Notes under the pieces: generated by a model
Seen by the model: the letters and a program-made list of their open reading frames with translations, nothing else
What the model was told of the DNA's origin: nothing
Database searches by the model: none
Translations under genes and position numbers: made by a program
Shown here: one piece after another, positions 1 to 64,000 of the stretch
Layout: each line of letters starts with the position of its first letter
How positions within the stretch are numbered: position 1 is the stretch's first letter
Origin: Squalus acanthias
Lineage: Eukaryota
Assembly: GCA_030390025.1 (NCBI GenBank)
Contig: CM059432.1
Location: forward strand, 63,676,001 to 63,740,000
Direction: 5' to 3'
DNA: 64,000 bases

Positions 1-99
1 TGCTCCTCTGGGATTTTGGAAATTTTCAGGTGGCCCAGGGATGCCAATGGAGGATAATAGAGTGGAGAAGCCTGCCCCAAAAAAGCCACTCGTACAATT

Positions 100-310
100 T
101 TTCTTGGACCACACTGCCCACCCCGCAGCATGCAATTGACGCTGGACGCTCTATTTCCATCCCCTACCACTTCGAGCCGGAAAAGGAGGACCCAGCTTTT
201 TGGACTCAAGGGAAAGAGGCTCATGAAGAGCATGATCTGGGTCCATGAAAGGAAATAGCCTTGGCAGTGAGTGCCACCTCCACTAAGGCCCACGTGGCTA
301 CTCAGTTCCT
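100..310 (+). pseudogene. Degraded fragment of a Harbinger-associated Myb/SANT-like gene
   Basis: One frame reads EIALAVSATSTKAHVATQ, resembling the W.EI...V.A.S..PR...QC segment of the Myb exon at 32680-32925; disrupted. Confidence 0.3.
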
Positions 311-349
311 CTTTTCTAGTCCAGGACACGATCCTAACCGGGACCACTT

Positions 350-452
350 GAAATAAAACCAGAAAATTCTGGAAATATTCAGCATGCCAGGCAGCATCTG
401 TGGAGAGAGAAACAGAGTTAACATTTCAGGTCGGTGACTTTTCATCAGACCT
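350..452 (-). mobile_element. Penelope-like element terminal fragment
   Basis: Same GGAAATA.TCAGCA.G.CAGGCAGCATCTGTGGAGAGAGAAACAGAGTTAAC.TTTCAGGTC motif as 7868-9140, 28730-28830 and 52189-52255; ends in a hammerhead-like core. Confidence 0.65.
416..452 (-). ncRNA. Minimal type I hammerhead ribozyme motif (degenerate)
   Basis: Minus strand reads AGGT-CTGATGA-A-AAGTC-ACC-GACCT-GAAA-T-GTT-AACT: CUGAUGA and GAAA cores, a short stem II, GUU triplet and a 4-bp stem I with one mismatch. Confidence 0.55.
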
Positions 453-1159
453 GTGGGTGGGTACACCTGGTATCTTTGACGACCCTAAGCCAGATTCTTT
501 GAGGGCCAGCGACACAGGAACACCCCAGCCATCAGCCTTTCTTACACCAATGGCCTTGTTTTGAGTGGCTAGTGGCTTTGTCCCCACCAGGCCATCCTGG
601 ATGCTCCAATATTTGGCTCGGACCCAGTGTACACAGGTTCCAACCTAATTTCTGGCCCTTCCAGCACACTCTTGCTGAAGTTACATTGGCTGTGTGTAGA
701 TTTTCAGCTGTCATCAGTTGAAATATAGCCCTGAATAGAGATCTATGACCAGGGTCATTGCTTAATGGTGACAGAATAAGTTACGGTTTGATATATTACA
801 TGAGATTCCAGGATTTTCACCAGAATTTTAGGATCACAATTTGGTTCCTTTTCTGTGGAAGTTGAAAACTAAAGGTATGAAAACAAGTGATTATACTGAG
901 AGTGCAGTGGGACATAAGGTTGTTGTACCTTAAGAGCAGGTATACCAAATGGCCTTAATATTGATCTGTACCCTGTGCTTGTGCATTAGTTATGTGTATT
1001 ACGCACAAAGGATGTTGTTCCTCACCTGACTTGAAGCAGGCCTGCATTTGCAAGTTCAGGTCATTTGCAAGGCCCCAACAAACCCCTAATGCAAATCCGA
1101 CTTACTTGTTAAACACAACTGCTTTGGTGCCAAATATTAGGTAACAGCATTTGCAAGCG

Positions 1160-4100
1160 TACGTTAGCATCGTGGTTATGTTAATGGACTAGTTCTCCAG
1201 AGGCCTGGACTAATGATCTGGAGACATGAGTTCAAATCCCACCACAGCAGCAGCGGAATTGAAATTCAGTTAATTAAATAAATCTGGAATAAAAAGCTAG
1301 TATCAGTAATGGTGACCATGAAACTACCAGATTGTCGTAAAAACCCATCTGGTTCACTAATGTCCTTTGGGGAAGGAAATTTGCCGTCTGCACCTGATCT
1401 GGCCCATGTGTGACTCCAATGTGGTTGGCTCTTAACTGCCCTCTGAAATGGCCTAGCAAACCACTCAGTTGTACCAAACCGCTACAAAGAAGCATACTAA
1501 GAATAAAACTGGATGGACCACCTTGCATCAAACTCAGCACCGGACATGACGAAGGCACACCCACCCCAGTCGAGCCTGTAAAGACCTCCTTGCTAACATC
1601 TGGGTACTTGTGCCAAAATTGGGAGAGCTGTTCCACAGACTAGTCAAGCAATAGCCTGACATAGTCATACTCACAGAATCATACCTTTCAGCCAATGTCC
1701 CAGACTCCTCCATCACCTTGGTATGTCCTGTCCGACCGGCAGCACAGTGGTATACAGTCAGGAGGGGTTGGCCATGGCAGTCCTCAACATAGACTCTGGA
1801 CCCCATGAAGTCTCATGGCATCAGGTCAAACATGGGCAAGGAAATCTCCAGCTGATTATCACCTACCTCCCTCCCTCAGCTGATGAATCAGTACTCCACC
1901 ATGTTAAACACCACTTGGAAGAAGCACTGACATTAGCAAGGGTACAGAACCTGGGTGGGGGACTTCAATGTCCATCACCAAGAGTGGCTCAGTAGCACCC
2001 TGGTTCAATGAGGTGTATAGAAGAGAATGCCAAGAGCAGCACTAGGTGTACCTGAATATGAGGCACCAACCTGGTGAAGCTACAACACTGGTGAAGCTAC
2101 ATTCATGCTAAACAGCAGAAGCAGCATGCTACAGACAGAGCTAACCGATCCCATGATCAACGGATCAGATTAAAGCTCTGCAGTCCTGTCACATCCAGTC
2201 ATGAATGGTGGTAGACCATTAAACAACTAATGGGAGGAGGAGGCTCCATGAATATCCCCATCCTCAATGATGGTGGAGCCCAGCATGTGAGTGCAAAAGA
2301 CAAGGCAACCATCTTCAGCCAGAAATGCCGAGTGGATGATTCATCTCGGCCTCCTCCTGACATCCCATCATCACAGAAGCCAGTCTTCAGTTAATTCAAT
2401 TCACTCCACGTGATAACAAGAAAAAGCTGAGCGCACTGGATACAGCAAAGGCTATGGGCCCCAACACCATCCCGGCTATTGTACTGAAAACCTGTGCTCG
2501 ACAACTAGCCACACCTCTAGCTAAGCTGTTCCAGTACAGCTGCAACACTAGAATCTACCTGACAATGTGGAAAACTGCCCAGGTATGTCCTGTCCACAAA
2601 AAACAGGACAAATTACCGCCCCATCAGTCTACTCTCAATCATCAGCAAAGTGAGGAAGGTGTCACGACAGTGAAATTAAGCGGCACTTACTCACCAATAA
2701 TCTGCTCACCGATGCTCAGTTTGGGTTCCGCCAGGACCACTCGGCTCCAGACCTCATTACAGCCATGGTCCAAACATGGACAAAAGAGCTGAATTCCAGA
2801 GGTGAGGTGAGAGTGACTGCCCTTGACATCAAGGCAGCATTTGACTGAGTGTGGCATCAAGGAGCCCTTGTAAAACTGAAGTCAATGGGAATCGGTGGGG
2901 GGGGAGGGGGAAACTCTCCACTGGCTGAAGTCATACCGAGCACAAAGGAAGATGGTTGTGGTGGTTGAAGGTCAATCATCACAGCCCCAGGACATCGCTG
3001 CAGGAGTTCCTCAGGGCAGTGTCCTATGCCCAACCATCTTCAGCTGCTTCATCAACGACCTTCCCTCCAACATAAGGTCAGAAGTGGGGATGTTCTCTGA
3101 TGATTGCACAGTGTTTAGTTCCATTTGCAACTCCTCAGATAATGAAGCAGTCAGTGCCCGCATGCAGCAAGACCTGGACAACATTCAGGCTTGGGCTGAT
3201 AAGTGGCAAGTAACATTTGCGTCACAGAAGTGCCAGGCAATGACTATCTCCAACAAGAGACAGTCTAACCACTGCTGTTTGACAGTAACTGTATTACCAT
3301 CGCTGAATCCCCCACCATCAACATCCTGGGGGGTCACCATTGACAAGAAAAATAACTGAAGCATCCACATAAATACTATGACTACAAGAGCAGGTCAGAG
3401 GCTAGGTATCCTGTGGTGAGTGTCTCACCTCCTGACTCCCCAAAGCCTTTCCACTATCTACAAGGCACAAGTCAGGAGTGTGATGGAATACTCTCCACTT
3501 GTCTGGATCAGTGCAGCTCCAACTAAAAGGGTTTTTACTAGTCCTAGCCCTTATCGGGCTACCCCGGATCAGGCGTATTCCCCAGACGTTCACCTTCAAC
3601 TAAAGTTAGAGGTAGCCGAATCCTAAAGAAGCTTAATTGTGTCTAAGGTCCAGACTATCTCTCCCTAAAGGAAAGGAACGACCTGAAGATGTTACCGTCC
3701 TCCAGATAGCACTTTTAATAAGTTTAGCTAGACTATAACCTTCTGGATATTATGAGGGTCCGGAAAACTCCCCAAGAATTCTGCAACTCCTCACCAAAGA
3801 GTGTACAGAGATTGAGTTCATGAGTTTGATACAGAAGTACTATTTGAGACAATTCTAAAAATATATAGATTTATTAAAGAACTGACATGTAGTTTACAGC
3901 TGGTGATTCAATCGCAACTTTAACAATTCCAAATACAAAAAGCTTACAATTCTTATCATCAGAGATCCTTAGTCTCAAATCTTAACTTCATTACATTTTT
4001 ACATTTCTTACTTAGTCTTATTCCAGGACACCCACCAAAATCAAATACCTTGATCCCCGAGACTTAGAGTTGAAAACTTACAGAGCTTGCCTCTGAAGTC

Positions 4101-5427
4101 TGAGAACCACTTTGCCCCTTCCAGCGAATTCTGTCTTCCCATTTGAAAATCCAATCTTTATACTCTTTCTCAGTGGTATAGCCTTTGAAGTTTTCTGCTG
4201 ATGTAAGCTAATTATCTCTAGTCATTTTTCTGTTGACCCCTTCTATTCTTACAGTTAGTTCAGCTTGTAGCTTTCAGACTCATGTCTCTACCTTTAGGTG
4301 TTTCTAGCTTATCATAAAAAACGGTTGTAACAGGTGCATCTATTTGATGCCATTCTTACGAAAGTCTTCTATTCAATTCTTAAGTCACCTCAGCTGGTTG
4401 TAAGCAGACTTCGTGTCTCCTAGGTGTTCCAAGTTCAACACAAAAACAATGTGATGGCTGATGCATCCATTGATGCCATATTTATGAAAGTCTTCTGTTT
4501 GTATCTTTTTACAACATGTAAATTAAAAACACCTCAACCGGGTATCTCATTGTCTTCTTAGCTACCTCAGTTGGTTGTACCACAGACTACTGTCTCCGTG
4601 TTCTAAGTTTAACATAAAAATGATTTGATGGCAGGTGTTCCTTTTACTTGATGTCATTTTTACGAAGGCATATGTTTCTTTAATGTTCTGTGTTTCATTT
4701 CAAAGTATTGGTTTGAGACACTTTACCTGGGTATGGTATTGTCTTTTTTCCAAGGCTTCAGACTTTCTGGAAGCTCTAACCCTCTGCTTCAATAGGGCTA
4801 TTGTTTCAGTGTCAACAACTTATCTTATCTCAAAAGCCTGTATGCTGTTTACAGCTTTTCATTGTTGAGGCTTCCAGATTTCCAAGCCCAGTATGTCATG
4901 TTTAATAAAGTCAGAATTCTTTCATAGGATGGTGTATTTTTCTGAATATGGCATATTCCTTCACACAACAACACTCAAGAAGCTCGACACCATCCAAGAC
5001 AAAGCAGCCCGCTTGATTGGCACCCCATCCACACCTTAAACATTCACTCCCTGCACCACCAGTGCACCATGGCTGCAGTGTGTACCATCAACAAGATGCA
5101 CTGCAGCAACTCACCAAGACTTCTTCGGCAGCACCTCCCAAACCCACGACCTCTTCCACCTAGAAGGACAAGGGCAGCAGGCGCTTGGGAACACCACCAC
5201 CTCCAAGTCACACACCAGCCTGACTTGGAACTATATCACTGTTCCTTCATCATTGCTGGGTCAAAATCCTGGAACTCCCTCCCTAACAGCACTGTGGGAG
5301 TACCTTCACCACATGGACTGCAGTAGTTCAAGAAGGCGGCTCACCACCATTTTCTCAAGGGCAATTCGGGATGGGCAATTTAAGCTGGCCTTGCCAGCGA
5401 AGCCCATATCCCATGAGCAAATAAAAA
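1160..5427 (+). mobile_element. Decayed LINE (CR1/L2-group-like, APE endonuclease + RT) with tRNA-like 5' head, interrupted by a solo LTR
   Basis: A-box-like TAGCATCGTGG 1165-1175 and B box GTTCAAATCC 1230-1239; APE start ANIWVLVPKLGEL near 1592; RT motifs DIKAAFD, GVPQGSVLCPTIFSCFINDLP, FSDD; resumes at 4966 and ends A-rich near 5427; colinear with 25735-29015. Confidence 0.85.
3524..4965 (-). mobile_element. Solo LTR (~1.44 kb), ERV/LTR-retroelement type
   Basis: Splits LINE sequence CTCCAAC|AACACTC with 4-bp TSD CAAC (3520-3523, 4966-4969); one end ...CCTTCACA; minus-strand TATAAA near 4160 and AATAAA near 3873; three imperfect internal repeats about 4260-4680. Confidence 0.7.
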
Positions 5428-6199
5428 TGTGTGATTCTCAGAAACCATTAAGAAATAAAACATTTTTACTTACCTGGGCCTCTTCTGGCCCTGGAGACTA
5501 CTCACGCCAGTTTCCCTGGGTGCGTTTGGCACTGTGCGCAAGTTGTGTGGCCCAGTGTTAAAAATATGTTGTGATCTAAATGATAACATCAGACCCCGAC
5601 TTTTGCATTTCTGTGAGCCCTTCGCCTGCTTGGGGCAAGGGCCTCACACATTGGCCAAAGCACACCTGTAAAAATGGTGTGTGGCGCAAAGTGAATGTAG
5701 GGTACTGCTCCAATTTTAACATAACCCAATCGTGTCGGGCATCTGAGTGGTGGGGGTGGGGGGGGGGGATTTAAAATCGGGTCTGTTATATTTTCTATTC
5801 TGCATGGCCGGTAGAACCAGTGAGGAATGAGTAAATGGGAGCGAGGAAATCAGAGCAGAGATCCCTGACCATTTTCTACCGCTTACAATCTTTTGGCTGG
5901 TCTTTGAGACTGGCCTGGAGTTTTCTTACTTGAAAAATGCAGCAACTTTATTTACATATTTAAATGAATGATAATGACAGTTTAATGCGCACAATTACAT
6001 TTTGATAATTCTCCCCAGGGATGGGGCTGTACACTCATTTCCTCTTGTGAAATGGGCAATGAGGATCAGGTTGGTTCTGGGTAACTACTCAAAGGGGGAC
6101 CAACTGGATTTTTCATGTGATCTTTTCTGAAAATGGGCTTTAAACAGTGGATTTCTATTTGGTTGTTGTTTTTGACTTTTTTGGTAGGAACATTTTTGA

Positions 6200-6870
6200 T
6201 AGCTACAATTATGAATCAGAATTTGGGAACTTCTTCCTTGCCGTGTTATTTGAGGGAGGAATAATGGGATGAAGGGAGGAGGGGTGCAGATTAGATTGCA
6301 CCAGAAACTCTGTGTACAGATTCAGGCACATCTTACCTAGGAATATCCAAAGGCAGTGACAGAGTTGTGCTGTCAATTGGGATCTGATGTGCAGACAACC
6401 TCCACCACAGGAAGGGCACTGCCAGTAGCTGTCAGGGTTACCACAGCCCTGAACTTTTCTTCCTCTAGCTCATTCCACAGAGGACATCAGCAATATTTAT
6501 AAATCTGCAGTACACAGGTCACTGATGTATTGTTCACCAGGGCAAACACCCTCATCACTTTCACCTTGGAACACCAACAGCAGAATGAGGGCACTGCAAT
6601 TTTTGCACATTGTACAATTCCCCAGGGTCTCATTTATGTGGCCACCTGAGACCCTGCATACAATGGTATGACCTTCATGAGCCACAAGGGCTTCCACTTC
6701 ATCCATATGCATTGGCCAGTGACTGGAAACACCGGATCAGTCAGATGAATGCACACTTCCAGGCAGCAATCATGATACCTTTATTTTAAGACAAGGGTGA
6801 TTTGAAGGAGAAGGCAGATTTCAAGTATGGCTGCTGGGAAATTAAAGCTACCCTCTTCAAATGCTGGATC
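6200..6870 (+). pseudogene. Old Harbinger DDE transposase remnant
   Basis: Reads KAVTELCCQLGSDVQTTSTTGRALPVAVRVTTALNF and later GSNHDTFILRQ, WLLG; homologous to 22896-24047; stops and frameshifts. Confidence 0.7.
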
Positions 6871-7300
6871 GAATCATGAGATGTTAGACCATATTATTCA
6901 CTTCTGCTCATTCTGATTATTCTGATCAGGAGTCTATTTACGCATGCATCTGGAATGTACATGATGACCTTTATCAGGACCTGTCACATTTCCGATATTT
7001 GGGTGGAAGTCCTGCACTACAAACGGGCATTAAAGAGAAGCCAGTTAAAGTCCCAAACTAAAGGGACAGAAGGCAACAACTTGAAAAGCCTTTCTAAATT
7101 TTTTAATTTAATTTATTTTATCCCTTGTTTTTCTGATCAGACAATGGAAGGAATGTCTGTGAAATGAGAGAAGCAGCAGAGTAAACTTTCTATCCAGTCC
7201 CTGCATTCAAAAGCCTCCTCACAATTCTCCTTTATGATAATGTTTTTAATTCTCGATTGTAGCATCTCTCCTCTCTCTTAGTTTCTTTCTTTCTTTACAG

Positions 7301-7321
7301 GTATATAGTTGGTGAAGAAAG
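7301..7321 (+). other. Candidate 21-nt host micro-exon
   Basis: Long polypyrimidine tract ending TTACAG at 7300, then GTATATAGTTGGTGAAGAAAG followed by GTAACG; only one frame (YIVGEE) is open. Confidence 0.35.
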
Positions 7322-7693
7322 GTAACGTTCTTTAGGGACTAGATGTTGCACTGGGTTAAACTGGCCATTTGCCTCTTGAACCTGGTTTCAGAACCAGCCG
7401 AGACAGACGTTTTTCCCTTTTGTGGGGGCCATATATGGAATTAGTAGAGGTCGTTGCAAAGGAATCCCTAATGGTCCCGGACCTACAACATAAAACAGGC
7501 ATTAAATTAGCCACCTCACCCAGAAAGACCACAAAGTTGACTAGCCTAGGAAATAGAAAATGTCACACTGGTGCAGTAAGTGGAGATCTGAGTAGCTTGA
7601 GCCAAGGGACATTATTGATCCAGGGTAAAGAGAACCTAATTCTGCATCTAAATATGTAATACCTGACCAGAGAGTGGTTGATGCTGACCTTGG

Positions 7694-7817
7694 GGAGGTA
7701 ATTATGACTTTGTGTAAAATGGGTGATAGCAAATCGGCAACACGTTTTACATCTCTCCAGGGCTGCCGATTTGCTATCACACGTTTTACATTATCGCACA
7801 AAGTCAAAATTATCCCC
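7694..7817. mobile_element. Short hairpin MITE
   Basis: Inverted arms GTGATAGCAAATCGGCA / TGCCGATTTGCTATCAC and GGTAATTATGACTT / AAGTCAAAATTATCC; related pieces at 42765-42829 and 52801-52957. Confidence 0.65.
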
Positions 7818-7973
7818 TGAGTGTCCGAAGTGGGAAGGTTTCCATTACCCAGCATCAACATCCACATACAAAAGCAAAATACTGTGGATGCTGGAAATCT
7901 GAAACAAAAACAGAAAATGCTGAAAATACTCAGCAGGTCAGGCAGCATTTGTGGACAGAGAAACAAAGTTAAT

Positions 7974-9106
7974 GGTCCGAAACTTACGGTCCTGATGACG
8001 GCGAACTGGCAGCGTTCGCTGTCATTTCGCCTTTGAAACTGACCGCAACTCCAGGATTTAGCGCATGCGCAGCCTAACGCGGAAATCCCGAAGTTGTGGT
8101 CTATCATTCACTGCTCCGACACCGGCTGTGCTGTGAACATCACACCCCAGAACCCCCCAGAGCAGGAAATCAGTGAAATTACTGATCTGACAACAATTTA
8201 CCAAACAAATATTGCTGTTAAAAAACCCATAAAATGTTAGATCCATTCAAATGAGGTGAAACTGGGTTTTTAACGACGATCTGAGTAATAACCACTGATA
8301 AACAACCGTTCTGGCCCTGAAAAACTAATATTATATTGGTGGAATGTTAAATTTCACCATTAGTTAAAAATTATTAGATTTTAAAATGAATAAAATAACA
8401 TTTCTTTTTTAAAGTTTGTTCATGATATTTCAGCTTCTACCTTAACCCAATGTGTATTTCCCAATCTTTATTTCGCTATCTGTAAATTTTTTAAAAAGCG
8501 ATTGATTAGCAACATAGGAACAGGAGTAGGTCATTTAACCCCTCGAGTCTGTTCCGCCATTCAATGAGATCATGGCTGATCTGCGACCTACCTCCATATA
8601 CCCGCCTTTGGTCCATATCCCTTAATACCTTTGGTTAACATAAAGCTATCAATCTCAGATTTAAAATTAACAATTGATCTAGCATCAATTGCCATTTGCG
8701 GAAGAGAGTTCCAAACTTCTACCACCCTTCGTGTGTAGAAGTGTTTCCTAATTTCACTCCTGAAAGGTCTGGCTCTAATTTTTAGAGAATGCCCCCTAGA
8801 CTCCCCAACCAGCAGAAATAGTTTCTCTCCATCTACCCTATCTGTTCCCCTTAATATCTTGATTATTAGTGCTTTCTATTTCCTGGTTCGCTGTCTGAAA
8901 ATTCTGCAATGTGATTGTCTGCTGAGACAGCTTGTTGACGTCACAGTAGCTCGCACTCGGGCTTTCCACTAAACTACTTTGATATTAAACTGTACGTCGG
9001 AAAAGCCGAACTTCTCGCCACAGAGATCATGAAATCTTTGTGGGAAGCTTACTTCGGGGTCAACTGCAAACGCCTTTGCTTCGCCGCTGACCGCAAATTA
9101 CGGGCC
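7974..9106. mobile_element. Non-autonomous PIF/Harbinger-type transposon
   Basis: Imperfect TIRs GGTCCGAAACTTACGGTC / GGCCCGTAATTTGCGGTC (14/18); 3-bp TSD AAT/AAC; related to 38331-39098 and 53411-54125. Confidence 0.7.
8511..8860 (-). mobile_element. CR1 LINE 3' fragment nested in 7974-9106
   Basis: Reverse complement of the CR1 3' end (GATCAGCCATGATCTCATTGAATGGCGGA...CTACTCCTGTTCCTATGTT), as at 47140-47228. Confidence 0.8.
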
Positions 9107-9464
9107 AACGTTTCAGGTCGATGACCTGTCGTTAGAACTGGAAAATGTTAGAGATGTAACAGGTTTTAAGCAAGTACAGAGGCAGGGAAAGGCGGGAGGG
9201 GAGGAAAGAACAAAAGGGAAGGTCTGTGATAGAATGGAAGGCAGGAGAGATTAAATGACAAAAGGGATGATGGTGCAAGGCAAAAGGAGATGGTAATGGG
9301 ACAAGTAAAGATACAAAAGATGGGTCTAGAGGAGGTTTAAATGGGAATAGCAGAATCGTGCTTGCGTCTATTTGCAACACAAGTGGGTGAGACCAGATTT
9401 CTGATTGGTTCCCTTGGAGGACACAACATACCCAACAATTTGTCTGGAATGTGTAATTTGATCA

Positions 9465-10072
9465 TGTCTGCTGAAACCCTCATCCATGCTTTTGTTACTT
9501 CTAGATTTGACTATTCCAATGCACTCCAGGCCGGCCTCCCACATTCTACGTAAACTTGAGGCCATCCAAAACTCGGCTGCTCATGTCCTAACTCGCACCA
9601 AGTCCCATTCACCCATCACCCCTGTGCTCGCTGACCTACATTGGCTCCCCGTTAAGCAATGCCTCAATTTCAAATTTTCATCCTTGTTTTCAAATCCCTC
9701 CATAGCCTCACCCCTTCCTATCTCTGTAATCTCCTTCAGCCCCACAACCCCCTGAGATATCTGCACTCCTCTAATTCTGCCCTCTTGAGCATCCCTGATT
9801 ATAATCGCTCAACCATTGGTGGCCGTGCCTTCTGTTGCCTAGGCCCTAAGCTCTGGAATTCCCTGCCTAAACCTCTCTGCCTCTCTACCTCTCTTTCCTC
9901 CTTTAAGACGCTCCTTAAAACCTACCTCTTTGACCAAGCTTTTGGTCACCTGCCCTAATTTCTCCTTATGTGGCTCGGTGTCAAATTTTTTGTCTTTTAA
10001 TATTCCCATTAAGCGTCTTGGGACGTTTTACTACATTAAAGGTGCTATATAAATACAAGTTGTTGTTGTTGC
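9465..10072 (+). mobile_element. L2 LINE 3' fragment
   Basis: AETLIHAFVTSRFDYSNA, HITPVL-like SPITPVLADLHWLPV, GGRAF...PKLWNSLP, FKTLLKTYLF; tail GCTATATAAATACAAG(TTG)n. Confidence 0.85.
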
Positions 10073-10299
10073 TGTAGAGTAATTCAAGTTCTCTGCAATT
10101 TGTAATTTGATCCAGCCATTTTCAGGCAGGCTACAGAGTTCAGAGTGCTGCTGTGATTGTACAGTATGGCTAAGGAAGGTACAAATCATGTGAGAATGGT
10201 GATATGGTAGAATGTACAAAGTGGAGCTATAGTTAGCTTTGTGAAGATCCACCTTATCTAGTATTCTACAATTGTAATTATAGTTGTCCTTGGCCGGTA

Positions 10300-12600
10300 A
10301 AATAAAAGAAATTGGACATCGGCAAAAACCTGCCTGTGTAACGGTGGGCTCGGGTTTACGGCAGTTGAAAATGGCCACAGTGCTACCGGGTAAAAATTTG
10401 CGCTGGGGGCTAATGATTTTTACCCCAGCGCTAACTTACAGTGTAACGCACTCCTGGTGGCATTAGTGGAAGAATCCGACCTGAAGTTAGAGTCCACGAG
10501 TGGCATTCCAGCTTCTGGGAGCAAGGTTGTGGAGTTCGCAAGGAATTGTGGGCAATTAAAAGGGAAAAGAATTAAAGGGGCAATGCATTCAGCACTACTA
10601 AAAATTAAAATTAAGTGAAAAATGCAGTTTTCAGTGCTTACTGTCTTTCAAAAAGAAAAAAAATTAACATTAAAAAGAAGTTCAAAATGGGAGTCTCAGC
10701 ACTTAAAGCTGACTTGCCTTCCGAACCTCAAAAAATGGGAAAAATGCTTCAGCACTAACACAAATGGCTCAGCAAGTCAGGGAAGGGGCTCTCAGGGTCT
10801 CGCATGCTTTGTGCAGGGGATAAACACTGCAAGAGACTACCCACAGGGGCCAGGAGGCCCTCCAGAAAGAACGATGTGGGACTACATCACTGAGGCCGTC
10901 ACTGCCAGCAGTGTCACCCCCACCACCTGGCTCCAGTGCCCAAAGAAGCTTCATGACCTCAGACCACTGGTCAAGGTCAGTGAATGCATCTTCAAAAGCC
11001 GTCTCCTACCAACTGCATCACTAGCCTCACACACTGCTCAATGCACGACTCCCCCCCCGACTGCCCCCGCCATCAATCACCAACCAACACGAGGCACACC
11101 TCTCATTCCTAGCTTCACCTCACCCCCTTGTAGGAGACGGTGCTGGCCATTCTTGGCAGGGGCATGGTTGAGCCCTAGGCCAGTGGTGGGGCTGAAAGGA
11201 TAAAAGATGCTGGTATCCTCATATGTTTTCTTCCTTCACGCATGCACCTCTTGCTTTCCTGCCCTCCCTCACCACAACTCCACCCTTGTGCTTTCCTCAT
11301 TTCACACACCCAAAAAATGCAGCCTGCCCAGCCAGTGGTTGACCAAAAAGAGGGAGAGAAGAGTGAAGAAGGAGGAGGAGGAAGAGGGAGAGGAGAGTGG
11401 AGGAGAAGGAAGAGGAGGAGAGTGGTGGAGGAGGAGGAGGAGGAAGAGGAGCAGCAGAAGAAGAAGAATCGATTTGACACTCCCAGCCACCAGCTCCTCA
11501 AGGTCCACCAGCAAGGAAATGTACAGTGACCTCACTGAAAGTCAGCAGCCTTCCACCAGTCATGATGCAGCCACTGGGGTAGCACTGTGTGACATCAGTA
11601 GGATAGGCAAAGGCACACACAAGACAGTCACTAAGGGAATGCATACGGGTGATGAGTTGATTTCTTGATGTCATATTGGATGGATACATGTATATAGTTG
11701 GGTTGGAAAATTTGCATTGTGGTGGCTTTTATTTCAGCATTGTGGCCAAGAGGACACTGTGATGGTCAGTAACAGAGGGAAGGTAAGGTGCGGGACTAAT
11801 GATGAAAAGGGAATTGGGGTTGTGGTCACTGGAACCTCGGGCAGATGATTCCAGCTCAGATATCCCGGCAAGAAAGGGGCTGTCTGGGTTGTACCCTTCC
11901 TTCTGCTTCCTCCTCTTCGGCTTCCTCCTCTTTGGTTTTTTCCTCTTCTGTTTTTTTCCTATTCTGTGACTTCCTCTTTCCTCTTCGAGTGGATGTTGTA
12001 AATCTTGAAATAAAAGCACAAAATTCTGGAAATACTCAGCAGGTCAAGCAACCTCTCGACCTGAGATGTGAACACTGTTTCTCTCTCCACGGATGTTGCC
12101 TGACCTCCTGAGTATTTGCAGCATTTTCTGTCTTTTCAGAGGCCTTCCTTTACTATCCGAGGCTTTGCAAGCATCCAGCAGCACACCCTATACACTTAAA
12201 AAACTTTTAACATTTAATGCAGCAAGCCACGACTTCAGTAAAATAAAAAAAAAACAGTCCAAAAGCTTAAATGCAAACTTACCTGAAAGATGTGTGTGTC
12301 CCTTTATGAGGTGTTAACAGTGCCTCTGTCAGTTTGCTTGCACGCTGGGTTTACCTGGTATTCTTAGGACCCAGCGCTGAACTCAGCGCTTGGGTCAAAG
12401 TTCGCCATGGTGACGTTAAGTTGTTGTTGCATGCTGACTGACGTCACCACAACGCCATTTTTCTTTGCAAGGTGATACTACTTAACAGCAGCGCTACCGG
12501 GCTCTCGAAAATGGAGGTGACCGCGGGATCCACCACCAACCACCGCTTTCTCAACATTACACCGCACTAACAGGCGGCGATAAGGTAGGGAATTTCTCCT
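10300..12600 (+). mobile_element. Non-autonomous Harbinger derivative (decayed Myb-gene exons, short transposase remnant, captured Penelope hairpin)
   Basis: Colinear with 48095-52740 apart from the nested insert; Myb-like MWDYITEAVTASSVTPTTWLQCPKKLHDL at about 10873-10960; termini degraded. Confidence 0.75.
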
Positions 12601-12889
12601 CCTTTATACTCTAATTAGTGGGTTAGTTACTTCTTTAGAGTTTTATTTTTTTTTCCTTCTGGAAGTGATAAAAATTCTTTCTTCAAAATGAAGGGACCAA
12701 GGTCAAGGCTACAACTTTAAGGCAGAAATATTAATTAAAGTAGGAAATGGAAAACAAGAAGTGCAAATACTCAATGGTCTCTGTATCTCAGGAGGTGCTA
12801 CTATAGCAGGAAGCTAGTAAGTATTTGCCAGTCAATAAACCAATGGGTGCATGTATGTGGGTATGCATGTGAGGGGTACTGATGTTAGA

Positions 12890-15800
12890 CTAACCGGTTT
12901 GTAGTTCCCTGTTTCCTCTCTCCCTCCTTTTTTTAAATAGAGGGGTTACATTTGCCACCCTCCAATCTGCAGGAACTGTTCCATAATCTATAGAATTTTG
13001 GAAGATGACAACCAATGCATCCACTATTTCCATGGCTACCTCTTTTAGTACTCTGGGATGCAGATTATCAGGCCCTGGGGATTTATCGGCTTTCAGTCCC
13101 ATTAATTTCTCCTGCAATATTTTTTTCCTAATACTAATTTCCTTTAATTCCTCCTTCTCACTACACCCTTGGTTCCCTAGCATTTCTGGGAAGTTATTTG
13201 TGTCCTCTTCCATGAAGACATAACCAAAGTATTTGTTTAATTGCTCTGCCATTTCCTTGTTCCCCATTATAAATTCTCCTGTTTCTGACTGTAAGGGACC
13301 TACATTTGTCTTCACTAATCTTTTTCTTTTTACATACTTGTAGAAGCTTTTACAGTCCGCTTTTATGTTCCTTGCAAGTTTACTCTCGTACTCTATTTTT
13401 CCCCTCTGAATTAATCTTTTGGTCCTTTTTTGCTGAACTCTAAACTGCTCCCAATCCTCAGGCTTGCTACTTTTTCTGGCAACTTTATATGACTCCTCTT
13501 TGGATCTAATACTATCCTTCATTTCTTTTGTTAGCCATGGTTGGGCCGCTTTTCCTTTTGTGTTTTTGTGCCAGAAAGGAATGTATAACTGTTGCAATTC
13601 ATGCATTCGTTCCTTAAATGTTAGCCATTGCCTATCCACCGTCATACCTTTTAATGAAGCTCCCCAATCTATCATAGCCAACTCACTCCTCATACCTTCG
13701 TAGTTTCCTTTGTTTAGATTTAGGACCCTAGTTTCGGATTCGACTTCTTCACTTTCCATCTTAATGAAGAATTCTATCATGTTATGGTCACTCTTCCCTA
13801 AAGGACCCCTCACAACAAGATTATTAATTAACCCCTTTTCATTGCACAATACCCAATCAAGTATGTACTGGTCTAAAAAACCATCTTGTACACACTCCAG
13901 GAATTCATCCTCCACAGTATTATTGCTAATTTGGTTTGGCCAGTCTATATGTAAATTAAAGTCACCCATGATTACTGTAGTACCCTTGTTACATGCATCT
14001 CTAATTTTTTGTTTGATCCCATCCCCTACATTACCACGACTGTTTGGAGGCCTATAGACAACTCCCACCAATGTTTTCTGGCCCTTGGTGCTTCTTAGCT
14101 CCACCCAGACTGATTCTGCATCTTGATTTTCTGAGCTATTATCCTTTCTCACTATTGCTCTGACTTCATCCTTTACTAACAATGTCACCCCACCTCCTTT
14201 TCCTTTTTGCCTGTCCTTCTTAAATATCGAATATCCTTGGATATTCAGTTCCCAGCCTTGGTCACCCTGCAGCCATGTCTCCGTAATCGCAATTATATCT
14301 GTATCCGTTTACATCTATTTGCTCTGTTAATTCATCTACCTTATTACGAATGCTTCGTGCATTCAGATACAGTGCCTTTAGATTTGTCTTTTTAACATTT
14401 TTAGACATCTTAACATTTTTTTGTACTATTGCCCTATTTGTCTTATTACCATTTTTTCTTACCTGGACCCTATTTGTTAGTGCACTCCTTTGTTTGTACG
14501 TTCTGTTCCTTCCTGACATAACCTGGTTACCCTTACCCCAATCACTTTCCTGCACTGCTTCCTTGTCTTTTCTCTTTAGCATTCTAGATTTCTCTCCACT
14601 GGGACCCTCCCCCCCCCCTTATTTAGTTTAAAGCCCTATCTACCTCCCTAGTTATTTGATTTGCTAGAACTCTGGTACAAGCATGGTTCAGGTGTAGTCC
14701 ATCCCAACAGAACATAGAAACATAGAAACATAGAAACTAGGAGCAGGAGAAGGCCATTCGGCCCGTCGAGCCTGCTCCACCATTCAATACGATCATGGCT
14801 GATCATCCAAATCCAGTACCCTGTCCCTGCTTTCTCACACAGAATCCCCATCGAGCCTGCACCGACACATATCCCACCCTATCCCCGTAACCCCACGTAT
14901 TTAATTCCCCCTAACATATCCCTTTCCCTCTCCCTTTCCCCAGTACTGGTGCCAGTGCCCCACGAATCGAAACCCACTTCTCCCACACCAATCTTTGAGC
15001 CACGCATTCATCTCCCTGATCCTATTGACCCTATGCCAAATTTACTCGTGGCTCCAGTAATAATCCAGAGATTATGACCTTTGTGGTTCTGCTTTTTAAT
15101 TTAGTCCCTAGCTGCTCAAACTCTCTCAGCAGAACCTCGTTCTTTGTCCTACCTATGTCGTTGGTACCTACGTGGACCACGGCAACTGGATCCTCCCCCT
15201 CACACTCCAAGCTCTTCTCCAGCCTGGAGGAGATGTCCTTTACCCTGGCACCGGGTAGGCAACATAGCCTTCGGGACTCACGCTCCTGGCTGCAGAGAAC
15301 AGTGTCTATCCCCCTAACTATACTGTCGCCTACTACAACCACCATCCTTTTTACTCCCCCCACTTGAACGGCTTCCTGTACCACGGTGTCGTGGTCAGTT
15401 TGCTCGTCCTCCCCGCAGTCTCCGCACTTGTCCACAAGGGTTGCAAGAACCTCGAATCTATTGGACAAGTGCAGGGACTGAGGCTCCTGCAATACTACCT
15501 CCTGGATCTCCGTACCTGCCTCACTCGCAGTCACACCCTCCTGTTCCTGACCATGTGTCAATTCTAAAATATTTAATCTAAGGGGTGTGGCTGCCTCCTG
15601 GAGCAAAAGGTCCAGGTAACTTTCTCCCTCCCTGATGTCTGCAATGTCTGCAGCTCAGACTCCAGCTCCTTAACTCGGAGCCGAAGTTCCTTGAGCTGCA
15701 GACACTTCCAGCAGATGTAGTTGCCCTGGACAAAAATGTCCACAAGCTCCCACATATTGCAGCAGCAACACATCTCCTGTTCTCCCATTATTTTATTTAT

Positions 15801-16148
15801 TTAATTAATTAGTTTAGTGTTAATCAAATTATTTACCTCGTTTAGTTTATTAAATTAATTAAATTAAGTTTAGTTTTAAAATTTAGTTATACGTTATATG
15901 TTAACTTAAAACTTAGCCCACAGTCACTAACAATCACTTACCTGCCTTACCTGTGATGTCACACTGCCATTTTCTCTTGTTGATGCAGGTCTGCTGCTGC
16001 TTTTATCCCCACTCTCGGGCCTCAGTCTGCTCACGCTCAGGTCTGCTGCCGCTCTGCAGGAGAAGTTAGGAAAAGCAAGCACCTCCTTCCTCCACTTCAC
16101 CGAACTCCCACACTTACCAAAATCCCAGTTGTTCACTCTGTGCTCGCT
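12890..16148 (-). mobile_element. CR1 LINE, 5' part (5'UTR, ORF1 zinc-finger/leucine-zipper + SGNH esterase, ORF2 APE endonuclease), 3'-truncated
   Basis: ORF1 C..C..W / C.KC and VVGDSIVRG, CLPGARVKD, VHVGTND (15031-15788); ORF2 YLNARSI, VYRPPN, MGDFN, SDHN, KSPGPD..HPRVLKE (12890-14400). Confidence 0.9.
14711..14921 (-). mobile_element. 3' half of HE1/V-SINE inserted in CR1
   Basis: Reverse complement of about 43960-44137 with (TTCTATGT)n tail. Confidence 0.8.
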
Positions 16149-16226
16149 GGGAATCAAGGAGAGACTGGGAAAACAGGGCTCAGGGGAAAGATGAAGACTG
16201 GGGAATGGGGGCTTGGGAGGAGAGAT

Positions 16227-16415
16227 GGAGAATGGGGAATCAGGGGAAAGCTGGAGACTGGGTATAGGGGCGCAGGGGGAGAATGGAGAATGGGGAATCA
16301 GGGGAAAGCTGGAGACTGGGTATAGGGGCGCAGGGGGAGAATGGAGAATGGGGAATCAGGGGAAAGCTGGAGACTGGGTATAGGGGCGCAGGGGGAGAAT
16401 GGAGAATGGGGAATC
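16227..16415. repeat. 58-bp tandem repeat, about 3.2 copies
   Basis: Unit GGAGAATGGGGAATCAGGGGAAAGCTGGAGACTGGGTATAGGGGCGCAGGGGGAGAAT at 16227, 16285, 16343. Confidence 0.9.
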
Positions 16416-17483
16416 GGGGTGAAAAATGGAAACTGGTAATGGGGACTCGGGGAGAGATGGGGAATTAGGGGATGGGAGGTTGTGGGAGAAAAGGGGCCTA
16501 GTGGTTGGGGGATTGGGGCTCAAGCAAGGGGAGGAACTGGGTTTGGGGTGGGCGTGGGAACCAGAATTAGCAACGTGGTGAGTGGGAGCGGCACTGAGAG
16601 GAGCAGCCAGTAAAGAGGTGAGTGAAACCCAGAGACCTTACTGTGGATAAATAATGAAAGGTTATTTCCACTGGTGGGCGAATGGGGAACTAGGAAATGG
16701 AAAACAAGGGTTCTCACTGGAAGAAACAAGAGGGAAAGGAGGAGGAAAGTTCTTGAACTGAGGGCTATTAGATCATGGCCTACTTCACCACATGTGGCTA
16801 TTTGAAGTAGAGACTAAAACTTTGCTTCAAAGGGAATGGGACATATATTTGAAAAGGAGGAATATAAAAAGATCGTCATGCTGTTGGAATGGGATTCCTC
16901 CTGTGCTGAAATTTCTATAATTCTACGAAAACTTTCCTTTTTGAGTCTGAGCTCAGGAAGTGGTTTAGAAATTTTGGCTCTGAGCTGAGTTTAGGACCAT
17001 GTGCCCTGTGTGAAGTGCCCCAAACACTGAGCCCGCTGCCCTTTGTGCGGTCTCTCGGTTTGGTTCAGGTCAGTCTGTGCCACTCGGTTTTTACGTGTGA
17101 AGTCCAAGTGCAGATCAGCTCTGACTGAGCCTCCCAGAGCAGAATTGTCACCTTCAAACGGAACCAGAATCCAAGGAGATAGGGAGAGATCGGGCCTGTT
17201 AAAAGTGGTTAGCCTGAACGCACCTCAGGGTGAGTATCAGCGGGTTACAGGATTACTTCTAGTTACAGGTAGGATATTGTGGCATTACACTTATTACTAC
17301 CAGTTACATATAGACTATCAGTGAGTTATTGTATTACTGTTGGTTATGATGGGAATCTGAGTATTACCAGTATTATTATTAGTTACCAGCGCAATTTCAG
17401 TGAGTTACCTTTAGTTACTGGTGGAATCAAAGTTCTTTCCACCTCTTGTTTCCCCTCTATGAATCGTTCACCCACCTTCAGAT

Positions 17484-18231
17484 TCCCCACCCTCGGTTTC
17501 CCCTCCCCCCCACCCTCGGTTTCCTCTCCTCCCCACCCTCGGTTTCCCCTCCTCCCACCTTCGGTTTCCCCTCCTCCCACCCTCGGTTTCCCCTCCTCCC
17601 CACCCTCGCTTTCCCCTCCCCCCCACCCTCGGTTTCCTCTCCTCCCCACCCTCGGTTTCCCCTCCTCCCACCCTCGGTTTCCCCTCCTCCCCACCCTCGG
17701 TTTCCCCTCCTCCCCACCCTCGGTTTCCCCTCCCCCCACCCTCGGTTTCCCCTCCTCCCCACCCTCGGTTTCCTCTCCTCCCCACCCTCGCTTTCCCCTC
17801 CTCCCCACCCTCGGTTTCCCCTCCTCCCCACCCTCGGTTTCCCCTCCTCCCCACCCTCGGTTTCCCCTCCTCCCCACCCTCGGTTTCCTCTCCTCCCCAC
17901 CCTCGCTTTCCCCTCCTCCCACCTTCGGTTTCCCCTCCTCCCACCCTCGGTTTCCCCTCCTCCCACCCTCGGTTTCCCCTCCCCACCACCCTCGGTTTCC
18001 TCTCCTCCCCACCCTCGGTTTCCTCTCCTCCTCACCCTCGGTTTCCCCTCCTCCCCACCCTCGGTTTCCCCTCCTCCCACCCTCGGTTTCCCCTCCCCCC
18101 CACCCTCGGTTTCCTCTCCTCCCCACCCTCGGTTTCCCCTGCTCCCCACCCTCGGTTTCCCCTCTTCCCCACCCTCGGTTTCCCCTCCCCCCCACCCTCG
18201 GTTTCCCCTCCCCCCCACCCTCGGTTTCCCC
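17484..18231. repeat. 22-24-bp C-rich minisatellite, about 33 copies
   Basis: Unit CCCCACCCTCGGTTTCCCCTCCT with small variants; explains the overlapping low-complexity ORFs in several frames. Confidence 0.95.
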
Positions 18232-18439
18232 TGTCGTCAGAATGTCACGTGATCAAACGTCCAGGAATGTCTCCAACCCGAGTTGGTAACTCTAATCGAC
18301 ATAGATATAAATCATGGATGGTGGGGTCAAGAGAATAGGGGCAATTTCCAGGATGAACAGGGCTGTTGCAGCCGGGGCTAAGGCAGACAGGAAGCTGTCC
18401 AGCCCATCTACAGAATGAGGTCTGGGAGATTTTAACTAC

Positions 18440-18948
18440 GAGGGCAAATTATTGACCTGGTTAGGAGATTGGCTGAGCGGCAGGACACAGAGAGTAAGGA
18501 TAATAGGCAGATACTCAAATTGCCAGGATGTGATTAGTGGTGTCCCACAGGGATCTGTGTTGGAGCCTCAACTATTCACTGTATTTATTAACGACTTAGA
18601 TGACGGGATAGAAAGCCACATATTCAAATTTACTGATGACACAAAGATAAGTGGCATTCTAAGCAGTGTAGCTGGAAGTAGAAAATTTCGAAGAGCTATT
18701 AATAGATTAAGTGACTGGGCCAAACTGTGGCTAATGGATTTCAATATAGGCAAGAGTGAGGTTATCCACTTTGGACATAAAAAGGATAGCTCAGAGTACT
18801 TTCTAAATGGTGAAAAGCTAGAAGCAGTGAAGGTCCAAAGAGACTTAAGGGTCCACGTGCGTAGACCATTAAACTGTCATGAACAGGTACAAAAAATAAT
18901 CAAAAAGGCTAATGGAAGCTGGCCTTTATATCTAGAGGACTAAAATAC
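18440..18948 (+). mobile_element. CR1 RT fragment
   Basis: SGVPQGSVLEPQLFTVFINDLD, KFTDDTK, EVIHFG. Confidence 0.85.
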
Positions 18949-19821
18949 AATTGTGTTACTACTACAAACATTTTGTAAAACAACTTCACACACAACAATA
19001 GCATTTCTATTTTTTTCCTGGTCAAACATACTTGAAATTGGTCAGAAATTTCAAAAATACTAATTGTTGATGTGATTGCCTCATGTCTGGAACTAGAGGC
19101 TTTCACACAATTTACACCAACCAGAATTTCACCATGGCCACAATAAAAGTCTGGTTGAAACAGGTTAGTTAACCTCAATAACTCCAATTCAATTCAAACC
19201 AATATCTCAAACTAACCAGTACCGCTTGAAAAAGAAACATTCATACAAGTTTTTTCAGACATCACTACACTAAAAGTAAAGAAGGGACAGAACTTTTCCT
19301 TTTCTCCTTTCATTTTTTTTTCACCATAGGCTACTTGTCAAAAACTTAGAAAGTGGGCGTCTCGGACTTGCAGTAACCAAATTAGGAAGACAGTGCTTTG
19401 TAAACGTTCAAATTGATTTAAAATCAAATCAAACAACAGCTATTTTTTTTGTAATCCAATGAAAATGAAATACTTTCAAAAAGTCCAAATTCATTTTCTA
19501 CCAGACACGATTAAAAACCATGGTAACCGTAACTTCAAGGCTGAAGTTTATCTTTTGTAAAACGAACTGCCTCTGATTTACAGTTTGCTACACAAGCTGT
19601 CCCAGTCAAAATATATCCACAGCAGTGTCTTTAATTTAAACTGCAAATCACAAAGTTTCTCCCACTTTGAGGTGCACAATCTTAAATTGAAATGAACATA
19701 TTTAATACATCCCTACTTTAATACACACTTTCACACAAACTGAAATTCCAGCATCCTTTAAGGTTCCTTTCACTCAGCAAATCTTATGTTTTATTTGTCT
19801 CAGCACAGTCGATAAAACTTT

Positions 19822-20667
19822 GGGGGTGATTTTGCCAGCCCTGGGGAGGCGGGTTTGGAGGCGGGACTGCCGGGAAAATGGCAGAATCTGGGAGCGCGTA
19901 CCCATTCCGCCCCAACCCGCCTCCGTGCCATCTTCCCAGGAGGCGGGTACCCGACCCACGCTGGGTCCCGTCTCCTCGAGGCGGGAAGGGGATTACAGCC
20001 ACTTAACTGCCTGTTAACAGGTAGTTAACAGGCAGTTAAGAGGATTATCCCCATTTTTCCAACAGAACTGCGGGCTCCCCAACGTCGGGAAACCCCGCCA
20101 GGGTCAGCGACGCAAGCAGTGCATCTGCGGGGGTCAGAGGGTTCGAAAAGTGCGCTGTGGAGGTGAGTGATGGGTGCAAGTGTGGAGAAGTAAGTATGTG
20201 AGGTGAGTGAAAAGTGTTAGAAATAGTTTACTTACCTTTGTTTCTTCCTGCAGGCTTCAATCGTTGGGGATCCGGAGGCTCCAGCATCTCCACGGCAGAG
20301 ATGACAGAATGTCTGCTGCATTCTCCGATGCAACAGCCATCTGATTTCTGCTCAGGAAAAAGGTTTGGTGAGTTTTGAGTAGAAGAACTCACCAAACAAC
20401 AGAGATTGTCAGTATTTGACAGCTTCTCAAAGCTGTCAAACAATGACATTTCATCTGTCAAAATTTTTTGACAGATCAAACGTCATATGCTGACGTTCTC
20501 TGTCACTAGCTATCCCTTAATTGGCCTGCTAAACCCACAGATCAGGCTTAACAAGGTCAATCAAGGGAAAATAGCATGGGTTGGCCAGACGTCGATGGAG
20601 GCAGGACTGAAACCCGACAAGCAGCAGTCCCGCCTCCAACATACCCCCATTGATAAAATTCCCCCCC
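19822..20667. mobile_element. Non-autonomous Harbinger-type element (~0.84 kb); inverted homologue of 54921-55755
   Basis: Ends GGGGGTGATTTT...AAAATTCCCCCC; internal palindrome TTAACTGCCTGTTAACAGGTAGTTAA; colinear with the reverse complement of 54921-55755. Confidence 0.75.
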
Positions 20668-21354
20668 TCAAAGTTTCCTTTTTTCCTTCTTTTAAATTGT
20701 CATCTCAGCAGCTTTCCCTGGCTCCCCAAATCCCTGTTTTTTCTCTTCCTTTGCTGAGTTTTCAGCTTGGTTAGCCTGCAACTTAGATCTTTTCCTCTCT
20801 TTATCTCCCACTCCTTAATTACATTCAGTGTGGTCCCCACGAGCACTCCATTCCTCTAGAGCCTATTTCTGGGTGACCCTAAATGCAACCTTCAGGTCCT
20901 CATTGATCTTTTCTGCCTGCTCTGACCGATGTCTCTGTTTGGATAATTCTTTTGACAAGGCATCGCACTGATTCTGATTATTTATACACTGGCTCTCGAG
21001 TTGTTGTTCTTTATTACATCACCTCTCCTCCTGTTCTAACTTTTCCTTGAGTCTGTTTCTATGTTCCCTTTCTCCATCTGTTTCTTTCCTTAATTGATCT
21101 TTACACTTTCATCAGATTTAACCTGCCTCTGATAGGCCAATAAACAAACAGATTTCCTTAACCTTTGCTGACACATGGACCCTTGGGTCCACTGTTCAGC
21201 CTCCAATAATGGATCATCACTGTCTATAATGACCCGTACCCACCCCTCCCTGAGGGGTAACTTCCCCGTCACATATTTTGTGACTAACTCATCCATCGTC
21301 TTTGCCATTGTTTGTTCTGAACAAGTCCTGTTCGGGCACCAATTAACTGTAGGG

Positions 21355-21845
21355 GTTAGAAGTCATGCTACAGCTATACAAAGCCCTGGTTAGACCACAC
21401 CTGGAGTACTGTGTTCAGTTATGGGCAGCACACCTTAGGAAGGATATATTGACCTTGGAGGGAGTGCAGTATCGATTTACTAGAATGATACCTGGACTCC
21501 AAGGGTTAAATTACGAGGAGAGATTACACAAACTAGGGTTGTATTCCCTGGAATTTAGAAGATTAAGGGATGATTTGATCGAAGTTTTCAAGCTATTAAG
21601 GGGAACAGATAGGGTAGATAGAGAGAAACAATTTATGCTGGTTGGGGAATTTAGGACTAGGGGGCATAATCTAAAAATTAGAGCCAGGCCTTTCAGGAAT
21701 GAAGTTAGGAAACACTTCTACACGCAAAGGCTGGTAGAAGTTTGGAACTCTCATCCGCAAACAGCAGTTGATGCTGGTCAATTGATAATTTTAAATCTAA
21801 GATTGATAGATTTCTGTTAACCAAAGGTATTAAGGGATATGCGGC
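21355..21845 (+). mobile_element. CR1 ORF2 3' fragment
   Basis: [49 protein letters not shown]. Confidence 0.85.
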
Positions 21846-22895
21846 AAAGACAGTGCAGGACGTTCTGATTGTCTGACAGTTTATAGAGTTCAGACCCGTG
21901 GAACAGACAACATAAAACCCAGACAATGTGTGAAACTTCCTTTACCTAAAAATCAGCAAGAGGTTACAAGTAATTCCCAGAATACAAACTGCACTCAATC
22001 CATGTCCTTATTACAAGCACCTAAAACCATTGACTTTAAGCTCAGGTGATTATAAGCAAAACCACATCTATGCTATCACCAGATGAGAGGTCAATTTAAC
22101 GATGACTAGACGTATGACTTTAACTGGCAACTGACCAGGTCACCATCGACTATAGCCCCGAATGTCAGTGTCCAGTAACACTTATACCCAAAAACTTGGC
22201 AACTTGCCCACAGCATTCATGTCCCAAACTGTGTGGATAATGTTGTTTTCCTCTCTCTCTCTCTCTCTTCCTATCTGTTTTGACGATTAGTTAACCAAGG
22301 CCAGACATTCAAGGATTGGAGAGAATCATTGTTTTTCACATCTGCAGGGTTGTTGACTCATGGTTCTCAGAATTTTCAAGATCATGGGGGAAAAATTCAG
22401 TTGGTTGCGCCTCCCGTTAGCGCCTTAAGAGGGCGCTAATGGGGCGCAAAGCAGCTAGCGCCCGGGTGCAGCGATGTTTGCGCCGCTCGCGAACTTAACT
22501 AGACATTTTGCGGCGGCGCTAAACTTTATCGCCGCGATCTCCTGCGCGTGCAGATTGTGACGTCATACGAGAGTGCAACGCCCTTGTGGCGCCCCGGAGC
22601 AGAATTTCAGTGGCGCCCCCATCCTTACCGCCTGGCGCATCCAACGACCAGAAGAGTGGAACGCTAACAATCGCTGTGGGGCTGGGGGGAGCGCTATTTA
22701 AAGGGGGCCTCTTCCTGTCTTTCTCTGTGGTTGACATTTTTGCACCACTCGTTCTGAAAGAGAGAGAGAGATTCGGAGAGAGAGAAAGAGAGACTTCTGC
22801 ATTGAGTCAACGCTGTGTGAGGTAGTTTTGGCTACTCATCCTAACTTCGCTGGTACTTTGGTTTCTGGCCTTCATAACTTTGCTTGCTAAGAGAT

Positions 22896-24047
22896 ATGGG
22901 GGCTGCACTGATGGGGGGCGTCATCCTGCGCCAGCTGAATCGGAGGAGACAGAGACGCAGAGAGAGAGTGGCAATGATGGCCAGACGGAGGAGGGCCAAC
23001 AGGCGTCTGTACAGGAGAGCTTACCCTCCCAGGGTATATCGTGAACAGCTCTCCTACATTCATATGTCTGATGAGCAGTGTCTGCGAAGGCTGCGCTTCA
23101 GCAAGGAGGTGGTCACTGAGCTCTGCCACCTGCTGCAGCCAGATCTGCAGCCTCAACTGAGGTCCAGGACGTCTCTGTCGGTGGCAGTGAAGGTCACAGT
23201 GGCTCTGAACTTTTATGCTACTGGCTCATTTCAATCTGCTGTTGGGGACATCGCCAATATCTCCCAGTTCGCGGTGCATTGCTGCATCAGGAAGGTCACA
23301 AATGCCCTCTTTAAAAGGAAACGAGAGTTCATCTCTTTCCCCATGACCCCAGACAAGCAGCAAGAACGCGCTCTGGGCTTTACGAGGATAGAGGGCTTCC
23401 CCATGGTGCAGGGCGCCATTGACTGCATGCATGTGGCTTTGCGTGCTCCGCATGAGAATGCCGAGGGTTTCCGGAACAGAAAGGGGTTCCATTCCTTGAA
23501 TGTTCAGTTGGTCTGTGACCACAGACAGCTGATACTCGCTGTCAATGCCCACTATCCTGGCAGCTGCCACGATGCTTTCATCCTGCGCCAGACTACTGTG
23601 GCAGAACTTTTCGAGGCACCGCATCAGCCAGTTGGTTGGCTTCTCGGGGACAAGGGGTATCCACTGAGCACCTGGCTGATGACACCGCTCCGTACGCCCA
23701 ACACCCCTGCTGAGCTGCGGTACAACGAGAGCCATCAAGCTACCAGGAACATCGTGGAGCACACAATCGGCGTGCTCAAGCAACGGTTCCGCTGTCTCGA
23801 CCATTCTGGAGGAGCCCTGCAGTACTCGCCTGAGCGAGTTTCCAACATCGTAGTTGTGTGCTGCATGCTGCATAACATGGCAATCCTCAGGACCCAGCCA
23901 ATGCCACCAGGCCTTGGAGCACCACCAGAGGAGGAGGAGGAAGAGGAGGAGGAGGATGATCAGCAGCAGCACCAAGACGTGAGGGCGGCCCACAATGGTG
24001 AAACTGCAAGGGCCGTCCGTCAGCGGCTGATAGCAAGCCGCTTCTAG
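22896..24047 (+). CDS. Harbinger (HARBI1-like, DDE_Tnp_4-type) transposase, 383 aa, uninterrupted
   Basis: ATG at 22896; HTH region LRRLRFSKEVVTELC; catalytic motifs GAIDCMH, NRKGFHSLNVQLVCD, PGSCHDAFIL, LLGDKGYP, RNIVEHTIGVLKQRF; inside TIRs, so not the domesticated HARBI1 gene. Confidence 0.92.
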   Translation: MGAALMGGVILRQLNRRRQRRRERVAMMARRRRANRRLYRRAYPPRVYREQLSYIHMSDEQCLRRLRFSKEVVTELCHLLQPDLQPQLRSRTSLSVAVKVTVALNFYATGSFQSAVGDIANISQFAVHCCIRKVTNALFKRKREFISFPMTPDKQQERALGFTRIEGFPMVQGAIDCMHVALRAPHENAEGFRNRKGFHSLNVQLVCDHRQLILAVNAHYPGSCHDAFILRQTTVAELFEAPHQPVGWLLGDKGYPLSTWLMTPLRTPNTPAELRYNESHQATRNIVEHTIGVLKQRFRCLDHSGGALQYSPERVSNIVVVCCMLHNMAILRTQPMPPGLGAPPEEEEEEEEEDDQQQHQDVRAAHNGETARAVRQRLIASRF

Positions 24048-24358
24048 GCCCCTGCTGTGGAAATGGCTTCTGCCATTGAGAACAGCATGAATGAACCCAA
24101 CACGCAACCCCTAAGCCGGCCAAGGCACCAATGATTCCAAACACCAAACATGTATATTTTGAGTACCAAAACTTATTTATTTTACAAACTCTGTGTGTGT
24201 CATTTCTTCATGACAAACTCATACAAATAAACACAAAAAAACAGTCATTACCATAACTGGTTCTCACAACCTGGAGATCATGTGCAAAACACTCAACAAA
24301 AGTTTGACCACGAACCTCGGCCTTTGATAAAAAAATGACCAGCATTTTGTCACACCTC

Positions 24359-25327
24359 CTACATCGAGGGTGAACTCCTTCCCGTGCGCCCTTCCCCCCT
24401 GCTTACCCTACTGCTCCTCCGCAATGGGACCTCAGTGGCTGCAGCAAGGCTGGTGGAAGGCTGCTGACTGTCAGGCCCTGACAATGCAGATGCCCTTGAG
24501 GGACGGCCTCGACCAGTTCTGGGCCTGGAGGGCCCGGCTGCAGACTGCACCAACTCTGCATGGGCGGCAGCAGTCTGTCCTATAGGCGGTGGCAACTGCA
24601 GTGGAGAAGTGACAGTGGTGGCAGCAGGAATGCTGTCATCTTGAGCGAGGACAGCAACTCCCTGCTCGACCGGCACACTGGCACTCCCACGGGGCAGCAC
24701 CTCAGCATCCGGAGCAATCTGCTGGAGCACAGATTGCTGGCCTGCTGCGGCGCGGTGAGAGCCCCGGGGAAATGTGAACGAACCAGCGAGGATGGCAGCA
24801 GACAGTGCTCGCGTGACCTCAATCTAAGTCTGCATGAGAGCAGTCTGAGATTGAATTGCAGCACTGAGCTTCAGTGTCGCATCCGCCTGCGCTGCAGCGA
24901 AGTGCTCCACACTCCTTGCCAGTGCTTCAATGCATTCGGGCACCCTACCCACTGCAGCCATGAGCTCAGTGTGCATGCCCACCGCCTGGGTGTTCATTTC
25001 CGCGATCAGCCACTCCTCCTCTGCGTCCAGTGCAGCAGGACTCGCTGGCATACTCTCCCTCCGGGGAGAAGGCCCCCGAGCTTCCCTACCCCCATCGCGT
25101 TGCTGCAGCCCGCTGGGTCCTGGAGCTTCACCCTCATCAGACCCTTCCCCCCTGCTCCCCTCCAGGGAAGGCATGTTCCCAGTGTCGGCATGGGCTTCCT
25201 CGGGAGAGGGTGGCACTGATGCTCCGGCTTCCTCTTCCTCCTCGGCTGCAGCTTCACTCCCATTGGCAGCTACAGGGCCCGTCTCCTCAGCTGGTGAATC
25301 ACCATCTCGTTCTCTCACCCTCTCCAT
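24359..25327 (-). pseudogene. Harbinger accessory gene lacking its Myb/SANT domain, one in-frame TAG
   Basis: ORFs 24824-25327 and 24359-24730 share a frame separated only by TAG at 24824-24826; C-terminus (AVLAQDDSI...AAGPSRPR...QQPSTS...LRRS) matches exon 3 of the gene at 33527-34618. Confidence 0.8.
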
Positions 25328-25734
25328 CCTTGGCTGGAAAATGGATTCACAGGTCTCTCCAGGCCGAGATTCAAGGCTGCAATGAGCAGGGTGTGGCTGG
25401 GGAGCAAGATCGCCCCCCCCCTTTAAGAACTGGCCGGCGCCAATGTGTCTGTGTTCCCTCGCTAACTGGCAGCACCTGCGCTGCGCTCGCGCTCTGAGTT
25501 AGCGCCTCACTCCTCGGCCTTTGCGCCTTAAGACAGGTGTGCAGCGCCTGATTTAGCGCTCCAATCACCTCCCGGGGCGTTAAAAGTGAAGTTTCCAGTC
25601 AGTGGCGATAAGTAGCGCCAGGCGCTAATTTTTGCGCCCGGACAATATTTGCGCCCCAAATGGGGCGCAACTGAATTTTTCCCCCCATATCTTTTGAAGG
25701 AAAAGTACCAACACATCACTTATTTTACAAATGT

Positions 25735-28700
25735 TTTTTTTATTTGTTTTTATGGTATGTGGGCTTCGCTGGCAAGGCCAGCATTTATTGCCCATCCCTA
25801 GTTGCTCTTGAGAAGGTGGTGGTGAGCCGTCTTCTTGAACCACTGCAGTCCGTGCGATGAAGGTACTCCCACAGTGCTGTTAGGGAGCGAGTTCCAGGAT
25901 TTTGACCCAGCGACGATGAAGGATCGGTGATATACTTCTTAGTCAGGATGGTGTGTGACTTGGAGGGGAACTTGGAGGTGGTGGTGTTCCCATGCGCCTG
26001 CTGCCCTTGTCCTTCTAGGTGATAGAAGTCGCGGGTTTGGGAGGTGCTGCTGAAGAAGCCTTGGCGAGTTGCTGCAGTGCATCTTGTAGATGGTACACAC
26101 TGCAGTCACGGTACGCCAGTGGTGGAGGGAGTGAATGTTTAAGGTGGTGGATGGGGTGCCAATCAAGCGGGCTGCTTTGTCCTCGATGGTGTCGAGCTTC
26201 TTGAGTGTTGTTGGAGCTGCACTCATGCAGGCAAGTGGAGAGTATTCCATCACACTCCTTACTTGTGCTTGTAGATGGTGGAAAGGCTTTGGGGAGTCAG
26301 GAGGTGAGACACTCGCCGCAGAATACCCAGCCTCTGACCTGCTCTTGTTGCCACAGTATTTATGTGGCTGGTCCAGTTAACTTTCTTCTCAATGGTGACC
26401 CCCAGGATGTTGATAGTGGGTCATTCGGTGATGGTAATGCCGTTGAATGTCAAGGGGAGGTGGTTAGACTATCGCTTCTTGGAGATAATCATTTCCTGGC
26501 ACTTCTGTGGCATGAATGTTACCTGCCACTTATCAGCCCAAGCCTGAACGTCATCCAGGTCTTGTTGCATGCGGGCATGGACTGCTTCATTATCTCAGGA
26601 GTTGTGAATGGCACTGAACACTGTGCAGTCATCAGCAAACATCCCCATTTCTGACATTATGTTGGAGGGAAGGTCATTGATGAAGCAGCTGAAGATGGTT
26701 GGGCCTAGGACACTGCCCTGAGGAACTCCTGCAGCGATGTCCTGGGGCTGTGATGATTGACCTCCAACCAGCACAACCATCTTCCTTTGTGCTCGGTATG
26801 ACTCCAGCCAGTGGAGCGTTTTCCCCCCGATTCCCATTGACTTCAGTTTTGCTGGGGCTCCTTGATGCCACACTCGGTCAAATGCTGCCTTGATGTCAAG
26901 GACAGTCACTCTCACCTCACATCTGGAATTCAGCTCCTTTGTCCATGTTTGGACCAAGGCTGTAATGAGTTCGGGAGCCGAGTGGTCTTGGCGGAACTCA
27001 CACTGGGCATCAGTGAGCAGGTTATTGGTGAGTAAGTGCCGCTTGATAGCACTGTCGATGACACCTTCCATCAGTTTGCTGATGATTGAGAGTAGACTGA
27101 TGGGGCAGTAATTGGCCAGGTTGGATTTGTCCTGCTTTTTGTGGACAGGACATACCTGGGCAGTTTTCCACATTGTTGGATAGATGCCAGTGTTGTAGCT
27201 GTACTGGAACAGCTTGGCTAGCGGAGCGGCTAGTTCTGGAGCACAAGTCTTCAGCGTGATAGCCAGGATGTTGTCGGGGCCCATAGCCTTTGCTGTATCC
27301 AGTGTGCTCAGCCATTTCTTGATATCACGTGGAGTGAATCAAACTGGCTGAAGACTGGCTTCTGTGATGGTGGGGACCTGGGGAGTAGGCCGATAAGGAT
27401 CATCCACTTGGCACTTCTGGCTGAAGATGGTTGTAAACGCTTCAGCCTTGTCTTTTGCACTCACGTGCTAGGCTCCACTATCATTGAGGATGGGGACATT
27501 CGTGGAGCCTCCTCCTTCCGTTAGTTGTTTAACGGTCCACCACCATTCACGACTGGATGTGGCAGGACTGCAGGGCTTTGATCTGATCCGTTAATTGCGG
27601 GATCGCTTAGCCCTGTCTATAGCATGCTGCTTCCGCTTTTTAGCATGCATGTAGTCCTGTGTTGCAGCTTCCCCAGATTGGCACCTCATTTTTAGGTACG
27701 GCTGGTGCTGCTCCTGGCATGCTCTTCTACACTCCTTATTGAACCAGTGTTGGTCCCCTGGCTTGATGGTAATGGTAGAGTGAGGTATATGCCAGGCCAT
27801 GAGGTTACAGATTGTGGTGGAATACAATTCTGCTGCTGCCCCACAGCGCCTCATAGATGCCCAGTTTTGAGCTGCTAGATCTGTTCTGAATCTATCCCAT
27901 TTAGCACGGTGGTAGTGCCACACAACACGATGGAGGGTGTCCTTAGTGTGAAGACGGGACTTCGTCTCCACAATGGCTGTGCGGTGGTCACTGCTACCAA
28001 TACTGTCATGGACAGATGCAATTGGTGAGGACGAGGGCAAATAGGTTTTTCCCTCGTGTTGGTTCTCTCACCACCTGTCGCAGGCCCAGACTAGCAGTTA
28101 TGTCCTTCAGGACTCGGCCAGTAGTGGTGCTACTGAGCCACTCTTGGTGATGGACATTGAAGTCCCCCACCCAGAGTACATTCTGTACCATTGCTTCTTC
28201 CAAGTGGTTTTCAACATGGAGGAGTACTGATTCATCAGCTGAAGGAGGGCGGTAGGTGGTAATCAGCAGGAGGTTTCCTTGCCCATGCTTGATCTGAAGC
28301 CATGAGACCCGAGTCAATGTTGAGGACTCCCAGGGCCACTCCTTCTTGACTGTATACCACTGTACCGCCACCCCTGGTGGGATGGTGATGGAGGTGTTTG
28401 GGATGTTGGCTGAAAGGTATGATTCTGTGAGTATGACTATGTCAGGCTGTTGCTTGACTAGTCTGTGGGACAGCTCTCCCAATTTTGGCACACATCCCCC
28501 GGTTGGTGAAAGAGGACCTTGCAGGGTTGATTGGACTGTTGCTGTGTTCGTAGCTGGTGCCGAGTTGTCTGTACAGTTTTTATTCTTAAAATTGTGTTTC
28601 GTAGCTGTTTGTTATAACTAGGCCATTTCAGAGGGCAGTTAAGAGTCAACCACATGGCTGTAGGTCTGGAGTCACATGTAGGCCAGACAAGGACAGCAGA

Positions 28701-29015
28701 TTTCCTTCCCTAAAGGACATTAGTGAACCTCTCTCCCCTTTCTCCACAGATGCTGCCTGGCCTGCTGAGTATTTCCAACATTTTCTGTTTTTATTTCAGA
28801 TTTCCAGCTTCCGCAGCATTTTGTTTTTGTATTAGTGAACCAGATGGGTTTTTAACGTCAATCCGATAGTTTCCCTGATACTAGTAATTATTCCAGATTT
28901 ATTTAACTGAATTTAAATTTCCCAGCTGCTGTGGTGGGATTTGAACTCACATCTCTGGATCATTAGTCCAGGCCTCTGGATTACTCGCCCAGTAACAATT
29001 ACGCTACTGTTCCCC
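25735..29015 (-). mobile_element. Near full-length ~3.3-kb tRNA-headed LINE (APE + RT, decayed), same family as 1160-5427
   Basis: B box GTTCAAATCC at about 28937-28946 (minus); APE PKLGELSHRLVKQQPDIVILTESYL, YRPPS, GDFNVHH, SDH; RT DIKAAFDRVWH, GVPQGSVLGP, FADD; A-rich tail near 25735. Confidence 0.88.
28730..28830 (+). mobile_element. Short Penelope terminal fragment inserted in the LINE 5' region
   Basis: CTCCACAGATGCTGCCTGGCCTGCTGAGTATTTCC... flanked by 11-bp direct repeat ATTAGTGAACC (28719-28729, 28831-28841). Confidence 0.75.
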
Positions 29016-29659
29016 TGTTCTTTTAACCAAGCAGTCTCTTGCCCTCAAAGCTTGTCGGTACATTTGGTCACTTTTAGATTCAGTCAAGTGGCAATTCAGT
29101 CAAGTTTACCATGACAGTGTTGCAGCAGGTATATGGATTTAGGTCACAGATCAGCCATGGTCTCATTGAACGGCAGAATAGGCTCGAGGGGCTAAATGAC
29201 CTACTCCTGTTCCTAACTAGATAATTGGAGTCAGTATCCCGCCCGAACCCGGTGGGAAGAGTTACGTGGCCAGTGAGTAGGAGCAGAATTTCGCTGTTGG
29301 CACCTGATCGAAGGACCGGGGCGGGGTGGGGGCGGTGATCAGACGGTCAGAGAGGGAGGGAAGTCCAGGGCAGGGTAGGTCCAAGGCTTCCCCGTGCAAG
29401 GCTCGGGTTAAGATTACAGTCAGGCCCGGATTACATAATTGGAGTCCAATATGCATATTTAAATCAGGACCTCACCACCTTCTGGCAAGTGTCTGCTCAA
29501 TAAAGAAGTTTAATATAGGGACCCCTGGGAAGGCAGAGCAATTGAAGGGGTCTCATGGGCATTTTAAATGCTCGCCCATCCAGTTTCTGCTGCGCAGAGT
29601 TGTTAAAAATCCCTCCCCTCCCCCACACTGTATGTTCCATCAACTCTGGCCATTCATAG

Positions 29660-30218
29660 TGTAAGACGTGCGGAATTAGCCCCTCGCCCCGCCCAACAGG
29701 TTATAGAGTTCGGAGTTGAGACTTATGAGAAATTACACCAGACACACGGGTTCTGTCTTTAACCTTTTATTGTTCCTAAGACAGATTCAAAACCCCAACC
29801 ACTATTCGAGCAGTTCACCAATAATATTACAGGAAATCATACATACAACCACCCGCTGATGATTGGTCCAGCGTTGATTGTAGGTCCTCATAAGTGAAAA
29901 GACTGGCCAGGCCCCTCCTTCCTCTGACTGCAGCCTGATCCTCGTAGGCGAGATGACTGGCCAAGCCACCTTCTCCCGACTGCAGTGCTGATATTCTTTA
30001 GCCACTGTGCTTTATACAGCTTTCCTCATCTTTTGCATTAAATCATTCATTCAAAAATAGTGAAATGTTCCTTCAATGTTGGTCTGAGCTGATTGAGCTG
30101 TCAAACATTTACATGAACTCATCCTGTGTGGCTTATCCTTATCACAGCCCAAAATTGTTCATTCACTCCTAAAGTTTACAAAAGTGCCAGAACACCACTT
30201 GATTAGGTTCATGAGTTA
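29660..30218 (-). mobile_element. Possible solo LTR
   Basis: Begins TGTAAG, ends GTTACG; minus-strand AATAAA near 29769 and TATAAA near 30013; short internal repeats; no clean TSD. Confidence 0.35.
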
Positions 30219-30286
30219 CGTCGTATTCTGCATTTCAAAACTTCAAAGGTTTGACTTCTCACCTCAGAAAGGTCACCAGAGACACC

Positions 30287-30939
30287 GGGCTGGATTTTGA
30301 TACTAGGGTGGATTGGGGTCGTCTTATCCACTTTTCGTGTTATCCACCCGACTGCAATTGGATGTGGGAGATTGATGCAATTTTCACCTAATTGGGCAAT
30401 TGAGTTCCAGCATGTGGGAACCCATGACCCAATTAGTGTTTTCAGTCTGAAAGTCGCCTCTGATGATGTCATCATTGCTGCTGCATTGAAGGTCTTCAAA
30501 GACTGCCTGGCCTTTGCTGTGAGAGGACCTGCAAAATGAGCAGCAGCAGTCCTAAGTCTGCTCCCAGATATTTTTACACCACCACTCCCAAATATATCTC
30601 CTCCACATAGCTATCCACATATCAGCCAGCCAGCCAGATGTGCTCCCGCCAGGTTTCACAATCGTGGTTCAGAACAGGCGTGCTTCATGTAGAACAAGGG
30701 TTAAAATCACAAAGGCCTTTCAAAATGGCATTATAGAGCCAATTTAGTGCTTGTTAAGGGCCTTAACAACCTATCCCACCTCTTAAAGGCGGGACGGAGT
30801 TGGGACCAGCAGACACGATTTAATGAAAATTGCGAGGAGGCGGGATGGAGGCGGACTTGTGCCCGCCCGCCAGTTTTCGCAATTTTAACCCCCCACACGC
30901 CTCCAAACCCACCTCCACGGGTCAATGAAAATCCAGCCC
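30287..30939. mobile_element. Non-autonomous Harbinger-type element (653 bp)
   Basis: Perfect 12-bp TIR GGGCTGGATTTT; TSD ACC (30284-30286, 30940-30942); subterminal similarity to 49878-52188. Confidence 0.85.
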
Positions 30940-31399
30940 ACCATGTCTACAATACTCAGGGGGTTTGTTTATCTCTATTGACTATCACTACCCCCTGCAG
31001 TCACAACCATGTTTCCTGCCTTATCAGTGAAAGACTGCTTGTTACATTTACCAACTTTATTTCACTTTGTTAAACCTTTTTACCTGGCAAAGCATTTCAA
31101 GAAATATTAAAAATTAAGGGTCTGTATATACTTTCTACAACAGCCATGTGGCAACCAATTTAAAATGGCTAGAGTTCTGGTAAGTTATAAATTCGCATAA
31201 GGCAAAATGAAAATATAGAAGGACTGATTCCCTGATGAGGAACGGCGTTCACAGGGAGTGCTGATTAGGAAATCTAAGGCCCGGAGTGCGCTGATTAATT
31301 TAAATGGCAATGAAAATCAAGATCTGCCATTCTGCAAAACCCCTGCGAACGTCACTCCTCGCCTGGAGCATCCGATGACAAAATAATGGACTTGCTGAG

Positions 31400-32356
31400 G
31401 CTGAACCAGGAGAATGCTTGTTGGACTATGGAGTTGCTAAGTAGTTCTGAGAAAGTTCTACAATTCTCAATTTAATTTTTTTTCTGCCACAGTCGTAGTT
31501 TCATGAATTTCTTGAAGTTGTGGTCACCAAACAAAAGAAAGTCAGTACCACTGAAGGACGGCCCATTGTTACTATTATTGACCAGTGGAACACTGATGGC
31601 TGAAAAGGTTTTGTTGAGCTTGGGTATGATGGCTTTAGCTGAAATTGTTACTGTTTCAACTTCTGGAAATCTCAAATAATCACCTATCACGACCACTGGG
31701 TGTTACAGAAGTGAATACTGGTTTCAATCCATGGGTTACATATCAATTCTGTTATTTATAGTGATACTCTGATATTGTGCGTCACTATTGTTGAGCAGGG
31801 TAGATTGTTGCTAATGCAATCTTCTACTGGGGAACCATTATTTGCCGTAAAGAAGTGCTTAGTTTTAATTATACTTTGGTGTTGCTCTTGGGCTAGAGCA
31901 ACAGTACAGCTGCACAACTTGTTTGGAATGAATATAACAGAAGTAGGTCACTCTTGTTAGCTAGTACGCTTGTGTTTAATGAGTATGCATGCTTTGCCTT
32001 CTTGAAGCATCCGTGGTATTTGTTTCAGTAACTGCTTCCACTATCGGTTCTTATCTGTTTTGATCAGTATCTGGAGCTCAACCAGCATCATAGGTTTGGA
32101 GCTGGATGTATGAGAATGACATTAAAGTGAGTTCCTGTGCAACGCTCTGCTGCCGATAGCTTTGTGAGATGCCTCTAGAGACATCCCACAAGGTTATTCT
32201 TTCATGACTTCAATGTCAGATTTCAAAGAGAGTTGCTAACTTTGTTGAAGATGTTAAAAAATGGTTCAATGGGTTTGCAGTTAGTCACCGTGGTAAAGTT
32301 TTGACTCTAAAGGTACAAATGGAAACATTGACATACCCAGATCATGGCAAGACTCA
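31400..32356 (-). pseudogene. Ty3/Gypsy pol remnant (integrase core and upstream pol)
   Basis: VVIGDYLRFPEVETV..SAKAIIPKLNKTF...NSNNGPSF resembles the rve motif D..SR.PE...SDNGP.F; heavily decayed. Confidence 0.65.
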
Positions 32357-32679
32357 GGACCTAGAATCTGGATATGACCCGAAAACGGGCGGTGTCGTGG
32401 CCCAGCACTATTTCGCTGCGCCGGGTCCAAGTGGTCTAGGTAGCCGCAAAATTCATGCTCAGTGCTCATTTACATGATTATAGTGCTGATCTCAGCACTA
32501 AAACTGCTGCTCATTGCCTTACTGCTCAACAGGTGGGCCAATATCGGGTGCAGTCTAATTGCAAGTCATGTTTGGCCTAGGCTTTATCCACTACTTAAAG
32601 GGGAGGTGCTTTGATGCAACAGCACCTCATTATCATTCCATTTGAAGTTCCATTTGGAAGCACAACTAACTAGGAAGAG

Positions 32680-34618
32680 ATGGCTGAGAGGTCGAAGAGG
32701 GAGAGAGCAACACACTTCTCAGATGCGATCTGGAGTCACTGGTGTTGGCCGTGGAGGCGAGGTAGACTGTCCTCTTCCCGCAAGCCGCAGGAAGCCATCG
32801 GCCCATATGTGCAGAGGGCTGTGGCATGAGATATCTGATTATGTGCCGGCCAACAGCGTGGTCCCCAGGTCCTCCATCCAATGCCACAAGAGGTTTAATG
32901 ACCTCACACGGTAGGTCAGGTCAAGGTGAGTGAAGGCTTCAGCAAATGCCATATCCCACCATCTGCACCACTAGCCTCACACACTGCTCAATGCACCACA
33001 CCCCCAGCACTCACCTATCAACAATCTCTAGCTATCACCTCTCACACCTCACAATCCTTGCTTCACTTCACCCTCACAACCTTACCACTGCTGCAACATT
33101 CACACCCACATCTCACACCCTGCACACACTGACAGCTATTCAACTATGGCAGGCACATCACCCAAACACATTGCATCACACTCACTGATACACTTCCCTT
33201 TCTCTTGCAGGCCGAGGTCGCTCACAACCGCCGGGAGCAGCAGCACACAGGCGGGGGGCAAGCTGCGATACAGGCCTTGAGCCAACTGGAGGAGAGAGTG
33301 CTTGAAATCATCGGAGGGGAAATCACTGAGGCCGTGGCAACGGGTGGAGTTGAAGCCCTTGGGGACAACAACGGTATGCTCATTGCTCATCCTTCTTCTC
33401 ACATCCCACTTCCCCCTCATCCCACAGTCGCTTCTCACTTACAAGCTGCTGATGCTGTAAGCATGCATATCTTGTTCGCACCCCACCCCTCACACCAACC
33501 CGATCCTTGCGCCTTTCTGCTTTCAGATAACCAGGAACAAGCATCTGCAGAGCCTGTCCCCAAGGTGATGCAGGAGAGCAAGGGGGGAGAAGAAAAAGAC
33601 CCAGCGTCTGTGTATCTGACACTCGCAGACACCAGCTCAGAAACTAACACGGCGCGTAATTTAGAGGGTAATGTCGATGCGGGATCTGCACAGGGTGAGG
33701 CACCGAGCATGAGTGGGCTGCAGCAAGGCCAGGGGGATAGGGTAGCTCAGGGGCCAGCTCCCTGGAGGGCGGGTTTGCGTGAGAGTTCTACTGCACAGGA
33801 CTCAGATGAGGACCTCGATGGGACAGTCTTCAGAAGAAGGGTGATGGGCATGCGTACTGAATTGCTAGGTGCAATGACAAGCCAGAGAGCCTCTTTGCAA
33901 TGTCAAGGAGCATGGAGGAGTCCGCCTCCAACATTGCACTGGGCTCTGTGCAGAGCTTGGAGCCCATGATTCCCAGGCTGGAAATCATGGAAAACTTCAG
34001 GAGAGACCGTGTCAACCCAGATATGATGCTGTGTGTGATGGGCGAGTCACGGCTGCCATTGCAGCACAGGCGGAAGCGACCTAAAATCTTAGTTCTGCAG
34101 TGGAAGCGCAAATCGCTGCCCTGCAGTCTCAGCTTGATGCCACCCAAGCTCAGACTCCTGCCATCGTGGCTGGGTTTACCAGTGTCGAACAGGGCTTGCA
34201 TGGTGTCGCAGCGGCCCAGCAATCTGTCCTCCAAAAGATTTCTAGGAATACTGAGGCGCCGCCCCAGGGGAGTGGCAGTGGGTCTGTGGAGCTGGACCCT
34301 GCTGTCCTCTCTCAGGATGACAGCATTCTTGTTCCCACCACCGCTACTCTGCCATTTCCCTTGTTGCTGTCTGTCAGCCAGCCAGCTCAGACTGCTGCTG
34401 CCCATGCCGAGGTGGTGCAGTCTACAGCTGGGCCTTCTAGGCCCAGAGCTGCTCGAGGCCATGCTGCACGGCCATCTGAAGTCTCCCCCACGGAAAGTCA
34501 GCAGCCTTCCACCAGCCATGCTGCAGCCACTGGGGGAGCACTGCGTAGGAGCACTAGGACAGGCAAAGGTACACGAAGGACAGGCACTAAGGATGATTCA
34601 TTGATACAGTATTTGTGA
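32680..34618 (+). pseudogene. Three-exon Myb/SANT-like (MSANTD-type) Harbinger accessory gene, frameshifted
   Basis: Exon 1 32680-32925 (MAERSKRERATHFSD...LWHEISDYVPANSVVPRSSIQCHKRFNDLTR; donor GTGAGT), exon 2 33211-33373 (AHNRREQQHTGGG...LEERVLEIIG; TTGCAG / GTATGC), exon 3 from 33527 (TTTCAG). Confidence 0.8.
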
Positions 34619-34785
34619 ATTGATTATTGATAAACTTCTTAATTTTGTTTGGTATCTTTGTTTTGTGGTGGCTCGCATTTCAGCTTTGTGCCCAAGAGGA
34701 CGCTGTGATATTCCGTGACAGAGGGATGGAATGATGGGAATGTGGTTGATGAGGATGTGGTGAACAACGGGAATCTAGGGTTTCA

Positions 34786-36995
34786 TTCACTGGAATCAGA
34801 GTCTGATGAGGCATTCACGGACAGCCCGTGCCGAAGGGAGATTTGCTGCCTGCCTCCTTTCTTCCTCCTCATCCTCCTCTTGCTCATGCTCTTTCTGAGG
34901 TGGACCCACAAACTTGTAGGGGGTGGTGGTGGTAGGGGTCAGCCTTACCCCTGACTCAGTGAGCGGTTCGAATCGCTCCCACGCCCCAGGTTCAGACCTT
35001 GGACTTATTTAGGGGTTGTGAATAAAGATGCAGTAGACAACAGGTTCCAATGAAAGAATTTTGACTTTTATTAAAAAAAGAAAAAAGGTAACAAACTTAA
35101 AACACACTTCACACTTAAACAGGTTGGGGAACACATGGTACAGGCGAGGGAGAATGACAATATACAAAACCCTTATCCCTCCCAAGAAACCCACTATCTA
35201 GCTAGGTTTCAGTTTCAGGAGATCAGGGATAATGCTCACCAAACAGGGGTTTTAACAGTGCGAAATCCAGCCAGGTAAGTTGATGGTGGTCTGGTCGTCG
35301 AGTGTCTTCCTGGAACGTGCTGCTCCTGGAACAGGGCTGAGCGGGAGAGTCCGGAGAGAGAGAGCCTCTTGGGGAATTCCTTGGGGTATTATATATGTTC
35401 AGCTCCTTTGTTCTTTTCTTTGCTCCCAGAACCCCTTACTAAAAATGGTTTTGTGCTGAAGTGATTTGGTTTTCAGTTGAGGCCTGTTCATTCCATTGTC
35501 TTGGTTCCTTGCAGGCTTGTTAAGTTTTGATGGGTTTAACTTGGTGTAAAAATGTTCTGTACTCTCTTCTTACTGAACTGTTGTAACTGCTTGATGGGCT
35601 TTCAATTATGCTAAACCAAATCAAATCCTGGTCATTGAAAGACCTCGTTACCAGTAACGACTTTTTACTGAGTGTCAAATGGCTTGCGTCCTGTCGATCT
35701 GTTGTTTTATTGGAGTTTGCATTGTCCTCATGTTTTGGGTTTCTTGCTGGGCCTAGCATTCCTATCTTTATGCATCTCTTTAATGGGTTCTGTGTTTTGG
35801 GTGGGGCTGCCTTCTCCCAGGGCCTATTGTCCAAATGTTAATGTTTGCTGGGGCTTGAATTCCAGCCTTTTAAAATTGAGGTTCCTTATGTTAGGCCCAA
35901 ATACATTTTTATCACTCTGGGGTAGTTCCAAAGTCCTTTTTTTTCTCCTTAGATTTTTGGGGATCTGCAAATTTTGGAAACTTTACAATCTCTGCTGGCA
36001 AGGGCTGCGCCCTCATGATGGCCAAGTTGTGAAACATGCAGTAGACCACCACAAAATGGGACACCCACTCCACCGAGTACTGGAGGGCTCCTCCTGAGCG
36101 GTCAAGGCAGCGGAACCATTGCTTCAGCAGCCCGATGTTCCTGGCGGCAACATGGTTCTCATTATATGAGTGCTGGGCAGGAGTGGTGGGGTTGTGGAGG
36201 GGAGTCATCAGCCAGGTGCAAAGCGGATAGCCCTTGTCTTCAAGCAGCCACCCTCGGGTTTGACGTGTTGGCTGGGAGATTGCTGGCACATCGGACTAAC
36301 ACAGGATGAAGGCATCATGGCTGCTGCCAGGCTAGTGGGCATTGACCATCAGAAAGTGCTGGGCATGGTCGCAGAATAACTTCACATTAAGTGAGAGGTA
36401 GCCTTTGCGGTTACGGAAGATCTCAGAATTGTTATGCGGTGCCTGTAAAACCACATGTGTGCAGTCGTTGGCGCCCTGCAACATGGGGAAGCCTGCTATC
36501 CTGGCAAAGCCACATGCATGTTCCTCCTGCTTCTCTCTGCTCAGAAAAGAAAACATAGTCCCTTCTCCTGGTGTAGAGAGACTCTGTGACCTCCCGGATG
36601 CAGCGATCGACAGTGAACTGGAAAATGTTAACTATGTCTCCTGCTGCAGACTGGAAGGATCCACTGGCGAAGAATTTGAGGACCACGGTGACCTTGAGGG
36701 CCACTGGGAGAGCCATGGTCACCCTGCTTTGAGGCTGCAGGTCTGGTTGCAGGAGCTGGCAGAGTTCTGTGACCACCTCCTTGCTGAAGCGGAGCCTCCT
36801 AATACACTGCTCCTCATTTAAGTCGATATAAGAGAAGTGCTCTCGGAAGACCCTAGGTGGGTAAGGCCTCCTGTCGTGAGCTCTCCTGGCCCTCCTCCTC
36901 CTCCCTCTGCGTGCATCTTCTCTTCTCCTTCACAGCCTCTGCTTCCTCTCTCGAAGATACTCAAGCACGAGAGGCACTCCAAGTAAAGAACCCAT
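34786..36995 (-). pseudogene. Harbinger transposase pseudogene, interrupted by a solo LTR
   Basis: RPYPPRVFREHFSY, VVTELCQLLQPDLQPQ, GFPMLQGANDCTHV, RNRKGYLSLNVK, WLLEDKGYP, LKQWFRCLDRSGGALQYS; stops and frameshifts. Confidence 0.88.
34915..35987 (-). mobile_element. Solo LTR (1073 bp)
   Basis: TGTAG...TTACA termini; near-TSD AACT/ATCT; splits the transposase C-terminus; minus-strand AATAAA near 35070 and TATA-like tract near 35390. Confidence 0.65.
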
Positions 36996-37464
36996 GACTA
37001 AGAGCAAGTGTTGTGATCAGAAGCCTTTAAATATGAATGAAGACGTTGTCCACATGTCCCTGTTACCTTACAATCTTGAAAGAAGTTGCAGAAAGTTCCA
37101 CAGAGCCAGTCAAACTGAAGAAACATGTCAGCTGCAAGTTGTTGCTGATGACCCCTTTAAATAACGCTGCTGGAACCTTCTTCCTACTTGTCAACATTTG
37201 CTCAGCTGGTCGCAAATAAGGCGGGCCAGTAAATGGAGCGGCGCACTCCAAAATGACAGATTGGCCGTCAGCTGAGTGTTGCACATTTACTGATGTCACG
37301 ATCTGCATAATCCCCATAATGATAGTGAGCACCCACGTTGGCAGCACTGCCGCCCAGCCGAAGATGGCAGCTGCCGCGGGACCAGCCAGCAGAAGTGCAG
37401 CGGGTGCCATTTTTTCCCGAATCGGGCATTAACGACCGGCGCTAAACCCCTGAATTTCTAGGCC

Positions 37465-38330
37465 TGAGAGCATTTCTGTTCCACGGGTAATGGTATAGAT
37501 AAGGTTTTATTTCTTTTCTTTTGGTGAGACAGGTCTGAGATCTGCAAGGTTGGTATCAGTAACAGCCTCAGTTTCAGGAGCTGTAATTTGCAAAATGTTT
37601 GTGCTTTCTGCATGGCAAACAGCAGTATGTGGGTATTCACCTCCATAGCTGCAGCACATGCTTTTAGACTTGGCATTAACAGTTAGTATGTGCCTCTGGC
37701 CTTGGTTTTGTTGGCTTGTGCTTTATGGACAGGACAATTTTTGTCATGTGTAAACAGCAGTTTCAATTTCTATGCCTGAATTTCTGATACCTCATTTGCT
37801 CTAGTCTATGCAATTGCTCTCCAACTTTGCTGCGAAACAACCTTGTAGCATCTGGATTATAATCACTTCATCCACATATGTGAACTTACACATGCTGGTC
37901 AGCTTCTACATCCTTCCACCGTACTCGACTATGTTTGCTCCAGTTTGTTGCTGTGCCTGTCTGAATTTACAGATTTTGCAGTCAGGATTTTTCATGGGTG
38001 AAAATTAATTTGTAAGTGTTGCTTTCATCTGACTATAGATAGCTCTTCTTCACCCTTGTTTCTGGCAAAGTGTCAAAAGTATTGTACACTTGCTCAACTA
38101 GCACAGCAAAGTACCATGTCACAGTTCTCTGTCATTATCTTTCATGCCTATAGGTCTGTTAAGGATTTCAATTTCTCTATTCACTTTTATCATCAAGGTC
38201 ACAGAGTGGTGTTCAAGTGGCAAAGCTGAAAGGCCAGGAAGGAAGCAATTCAGAAAAAGTCATTGCTGCTTATCACTGTACATTATTTTCTTTCTCTACT
38301 GGCTGTGTTCTCTGCATGTTCTAGAACAAT
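37465..38330 (-). pseudogene. Gypsy gag remnant (continuation of the 31400-32356 element)
   Basis: Zinc-knuckle-like GGEYPHTAVC near 37615-37645 and gag-like RQAQQQTGANI near 37930-37960. Confidence 0.45.
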
Positions 38331-39098
38331 TGTCCATAATTTGCTATCAAAATAACGGTGAGGCTAATGGCAGTCGCCCTTACTTATACGCAAATGCTAC
38401 GGCAATTTCAGACGAGGGCAGATGCGAGGTTAAATGCGGAAATCCAAAGTTACTGTCCGAGATGCGCCACTCCGCCGTTAACTTTGTGAAAACAGCATCT
38501 TGCTGTCTGCCTCACCATTGAAATGCATTGAACAGCATAAAGTTGCTGTACTTGCACAGTGGCTACGATCTAAACTCGCCACAGAAAGTTAAGTCTTGTC
38601 CATTTCAGTCTAAGTATTCTTTAAATGTCGTGATAAGTGTTAATTATTGCCAGTCAACCTCTCTGGCACTGAAATTAACTATTACAAGTGTTGAGTCTCA
38701 TTACTTCAGATTTCAATTGTTGGAGATATTAAAAATAATTTTTTTTTTTTAAATTTTCCTTTCTGTCTCTTTTTTTTCTTTTATCCAATCTTTCTTTCCC
38801 TCTCTTTATTTATTTGTCTGCACCTGATTTGGCATTGAATTCATCCACTCTAATTTGTACTTCCTTCTCGGTCCTTGTACTGTTAATATTACAATCCTTC
38901 AATTTGATTGGTTAAGGAGATACACAGTTGCTTGCCCTGTTCACTCAGGTCCCAGATGCCCTGTTTCCCTCACCTGCGACGTTATCAGCTCGCACTTTCA
39001 ACAACTTGTCACCCAAAATTTAAAAACCTAAACGTGCAAGGGGAAGTCTAATTAACGGCAGATGCCATTAGATTCACTCCTACAGCAAATAATGGCCC
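38331..39098. mobile_element. Non-autonomous Harbinger-type element (768 bp)
   Basis: TIRs TGTCCATAATTTGCTA / GGGCCATTATTTGCTG (12/16); TSD AAT (38328-38330, 39099-39101). Confidence 0.75.
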
Positions 39099-39202
39099 AA
39101 TGTGTTTTTTTCCAGTTTCTTTTTAATATGCTGTCAGCAGTTATGCTGTATCCTCATCAGCATTGTAGTGTCTGTAGTATCTTTTCTTGTCATCAAGAAA
39201 CG

Positions 39203-39496
39203 ACATTGAGGCTACAAGTTGTGGAGGTTTGACATGTCACTGTCTAGCTTTCTGCAGTCACTTTGCAACAGGGTTGAACCTGCTCTCACAGCTTATACAT
39301 TTAGGCAAAGTGAAATGAAAATCAGGAGAGGCGTTTAACGGGCGTCCGAGGTGATATCCTGTGTTTTAGCCCCCTTTGCTTAAATGTATCAACTGTGAGA
39401 GCAGGTTCAACCCTGTTGTACAGAGACTGCGGCAAACCAGACAGTGACATGTCGAACCTCAACAACGTGCAGCCTCTATGTAGTCAAAATTACCCC
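39203..39496. repeat. Long hairpin/foldback MITE with ~105-bp arms
   Basis: GACATGTCACTGTCT...CAACAGGGTTGAACCTGCTCTCACAG pairs with CTGTGAGAGCAGGTTCAACCCTGTTG...AGACAGTGACATGTC; right end AAAATTACCCC. Confidence 0.8.
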
Positions 39497-40415
39497 AGTA
39501 TGTAGATTACCCATGTAGCAGCTCTTAAGATTGCATGTTGGGCATTACAGCTTCAAGCTTTCGCTCCTTGTGGGATTGAGGGTGGATTTAAGGGGAATAA
39601 ATCTGGAAGGAAACTAACTAAAATGACAGCAATTCTGAGAGAAGATACTTAAAAGTATTCCTTCCAGATGCAGAGCTTCAATAAATTTGAATTTAGGACA
39701 AATTGGATGTCTTCTTGTCTTTCAATGTAGGAAAATCATTCAGATTTACAAAGTTGAATCTTCTAAAGTGGGTGACAACAAACTTGTATGATTTCTGCTC
39801 TGACTTGAGAGGATTTCGATTCTCGACAAGAAACTGAGCAGTGCCTGAAAACCTGCACTTTCAGAGGATGACAACACATTTTAGGTTCTGAGATTTACAT
39901 AACTGAGTTGGTGGAAATGACCTTATTGAATTAACTATATAGGCAGTTCCTGCTTTAAGTGTTTGCATTAATCACGAGTATGTTGGCCATGCATACTAAA
40001 TACTAAATAATAGTTAAGAACCCCCCAAAAAATTTGAATCTGATCTAATCAAACCCATTTGATCTATTCTGAAAATGGAATTTAAGAAAAAAAACTTTTA
40101 GTGTTCACTTCATAAAACCTAAAGCAACATCCACAGTGAAGTGATTCTGAAACCATTTAAAAAAGATATTGACATGTCTTCATGGAAAGGCAAAAATCAC
40201 ATCCATTCTTCGAACCCTTTCTACTCATCTCCAGCATAGTGGTACTAATAATTATAGAACATTTAAAAGCTGATTGAAGCCTTCAAACTGGATAACTGGA
40301 TTTCTGTGATACAAAATAATGTGCTTATTGGACCACCACAGTACTCCTGCTGAGATTAGATTTAAAACCACAAATTTCCTTGGAGTGAAGAAACCCCAAA
40401 GGAATTAAAAAGAAA

Positions 40416-40566
40416 GGGCAGATTTTCAACTTAGCACTGGGGCATAAAGCTGACATTGCGGATTGGCCACATTGATGTCAATAGAAATAACATCGAACCA
40501 TTTCTAGAATGAGCAGCCAATCGCAATGCCAGTTTCACTTCTAGGTAGCAAGTTGAAAATTTACCC
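40416..40566. mobile_element. Short hairpin MITE
   Basis: TIRs GGGCAGATTTTCAACTT / AAGTTGAAAATTTACCC; TSD AAA; inner arms CATTGCGGATTGGC / GCCAATCGCAATG. Confidence 0.7.
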
Positions 40567-40709
40567 AAAGTGCCCCAAAATGTTGAATTTGATACACCTG
40601 GAGATTAAAAATTATCAGGGATGGGATCTCACCAACTTCAGGGCTTAGTAATGAAAACATTTAAAGGAGACATCCTGCTAAGTTACAACTGTTGGCAGCA
40701 GTACAACTG

Positions 40710-41000
40710 ACGGTGTCAACCGCAGCTGAAAGGTAACAGTCTCACCTCTGAGTCAGGAGATTGTGGGTTCAATTAAGACTCCAGGGACTTGAGCATAAAA
40801 TCTAGGCTGACTCTCCCAGTGCAGTACTGTGGGAATGCTGCATTGTCTGAGATGCCGTCTTTTGGATGAGACGTTAAACCGAGGCCCCGTCTGTCCCTTT
40901 CAGGGGGATGTAAAGGATCCCATGACACTATTTCGAAGAAGAGCAGGGGAGTGCTCCCGATGTCCTGGCCAGTATTTATCCCTCAAACAACACCTAAAAA
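40710..41000 (+). mobile_element. tRNA-derived Deu-domain SINE (SacSINE1/AmnSINE-like), partial
   Basis: B-box-like GGGTTCAATT near 40765, then ATGCCGTCTTTTGGATGAGACGTTAAACCGAGGCCCCGTCTG...GATGTAAAGGATCCCATGACACTATT typical of the Deu core. Confidence 0.7.
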
Positions 41001-42964
41001 CATTTACCTACGTCTGAAGCAGGTGTTAGGTCATTAACATATTCAAAGAAGGGGCCTAAGGCCTGCTTCTGTTCCTTCTTACAAATGTGGTTTGTGTCTG
41101 AGGCAGCCAGCGCCAGGGATGTTTATCCCCGGGAAAACCAACGCTAAACAGCACTGAATTAAAAAAAGGTAACTACTTACCATTATCATTGCCGCTCCCG
41201 GGGCCGAGATTTCTGACCTCACTCCCGACTCCCGATTCCCTGACTCCGACCTCAAGGCCCCCGGCGACAGCAATGCCGACACCCCAACAATACTGCAGGT
41301 CCCCCCCCACCCCGATCTTCTTACCCGACCCCCGACAGCCCTCTGATCACGGACTCCGAATCCCACCCGTTCCTCCTCCAGACCCACGCAATGCAATCCA
41401 ATCACTTACCTGGAAATTGGAGCTTCAACCTGCACAGGCTCCGACCACAGTGCCATTTACATGATAATGAGGTCCAAGGATCAAAATCCCGGGCTCCTCT
41501 AACCTTCCTGTTAGGACTCTGTGGGTAAGGTGCCCAAGAATGGACGCTACCAAATTTTTCGGCCTATGTCTCTAAGCAAGGTCTGGCTGATTATAACTTA
41601 TGGACCACATTTGAATATTTGAGCTCGATATCCCACTCGAAGCTGGCAGGAATGATGTCCAGGCCAGTGGGCGGAGCAGGATTTGAGGCTGGTGCTGGCC
41701 ACCAACAGAGACCTAAAGGAAACAGGCCCTGGCATAAGGCAAATGTTGTGCGGGGGTTGGGGTGGGTGCGGGGCATGGGGGGGGGGGCGCTTCCCAAACA
41801 GATGCTGGTGTGAGGAGGGAGAGGGAGGACCAGGGCAAGAGAGGCCCGAGGATTGCTTCCTGCTTCTCCAAAGATTCAAAACATTTACTTACATTGGCCA
41901 CTTCTGCTGCATCCCGCCAGGTTTCTCTAGTGAGTTTGACCGGGCGGGCCTCCTTAAGGCTTTTTTTAAATCATGTCACGGCACCGATGACATCAATGGG
42001 GCATGACCTTTACATTTAAATTAGGCCCTCGCTTGCCTGTACCGGGAGCCTAGTCCGACTTCAAGATGTCGCCGGGTGGGAACCGTGCGCTTCAGTCCTG
42101 ATCATAACTCCTCCCTCGCACCATTCTCGCTGGGCGGGGGGTTAAAACCAACCCCATAGCTTTTCAAATCCATTTTTTCCCTAACAGATTCAAAATTTGT
42201 TTAACTAAACGAGCAGTCTCATGGTTTCAAAATTCTAGCTTATGCTGTAGTAATATCTTGCTTACAATTATGCTTCTGTTATCATCAACACAAAATCTGA
42301 TTCATTACCAAAGGGAAAGTATCTTTTTTTTATTATTGGGCTGTTCATTTTTTATTTATTAAATCCAATGTTCTTTTGCATATCTTAAAGTGGTAAATCC
42401 TGCACTAGCATTTATATGGTAATTGCAACTGATTACTCGAGGTTTACTATCCTGTTTTAATGACCACATAGGAGAATTATAACAGAATATTGGTTAAATC
42501 ACTATTTAAAGCAAATCAATAATTCACAGAAATGGTTTCAAATCAGAAGAACAGTTTGTCAATGATTTTGCATTGCAGTATTTGCTCCCAGCCTTGCTGC
42601 CACCTGTTCTGGCAGTCCTGTCTCCCTGTCTATGTATCTTCCTGTTAACAACTGTGGCTTTACAGCTTTAACTGCCCCTTCTGAGCTGGCATGTAAGTCA
42701 GTTGCATCTCTGGTGAGGATGTTATAGTTGTTGAATTAAGAATACATCTCCATTGGAATTCAGGTGAGGTGTGAAACAGACTGCCGATTCGCTGTCGCCC
42801 GTTTTATACTATCACACAAAGTCTACCCCCAGAAAACAAGAAGTCTCAACACAACCTTTCTGTTTGAGTGAACTCATTATGTGGATCTCACTTATATCCC
42901 ATCAGGAAATCCAAGAAATAATCCAACAATCTACCACCAGTGATATTGTATTTAATAAATACAA

Positions 42965-43310
42965 TATGTGTGTGTGCACTATCCACAGGATGCACTGAAG
43001 CAACTCGCCTAGGCTTCTTCAACAACACCTCCAAACCTGCGAGCTCCACCACTTCAAAGGACAAGGGCAGCAGGTGCAGGGAACATCAGCACCTCCAAGT
43101 TCCCCTCCAAGTCACACACCATCCCGACTTGGATATATATCACTGTTCCTTCATTGTTGCTGGGTTAAATTCCTGCAACCCCCCCACCTAACAGCACCCT
43201 GGGTGTACCTTCATCACATAGACTTAAGAAGAAGGCCCACCACCACCTTCTCAAGGGCAACTAAGGATGGGCATAAATGCTGGTCTTGCTAGCGACGCCC
43301 ATATCCTGAG
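42965..43310 (+). mobile_element. 3' fragment of the tRNA-headed LINE family
   Basis: Matches 5075-5420 (…CTCCAAGTCACACACCATCCCGACTTGG…CACCACCTTCTCAAGGGCAA). Confidence 0.8.
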
Positions 43311-43713
43311 AATAGCTTTTTTTTAAGCAGTAATTATGTGGAGACAAGTGTAAGTAATTTAATGAAAGGAAAGAGTGCACCACAAGGTTTTGTTCCCTTG
43401 AATCAATTACTGGCAATCTTCTACAATAGTTAAAATATTCCATTCTATGGCAGAACACTTTTCAGAAAATTCCTGTACAGTAGGATTGCATGCATAATAT
43501 GTTATTAACTATCTATTTTGCATGAACCTTTCCAGGCTCCTTGTAGAATTGGACAATAATGCGACCTAAACAGAATCTTAAACTGCAGAAAAATTACAAA
43601 ACATGAATGGGTAATACAACAGAACAGTTTGTCACTTCCTGCAACACGAACAAACTAATTATGTATCAACAGCAGTACAGTGGTAAATCACATATCTGAG
43701 TTCCAAAAACCGT

Positions 43714-44137
43714 GGGCAACACAGTGGCATAGTGGTTAGCACTGGTGCCTCACAGCGCCAGGGACCCGGGTTCGAATCTGACCTCGCGTGACTGTCTGTG
43801 TGGAGTTTGCACATTCTCCCCGTGTCTGCGTGGGTTTCCTCCGGGTGCTCCGGTTTCCTCCCACAGTCCAAAAATATGCAGGTTAGGTTGATTTGGCTAT
43901 GATAAATTGACCCTTAGTGTTAGGGGGGGATTAAATATGTGGGGTTTTGGGGATAGGATGGGATATGTTAGGGGGAATTAAATACATGGGGTTACGGGGG
44001 TAGGGTGGGATATGTGTACTGTGGGGATTAAAGCAGGGACAGGGTACTGGATTTGGATGATCAGCCATGATCATATTGAATGGTGGAGCAGGCTCGACGG
44101 GCCGAATGGCCTACTCCTGCTCCTAGATTCTATGTTT
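43714..44137 (+). mobile_element. Full-length HE1-type V-SINE with CR1-derived 3' tail
   Basis: A box TGGCATAGTGG, B box GGTTCGAATC, V-domain GTGTGGAGTTTGCACATTCTCCCCGTGTCTGCGTGGGTTTCCTCCGGGTGCTCCGGTTTCCTCCCACAGTCCAAA; tail shared with the CR1 3' end at 47140-47228. Confidence 0.9.
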
Positions 44138-44555
44138 CAATACTGGAAATCTGAAATAAATACTGAAAATGTATAGCATCTATAATTAGAAAAGAATGGT
44201 TAATGTATCAGGTTGAAATCAGGCTATTGGGAGCAGCAGCGAGAGCGGACGGACCTGTGAGGGAACAGGCGAAGGAGGAGCGAGGAAATAAAGCCCGAGG
44301 CTCGAGGCCCAGACCGAGCTATTGGGAGCAGCAGTGAGAGCGGACCAAAACAGGCAACATTCGAAAGTGACATCGGCACAAGGGAAGGAGCTGATTGGTA
44401 AGTAGGACCTGGTGAGTATTTCTACAGTCCAGTCGTTAAAGTAAAAGTAAGGTCTCTAGTTTAGAGCAAGTAGTGTTTAAAGTGAAGTAAGGTCCCTAGT
44501 GTATTTAATATTCTTTAATTTAAAGGAAGTAAAGGGAGTAAATTAAGGGTAGGAC

Positions 44556-45300
44556 ATGGCAGGGCAGCTCGGCAGCGTGGAGTGCTCCTCCGGTGCTATG
44601 TGGGAAGTCAGGGACACTTTTGGTGTCCAGGACGAACACGTGTGCAGGAAGTGTCTCCAGCTGCAGCTACTCGAAATCCGCGTTTCGGAGCTGGAGCTGC
44701 AGCTGGAGTCACTGTGGAGCATTCGCGAGGCTGAGATCTTTGTGGATAGCATGTTTAACAAGGTGGTCACACCGCAGGTAAAGAGTGCACAGGCAGACAG
44801 GGAATGGGTGACCACCAGACAGAGTAAAAGAACTAGGAAGGTAGTGCAGGAGTCCCCTGGGTCCATCTCCCTCTCCAACAGATTTTCCATTTTGAATACT
44901 GCTGGGGGAGATGGTTTCTCAGGGGAATGCAGCAAGAGCCAAGTCCGTGGCACTACGAGTGGCTCAGCTGCACAGGAGGGGAGGAAAAAGAGTGGGAGAG
45001 CAATAGAGATAGGGGATTCTATCGTAAGGGGAACAGATAGATGTTTCTGTGGCCGCAGACGTGACTCCAGGATGGTATGTTGCCTCCCTGGTGCCAGGGT
45101 CAAGGATGTCACTGAGCGGCTGCAGGATATTTTGAAGGGGGAGGGTGAACAGCCAGAGGTGATGGTCCATATCGGTACCAACAACATAGGTAGGAAGAGG
45201 GACGACGTCCTGCAAGCAGAATATAGGGAGCTAGGAAATAAATTAAAAAGCAGGACCTCAAAGGTAGTAATCTCAGGATTACTCCCAGTGCCACGTGCTA
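44556..45300 (+). pseudogene. CR1 ORF1 (zinc finger, leucine zipper, SGNH esterase), C-terminally truncated
   Basis: CRKCLQLQLLEIRVSELELQLESL, IGDSIVRG, CLPGARVKD, HIGTNN. Confidence 0.85.
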
Positions 45301-45469
45301 GCGATCTTTTTAGAAATCAGAGAAAGGGGGACCAAGAAATTGATAAAGAAAGGGAAAATGGAATATGAGCACAAACTAGCGAAAAATATAAAAACGGATT
45401 ATAAAAGCTTCTATAGGTATGTGAAAAGGAAAAGACTGGCGAAGGTAAATGTAGGTCCTTTAGTCAGAG

Positions 45470-47152
45470 ATGGGAGAATTTATAATGGGAAATGAGGAAA
45501 TGGCAGAGAAATTAAATAAATACTTTGTTTCTGTCTTCGCGGAGGAAGACACAAAAAACCTCCCAGAAATACGAGAAAACCAAGGGTGTGATGAGAATGA
45601 GGAACTTAAAGAAATTATTATTAGTAAAAAAACAGTACTAGCAAAATTAATGGGACTAAAAGTCGACAAATCCCAAGGACCGGATGACCTACATCCTAGG
45701 GTTTTGAAAGAGGTGGCCATTGGAATAGTGGACGCATTGGTAGTCATCTTCCAAAATTCTATAGATTCTGGAACGGTTCCTGCAGATTGGAGGATAGCAA
45801 ATGTAACCCCGCTATTTAAGAAAGGAGGAAGAGAGAAAATGGGGAACTACAGACCTGTTAGCCTCACATCAGTAGTTGGGAAAATGCTGGAATCTATTAT
45901 AAAGGATGTAATAACTGGGCACTTAGAAACTAATAGTAAGATTTGGCAGAGTCAACATGGATTTATGAAAGGGAAATCCTGTTTGACAAACCTATTGGAG
46001 TTCTTTGAGGATGTAACTAGTGGAGTAGACAAAGGGGAACCAGTAGATGTGGTGTATCTGGATTTTCAGAAGGCCTTCGATAAGGTCCCACACAAGAGGT
46101 TGGTGAACAAAATTAGGGCACATGGAATTGGGGGTAGTATACTAGCATGGATTGAGAGTTGGTTAACAGACAGAAAACAAAGAGTAAGGATAAACAGGTC
46201 TTTTTCAGGATGGCAGGCTGTGACTAGTGGGGTACTGCAAGGATCGGTGCTTGGGCCCCAGCTATTCACAATCTATATCAATGATTTGGATGAGGGGACT
46301 AAATGTAACATTTCCAAATTTGCTGATGATACAAAGCTAGGTGGCAGTGTCAGTTGTGAAGAGGATGTGAAAAGGCTTCAGGTGGATCTCGACAGGCTCA
46401 GTGAGTGGGCGAGAACATGGCAGATGGAATATAATGTGGATAAACGTGAAGTTATCCACTTTGGTAGAAAAAACAGAAAGGCAGAGTATTTCCTAAATGG
46501 TGAAAGATTGGGGAATGCAGATGCTCAACGGGACCTGGGTTTCCTTGTACATGAGTCACTGAAAGTGAATGTGCAGGTGCAGCAAGCCATTAGGAAGGCA
46601 AATGGTATGCTGGCCTTCATTACAAGAGGATTTGAGTACAGGAGTAAAGAAGTCTTACTCCAATTATATAGGGCCTTGGTGAGACCACACCTGGAGTACT
46701 GTGTACAATTTTGGTCTCCTTCCCTAAGGAAGGATATACTTGCCAAAGAGGGAGTGCAACGAAGGTTCACGAGATTGATTCCTGGGATGGCGGGACTGTC
46801 GTACGAGAAGAGATTGAGTAAACTAGGCCTGTATTCTCTTGAATTCAGAAGAATGAGAGGGGATCTCATTGAAGCATACAAAATTATTACAGGGCTTGAT
46901 AGGATGGATGCTGGGAGAATGTTTCCTTTAGCTGGGGAGTCTAGAACCAGGGGCCACAGCCTCAAGATAAAGGGTAGGCCATTCAGGACTGAGATGAGAA
47001 GAAATTTCTTCACACAGAGGGTGTTGAATCTTTGGAATTCTCTACCCCAGAGGGCTGTGGAGGCTCAGTCATTGGGTATATTACTAGTAAGGGCATCAAG
47101 GGATATGGCGATAGGGCCGATGAATGAAGTTGAGGCAGAAGATCAGCCATGA
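45470..47152 (+). CDS. CR1 ORF2 reverse-transcriptase portion, open for 560 codons
   Basis: [59 protein letters not shown]; no APE domain. Confidence 0.75.
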   Translation: MGEFIMGNEEMAEKLNKYFVSVFAEEDTKNLPEIRENQGCDENEELKEIIISKKTVLAKLMGLKVDKSQGPDDLHPRVLKEVAIGIVDALVVIFQNSIDSGTVPADWRIANVTPLFKKGGREKMGNYRPVSLTSVVGKMLESIIKDVITGHLETNSKIWQSQHGFMKGKSCLTNLLEFFEDVTSGVDKGEPVDVVYLDFQKAFDKVPHKRLVNKIRAHGIGGSILAWIESWLTDRKQRVRINRSFSGWQAVTSGVLQGSVLGPQLFTIYINDLDEGTKCNISKFADDTKLGGSVSCEEDVKRLQVDLDRLSEWARTWQMEYNVDKREVIHFGRKNRKAEYFLNGERLGNADAQRDLGFLVHESLKVNVQVQQAIRKANGMLAFITRGFEYRSKEVLLQLYRALVRPHLEYCVQFWSPSLRKDILAKEGVQRRFTRLIPGMAGLSYEKRLSKLGLYSLEFRRMRGDLIEAYKIITGLDRMDAGRMFPLAGESRTRGHSLKIKGRPFRTEMRRNFFTQRVLNLWNSLPQRAVEAQSLGILLVRASRDMAIGPMNEVEAEDQP

Positions 47153-49161
47153 TCTCATTGAATGGCGGAGCAGGCTCGAAGGGCCGAATGGCCTACTACT
47201 ACTCCTGCTCCTATTTCTTATGTTCTTATGAAATGCATTGTCAAAAAGGTTAAAAGAAAGCACTATAACCCCTTCACAGGACTCTACAAAACAGAGAGGA
47301 GGAAAAAGACAAGAATACAGAAAAGTGATGTATTATTTTAAAGAGATAGCTAACGGGTTTCATAGCCTCTGAACAAATTTAAAAGTGAAAGTTAGAAAGA
47401 GGTGAAAGTGGTGGACAAAATGCAAAGGTGACTCAGGGAGGCTGTGGAAGGTATTAGAAACCAAAAGGTGAGTTAAACAGCTCAAAAATCGAATAGAATG
47501 CTGCAAAATCTGATGGTCTTACTAATTTTATTCTTTCTAATGCCTTTATTTATCATTAATGTCTTCACCTCTTGCCAACTTGAGAAAAAGTCGGTTTACA
47601 TCCTATAAAACCCCATTAGCTGTCTCTCTGTATTAGATTTCACATTACAGTAATCTTGTCCTTTATCTGTTGTTCTGTCTCTCTCTCTATTTTGTTCAGT
47701 GTCAAACAGGTCGTGCCACTTTCCCTTATCAGCTTTCATGAAGGCTAATAATGCTGAAACATTAACTTGTCTTTTCTCATTTCAAATGCTGCTGGATCTG
47801 CTGTCTATTCTCAGCAAGTTCTCTTTATTATATATTAGCATTTAGTTGATGACTTCAGTTAGTTTACTGCCAAGGATAAGGATTGTTTGATACCAATACA
47901 TTACATAACTCAGCGACAGAAAATATTGTAGTGAAATGTATTGTATATTGTAGATCATGAAATATATACAGGAGTAACACGTTTGTAAATAAGAGTTGAC
48001 TTGGCTGTAATGCTTCTAAGTATCATGCTCCATATCACTAACGCTACTTTGTATTTCACAGACCAATGTATGCTATGGTTTGTTATGGCATATAGGGCTA
48101 AAAATTCGAGGCCGCCACAAAAGTTGACAGTGTCACCATGGCCTCGGGATGATAGCTGCTGAAAATGAGCGAAGTGCTGCCAGAGAAAAATCTGTGCTGA
48201 GGGCGAAAAATTTGTAGCCCAGCGCTAACTTACCATGTAATGCTCTCCTGGTGGCATTAGTGCAGGCATCGGAATCAAAGTTCCCATCCAGAAGCAGCGT
48301 TCCAGCTTCCAACAGCCTCTGGAAGCGAGGCAATAGAGTTTGCTAGGCATTGTGGGAAATTAAAAGGGCAGTGCATTAAAAGGGCCATGCTTTCTGAACT
48401 AATAAAACTAAAAATGAAGTGAAAAAATGCAGTTTCAGCCCTTACTGCTATTTAAAAAAAATTAACATTAAAAAGAAGTCCCAATTGGGAGTTTTCAGCT
48501 CTTAAAGCTGAATTCCCTTCTAAACCTCAAAAAATGGGAAAAGTGCTTCAGCACTAACACAAATGGCTCAGCAAGCCAGGAAAGGGGCACCCAGGGTCTC
48601 GCATGCAGCACTCCAGCTTTGTGCAGGGGATCAACACAGCAAGAGAGGTCCTCTACCCACCAGAAAGAACAATGTAGGACTACATCACCAAGGCCGTCAC
48701 TGCCAGCAGTGTCGCCCCCACCACCTGGCTCCAGTGCCCAAAGCAGCTTCATGACCTCAGACCACTGGTCAAGGTCAGTGAATGCATCTTCAAAAGACGT
48801 CTCCTACCAACTGCACCACTAGCCTCACACACTGCTCAATGCACAACTCCTCCCCCCCAATCATGTGTCGACCAACAATCTGTACCAATCACAAGGCACA
48901 CCTCCCATTTTCGCATTCCTAGCCTCACCTCACCCCCTTGAAGGAGATGATGCAGGGCATTCTTGGCAGGGGCATGGCTGAGCCCTTGGCCCAGGGCTAT
49001 AAGATGCTGGTATCCTCATACGTTATCCTCCTTCTGGCATGCACCTCTTGCTTTCCCACCCTCCCCTCACCACAACTCCACCCTTGTGCCTTCCTCATTT
49101 CACACACCCAAGAAATGTAGCTGGCTGAGCCAATGATTGACCATGAAGAGGGAGAGGAAGT

Positions 49162-49228
49162 GAAGAAGAAGAAGAAGAAGAAGAGAAGAAGAAGAAGAAG
49201 AAGAAGAAGAAGAAGAAGAGAAGAAGAA
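49162..49228. repeat. (GAA)n microsatellite
   Basis: About 20 GAA units with two interruptions, in the Glu-coding tract of the decayed accessory gene. Confidence 0.9.
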
Positions 49229-49877
49229 ACACCATCACTCGATTTCACACTCCCAGCCACCAGTTCCTCAAGGTCGACCAGCAAAGCCATTTGCAGTGTC
49301 CCCTACTGAAAGTCAGCAGCCTTCCACCAGCCATGCTGCAGCCACAGGGGTAGCACTGCTAGACATCAGTAGGATAGGCAAAGGCACACACAAGACAGTC
49401 ACTAAGAGAATGCGTAAGGGTGATGAGTTGATTTCTTGATGCCATATTGGATGGATAGATGTATAAAGTTGGATTGGAAAGTTTGCCTTGTGGTTTTTAT
49501 TTCAGCATTGTGGCCAAGAGGACAATGTGATGGTCAGTAACAGAGGGAAGGTAAGGTGTGGGACAAATGTTGAAAGTGGAATTGGGCTTGTGGTCACTGG
49601 TACCACAGGCGGATGATTCCATCCCGGATATCCTGGCCAAAAAGGGACTGTCTGGGTTGCATCCTTCCATCTGCTTCCTCCTCTTCTGTTTCCTCCTCTT
49701 CTGTTTCCTCCTCTTCTGTTTCTCCTCTTCTGCTTCTTCCTCTTTGGCTTCTTCCTCTTCTGCATCTTCTTCTTCTGCATCTTCCTCTTCCCTCTGCGAG
49801 TGAATGCTGTAAATCTGAAATGACAGCATATGCTGGAAATACTCAACAGGTCAGGCAGCATCGCAACCTGAAACGTG

Positions 49878-52188
49878 GGGCTTGATTTTGCCAGGCCCGA
49901 GGAGGCGGGATTGGAGGCGTGTGAGGTGGTAAAATCGCAAAAAATGGCGGGCAGGATCGATCCCGCCTCCATCCCGCCTCCGAGCAATTTCTCCAAATGC
50001 GTGTTTTCTGATCCCATTTCCATCCCACCTCCAAGAGACAGGATAGGCCCTTAAGGCCCTTAACAACCAGTTAAGTGCCTCTATAATCCCATTTTGAGAG
50101 GCCTTTCTGATTTTACCACTTTTCCCACGTCGTGCACGTCTCCTCTGGAACACGCCAGTGAATCTTGGCGGCCTCACAAGTGGACTGCTTACTAACAGCT
50201 GCAGCCCCACCATTAAAAAGGAGTTTTCAGCAATCATCATTTGCAGGTGGCAGAACTTTGTTGTCTCAGGTCTGGAGGAACTTTTAGCAGGCATACCCAT
50301 TGTTGTGGAAGTTTGGAGCCTGACACCCATCTCCAGTGTGACCTCCTGGGAAACCCCTCTCGCCACCTTGACTGAGCGCTTCCTCAACTGAGGCATATAC
50401 CAGAAGCATGGGAACCATTTATTTCCTTTCCTCCTGGATATCAGATTCGGACGAAGACCAGCCGTGGCAGCAGCAGAACCATGAACAACAGCACCACCAA
50501 CAGCAGCAGCAACAACAGGAGCGCCAAGCTGCTACTCACCCACCTGAAGCTGCACAGGCCAGAAGGCGCCAGCACGCGACCACATTGCTGCCCGGGATGC
50601 AAGGGGCACACTCATCTTGGCCAGATTTGCTTAGCCTGCACAATCAAACACTTTTGCCTCGCACCTTCTTATCAGACCATCGACAATGGCCAAGAACCTG
50701 CGGATTCCTATCACTCTGACCACCATACTGACAATTGCAAGTCGCCCTAAGCCCTCAATGTGGAAGTCCCATTAGCGAAATGACACACGCCACAACTGCA
50801 ACAGTTTGCCATCAGAATTTTTTATGACAATAAGCAACTGATGGCTTTTCAAAATTAAACACAACATTACACCCAAGTGACTACCCTTGTGACTACTTGT
50901 GCATTATCTTCCTCTTACGCGTGTTCCTACGTGGTGCTTCCCCTGTGGCTTCAGCAGATGTGGAGGCCCCTTGCTCACTTTCTTGCTGCTCCTGTCTCGA
51001 CACCTTTGGCGGGCATCCTCTGGGGTTGCGAACCTGTGAGGGCTCGGCAACAGTCTGCTGCTCCTGCGGCTGTGCAGGGGTTGAGACGCCGATCTCAGTT
51101 GGGTGGGGACTCTGGTGGGGCTCTGACCGAGGGCTCTGCAGTGGCATTGTCATGTGAGCGCTTGGAGAGGAGCCCCCACTTCCTTGTTGTATGCCACCAA
51201 CATCCCTCTCATGGGTCAGCCCCACTTCAGAGCTAGCAAGTGGCTGGGCAGCACCTTGCTGCACTTCAGGGGAGCCATGAGGACCTGTTTCTGCACTGGA
51301 AGTTCTACTCCAGAGGACTTGCATGAAGGTCTGGTTTCTATGCTCAGTAGCTGACCATCGCTCCTCAAGAGATGTCAGTCTATTCTGAACAATTACCATG
51401 TTTTCCATATCCTGGCGACTAAGCTCCTCCATGGACGTAGCCATCCTCTCCTCTACCGTAGACATCCTTTCCTCTACGGTAGCCAGCCTTACCATGGAGG
51501 TAGCCATCCTTTCCAAGGAGGTTGCCTTCCTTTCCATGGTGATGCGTTCATGCGCCAATGCCTCCACAAAGGCTCTGCTCATGTTAGTGATGGACTCCTC
51601 CATCACTCCACACTCGCAGCGACCCTGGAGACAAAACCTGCCAGAGACTCCTGCACCTCTTCCTGGAGTTCCAGCATCGCTCTCCTTCTGGATGGACCCG
51701 GAGGCACAGGGTCGACATGCAGCGGAGCCGAGCTGGGAGCGTCCTCTCCACTGTGACGAGGACTCTCTACTGCTGTCCCTGTCTTCACCATCTGCTGATG
51801 CTCACTTGTGAGCTGTGATACACCAGGTGACAACTCTACTCTATGTCCCGAAGGTCCCACCGAGTTGTGAGTGTCTGCGCTGGTGCAGGGTGCGCTTAAT
51901 TCTGCTGACGGAGCGCCCTCAGAGGTTGCAGCATCCTCTGAGGAGTCTGGAAGCTCAGGCTCTTCCTCCTGGACAGTGGGGATGGGGGCTCTCAATGGTC
52001 CTGTGGGGGAGTAAAGGAAAGAGTTGGAGATGTGAGGTAAAGGTTGCATGCACATTGAATTGTGCAGATGATCAATTGCCCAATTAGGGGAAAATCGCAA
52101 TTTTTCAACACTTCACTTAGGAGTCGGGGTCCTGACATGAATCCCACCTGACACGCCCCAGCCCACCCACACTGGCAAAATCAAGCCC
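49878..52188. mobile_element. Internally deleted Harbinger (2311 bp) nested in 48095-52740
   Basis: Perfect 17-bp TIR GGGCTTGATTTTGCCAG; TSD GTG (49875-49877, 52189-52191); probable transposase N/C-terminal remnant at 50408-50635; accessory-gene exon on the minus strand. Confidence 0.9.
50893..52000 (-). pseudogene. Last exon of a Harbinger accessory gene with heptad coiled-coil repeat; frameshift near 51605
   Basis: Acceptor CCCCCACAG|G at 52000; ERITMER-KATSLER-MATSMVR-LATVEER-MSTVEER-MATSMEE; C-terminus STSAEATGEAPRRNTRKRK like the other accessory genes. Confidence 0.7.
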
Positions 52189-52800
52189 GTGAACTCTGTT
52201 TCTCTCTCCATGGATGTTGCCTGACCTGCTGAGTATTTGCAGCATTTTCTGTCATCTCAGAGGCCTTCCTTTACCATCTGAAGCCTTGCAAGCATCCAGC
52301 AGCACTCCCTACACACTTATAAAACCCTTAACATGTATTGCAGCAAGCCACTACTTCAATAAAATTACAAAAAAAACAGTCCAAAAGCTTAAATGCAAAC
52401 TTACCTGAAAGATTTGTGTGTCCCTTTAAGAGGTGCTGACAGCGCCTTTGTCAGTCTGCTGCACGCTAGGTTTATCTGGCGGGCTTAGGACACAGCGCTG
52501 AACTCAACGCAAAGGTTCAAGTTCCCTGAGGTGACGTTAAGTCGGCGTTGCACGCTGACTGACGTCACCTCTCCCTCATTTTACTTTTCAGGGCAATGGA
52601 TGTTATCAGCAGCGCTGCCGGGCCTGGGGAAATGGAGGACGCCACGGGACCCGCCACCAGCTGGCGAAAGATCGACAACCGCCCTCTTATCGCAACTTTT
52701 TGCCGGTAACAGGTGGTGTTAAGCCCCTGAAATTTAGCCCATAGTTTGTATAATGTAAAACAGTTGTGCTAAGGGGGTTTGTGCTACTTGTGGGAGACCA

Positions 52801-52957
52801 GGGGATGGAATTGGTCTTCACTGGTAGCCCAAAACAAGCGAAAATGAATCAGCAGTCGGTTTTACACACCACCCAATTTAAATCGGGCAGGGTGTATAAC
52901 CGAGTGCTGATTCGCTATCACCCGTTTTGCTCTATGACCAAGGTGAATTTCATCCCC
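52801..52957. mobile_element. Short hairpin MITE
   Basis: GGGGATGGAATT / AATTTCATCCCC ends; arms GAATCAGCAGTCGGTTTTACAC / GTGTATAACCGAGTGCTGATTC. Confidence 0.65.
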
Positions 52958-53410
52958 CAGGAGTTTTGAATGCACTATTGAAGATTTGAAGTCAATAGCA
53001 GTGCTTCAGCAAATTCTCAACACCAATGCAATTATAGCTCCCATGCTTTGCAAAACATAGCTTCTTGTGACAAGAAGTTATAGATTCTTGTGACAAGAAG
53101 TTATAGAAAGATTCTATAGTTTGTTTGCAGACAGTCATGCTTGTAAAAACTGCATGGAGATAGTTACTGTGTATCCTCAGATATGCATGGAAACAGAGAT
53201 CAAGAGAGACGAAAACAAAAATTGTGAATGCTGTTAAACCAAAATAGAAATAGAAAGCTGTGGAATTGCATAACAGGCTGATCAGCATCTGAGAGAAAGA
53301 TAGACTGATGTTTTGGATATGAGTCTTCATCCAAACTCATGACATAGGGTCTTAGCAGAAACATACATTTTTCTTTCTATTTCAGAAACTGAATGAGCTG
53401 AATTTTAATC

Positions 53411-54125
53411 GGCTGGAATTTGTGGTCAGAGGCGTAGCTCCGGTGTACTCCTCCGACCCGATAAAAAAATCCACACGTACCTGCTGGCTCCTGGGCTTCG
53501 GAGACTTCGGGTCCTGGGCCTGCAGGTATATGCCTGCGTAAAGGTACACGGATCCCAGGGACGCAGGCGGTTCGGAAACGTCCCTGGGATCACGTGGACC
53601 AGGTCCTCCAATCAGAAAGGAAGTTTCCTCATCAGGCTTATGGGGATTCCATTTACGAACGGAATTTCCATAAGCATATGAGGAATTCCCAAATAATTAA
53701 ATAATTTACACAACTGGAATAAAAATAAATGTTCCCATTTTCAAATTTAATTAAAAGTCCCTTTAAGGAAGAATTTACAATAAAATTTTAAATTTTTGAA
53801 AATTAATTTTAAACATTTTAATTCGGGCCAAAATTTACATAAACTATATTTAAATGTTTGTGTATGATTTTTTATTTTTATATTTTTAATTTAACATTTA
53901 CATTAACCCTTACGCTGGTGAAAGCAAGCCCTATGCCTGCTTTTACTAGGTGTAAGGTTCTCATGGGCATTTTCTGGGCAGTAGTACTGCGCCAACTAAA
54001 GTGATTTTTGGGTCGGTGCGATGATCTGTCAGGGCGAACCTTGACAGATCACAAGTTCCGGGTTTTCGCGCATGCGCAGCGCATGCGGATAACCGGAACT
54101 TGCGGGACCTTTTACAAAGTTTATG
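53411..54125. mobile_element. Partial non-autonomous Harbinger-type element
   Basis: Left end GGCTGGAATTTGTGGTC resembles the 7974-9106 TIR; GC-rich ends, AT-rich core, palindrome CAAGTTCCGG...GCGCATGCGCAGCGCATGCG...CCGGAACTTG; right end not seen. Confidence 0.5.
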
Positions 54126-54134
54126 ATGGCATGC

Positions 54135-56297
54135 ACTGGGACAAAATTAATAGTCACTTGGACAAGTATGGATTAATTAAGCAAAGCCAGCATGGATTTG
54201 TTAAAGGCAAATCATGTTTAACTAACTTGATTGAGTATTTTGAGGGTTGATGAGGGCAATGCGGTTGATGTGGTGTACATGTACTTCCAAAAGGTGTTTG
54301 ATAAAGTGCCACTAATAGGCTTGCCAGCAAAGTTGAAGCTCATGGAATAAAAGGGACTGTGGCAGCATGAATACGAAATTGGCTAAGTGACAGGAAACAG
54401 AGAGTAGTGGTGAATGGTTGTTTTTCGGACTGGAGGAAGGTATACTGTGGTGCTTCCCAGGGGTCGTTACTAGGACCACTGCTTTTGTTGATATATATTA
54501 ATGACTTGGACTTGGGTGTACAGGGCACAATTTCAAAATTTGCAGATAACACAAAACTTGGAAGTATAGTGAACAGTGAGGAGGATAGTGATAAGCTTCA
54601 AGAGGACATAGACAGGCTTGTGGAATGGGTGGACAAGTGGCAGATGAAATTTAACGCAGAAAAGTGCGAAGTGATACATTTTGGTAGGAAGAACCAGGAG
54701 AGGCAATATAAACTAAAGGGTACAATTCTAAAGGGGGTGCATGAACAGAGAGACCCAGGGGTATATGTGCACAGATCGTTAAAGGTGGCAGGGCAAGTTG
54801 AGAAAACAGTTAAAAAAGCATATGGGATCCTGGGCTTTACAAATAGAGGTATAGAGTACAAAAACAGGGAAGTTATGATGAACCTTTATAAAAAACTGGT
54901 TCGGCTTCAACTGGAGCATTGGGGGTGATTTTGCCAATGGGGAGCTTTTGGAGGCGGGACTCCCACTTGTCGGATTTCAGTCCAGCCTCCATCAACTTCT
55001 GGCCAACCCACGCTATTTTCCCTTGATTGACCCTGTTAAGCCCGCCCAGTGAGCTTAGCAGGCCAATAAAGGGAAAGCCGGTTGCAGAGAACGTCAACGT
55101 ATGACGTTTCATCCGTCAAAAATTTTTGACAGATGGATTGTCATCATTTGACAGCTCTGTGAAGCTGTCAAACAGTGACATTCTCTGTAGTTTGATGAGT
55201 CCTTGAATTCAAACCTCTTTCTTTTGCAGAAATTAGATGGTTGTTACATTGGAGAATGCAACGGCCATCTGTCATCTCTACCGCGGAGGTGCGAGACTCT
55301 CTGTATACCCACCAACTGAAGCCTGCAGGAAGAAACAAAGGTAAGTACACTTTTTCTCACACTTTCCACTTACCTCAGATACTCACCTCTCCACACTTGC
55401 ACCCATCACTTACCTTCACAGCACACTTTTGCACCCCTCCGACCCTCGCAGACCAACTACTTGCCTCGGTAACCCTGGCAGGGTTCGGAGCCTTCTGGAA
55501 GCCCGCACTTGTGTGGGCAAAATGGTGATAAGCCTATTTTCTGCCTGTTAACTACCTGTTAACAGGCAGTTAATTGACTTTAATCCCTTTCCGCCTCTAA
55601 GGAGACTGGACCCGGCGCGGAACGGCTACCCACCTCCTGGCATGATGGCATGGAGGCGGGTTGGGGGCGGGTTGGGCACCCGCCCCCAAATTCTGCCATT
55701 TTCCCAGCAGTCCCGCCTCCATACCCGCCTCCACAGGGCTGGCAAGATCGTGCCCATCGTGTCCAATTCTAGGCACCGCACATTAGAAGGATGTGAAGGC
55801 CTTAGAGAAGGTGCAGAAAAGATTTACAAGAATGGTTCCAGAGATGAGGGACTTCAGTTATGTGGATGGACTGGAAAAGCTGGGGTTGTTCTCCTTAGAG
55901 CAGAGAAGGCTGAGAGGAGATTTGATAGAGGTGTTCAAAATCATGAGGCGTCTAGACAGAGTAGAGAGAAACTGTTCCCATTGGCGGAAGGGTCAAGAAC
56001 CAGAGGACACAGATTTAAGGTGATTGGCTGAAGAACCAATGAGGAAAATCTTTTTTACGCAGTGAGTGGTTATGATCTGGAATGCACTGCCTTAAAGGGT
56101 GGTGAGGCAGATTCAATCGTGGCTTTCAAAAGGGAACTGGATAAGTACCTGAAGGAAAACAATTTGCAGGGCTACGGAGAAAGGGCGGGGAGTGGGACTA
56201 GCTGAAGTGCTCTTGCAGAGAGCCGGCACGGGCTCGACGGGCCGCATGACCTTCTTCTGTGCTGTAACCATTCTATGATTCTATTCTATGATTCTAT
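54135..56297 (+). mobile_element. 5'-truncated CR1, interrupted by a MITE
   Basis: QHGFVKGKSCLTNL, SQGSLLGP, KFADNTK, RRLRGDLIEVFK; (ATTCTATG)n tail. Confidence 0.88.
54921..55755. mobile_element. Non-autonomous Harbinger-type element (835 bp)
   Basis: Ends GGGGGTGATTTTGCCA / TGGCAAGATCGTGCCC; TSD ATT/ATC splitting CR1 CTGGAGC-ATT-GTGTCC. Confidence 0.8.
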
Positions 56298-57199
56298 GTG
56301 CGTACGCCGTCATGGGGAACGGAAAATCAAGGCCATTATTTTCTGCTTAAGATCAAGAGCTTCTAAGGCAAATCAGGAAGGGTTGCAGTGAGAATTCATG
56401 AGTATATTCTTAATATAATGTTGCATGCAATGTATCTTTTAGAAGTATTGTTAAAAGGGAAAATAAATATTGGACGATTGAATGTTTGGATGATTTGTGC
56501 TAATAATTACTTTGGACTGGTATATGAAGAAAAATGCATGCTGGAACGTGGAACTCTTGAGAATTCTTTCCAAAAAAATGCAGCCTTTTAGCCACAGAGG
56601 GAACCCTGATAACGATTTGATCTCCTGTGATTTTCTTTTGAGAAATGTGGCCAAGCTGCAAAACCATAATTGAGTCTTAAAGGAACAAAAGCCCAGAAGC
56701 TGTCAGTGTTTTTTAAGGTAGAAAATTAGTCTTCCACTTGTTAGGACATTTGGCAAAGATCCATATCTGTAGGTTTTACATATATCACCACAATGAGTTT
56801 TAACTGTGCTGAAAATGCAAATCTGAAGCTGGGGCATTATAAACATTGCCTCACACTGTCATTGCTTGTCAGATGGTAATTTTAAAACTGATCTATTAAT
56901 ATATATGTTTTTAATCTTGCCAATAAAATACAGCATTTTGCATTGATATACCAAAGAATAAATATCTGTGCAAGCTCATGGGAGTAAATGAAAATAAGAG
57001 AAGCACTGGAAAATCTTGATGCAAATTTCTTAAATGTTTCATACAATTATAGTATTTTTTCAAACGCTGGTGTGTGAACAGAACACTCTCGAGTCAGATT
57101 AGAAGTTATTTGTAATATTGTGTTGGTGAATGAAATGTGAAGGAGGTGCTTAGCTGCATTGTTTATACAGTCAGTTCCATTGCCGAATGAAAAGTTGTT

Positions 57200-59518
57200 A
57201 CTGGGACAGAGTTATGATTCAGAGTAGCTATTCACAGTGGCAGAAGGTGGGAAGTGTTGTTCCACAAGGATCAGCGCTGAGACCAATGTTTACAATTTAT
57301 ATTAACGATTTATATTTTGGAATCAAAAACACAATTTCTAAATTTGCGGTTGACACCAAATTGTGGGGGATGGTCAATACTGAGGAGGACTACAACAAGT
57401 TACACGAAGACATTAATAAACCTGCAGAATGGGCATATGATTGGCAAATGATGTTCAACACAGATAAATGTGAGGTATTACATGTGAGGTAAGAAAAATA
57501 GAGAGGTCATATATTACTTGGAAAATAAGAATCTAAATGGGGTAAAAGAGCAAAGGGATCTCGAAGTACAAATACACAAATCATTAAAAGTAGCGACGCA
57601 GGTTAATAAGGTCATAAAAAAAGCAAACCAAGCACTAGGGTTTATTTCTAGAGGGGCTGAATTGAAAAGTAGAGAAGTTATGCTAAACCTATATCGAACC
57701 TTGGTTAGGCCACACTGAGAGTACTACGTACAGTTCTTTCTTTTATATTCGTTCATGGGATGTGGGCGTCGTTGGCAAGGCCAGCATTTATTGCCCATCC
57801 CTAGTTGCCCTTGAGAAGGTGGCGGTGAGCCGCCTTCTTGAACCGCTGCAGTCTATGTGGTGAAGGTACTCCCACAGTGCTGCTAGAGAGGGCGTTCCAG
57901 GATTTTAACCCAGCGACGATGAAGGAATGGCGATATACTACCAAGTCAGGATAGTGTGTGACTTGGAGGGGAACTTGGAGGTGGTGGTGTTCCCATGCGC
58001 CTGCTGCCCTTGTCCTTCTAGGTGGTGGAGGTCGCAGGTTTGGGAGGTGCTGCCGAAGAAGCCTTGGCGAGTTGCTGCAGTGCATCTTGTAGATGGTACA
58101 CACTGCAGCCATGGTACGCCGGTGGTGGAGGGAGTGAATTTTTAAGGTGGTGGATGGGGTGCCAATCAAGTGGGCTGCTTTGTCTTGGGTGATGTCGAGC
58201 TTCTTGAGTGTTGTTGGAGCTGCACTCATCCAGGCAAGTGAAGAGTATTCCATCACACTCCTGACTTGTGCCTTGTAGATGGTGGAAAGGCTTTGGGGAG
58301 TCAGGAGGTGAGACACTCGCCACAGAATACCCAGCCTCTGATCTGCTCTTGTTACCACAGTATTTATGTGGCTGGTCCAGTTAAGTTTCTGGTCAATGGT
58401 GACCCCCAGGATATTGATGGTGGGGGATTCGGTGATGGTAATGTCGTTGAATGTCAAGGGGTGGTGGTTAGACGCTCGCTTGTTGGAGATAGTCATTGCC
58501 TGGCACTTGTGTGGCGTGAATGTTACCTGCCACTTAACAGCCCAAGCTTGAATGTCATCCGTCCAGGTCTTGCTGCATGCGGGCATGGACTGCTTCATTA
58601 TCTGAGGAGTTGCGAATGGCACTGAACATTGTGCAGTCATCAGCGAACATCCCCACTTCTGACCTTATGATGGAGGGAAGTTCATTGATGAAGCAGCTTA
58701 AGATGGTTGTGCCTCGGACACTGCCCTGAGGAACTCCTGCAGCGATGTCCTGGGGCTGTGATGATTGACCTCCAACCACCACAACCATCTTCCTTTGTGC
58801 TAGGTATGACTCCAGCCAGTGAAGAGTTTCCCCCCATTGACATTGACTTCAGTTTTACTAGGGCTCCTTGATGCCACACTCGGTCAAATGCTACCTTGAT
58901 GTCAAGGGCAGTCACTCTCACCTCACCTCTGGAATTCAGCTCTTTTGCCCATGTTTGGACCAAGGCTGTAATGAGGTCTGGAGCCATATTATAAAAATGA
59001 TATAGAGGCATTGGAGAGGGTGCAGAGAAGAATTACAAGGATGATACCAGAAATGCGAGGGTATACATATCAGGAAAGGATGTATAGGCTGGATCTCTTT
59101 TCTCTTGAAAAAAGAAGGCTGTGGGTTATCTAATAGAGGTCTTTAAAATTATGAAAGGTTTTGATAGAGTGGATACAGAGAGAGTGTTTCCACTTGTGGA
59201 GAAGAGCATAATTAGAGGCCATCAATATAAGATAGTCACCAAGAAATCCAATAGGGAATTCAGAAGAAACTTCTTTACCAAAAGAGTGGTGAGAATGTGG
59301 AACTCGCTACTACAGGGAGTGGTTGAAGCAAATAATATGGATGCATTTAAGGGGAGGCTAGCCAAGCATATGACGGAGAAGGGAATAGAGGGCTACGCTG
59401 ATAGATTTAGATGAGGAAAGATGGGAGGAGACTTGCGTGGAGCATAAACGCCGGCATGGACTGGTTGAGCCGAATGGCCTGTTTCTGCGCCGTATATCCT
59501 ATGTAATCTTATGTAATT
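57200..59518 (+). mobile_element. 5'-truncated CR1, interrupted by another LINE
   Basis: VPQGSAL...[21 protein letters not shown]; resumes near 58987 (…ALERVQRR…, FFTKRVVRMWNSL). Confidence 0.8.
57740..58986 (-). mobile_element. 5'-truncated copy of the tRNA-headed LINE family
   Basis: DIKVAFDRVWHQG, GVPQGSV, FADD, ILGVTIDQKLNW; colinear with 25735-26980. Confidence 0.88.
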
Positions 59519-59959
59519 TGGAACTCCCTCCCCAAACAGCTGCTGAGGCTAGGTCAATTAAAAATGTAAAAACTGAGATTAATAGATTTTTGTTAGGCAA
59601 GGTTATTAAGGTTTACGGAACAAGGCGGGTATTTGGTGTTAAGATACAGATCAGCCATGATCTAACCGACTGGTGGAACAGGCTCAAGGAGCTGAATGGC
59701 CTTCTCCTGTTCCTATGTAGGTTGTCTACTTTCTCTGCTTCATTACACACAACTAAGGCATGTAAATTTAATAGCTGGATCGCTAAATTTATCAACCATA
59801 TTGCTTGACACGATAATCTCTTTTTAGTCAGATTAGGATTGGGAGTGGAGGAAGGAGTTGCAGCCACATGTGAAATTCCATGAACTGAGATCAGGCTGTC
59901 AACTGCTTGCCTGCCATCAAGTTGTGGACGAGTCAAAACTTCCTCCAACTGAACATCAG

Positions 59960-60235
59960 GAAAATCAAAGCCTTAATTTTCAGTTCCCGCCATCAATTCC
60001 ATTCTCTTGCCATTGACTCCATCTGCCTCCCTGGTTACTTGCTCAGGTTGAACCAGAGTGCGTGAAACCTAGGCGTCTTACTTGACCTAGAGCTGAACTT
60101 CAAACCCCATATCTTGTCTATCACTATGACCTCTTACATTCACCTCCACAATATTGCTTGCCTCCACCCCTACCTCATCCCTGCTGCCGCCGAGACCCTT
60201 AACCAAGCTTTTGTCACCTCTAGACTTGATTTCTT
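59960..60235 (+). mobile_element. L2 fragment
   Basis: NLGVLLDLELNFKPHI...AETLNQAFVTSRLD. Confidence 0.7.
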
Positions 60236-61999
60236 CAAAGTAACTTCTGCCAGTTCAAAACCAGAAATAGGGCAGGCTTAGGCATGGAGTTAATTCACAG
60301 TCTGGGAGTAAATCATAAATTTCACCTTCTAAATTCTGCTGTTCAATTATTCCCCCATAGGTTAATGCTGAAATAAGAAATTTCAAAATCTAAAAGCATA
60401 TTTAAAAAAATCTATGGGCTGTCTAGCAGGATCCTGGCATAACTTCAGTAAGAGTATGCGGGCACGGCCAAGTTTCCAAAATGGCTTTGTGGGGGCCAAG
60501 CCTTTGCCCAACCTTACAAACCCATCATCATAAGAAGGCGGGGCTAGGATCAGAGACACTAAACATCCAAGGCTTTCACTGGAACCTAGAGTGTGATCAA
60601 CATAAGTACACCTGGTTAGACCAGGCACGCAGGCTGACTCACTGCTGGTTGTGGGGACCACCTTGGGTTCCAGGCTGCGATCACTCCAAGACCCTTGAAG
60701 ATTGGGTTCTGATTTTAAAATTTTTTAAAAATACCTGGTTTATAAAGGGGCTTCTGGGAGTAGCTGCACTTTTGCTCTTGGGAGGTCTCTGACACTACCT
60801 TTCCCTGGCCAGTCCAACTACACTGGACTTTTCAGAATCGCTGCAATTCCGAGTATCCTAGATGTGCCTGCCAATGGTAAAGAAATGAAAGGACCTCCCT
60901 GACCTCATGAAATTTGGCAGGGTCAGCATTGGAGGTCCAGCCAACCCGCTGCCAGGGGGCGTTACCTCAATTTAAATATTGTAATGAGGCTGGAAGCCTC
61001 TATTTTCCCCTCCATTTTGTTTTAAACTGCCTGTGGTCAGGTTTCACACAATTCATGAAACCCGGTAGTTAAACAAAGGCGGGGACTGCAGCATCCAGGA
61101 GGTAAGTGGCTTTATACCTACCTCTTGGATCCAGGGTCCCGACCTAGCCCAACCCCCGCGATCAGAGACTCCCCTCACGAGGCCTCCGATCACCCCCCTC
61201 ACGAGGCCTCCGATCACCCCCGCCAGGCTTCCCCCCCACCAATGATGATGATGGGGCCGGCCCTGATCCTCCGCCCCCATCCCCCCCGATCCCTGGTCGA
61301 CCCCCTCCCCCCGCGATCTCAGATCCACCCCAATTCCCCCCCGATCCCGGATCCCTCCCACGAGCCCTGCTTGCCTGCTGATTCCCGAACAACCCCCATT
61401 GCTGATCCTGCAACTCGCCCCAATCAATCCTCTCTCCCCCTCCCAATTGCTCTTCCTCCTGCCGATCCCGACCCCCCTTCCCGTGATCCCTCCCCCGGAC
61501 CGACCCCTCGCAACTGAGGCCTACCCGCCCACAGCTAGCCAGCCTCTCAAGCTGGCTGCAGGCGGGAAACCGAGGCCTTGCATTCAAATTAGGCCCGCCA
61601 GTAAAATTGGCAGGGCCTGCGGGAAACCCTGTCGCCATGGTTTCCCGCCAGCCTCAGACCACCCCTCCCCCACCCCCAACCCACCTCCCCGAACAAAATT
61701 CCGGCCTTACTTATAGATATCAGTGAGATGGGTGAGCCTGCTTCTCACTGCAGAGTCAGTCTATCCTTGGTGGGATGTTTGACTATTTATTTAAAGATGC
61801 GCCTGCTGTTCAGTTTCCTACTTGTTACATTAATTTTAAGTAATGTCCTAAACACGACTGCACATCTACAAATTTTAATTACAAACCTTTTAAAAAAAAT
61901 ATAATTTGAAATGAGCAAATGCATCAATTTTAATTCAATCCTCAAGAGCTAAAGAACTGAAAATAAAAAGAGCTCAAGACGAAAAAAACCCTCCCAAAA

Positions 62000-62575
62000 G
62001 ATACAGCTGCGTGAGTGATTGGGATTGTCTGCTTCACACCCGCCCGCCGACATCCACATCAAACAGACTTGTTCTTTTCACGATCAGGGCGTTCCCAGCG
62101 GGTCAGGAACAAGTCCTTGCATTTCCAGCTCTCAGCCAGTCCGCACCCTGCCGTCTCCAGCCAGTGACACACGAACCCAAACCCCAACACTCCTCTCCCC
62201 TCCCCCCCAAAAAACAACAGCCGGACAACCTGACAGGCCCCGGGTCTCCAACAGCCCCGCTCCCTCCACCGCGCAACTTTCCCAGAACTTTCCAGCACAT
62301 AAATCAGTGCTGCCGCGGTAACGGGATTTTGGCTCGATTCGGCCCATTAATGATCTAAGATTATCCACGCAACTGGTTCGGGAAAAGTTCACACAATTAA
62401 AAACCTTCCAACAGACCCCACAAAGCCAGCAGGAGACTCGCGGTGAACGATGGCGACTCGCCCTTGATTGAACTTTAAAACTTACCGACTCCCAACGAAA
62501 CCTTTCTATTTTTCAGTCACCCTTCGCCGCGTTACGAGCCAGCCAAACTCCGCTCTCCTCCACAGACACCAATGG
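62000..62575 (-). promoter_or_regulatory. CpG-rich unique segment; possible promoter/first exon of a minus-strand transcript
   Basis: CpG retained without recognisable repeat; minus-strand donor GAGTCG|GTAAGT at 62480-62486. Confidence 0.35.
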
Positions 62576-62587
62576 GGTCATTGGAAC

Positions 62588-63476
62588 CAGGGGTTCTCAA
62601 ACTTTGTGCTTTTGAGGCCCCCTCTCATGTTATAAAAATTCCACAGACCCGCTGTAACACAACACAAATATTTTATCTGTATAAAAATTCATTATACAAT
62701 TAAACATATATTTATTATTATTTTTGTTTTACTTATAACCCCGGATCATCCCCTGTCGTATGACCCAGTTCAGTACATTCCCCGGGATCTGATGCTGACA
62801 GTAATCTGCCCTCCGTGTTCCTGTCGGTCCCAGTTTAATAAACTAAATGGCCTCCAGTGAAACTGAAAGTAAATGATTGTAGAGCCTGGAGCACAGATGG
62901 TAAAATAGGGCTGATGTGTGAACATTAAATGGACAGACGGCTCCAATCTCTGCCCTGCAGAGCTCGGTCCCGCTCTCTGCTGAGTTACAAACCTTTACTG
63001 TTACACTTTAAAGTCACTCCCTGTGTTCAATAAAATATTAGAGCTCAACACCTGCGCTTTCAGAGCCGCGTCCTGAATAGAGCGGAGTTCACTCAGTAAC
63101 AGAGTGCGACCCCTGTAACCCGGGGAATAATCCTGTTTCTTACCGTCACTCACAGATCGGCCCGCTCTGCCTGTCCCAAGAGGCAAACTGACCCGTCACT
63201 GGGAATCCCCGGATTAACGGCAGGGAGCAACACTGCTCTGCCTGCTATCATCCAAGACTTATTTTGGCGGACCCTTGAAATCTTCTCGTGAACCCTTAGG
63301 GGGCCGCGGACCCCCGGTGGGGAAACCATGATTGGAAAGAACCCGAACGTGAACATTCTGGTTCCGCCTCCTCCCCGATCCTCACTGGTTCATTTTTACA
63401 GTCTGCAATTTTTTAGAGACCTTTCCCCAATGAATAATTGGTCAATGTTGCTCGGACCCCCGGTTGAGAAGCACTG
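62588..63476. mobile_element. Possible hAT (Charlie-like) non-autonomous element
   Basis: CAGGGGTTCTCAA ... TTGAGAAGCACTG termini; 8-bp flanks only partly similar (ATTGGAAC / TCTAAAAC). Confidence 0.45.
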
Positions 63477-63734
63477 TCTAAAACTACCAAAATGGCGTCC
63501 ACGATGTGTGCGCACACTTCCGATGGGAAGTGCGCCAGCTGCATGCAGAGTAGTCAGATCATGACGTCAATCAGATGTAACGCTAATTTAATGCCAGCGC
63601 TGCCATTTTGGAGCTCCATGTTCCAGCCTGCACCCTCTTTTAACCTCGCACAGCTGAACACACATTCAACGGCTTGAAGGACCTCCCCACCAGCATTATT
63701 TAAAGCGATCATGAACTACTTACAGGTTATCTAC

Positions 63735-64000
63735 CCGAGGAAATAGTCTCTGAACATCCACTCTATCTATCCCCCTCATCATCTTATAAACCTCTATTAA
63801 GTCGCCTCTCATCCTCCTCCGCTCTAAAGAGAAAAGCCCCAACTCCCTCAATCTTTCCTCATAAGACCTCCCCCCAAACCAGGCAGCATCCTGGTAAATC
63901 TCCTTTGCACTCTTTCCAATGCTTCCACGTCCTTCCTATAGTGAGGTGACCAGAACTGCACACAATATTCCAAATGTGGTCTCACCAAGGTCCTGTACAG
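63735..64000 (-). mobile_element. CR1 ORF2 3' fragment (runs off the window)
   Basis: Minus strand [41 protein letters not shown]. Confidence 0.85.

Follow-up and report, generated by a model that had tools for sequence, protein, structure and literature searches.

In the spiny dogfish genome, a single triplet near the end of a Penelope-like retroelement is a hotspot for the insertion of Harbinger-type DNA transposons. The hotspot is real and measurable, receives insertions from many Harbinger families and coincides with GTT, the predicted cleavage triplet of a minimal hammerhead ribozyme motif. Its roughly 2,000 or more insertions are very probably due to a palindromic DNA target match and not to the fact that these letters encode a ribozyme. 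Our verdict is that the hotspot represents a new instance of an already known Harbinger target preference, and it provides a countable case in which the DNA target rule of one transposon makes a hotspot inside the RNA motif of another element. The analysis covers a 64-kb window (the whole stretch of DNA presented here), the 3.71 Gb of genome that was searched and an evenly spaced 1.19-Mb sample.

Two Harbinger-type insertions in the window

The initial annotation had described two Harbinger-type insertions in the window that duplicate the same triplet of a Penelope hammerhead (Table 1). At site 1 the insertion is present and the empty-site letters are as claimed, with two departures. The duplication is not a clean GTT but an imperfect AAT/AAC (ATT/GTT on the minus strand), with GTT on one side only, and the hammerhead core at 9135-9129 reads CTAACGA in place of the CTGANGA that a minimal hammerhead requires. 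The AAT/AAC mismatch likely arose through C>T decay of a CpG formed with the terminal inverted repeat (TIR). The left half of element 1 matches loci L111, L200 and L218 at ~72%.

Table 1. Features of the two insertion sites, the coding Harbinger and the full-length Penelope-like reference element
Feature	Position	Strand	Details
Penelope end, 3' part	7882..7970	-	opens with stem I 3' arm (7970-7967)
Left duplication copy	7971..7973	+	AAT (ATT on the Penelope strand)
Non-autonomous Harbinger-type element 1	7974..9106	.	imperfect 18-nt TIRs (4 mismatches)
Nested LINE 3' fragment inside element 1	about 8511-8862		
Right duplication copy	9107..9109	-	AAC; reads GTT, the predicted NUH triplet, on the Penelope strand
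Minimal hammerhead motif, 5' part	9110..9139	-	stem I arm 9139-9136, stem II 9127-9115, GAAAC 9114-9110
Penelope pLTR, upstream part	9140..9357	-	93% to L001, 74-91% to other copies
Unoccupied paralogue of site 2, within another copy of its host	12061..12077	+	triplet GTG 12068-12070, degenerate form GAGAT-GTG-AACAC
Coding Harbinger, same TIR class	22386..25685	+	CAT/CAT duplication; ORF 22878-24047 matches DDE_Tnp_4, E 9.4e-41
Host of site 2, larger TIR element with ATA duplication	48095..52740	.	repeated element
Harbinger-type element 2	49878..52188	.	perfect TIRs of 16 nt; duplication GTG/GTG, 49875-49877 and 52189-52191
L232, full-length Penelope-like element	G000:C1:11178500-11185000		1,004-aa frame, near-identical pLTRs, motif in both direct repeats

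At site 2 the GTG/GTG duplication does fall on the three homologous bases, but its host carries no hammerhead. A Penelope fragment in inverted orientation (about 49800-49877 and 52192-52252), set inside the larger TIR element, it lacks both the CTGANGA core and stem II's 5' arm, and its triplet, GTG, is not NUH. The empty paralogue that had been placed near 12060-12078 was found, though in degenerate form.

The TIRs of the two elements, which had been called unrelated, both match the pattern GGBSNNDAWHTT, as does the coding Harbinger, and are short and start with GG or GGG, as in PIF/Harbinger (PHIS) elements. The DNA of elements 1 and 2 has no match to the coding Harbinger, and their assignment is by TIR class and duplication. 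Element 2 contains three ORFs without a Pfam match; its relatives include L250 (96%), which sits in a true hammerhead triplet, and L039 (92%). Four unspliced ORFs of 23226-25498, queried for the Myb/SANT domain of a second ORF, gave no Pfam match. Two further decayed Harbinger transposase remnants lie at 35933-36863 and 6350-6857 (59-66% and 33-51%, respectively, to the ORF of the coding Harbinger), and a tandem array of ~35 copies of C-rich 22-23-bp units occupies 17371-18283.

The Penelope hammerhead triplet as a recurrent insertion site

An Rfam scan of the 64-kb window returned no hammerhead and one weak unrelated match; the minimal motifs came from a descriptor search, which yielded 38 matches in the 1.19-Mb sample and 0 in each of 10 shuffles. 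These matches form two families that differ in stem I, stem II and the palindrome. The family form of the motif combines CUGANGA, GAAA and an NUH triplet with two stems (I and II) and a helix III that is palindromic, as in minimal type I hammerheads, and its intact form, searched as exactly 32 letters, occurs in 18,908 copies genome-wide (reversed control, 0). The duplicated triplet corresponds to GUU, which we take to be the NUH triplet by standard hammerhead numbering, as the initial annotation had proposed.

The motif is also present in the pLTRs of L232. This element has the layout of EN+ Penelope-like elements, with one ORF, which codes for RT and, at its C-terminal end, GIY-YIG, between direct pLTRs. 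Matches of the ORF to RVT_1 (E 2.6e-5) and GIY-YIG (E 4.2e-4) are both below the Pfam cut-off; the match to tandem GIY-YIG (E 4.8e-5) is above it, and the ORF carries a CX2-5CXXC linker, as in Neptune/Nematis. The window copy of Penelope is tied to L232 through their common terminus. The second hammerhead-bearing family likewise adjoins a Penelope ORF (L213, 35% over 661 aa). Sequence features thus support the view that the pLTRs of an RT+GIY-YIG element carry a minimal hammerhead motif of the Penelope type. Its cleavage is a prediction, and the predicted minimum-energy fold is an alternative one (-11.7 or -9.6 kcal/mol, versus -6.5 kcal/mol for the hammerhead form).

The available text of PMC4209133 describes metazoan Penelope min-HHRs with which the dogfish motif shares its location in both pLTRs of an RT+GIY-YIG element, the CUGANGA and GAAA core, an extra base before stem II and a 4-bp stem I. 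Also shared are a palindromic 15.2-16.2 pair without loop 3 and the occurrence of thousands of dispersed single copies (PMC4209133 and PMC8557442, available portions). Unlike the motifs described in the former portion, the dogfish motif has a stem II of 5 bp, and a Harbinger hotspot is not among the features reported there. According to the same text, dimers are the proposed active form of min-HHRs, whose cleavage in vitro is weak, and a Schistosoma motif had no activity as a monomer and low activity as a dimer.

A pyrimidine tract ending in CAG, which resembles a 3' splice site, lies directly before stem I in several copies (L001, L006, L010 and L232:1470-1490); in D. virilis Penelope, the end of an intron has been mapped to the 5' end of helix I (PMC4209133, available text). 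In L232, the hammerhead core contains an ATG that shares its frame with the RT ORF. The short Penelope end copies L005, L007 and L008 start at stem I and not at the predicted cut site, and L005 appears to be flanked by a ~10-bp duplication.

Harbinger junctions at the triplet were counted genome-wide from either side. With an anchor 3' of the triplet and a TIR allowed at a distance of 0-30 nt, there were 2,264 matches (reversed-pattern control, 0), while an anchor on the 5' core gave 1,791 junctions (control, 6). These numbers exceed chance and bear out the recurrent landing pad that had been postulated from the window. Among the matches listed (the first 100, on contigs 1-3), the exact triplet gap was found in 65/100 junctions anchored on the 3' side and in 84/100 anchored on the 5' side, with a further 7/100 of the latter positioned 6 nt 3' of it. 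By eye, the 100 listed 3'-anchored matches comprised 69 clear cases, 6 ambiguous ones, 10 at the homologous triplet of core-less fragments in site-2-type hosts, 12 at other offsets and 3 that were not TIRs.

Using a single 15-nt anchor, we found 2,051 filled and 59,199 empty Penelope ends, a filling of 3.3% that pools old and young copies and is higher among the copies that were exposed. The background was derived from 446 matches in the 1.19-Mb sample minus ~159 in shuffles, leaving ~287 true ends, or 1.2e-4 per base per side. Relative to this value, the triplet is filled ~278-fold.

The inserts at 48 distinct junctions represent many TIR types, range from 119 to 5,872 bp and occur in both orientations, which argues that the insertions are independent events. 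At 31 of these junctions the far TIR, the duplication and the remainder of the motif are all visible. The far-end duplications are identical in 20 of the 31, differ by one base in 8 and are more different, or had been selected as variants, in 3; together with GTG/GTG and AAT/AAC in the window, they conform to the 3-bp duplication of PIF/Harbinger (PHIS). In L017 and L130 the two sides differ at two positions (AAC versus ATT), which is beyond a single decay.

Such a pattern might instead stem from a few amplified Penelope-Harbinger composites, or the two insertions in the window from chance, an account that we consider very unlikely. Composites do exist, as one flank recurs 14 times among the 100 listed ends of the commonest family and the site 2 host is itself repeated, but the diversity of inserts at one site, documented by the 48 junctions and the 31 complete ones among them, refutes this explanation. 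Reversed-pattern controls gave 0-6 matches, and the hosts of site 2 and L039 are ~80% alike while their inserts are 92% alike and their duplications differ. The recurrent Harbinger end with identical flanks (L041, L043-L046, L056, L057, L063 and L064), partly at ~4.2-kb spacing, is an amplified composite or a tandem unit.

Target preference at the triplet and at other repeat sites

A target matrix was built from 186 unique ends only (143 taken from the sample, 32 at loci selected by family and 11 at other loci), a few of which lie at the LINE control site described below; hammerhead-like flanks of anchor-selected loci were dropped and identical flanks collapsed. The resulting preference, RAVWY-WWW-RWBTY, is palindromic around a W-rich 3-bp duplication, most commonly AAT, ATT, TAT, ATA, TTT or AAA. 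In the Penelope terminus, the two half-sites are GAAAC and AACTC, the latter being the stem I arm, and GTT between them is the word that is duplicated. The matrix ranks the triplet first of 97 terminus positions (7.2 bits versus 4.2 for the next), and the secondary insertion sites +6 and +8 rank third and second, respectively. Predicted filling is 129-fold for GTT (bootstrap 38-312) and 1,076-fold for the decayed ATT (bootstrap 382-2,076), compared with the 278-fold observed. A fit to the flank consensus, which the initial annotation had named as the simplest cause, is therefore the best explanation.

The transposase complex would read a DNA site of 13-17 bp and make a 3-nt staggered cut around the triplet, whose repair would duplicate it. 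CpG decay of GTT to ATT would improve the site, so that broken copies would be struck more often than intact ones. By eye, ATT is enriched in the direction that the matrix predicts, in 40/100 filled versus 8/100 empty copies among the matches listed, which were read in different stretches of contig 1. The 89 listed 5'-anchored triplet matches read by eye comprise 43 GTT, 27 ATT, 19 other triplets and 0 GTC, and 21 AAY/AAY pairs have ATT on both sides in 7 cases, GTT on both sides in 13 and a mixture in 1. A wider generalization, which we regard as possible but doubtful, is that the hammerhead core with an ACGU helix III spells a Harbinger half-site plus the duplicated word, so that function would lock Penelope ends as landing pads in every vertebrate genome with both elements; CpG-decayed dead copies would be ~8 times better targets and the AGCU type would be immune.

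Two control sites lie outside the triplet of the first family. At a site in LINE RT coding sequence, an exact anchor identified 857 filled and 1,083 empty copies (857/1,940, 44%); this percentage would be a maximum should further empty variants lie behind the same anchor. The predicted filling of this site is 4,001-fold and the observed filling 3,663-fold, in a comparison that is slightly circular. The LINE hotspot (listed loci include L047, L051, L053, L059 and L062) is far stronger than the Penelope one; free of any ribozyme, it is filled ~13 times more often than the Penelope triplet.

In the second hammerhead family, 753 insertions fall within a 31-nt window that includes the triplet. Among the matches listed, 100/100 lie 22 nt 3' of the triplet and 0 at the triplet itself, and this hotspot was confirmed from the far end at 12/15 loci. 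It has a CAA duplication and is used almost only by GGGGKARAAATT-type families (L254-L268; empty form, L071). Filling is ~65-fold over background (753 versus ~97,000 copies, the latter extrapolated from 31 in 1.19 Mb); as its insertions are almost only from one TIR group, the second family is not an age-matched control. The matrix scores the triplet of this family at 0.3-6-fold and its hotspot at 0.6-3.6 bits (5.4 with a family-specific matrix), outside the top 6 matrix sites in the copy scanned. Because the additive matrix under-predicts this hotspot 3- to 10-fold, the target rule is incomplete: either simple additivity does not hold or too few ends were available for training.

This shortfall is one reason to consider an extra local effect on top of the consensus, such as DNA shape, the fold-back arrangement of Penelope ends or chromatin, that raises the use of the triplet. 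Another is that 278-fold, the observed value, falls towards the top of the GTT interval even though unexposed young copies dilute it. We nevertheless judge such an effect unlikely: adding the ~10% of sites that are ATT brings the prediction to ~220-fold, and the LINE site agrees with its prediction without an extra term.

The preferred reading, a palindromic DNA target match, resembles the sequence-specific palindromic targeting reported for zebrafish Harbinger3_DR in the available text of PMC3016246. By that text, the dogfish elements share with Harbinger3_DR a DDE_Tnp_4 transposase, short GG/GGG TIRs, a 3-bp duplication and a palindromic preference that extends past the duplication (A at -4, a pyrimidine at -1). 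Unlike the strict 15-bp target of Harbinger3_DR with its CWG, the RAVWY-WWW-RWBTY preference is loose and its duplications are AT-rich (PMC3016246, same text), and this looseness makes hotspots in several repeats. The dogfish families are nearer to PIF/Harbinger (TWA, AT-rich) than to NuwaI (CWG), as these are described in the accessible part of PMC4482050; the CWG duplication of the NuwaI group and Harbinger3_DR was not the pattern of the 186 ends.

Strongly to weakly filled repeat sites form a series (44%, 3.3%, about 0.8% and about 0) that can serve as a natural assay of how vertebrate Harbingers choose their targets, a code so far poorly described. The Penelope triplet receives ~0.5%, as a lower bound, of about 900,000 Harbinger ends. 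A DNA transposon that inserts repeatedly into a multicopy RNA motif at a single position recalls Dada (PMC8869645, available text), though the likeness is one of outcome alone: Dada is specialised for its RNA genes, whereas Harbingers place that small share of their ends at the triplet and prefer other repeats. A target-specific, Dada-like transposon was rejected, since the triplet was used by 0/100 listed ends of the commonest family (57,875 ends counted) and by 0/175 unselected matrix ends. The open literature that was searched yielded no report of a Harbinger hotspot at a hammerhead triplet, and 'Harbinger' has 0 occurrences in the accessible part of 10.64898/2026.07.22.740005.

Age, decay and ribozyme state of the targets

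In the young Penelope subfamily to which L232 belongs, the triplet is filled in 2 copies and empty in 13,280 (0.015%), suggesting that this subfamily largely post-dates the Harbinger insertion waves. The ratio of filled to empty copies (3.3% overall) can accordingly date Penelope subfamilies relative to Harbinger waves. Escape from insertion through a change of GUU to GUC was considered and is not shown by the counts: GUC copies are 13 filled versus 4,287 empty, but this ratio is confounded by age. Youth explains the scarcity, because the young subfamily is about two thirds GTT by eye and is nonetheless almost empty. Of 12 filled GUC copies examined, 6 have a visible far end and each of these carries AAC on that side, so they mutated after insertion.

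These data also bear on the idea that the ribozyme itself directs insertion, whether self-cleavage, an R-loop or the RNA fold guides Harbingers or selection keeps insertions that silence the ribozyme. The duplicated triplet is indeed the predicted NUH triplet in 84/100 junctions among the matches listed. Against this, the young subfamily, the most intact, has 2 filled versus 13,280 empty copies; the triplet of the second family is unused (0/100 among the matches listed); broken ATT targets are over-represented; core-less fragments, including site 2, are also struck; GTC is absent from the 89 listed triplet matches read by eye; and the non-ribozyme LINE site is filled ~13 times as often. Ribozyme-directed targeting is thus largely refuted, and we hold it to be highly improbable. 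The hotspot reveals neither new ribozyme biology nor RNA-guided targeting.

With the DNA target match as the preferred reading, the consequences for Penelope can be considered. The effect on active elements is likely small, because the targets are mostly old truncated copies. The core and GAAAC are intact today in 9/31 filled copies, 6 of which have GTT on both sides. By separating the core from the 3' arm of stem I, a Harbinger insertion would inactivate an intact motif, and ATT would break the ACGU palindrome required for a dimer. The earlier statement that each hit destroys the ribozyme is not supported, as ATT was present beforehand in 7/21 pairs and 10/100 listed insertions lie in core-less fragments.

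Loss of stem I after insertion is also not certain, because the 5' arm of stem I is predicted to pair again with the commonest TIR, whose first seven bases are complementary to it (filled junctions L025 and L146). Folding of the commonest-TIR junction gave -12.3 kcal/mol off register, with G at position 17, and -9.2 kcal/mol in register with a bulge, versus -6.5 kcal/mol for the native form. A 6-bp stem I is thus predicted by the folding model to re-form after insertion, with the best register leaving a non-cleavable G.
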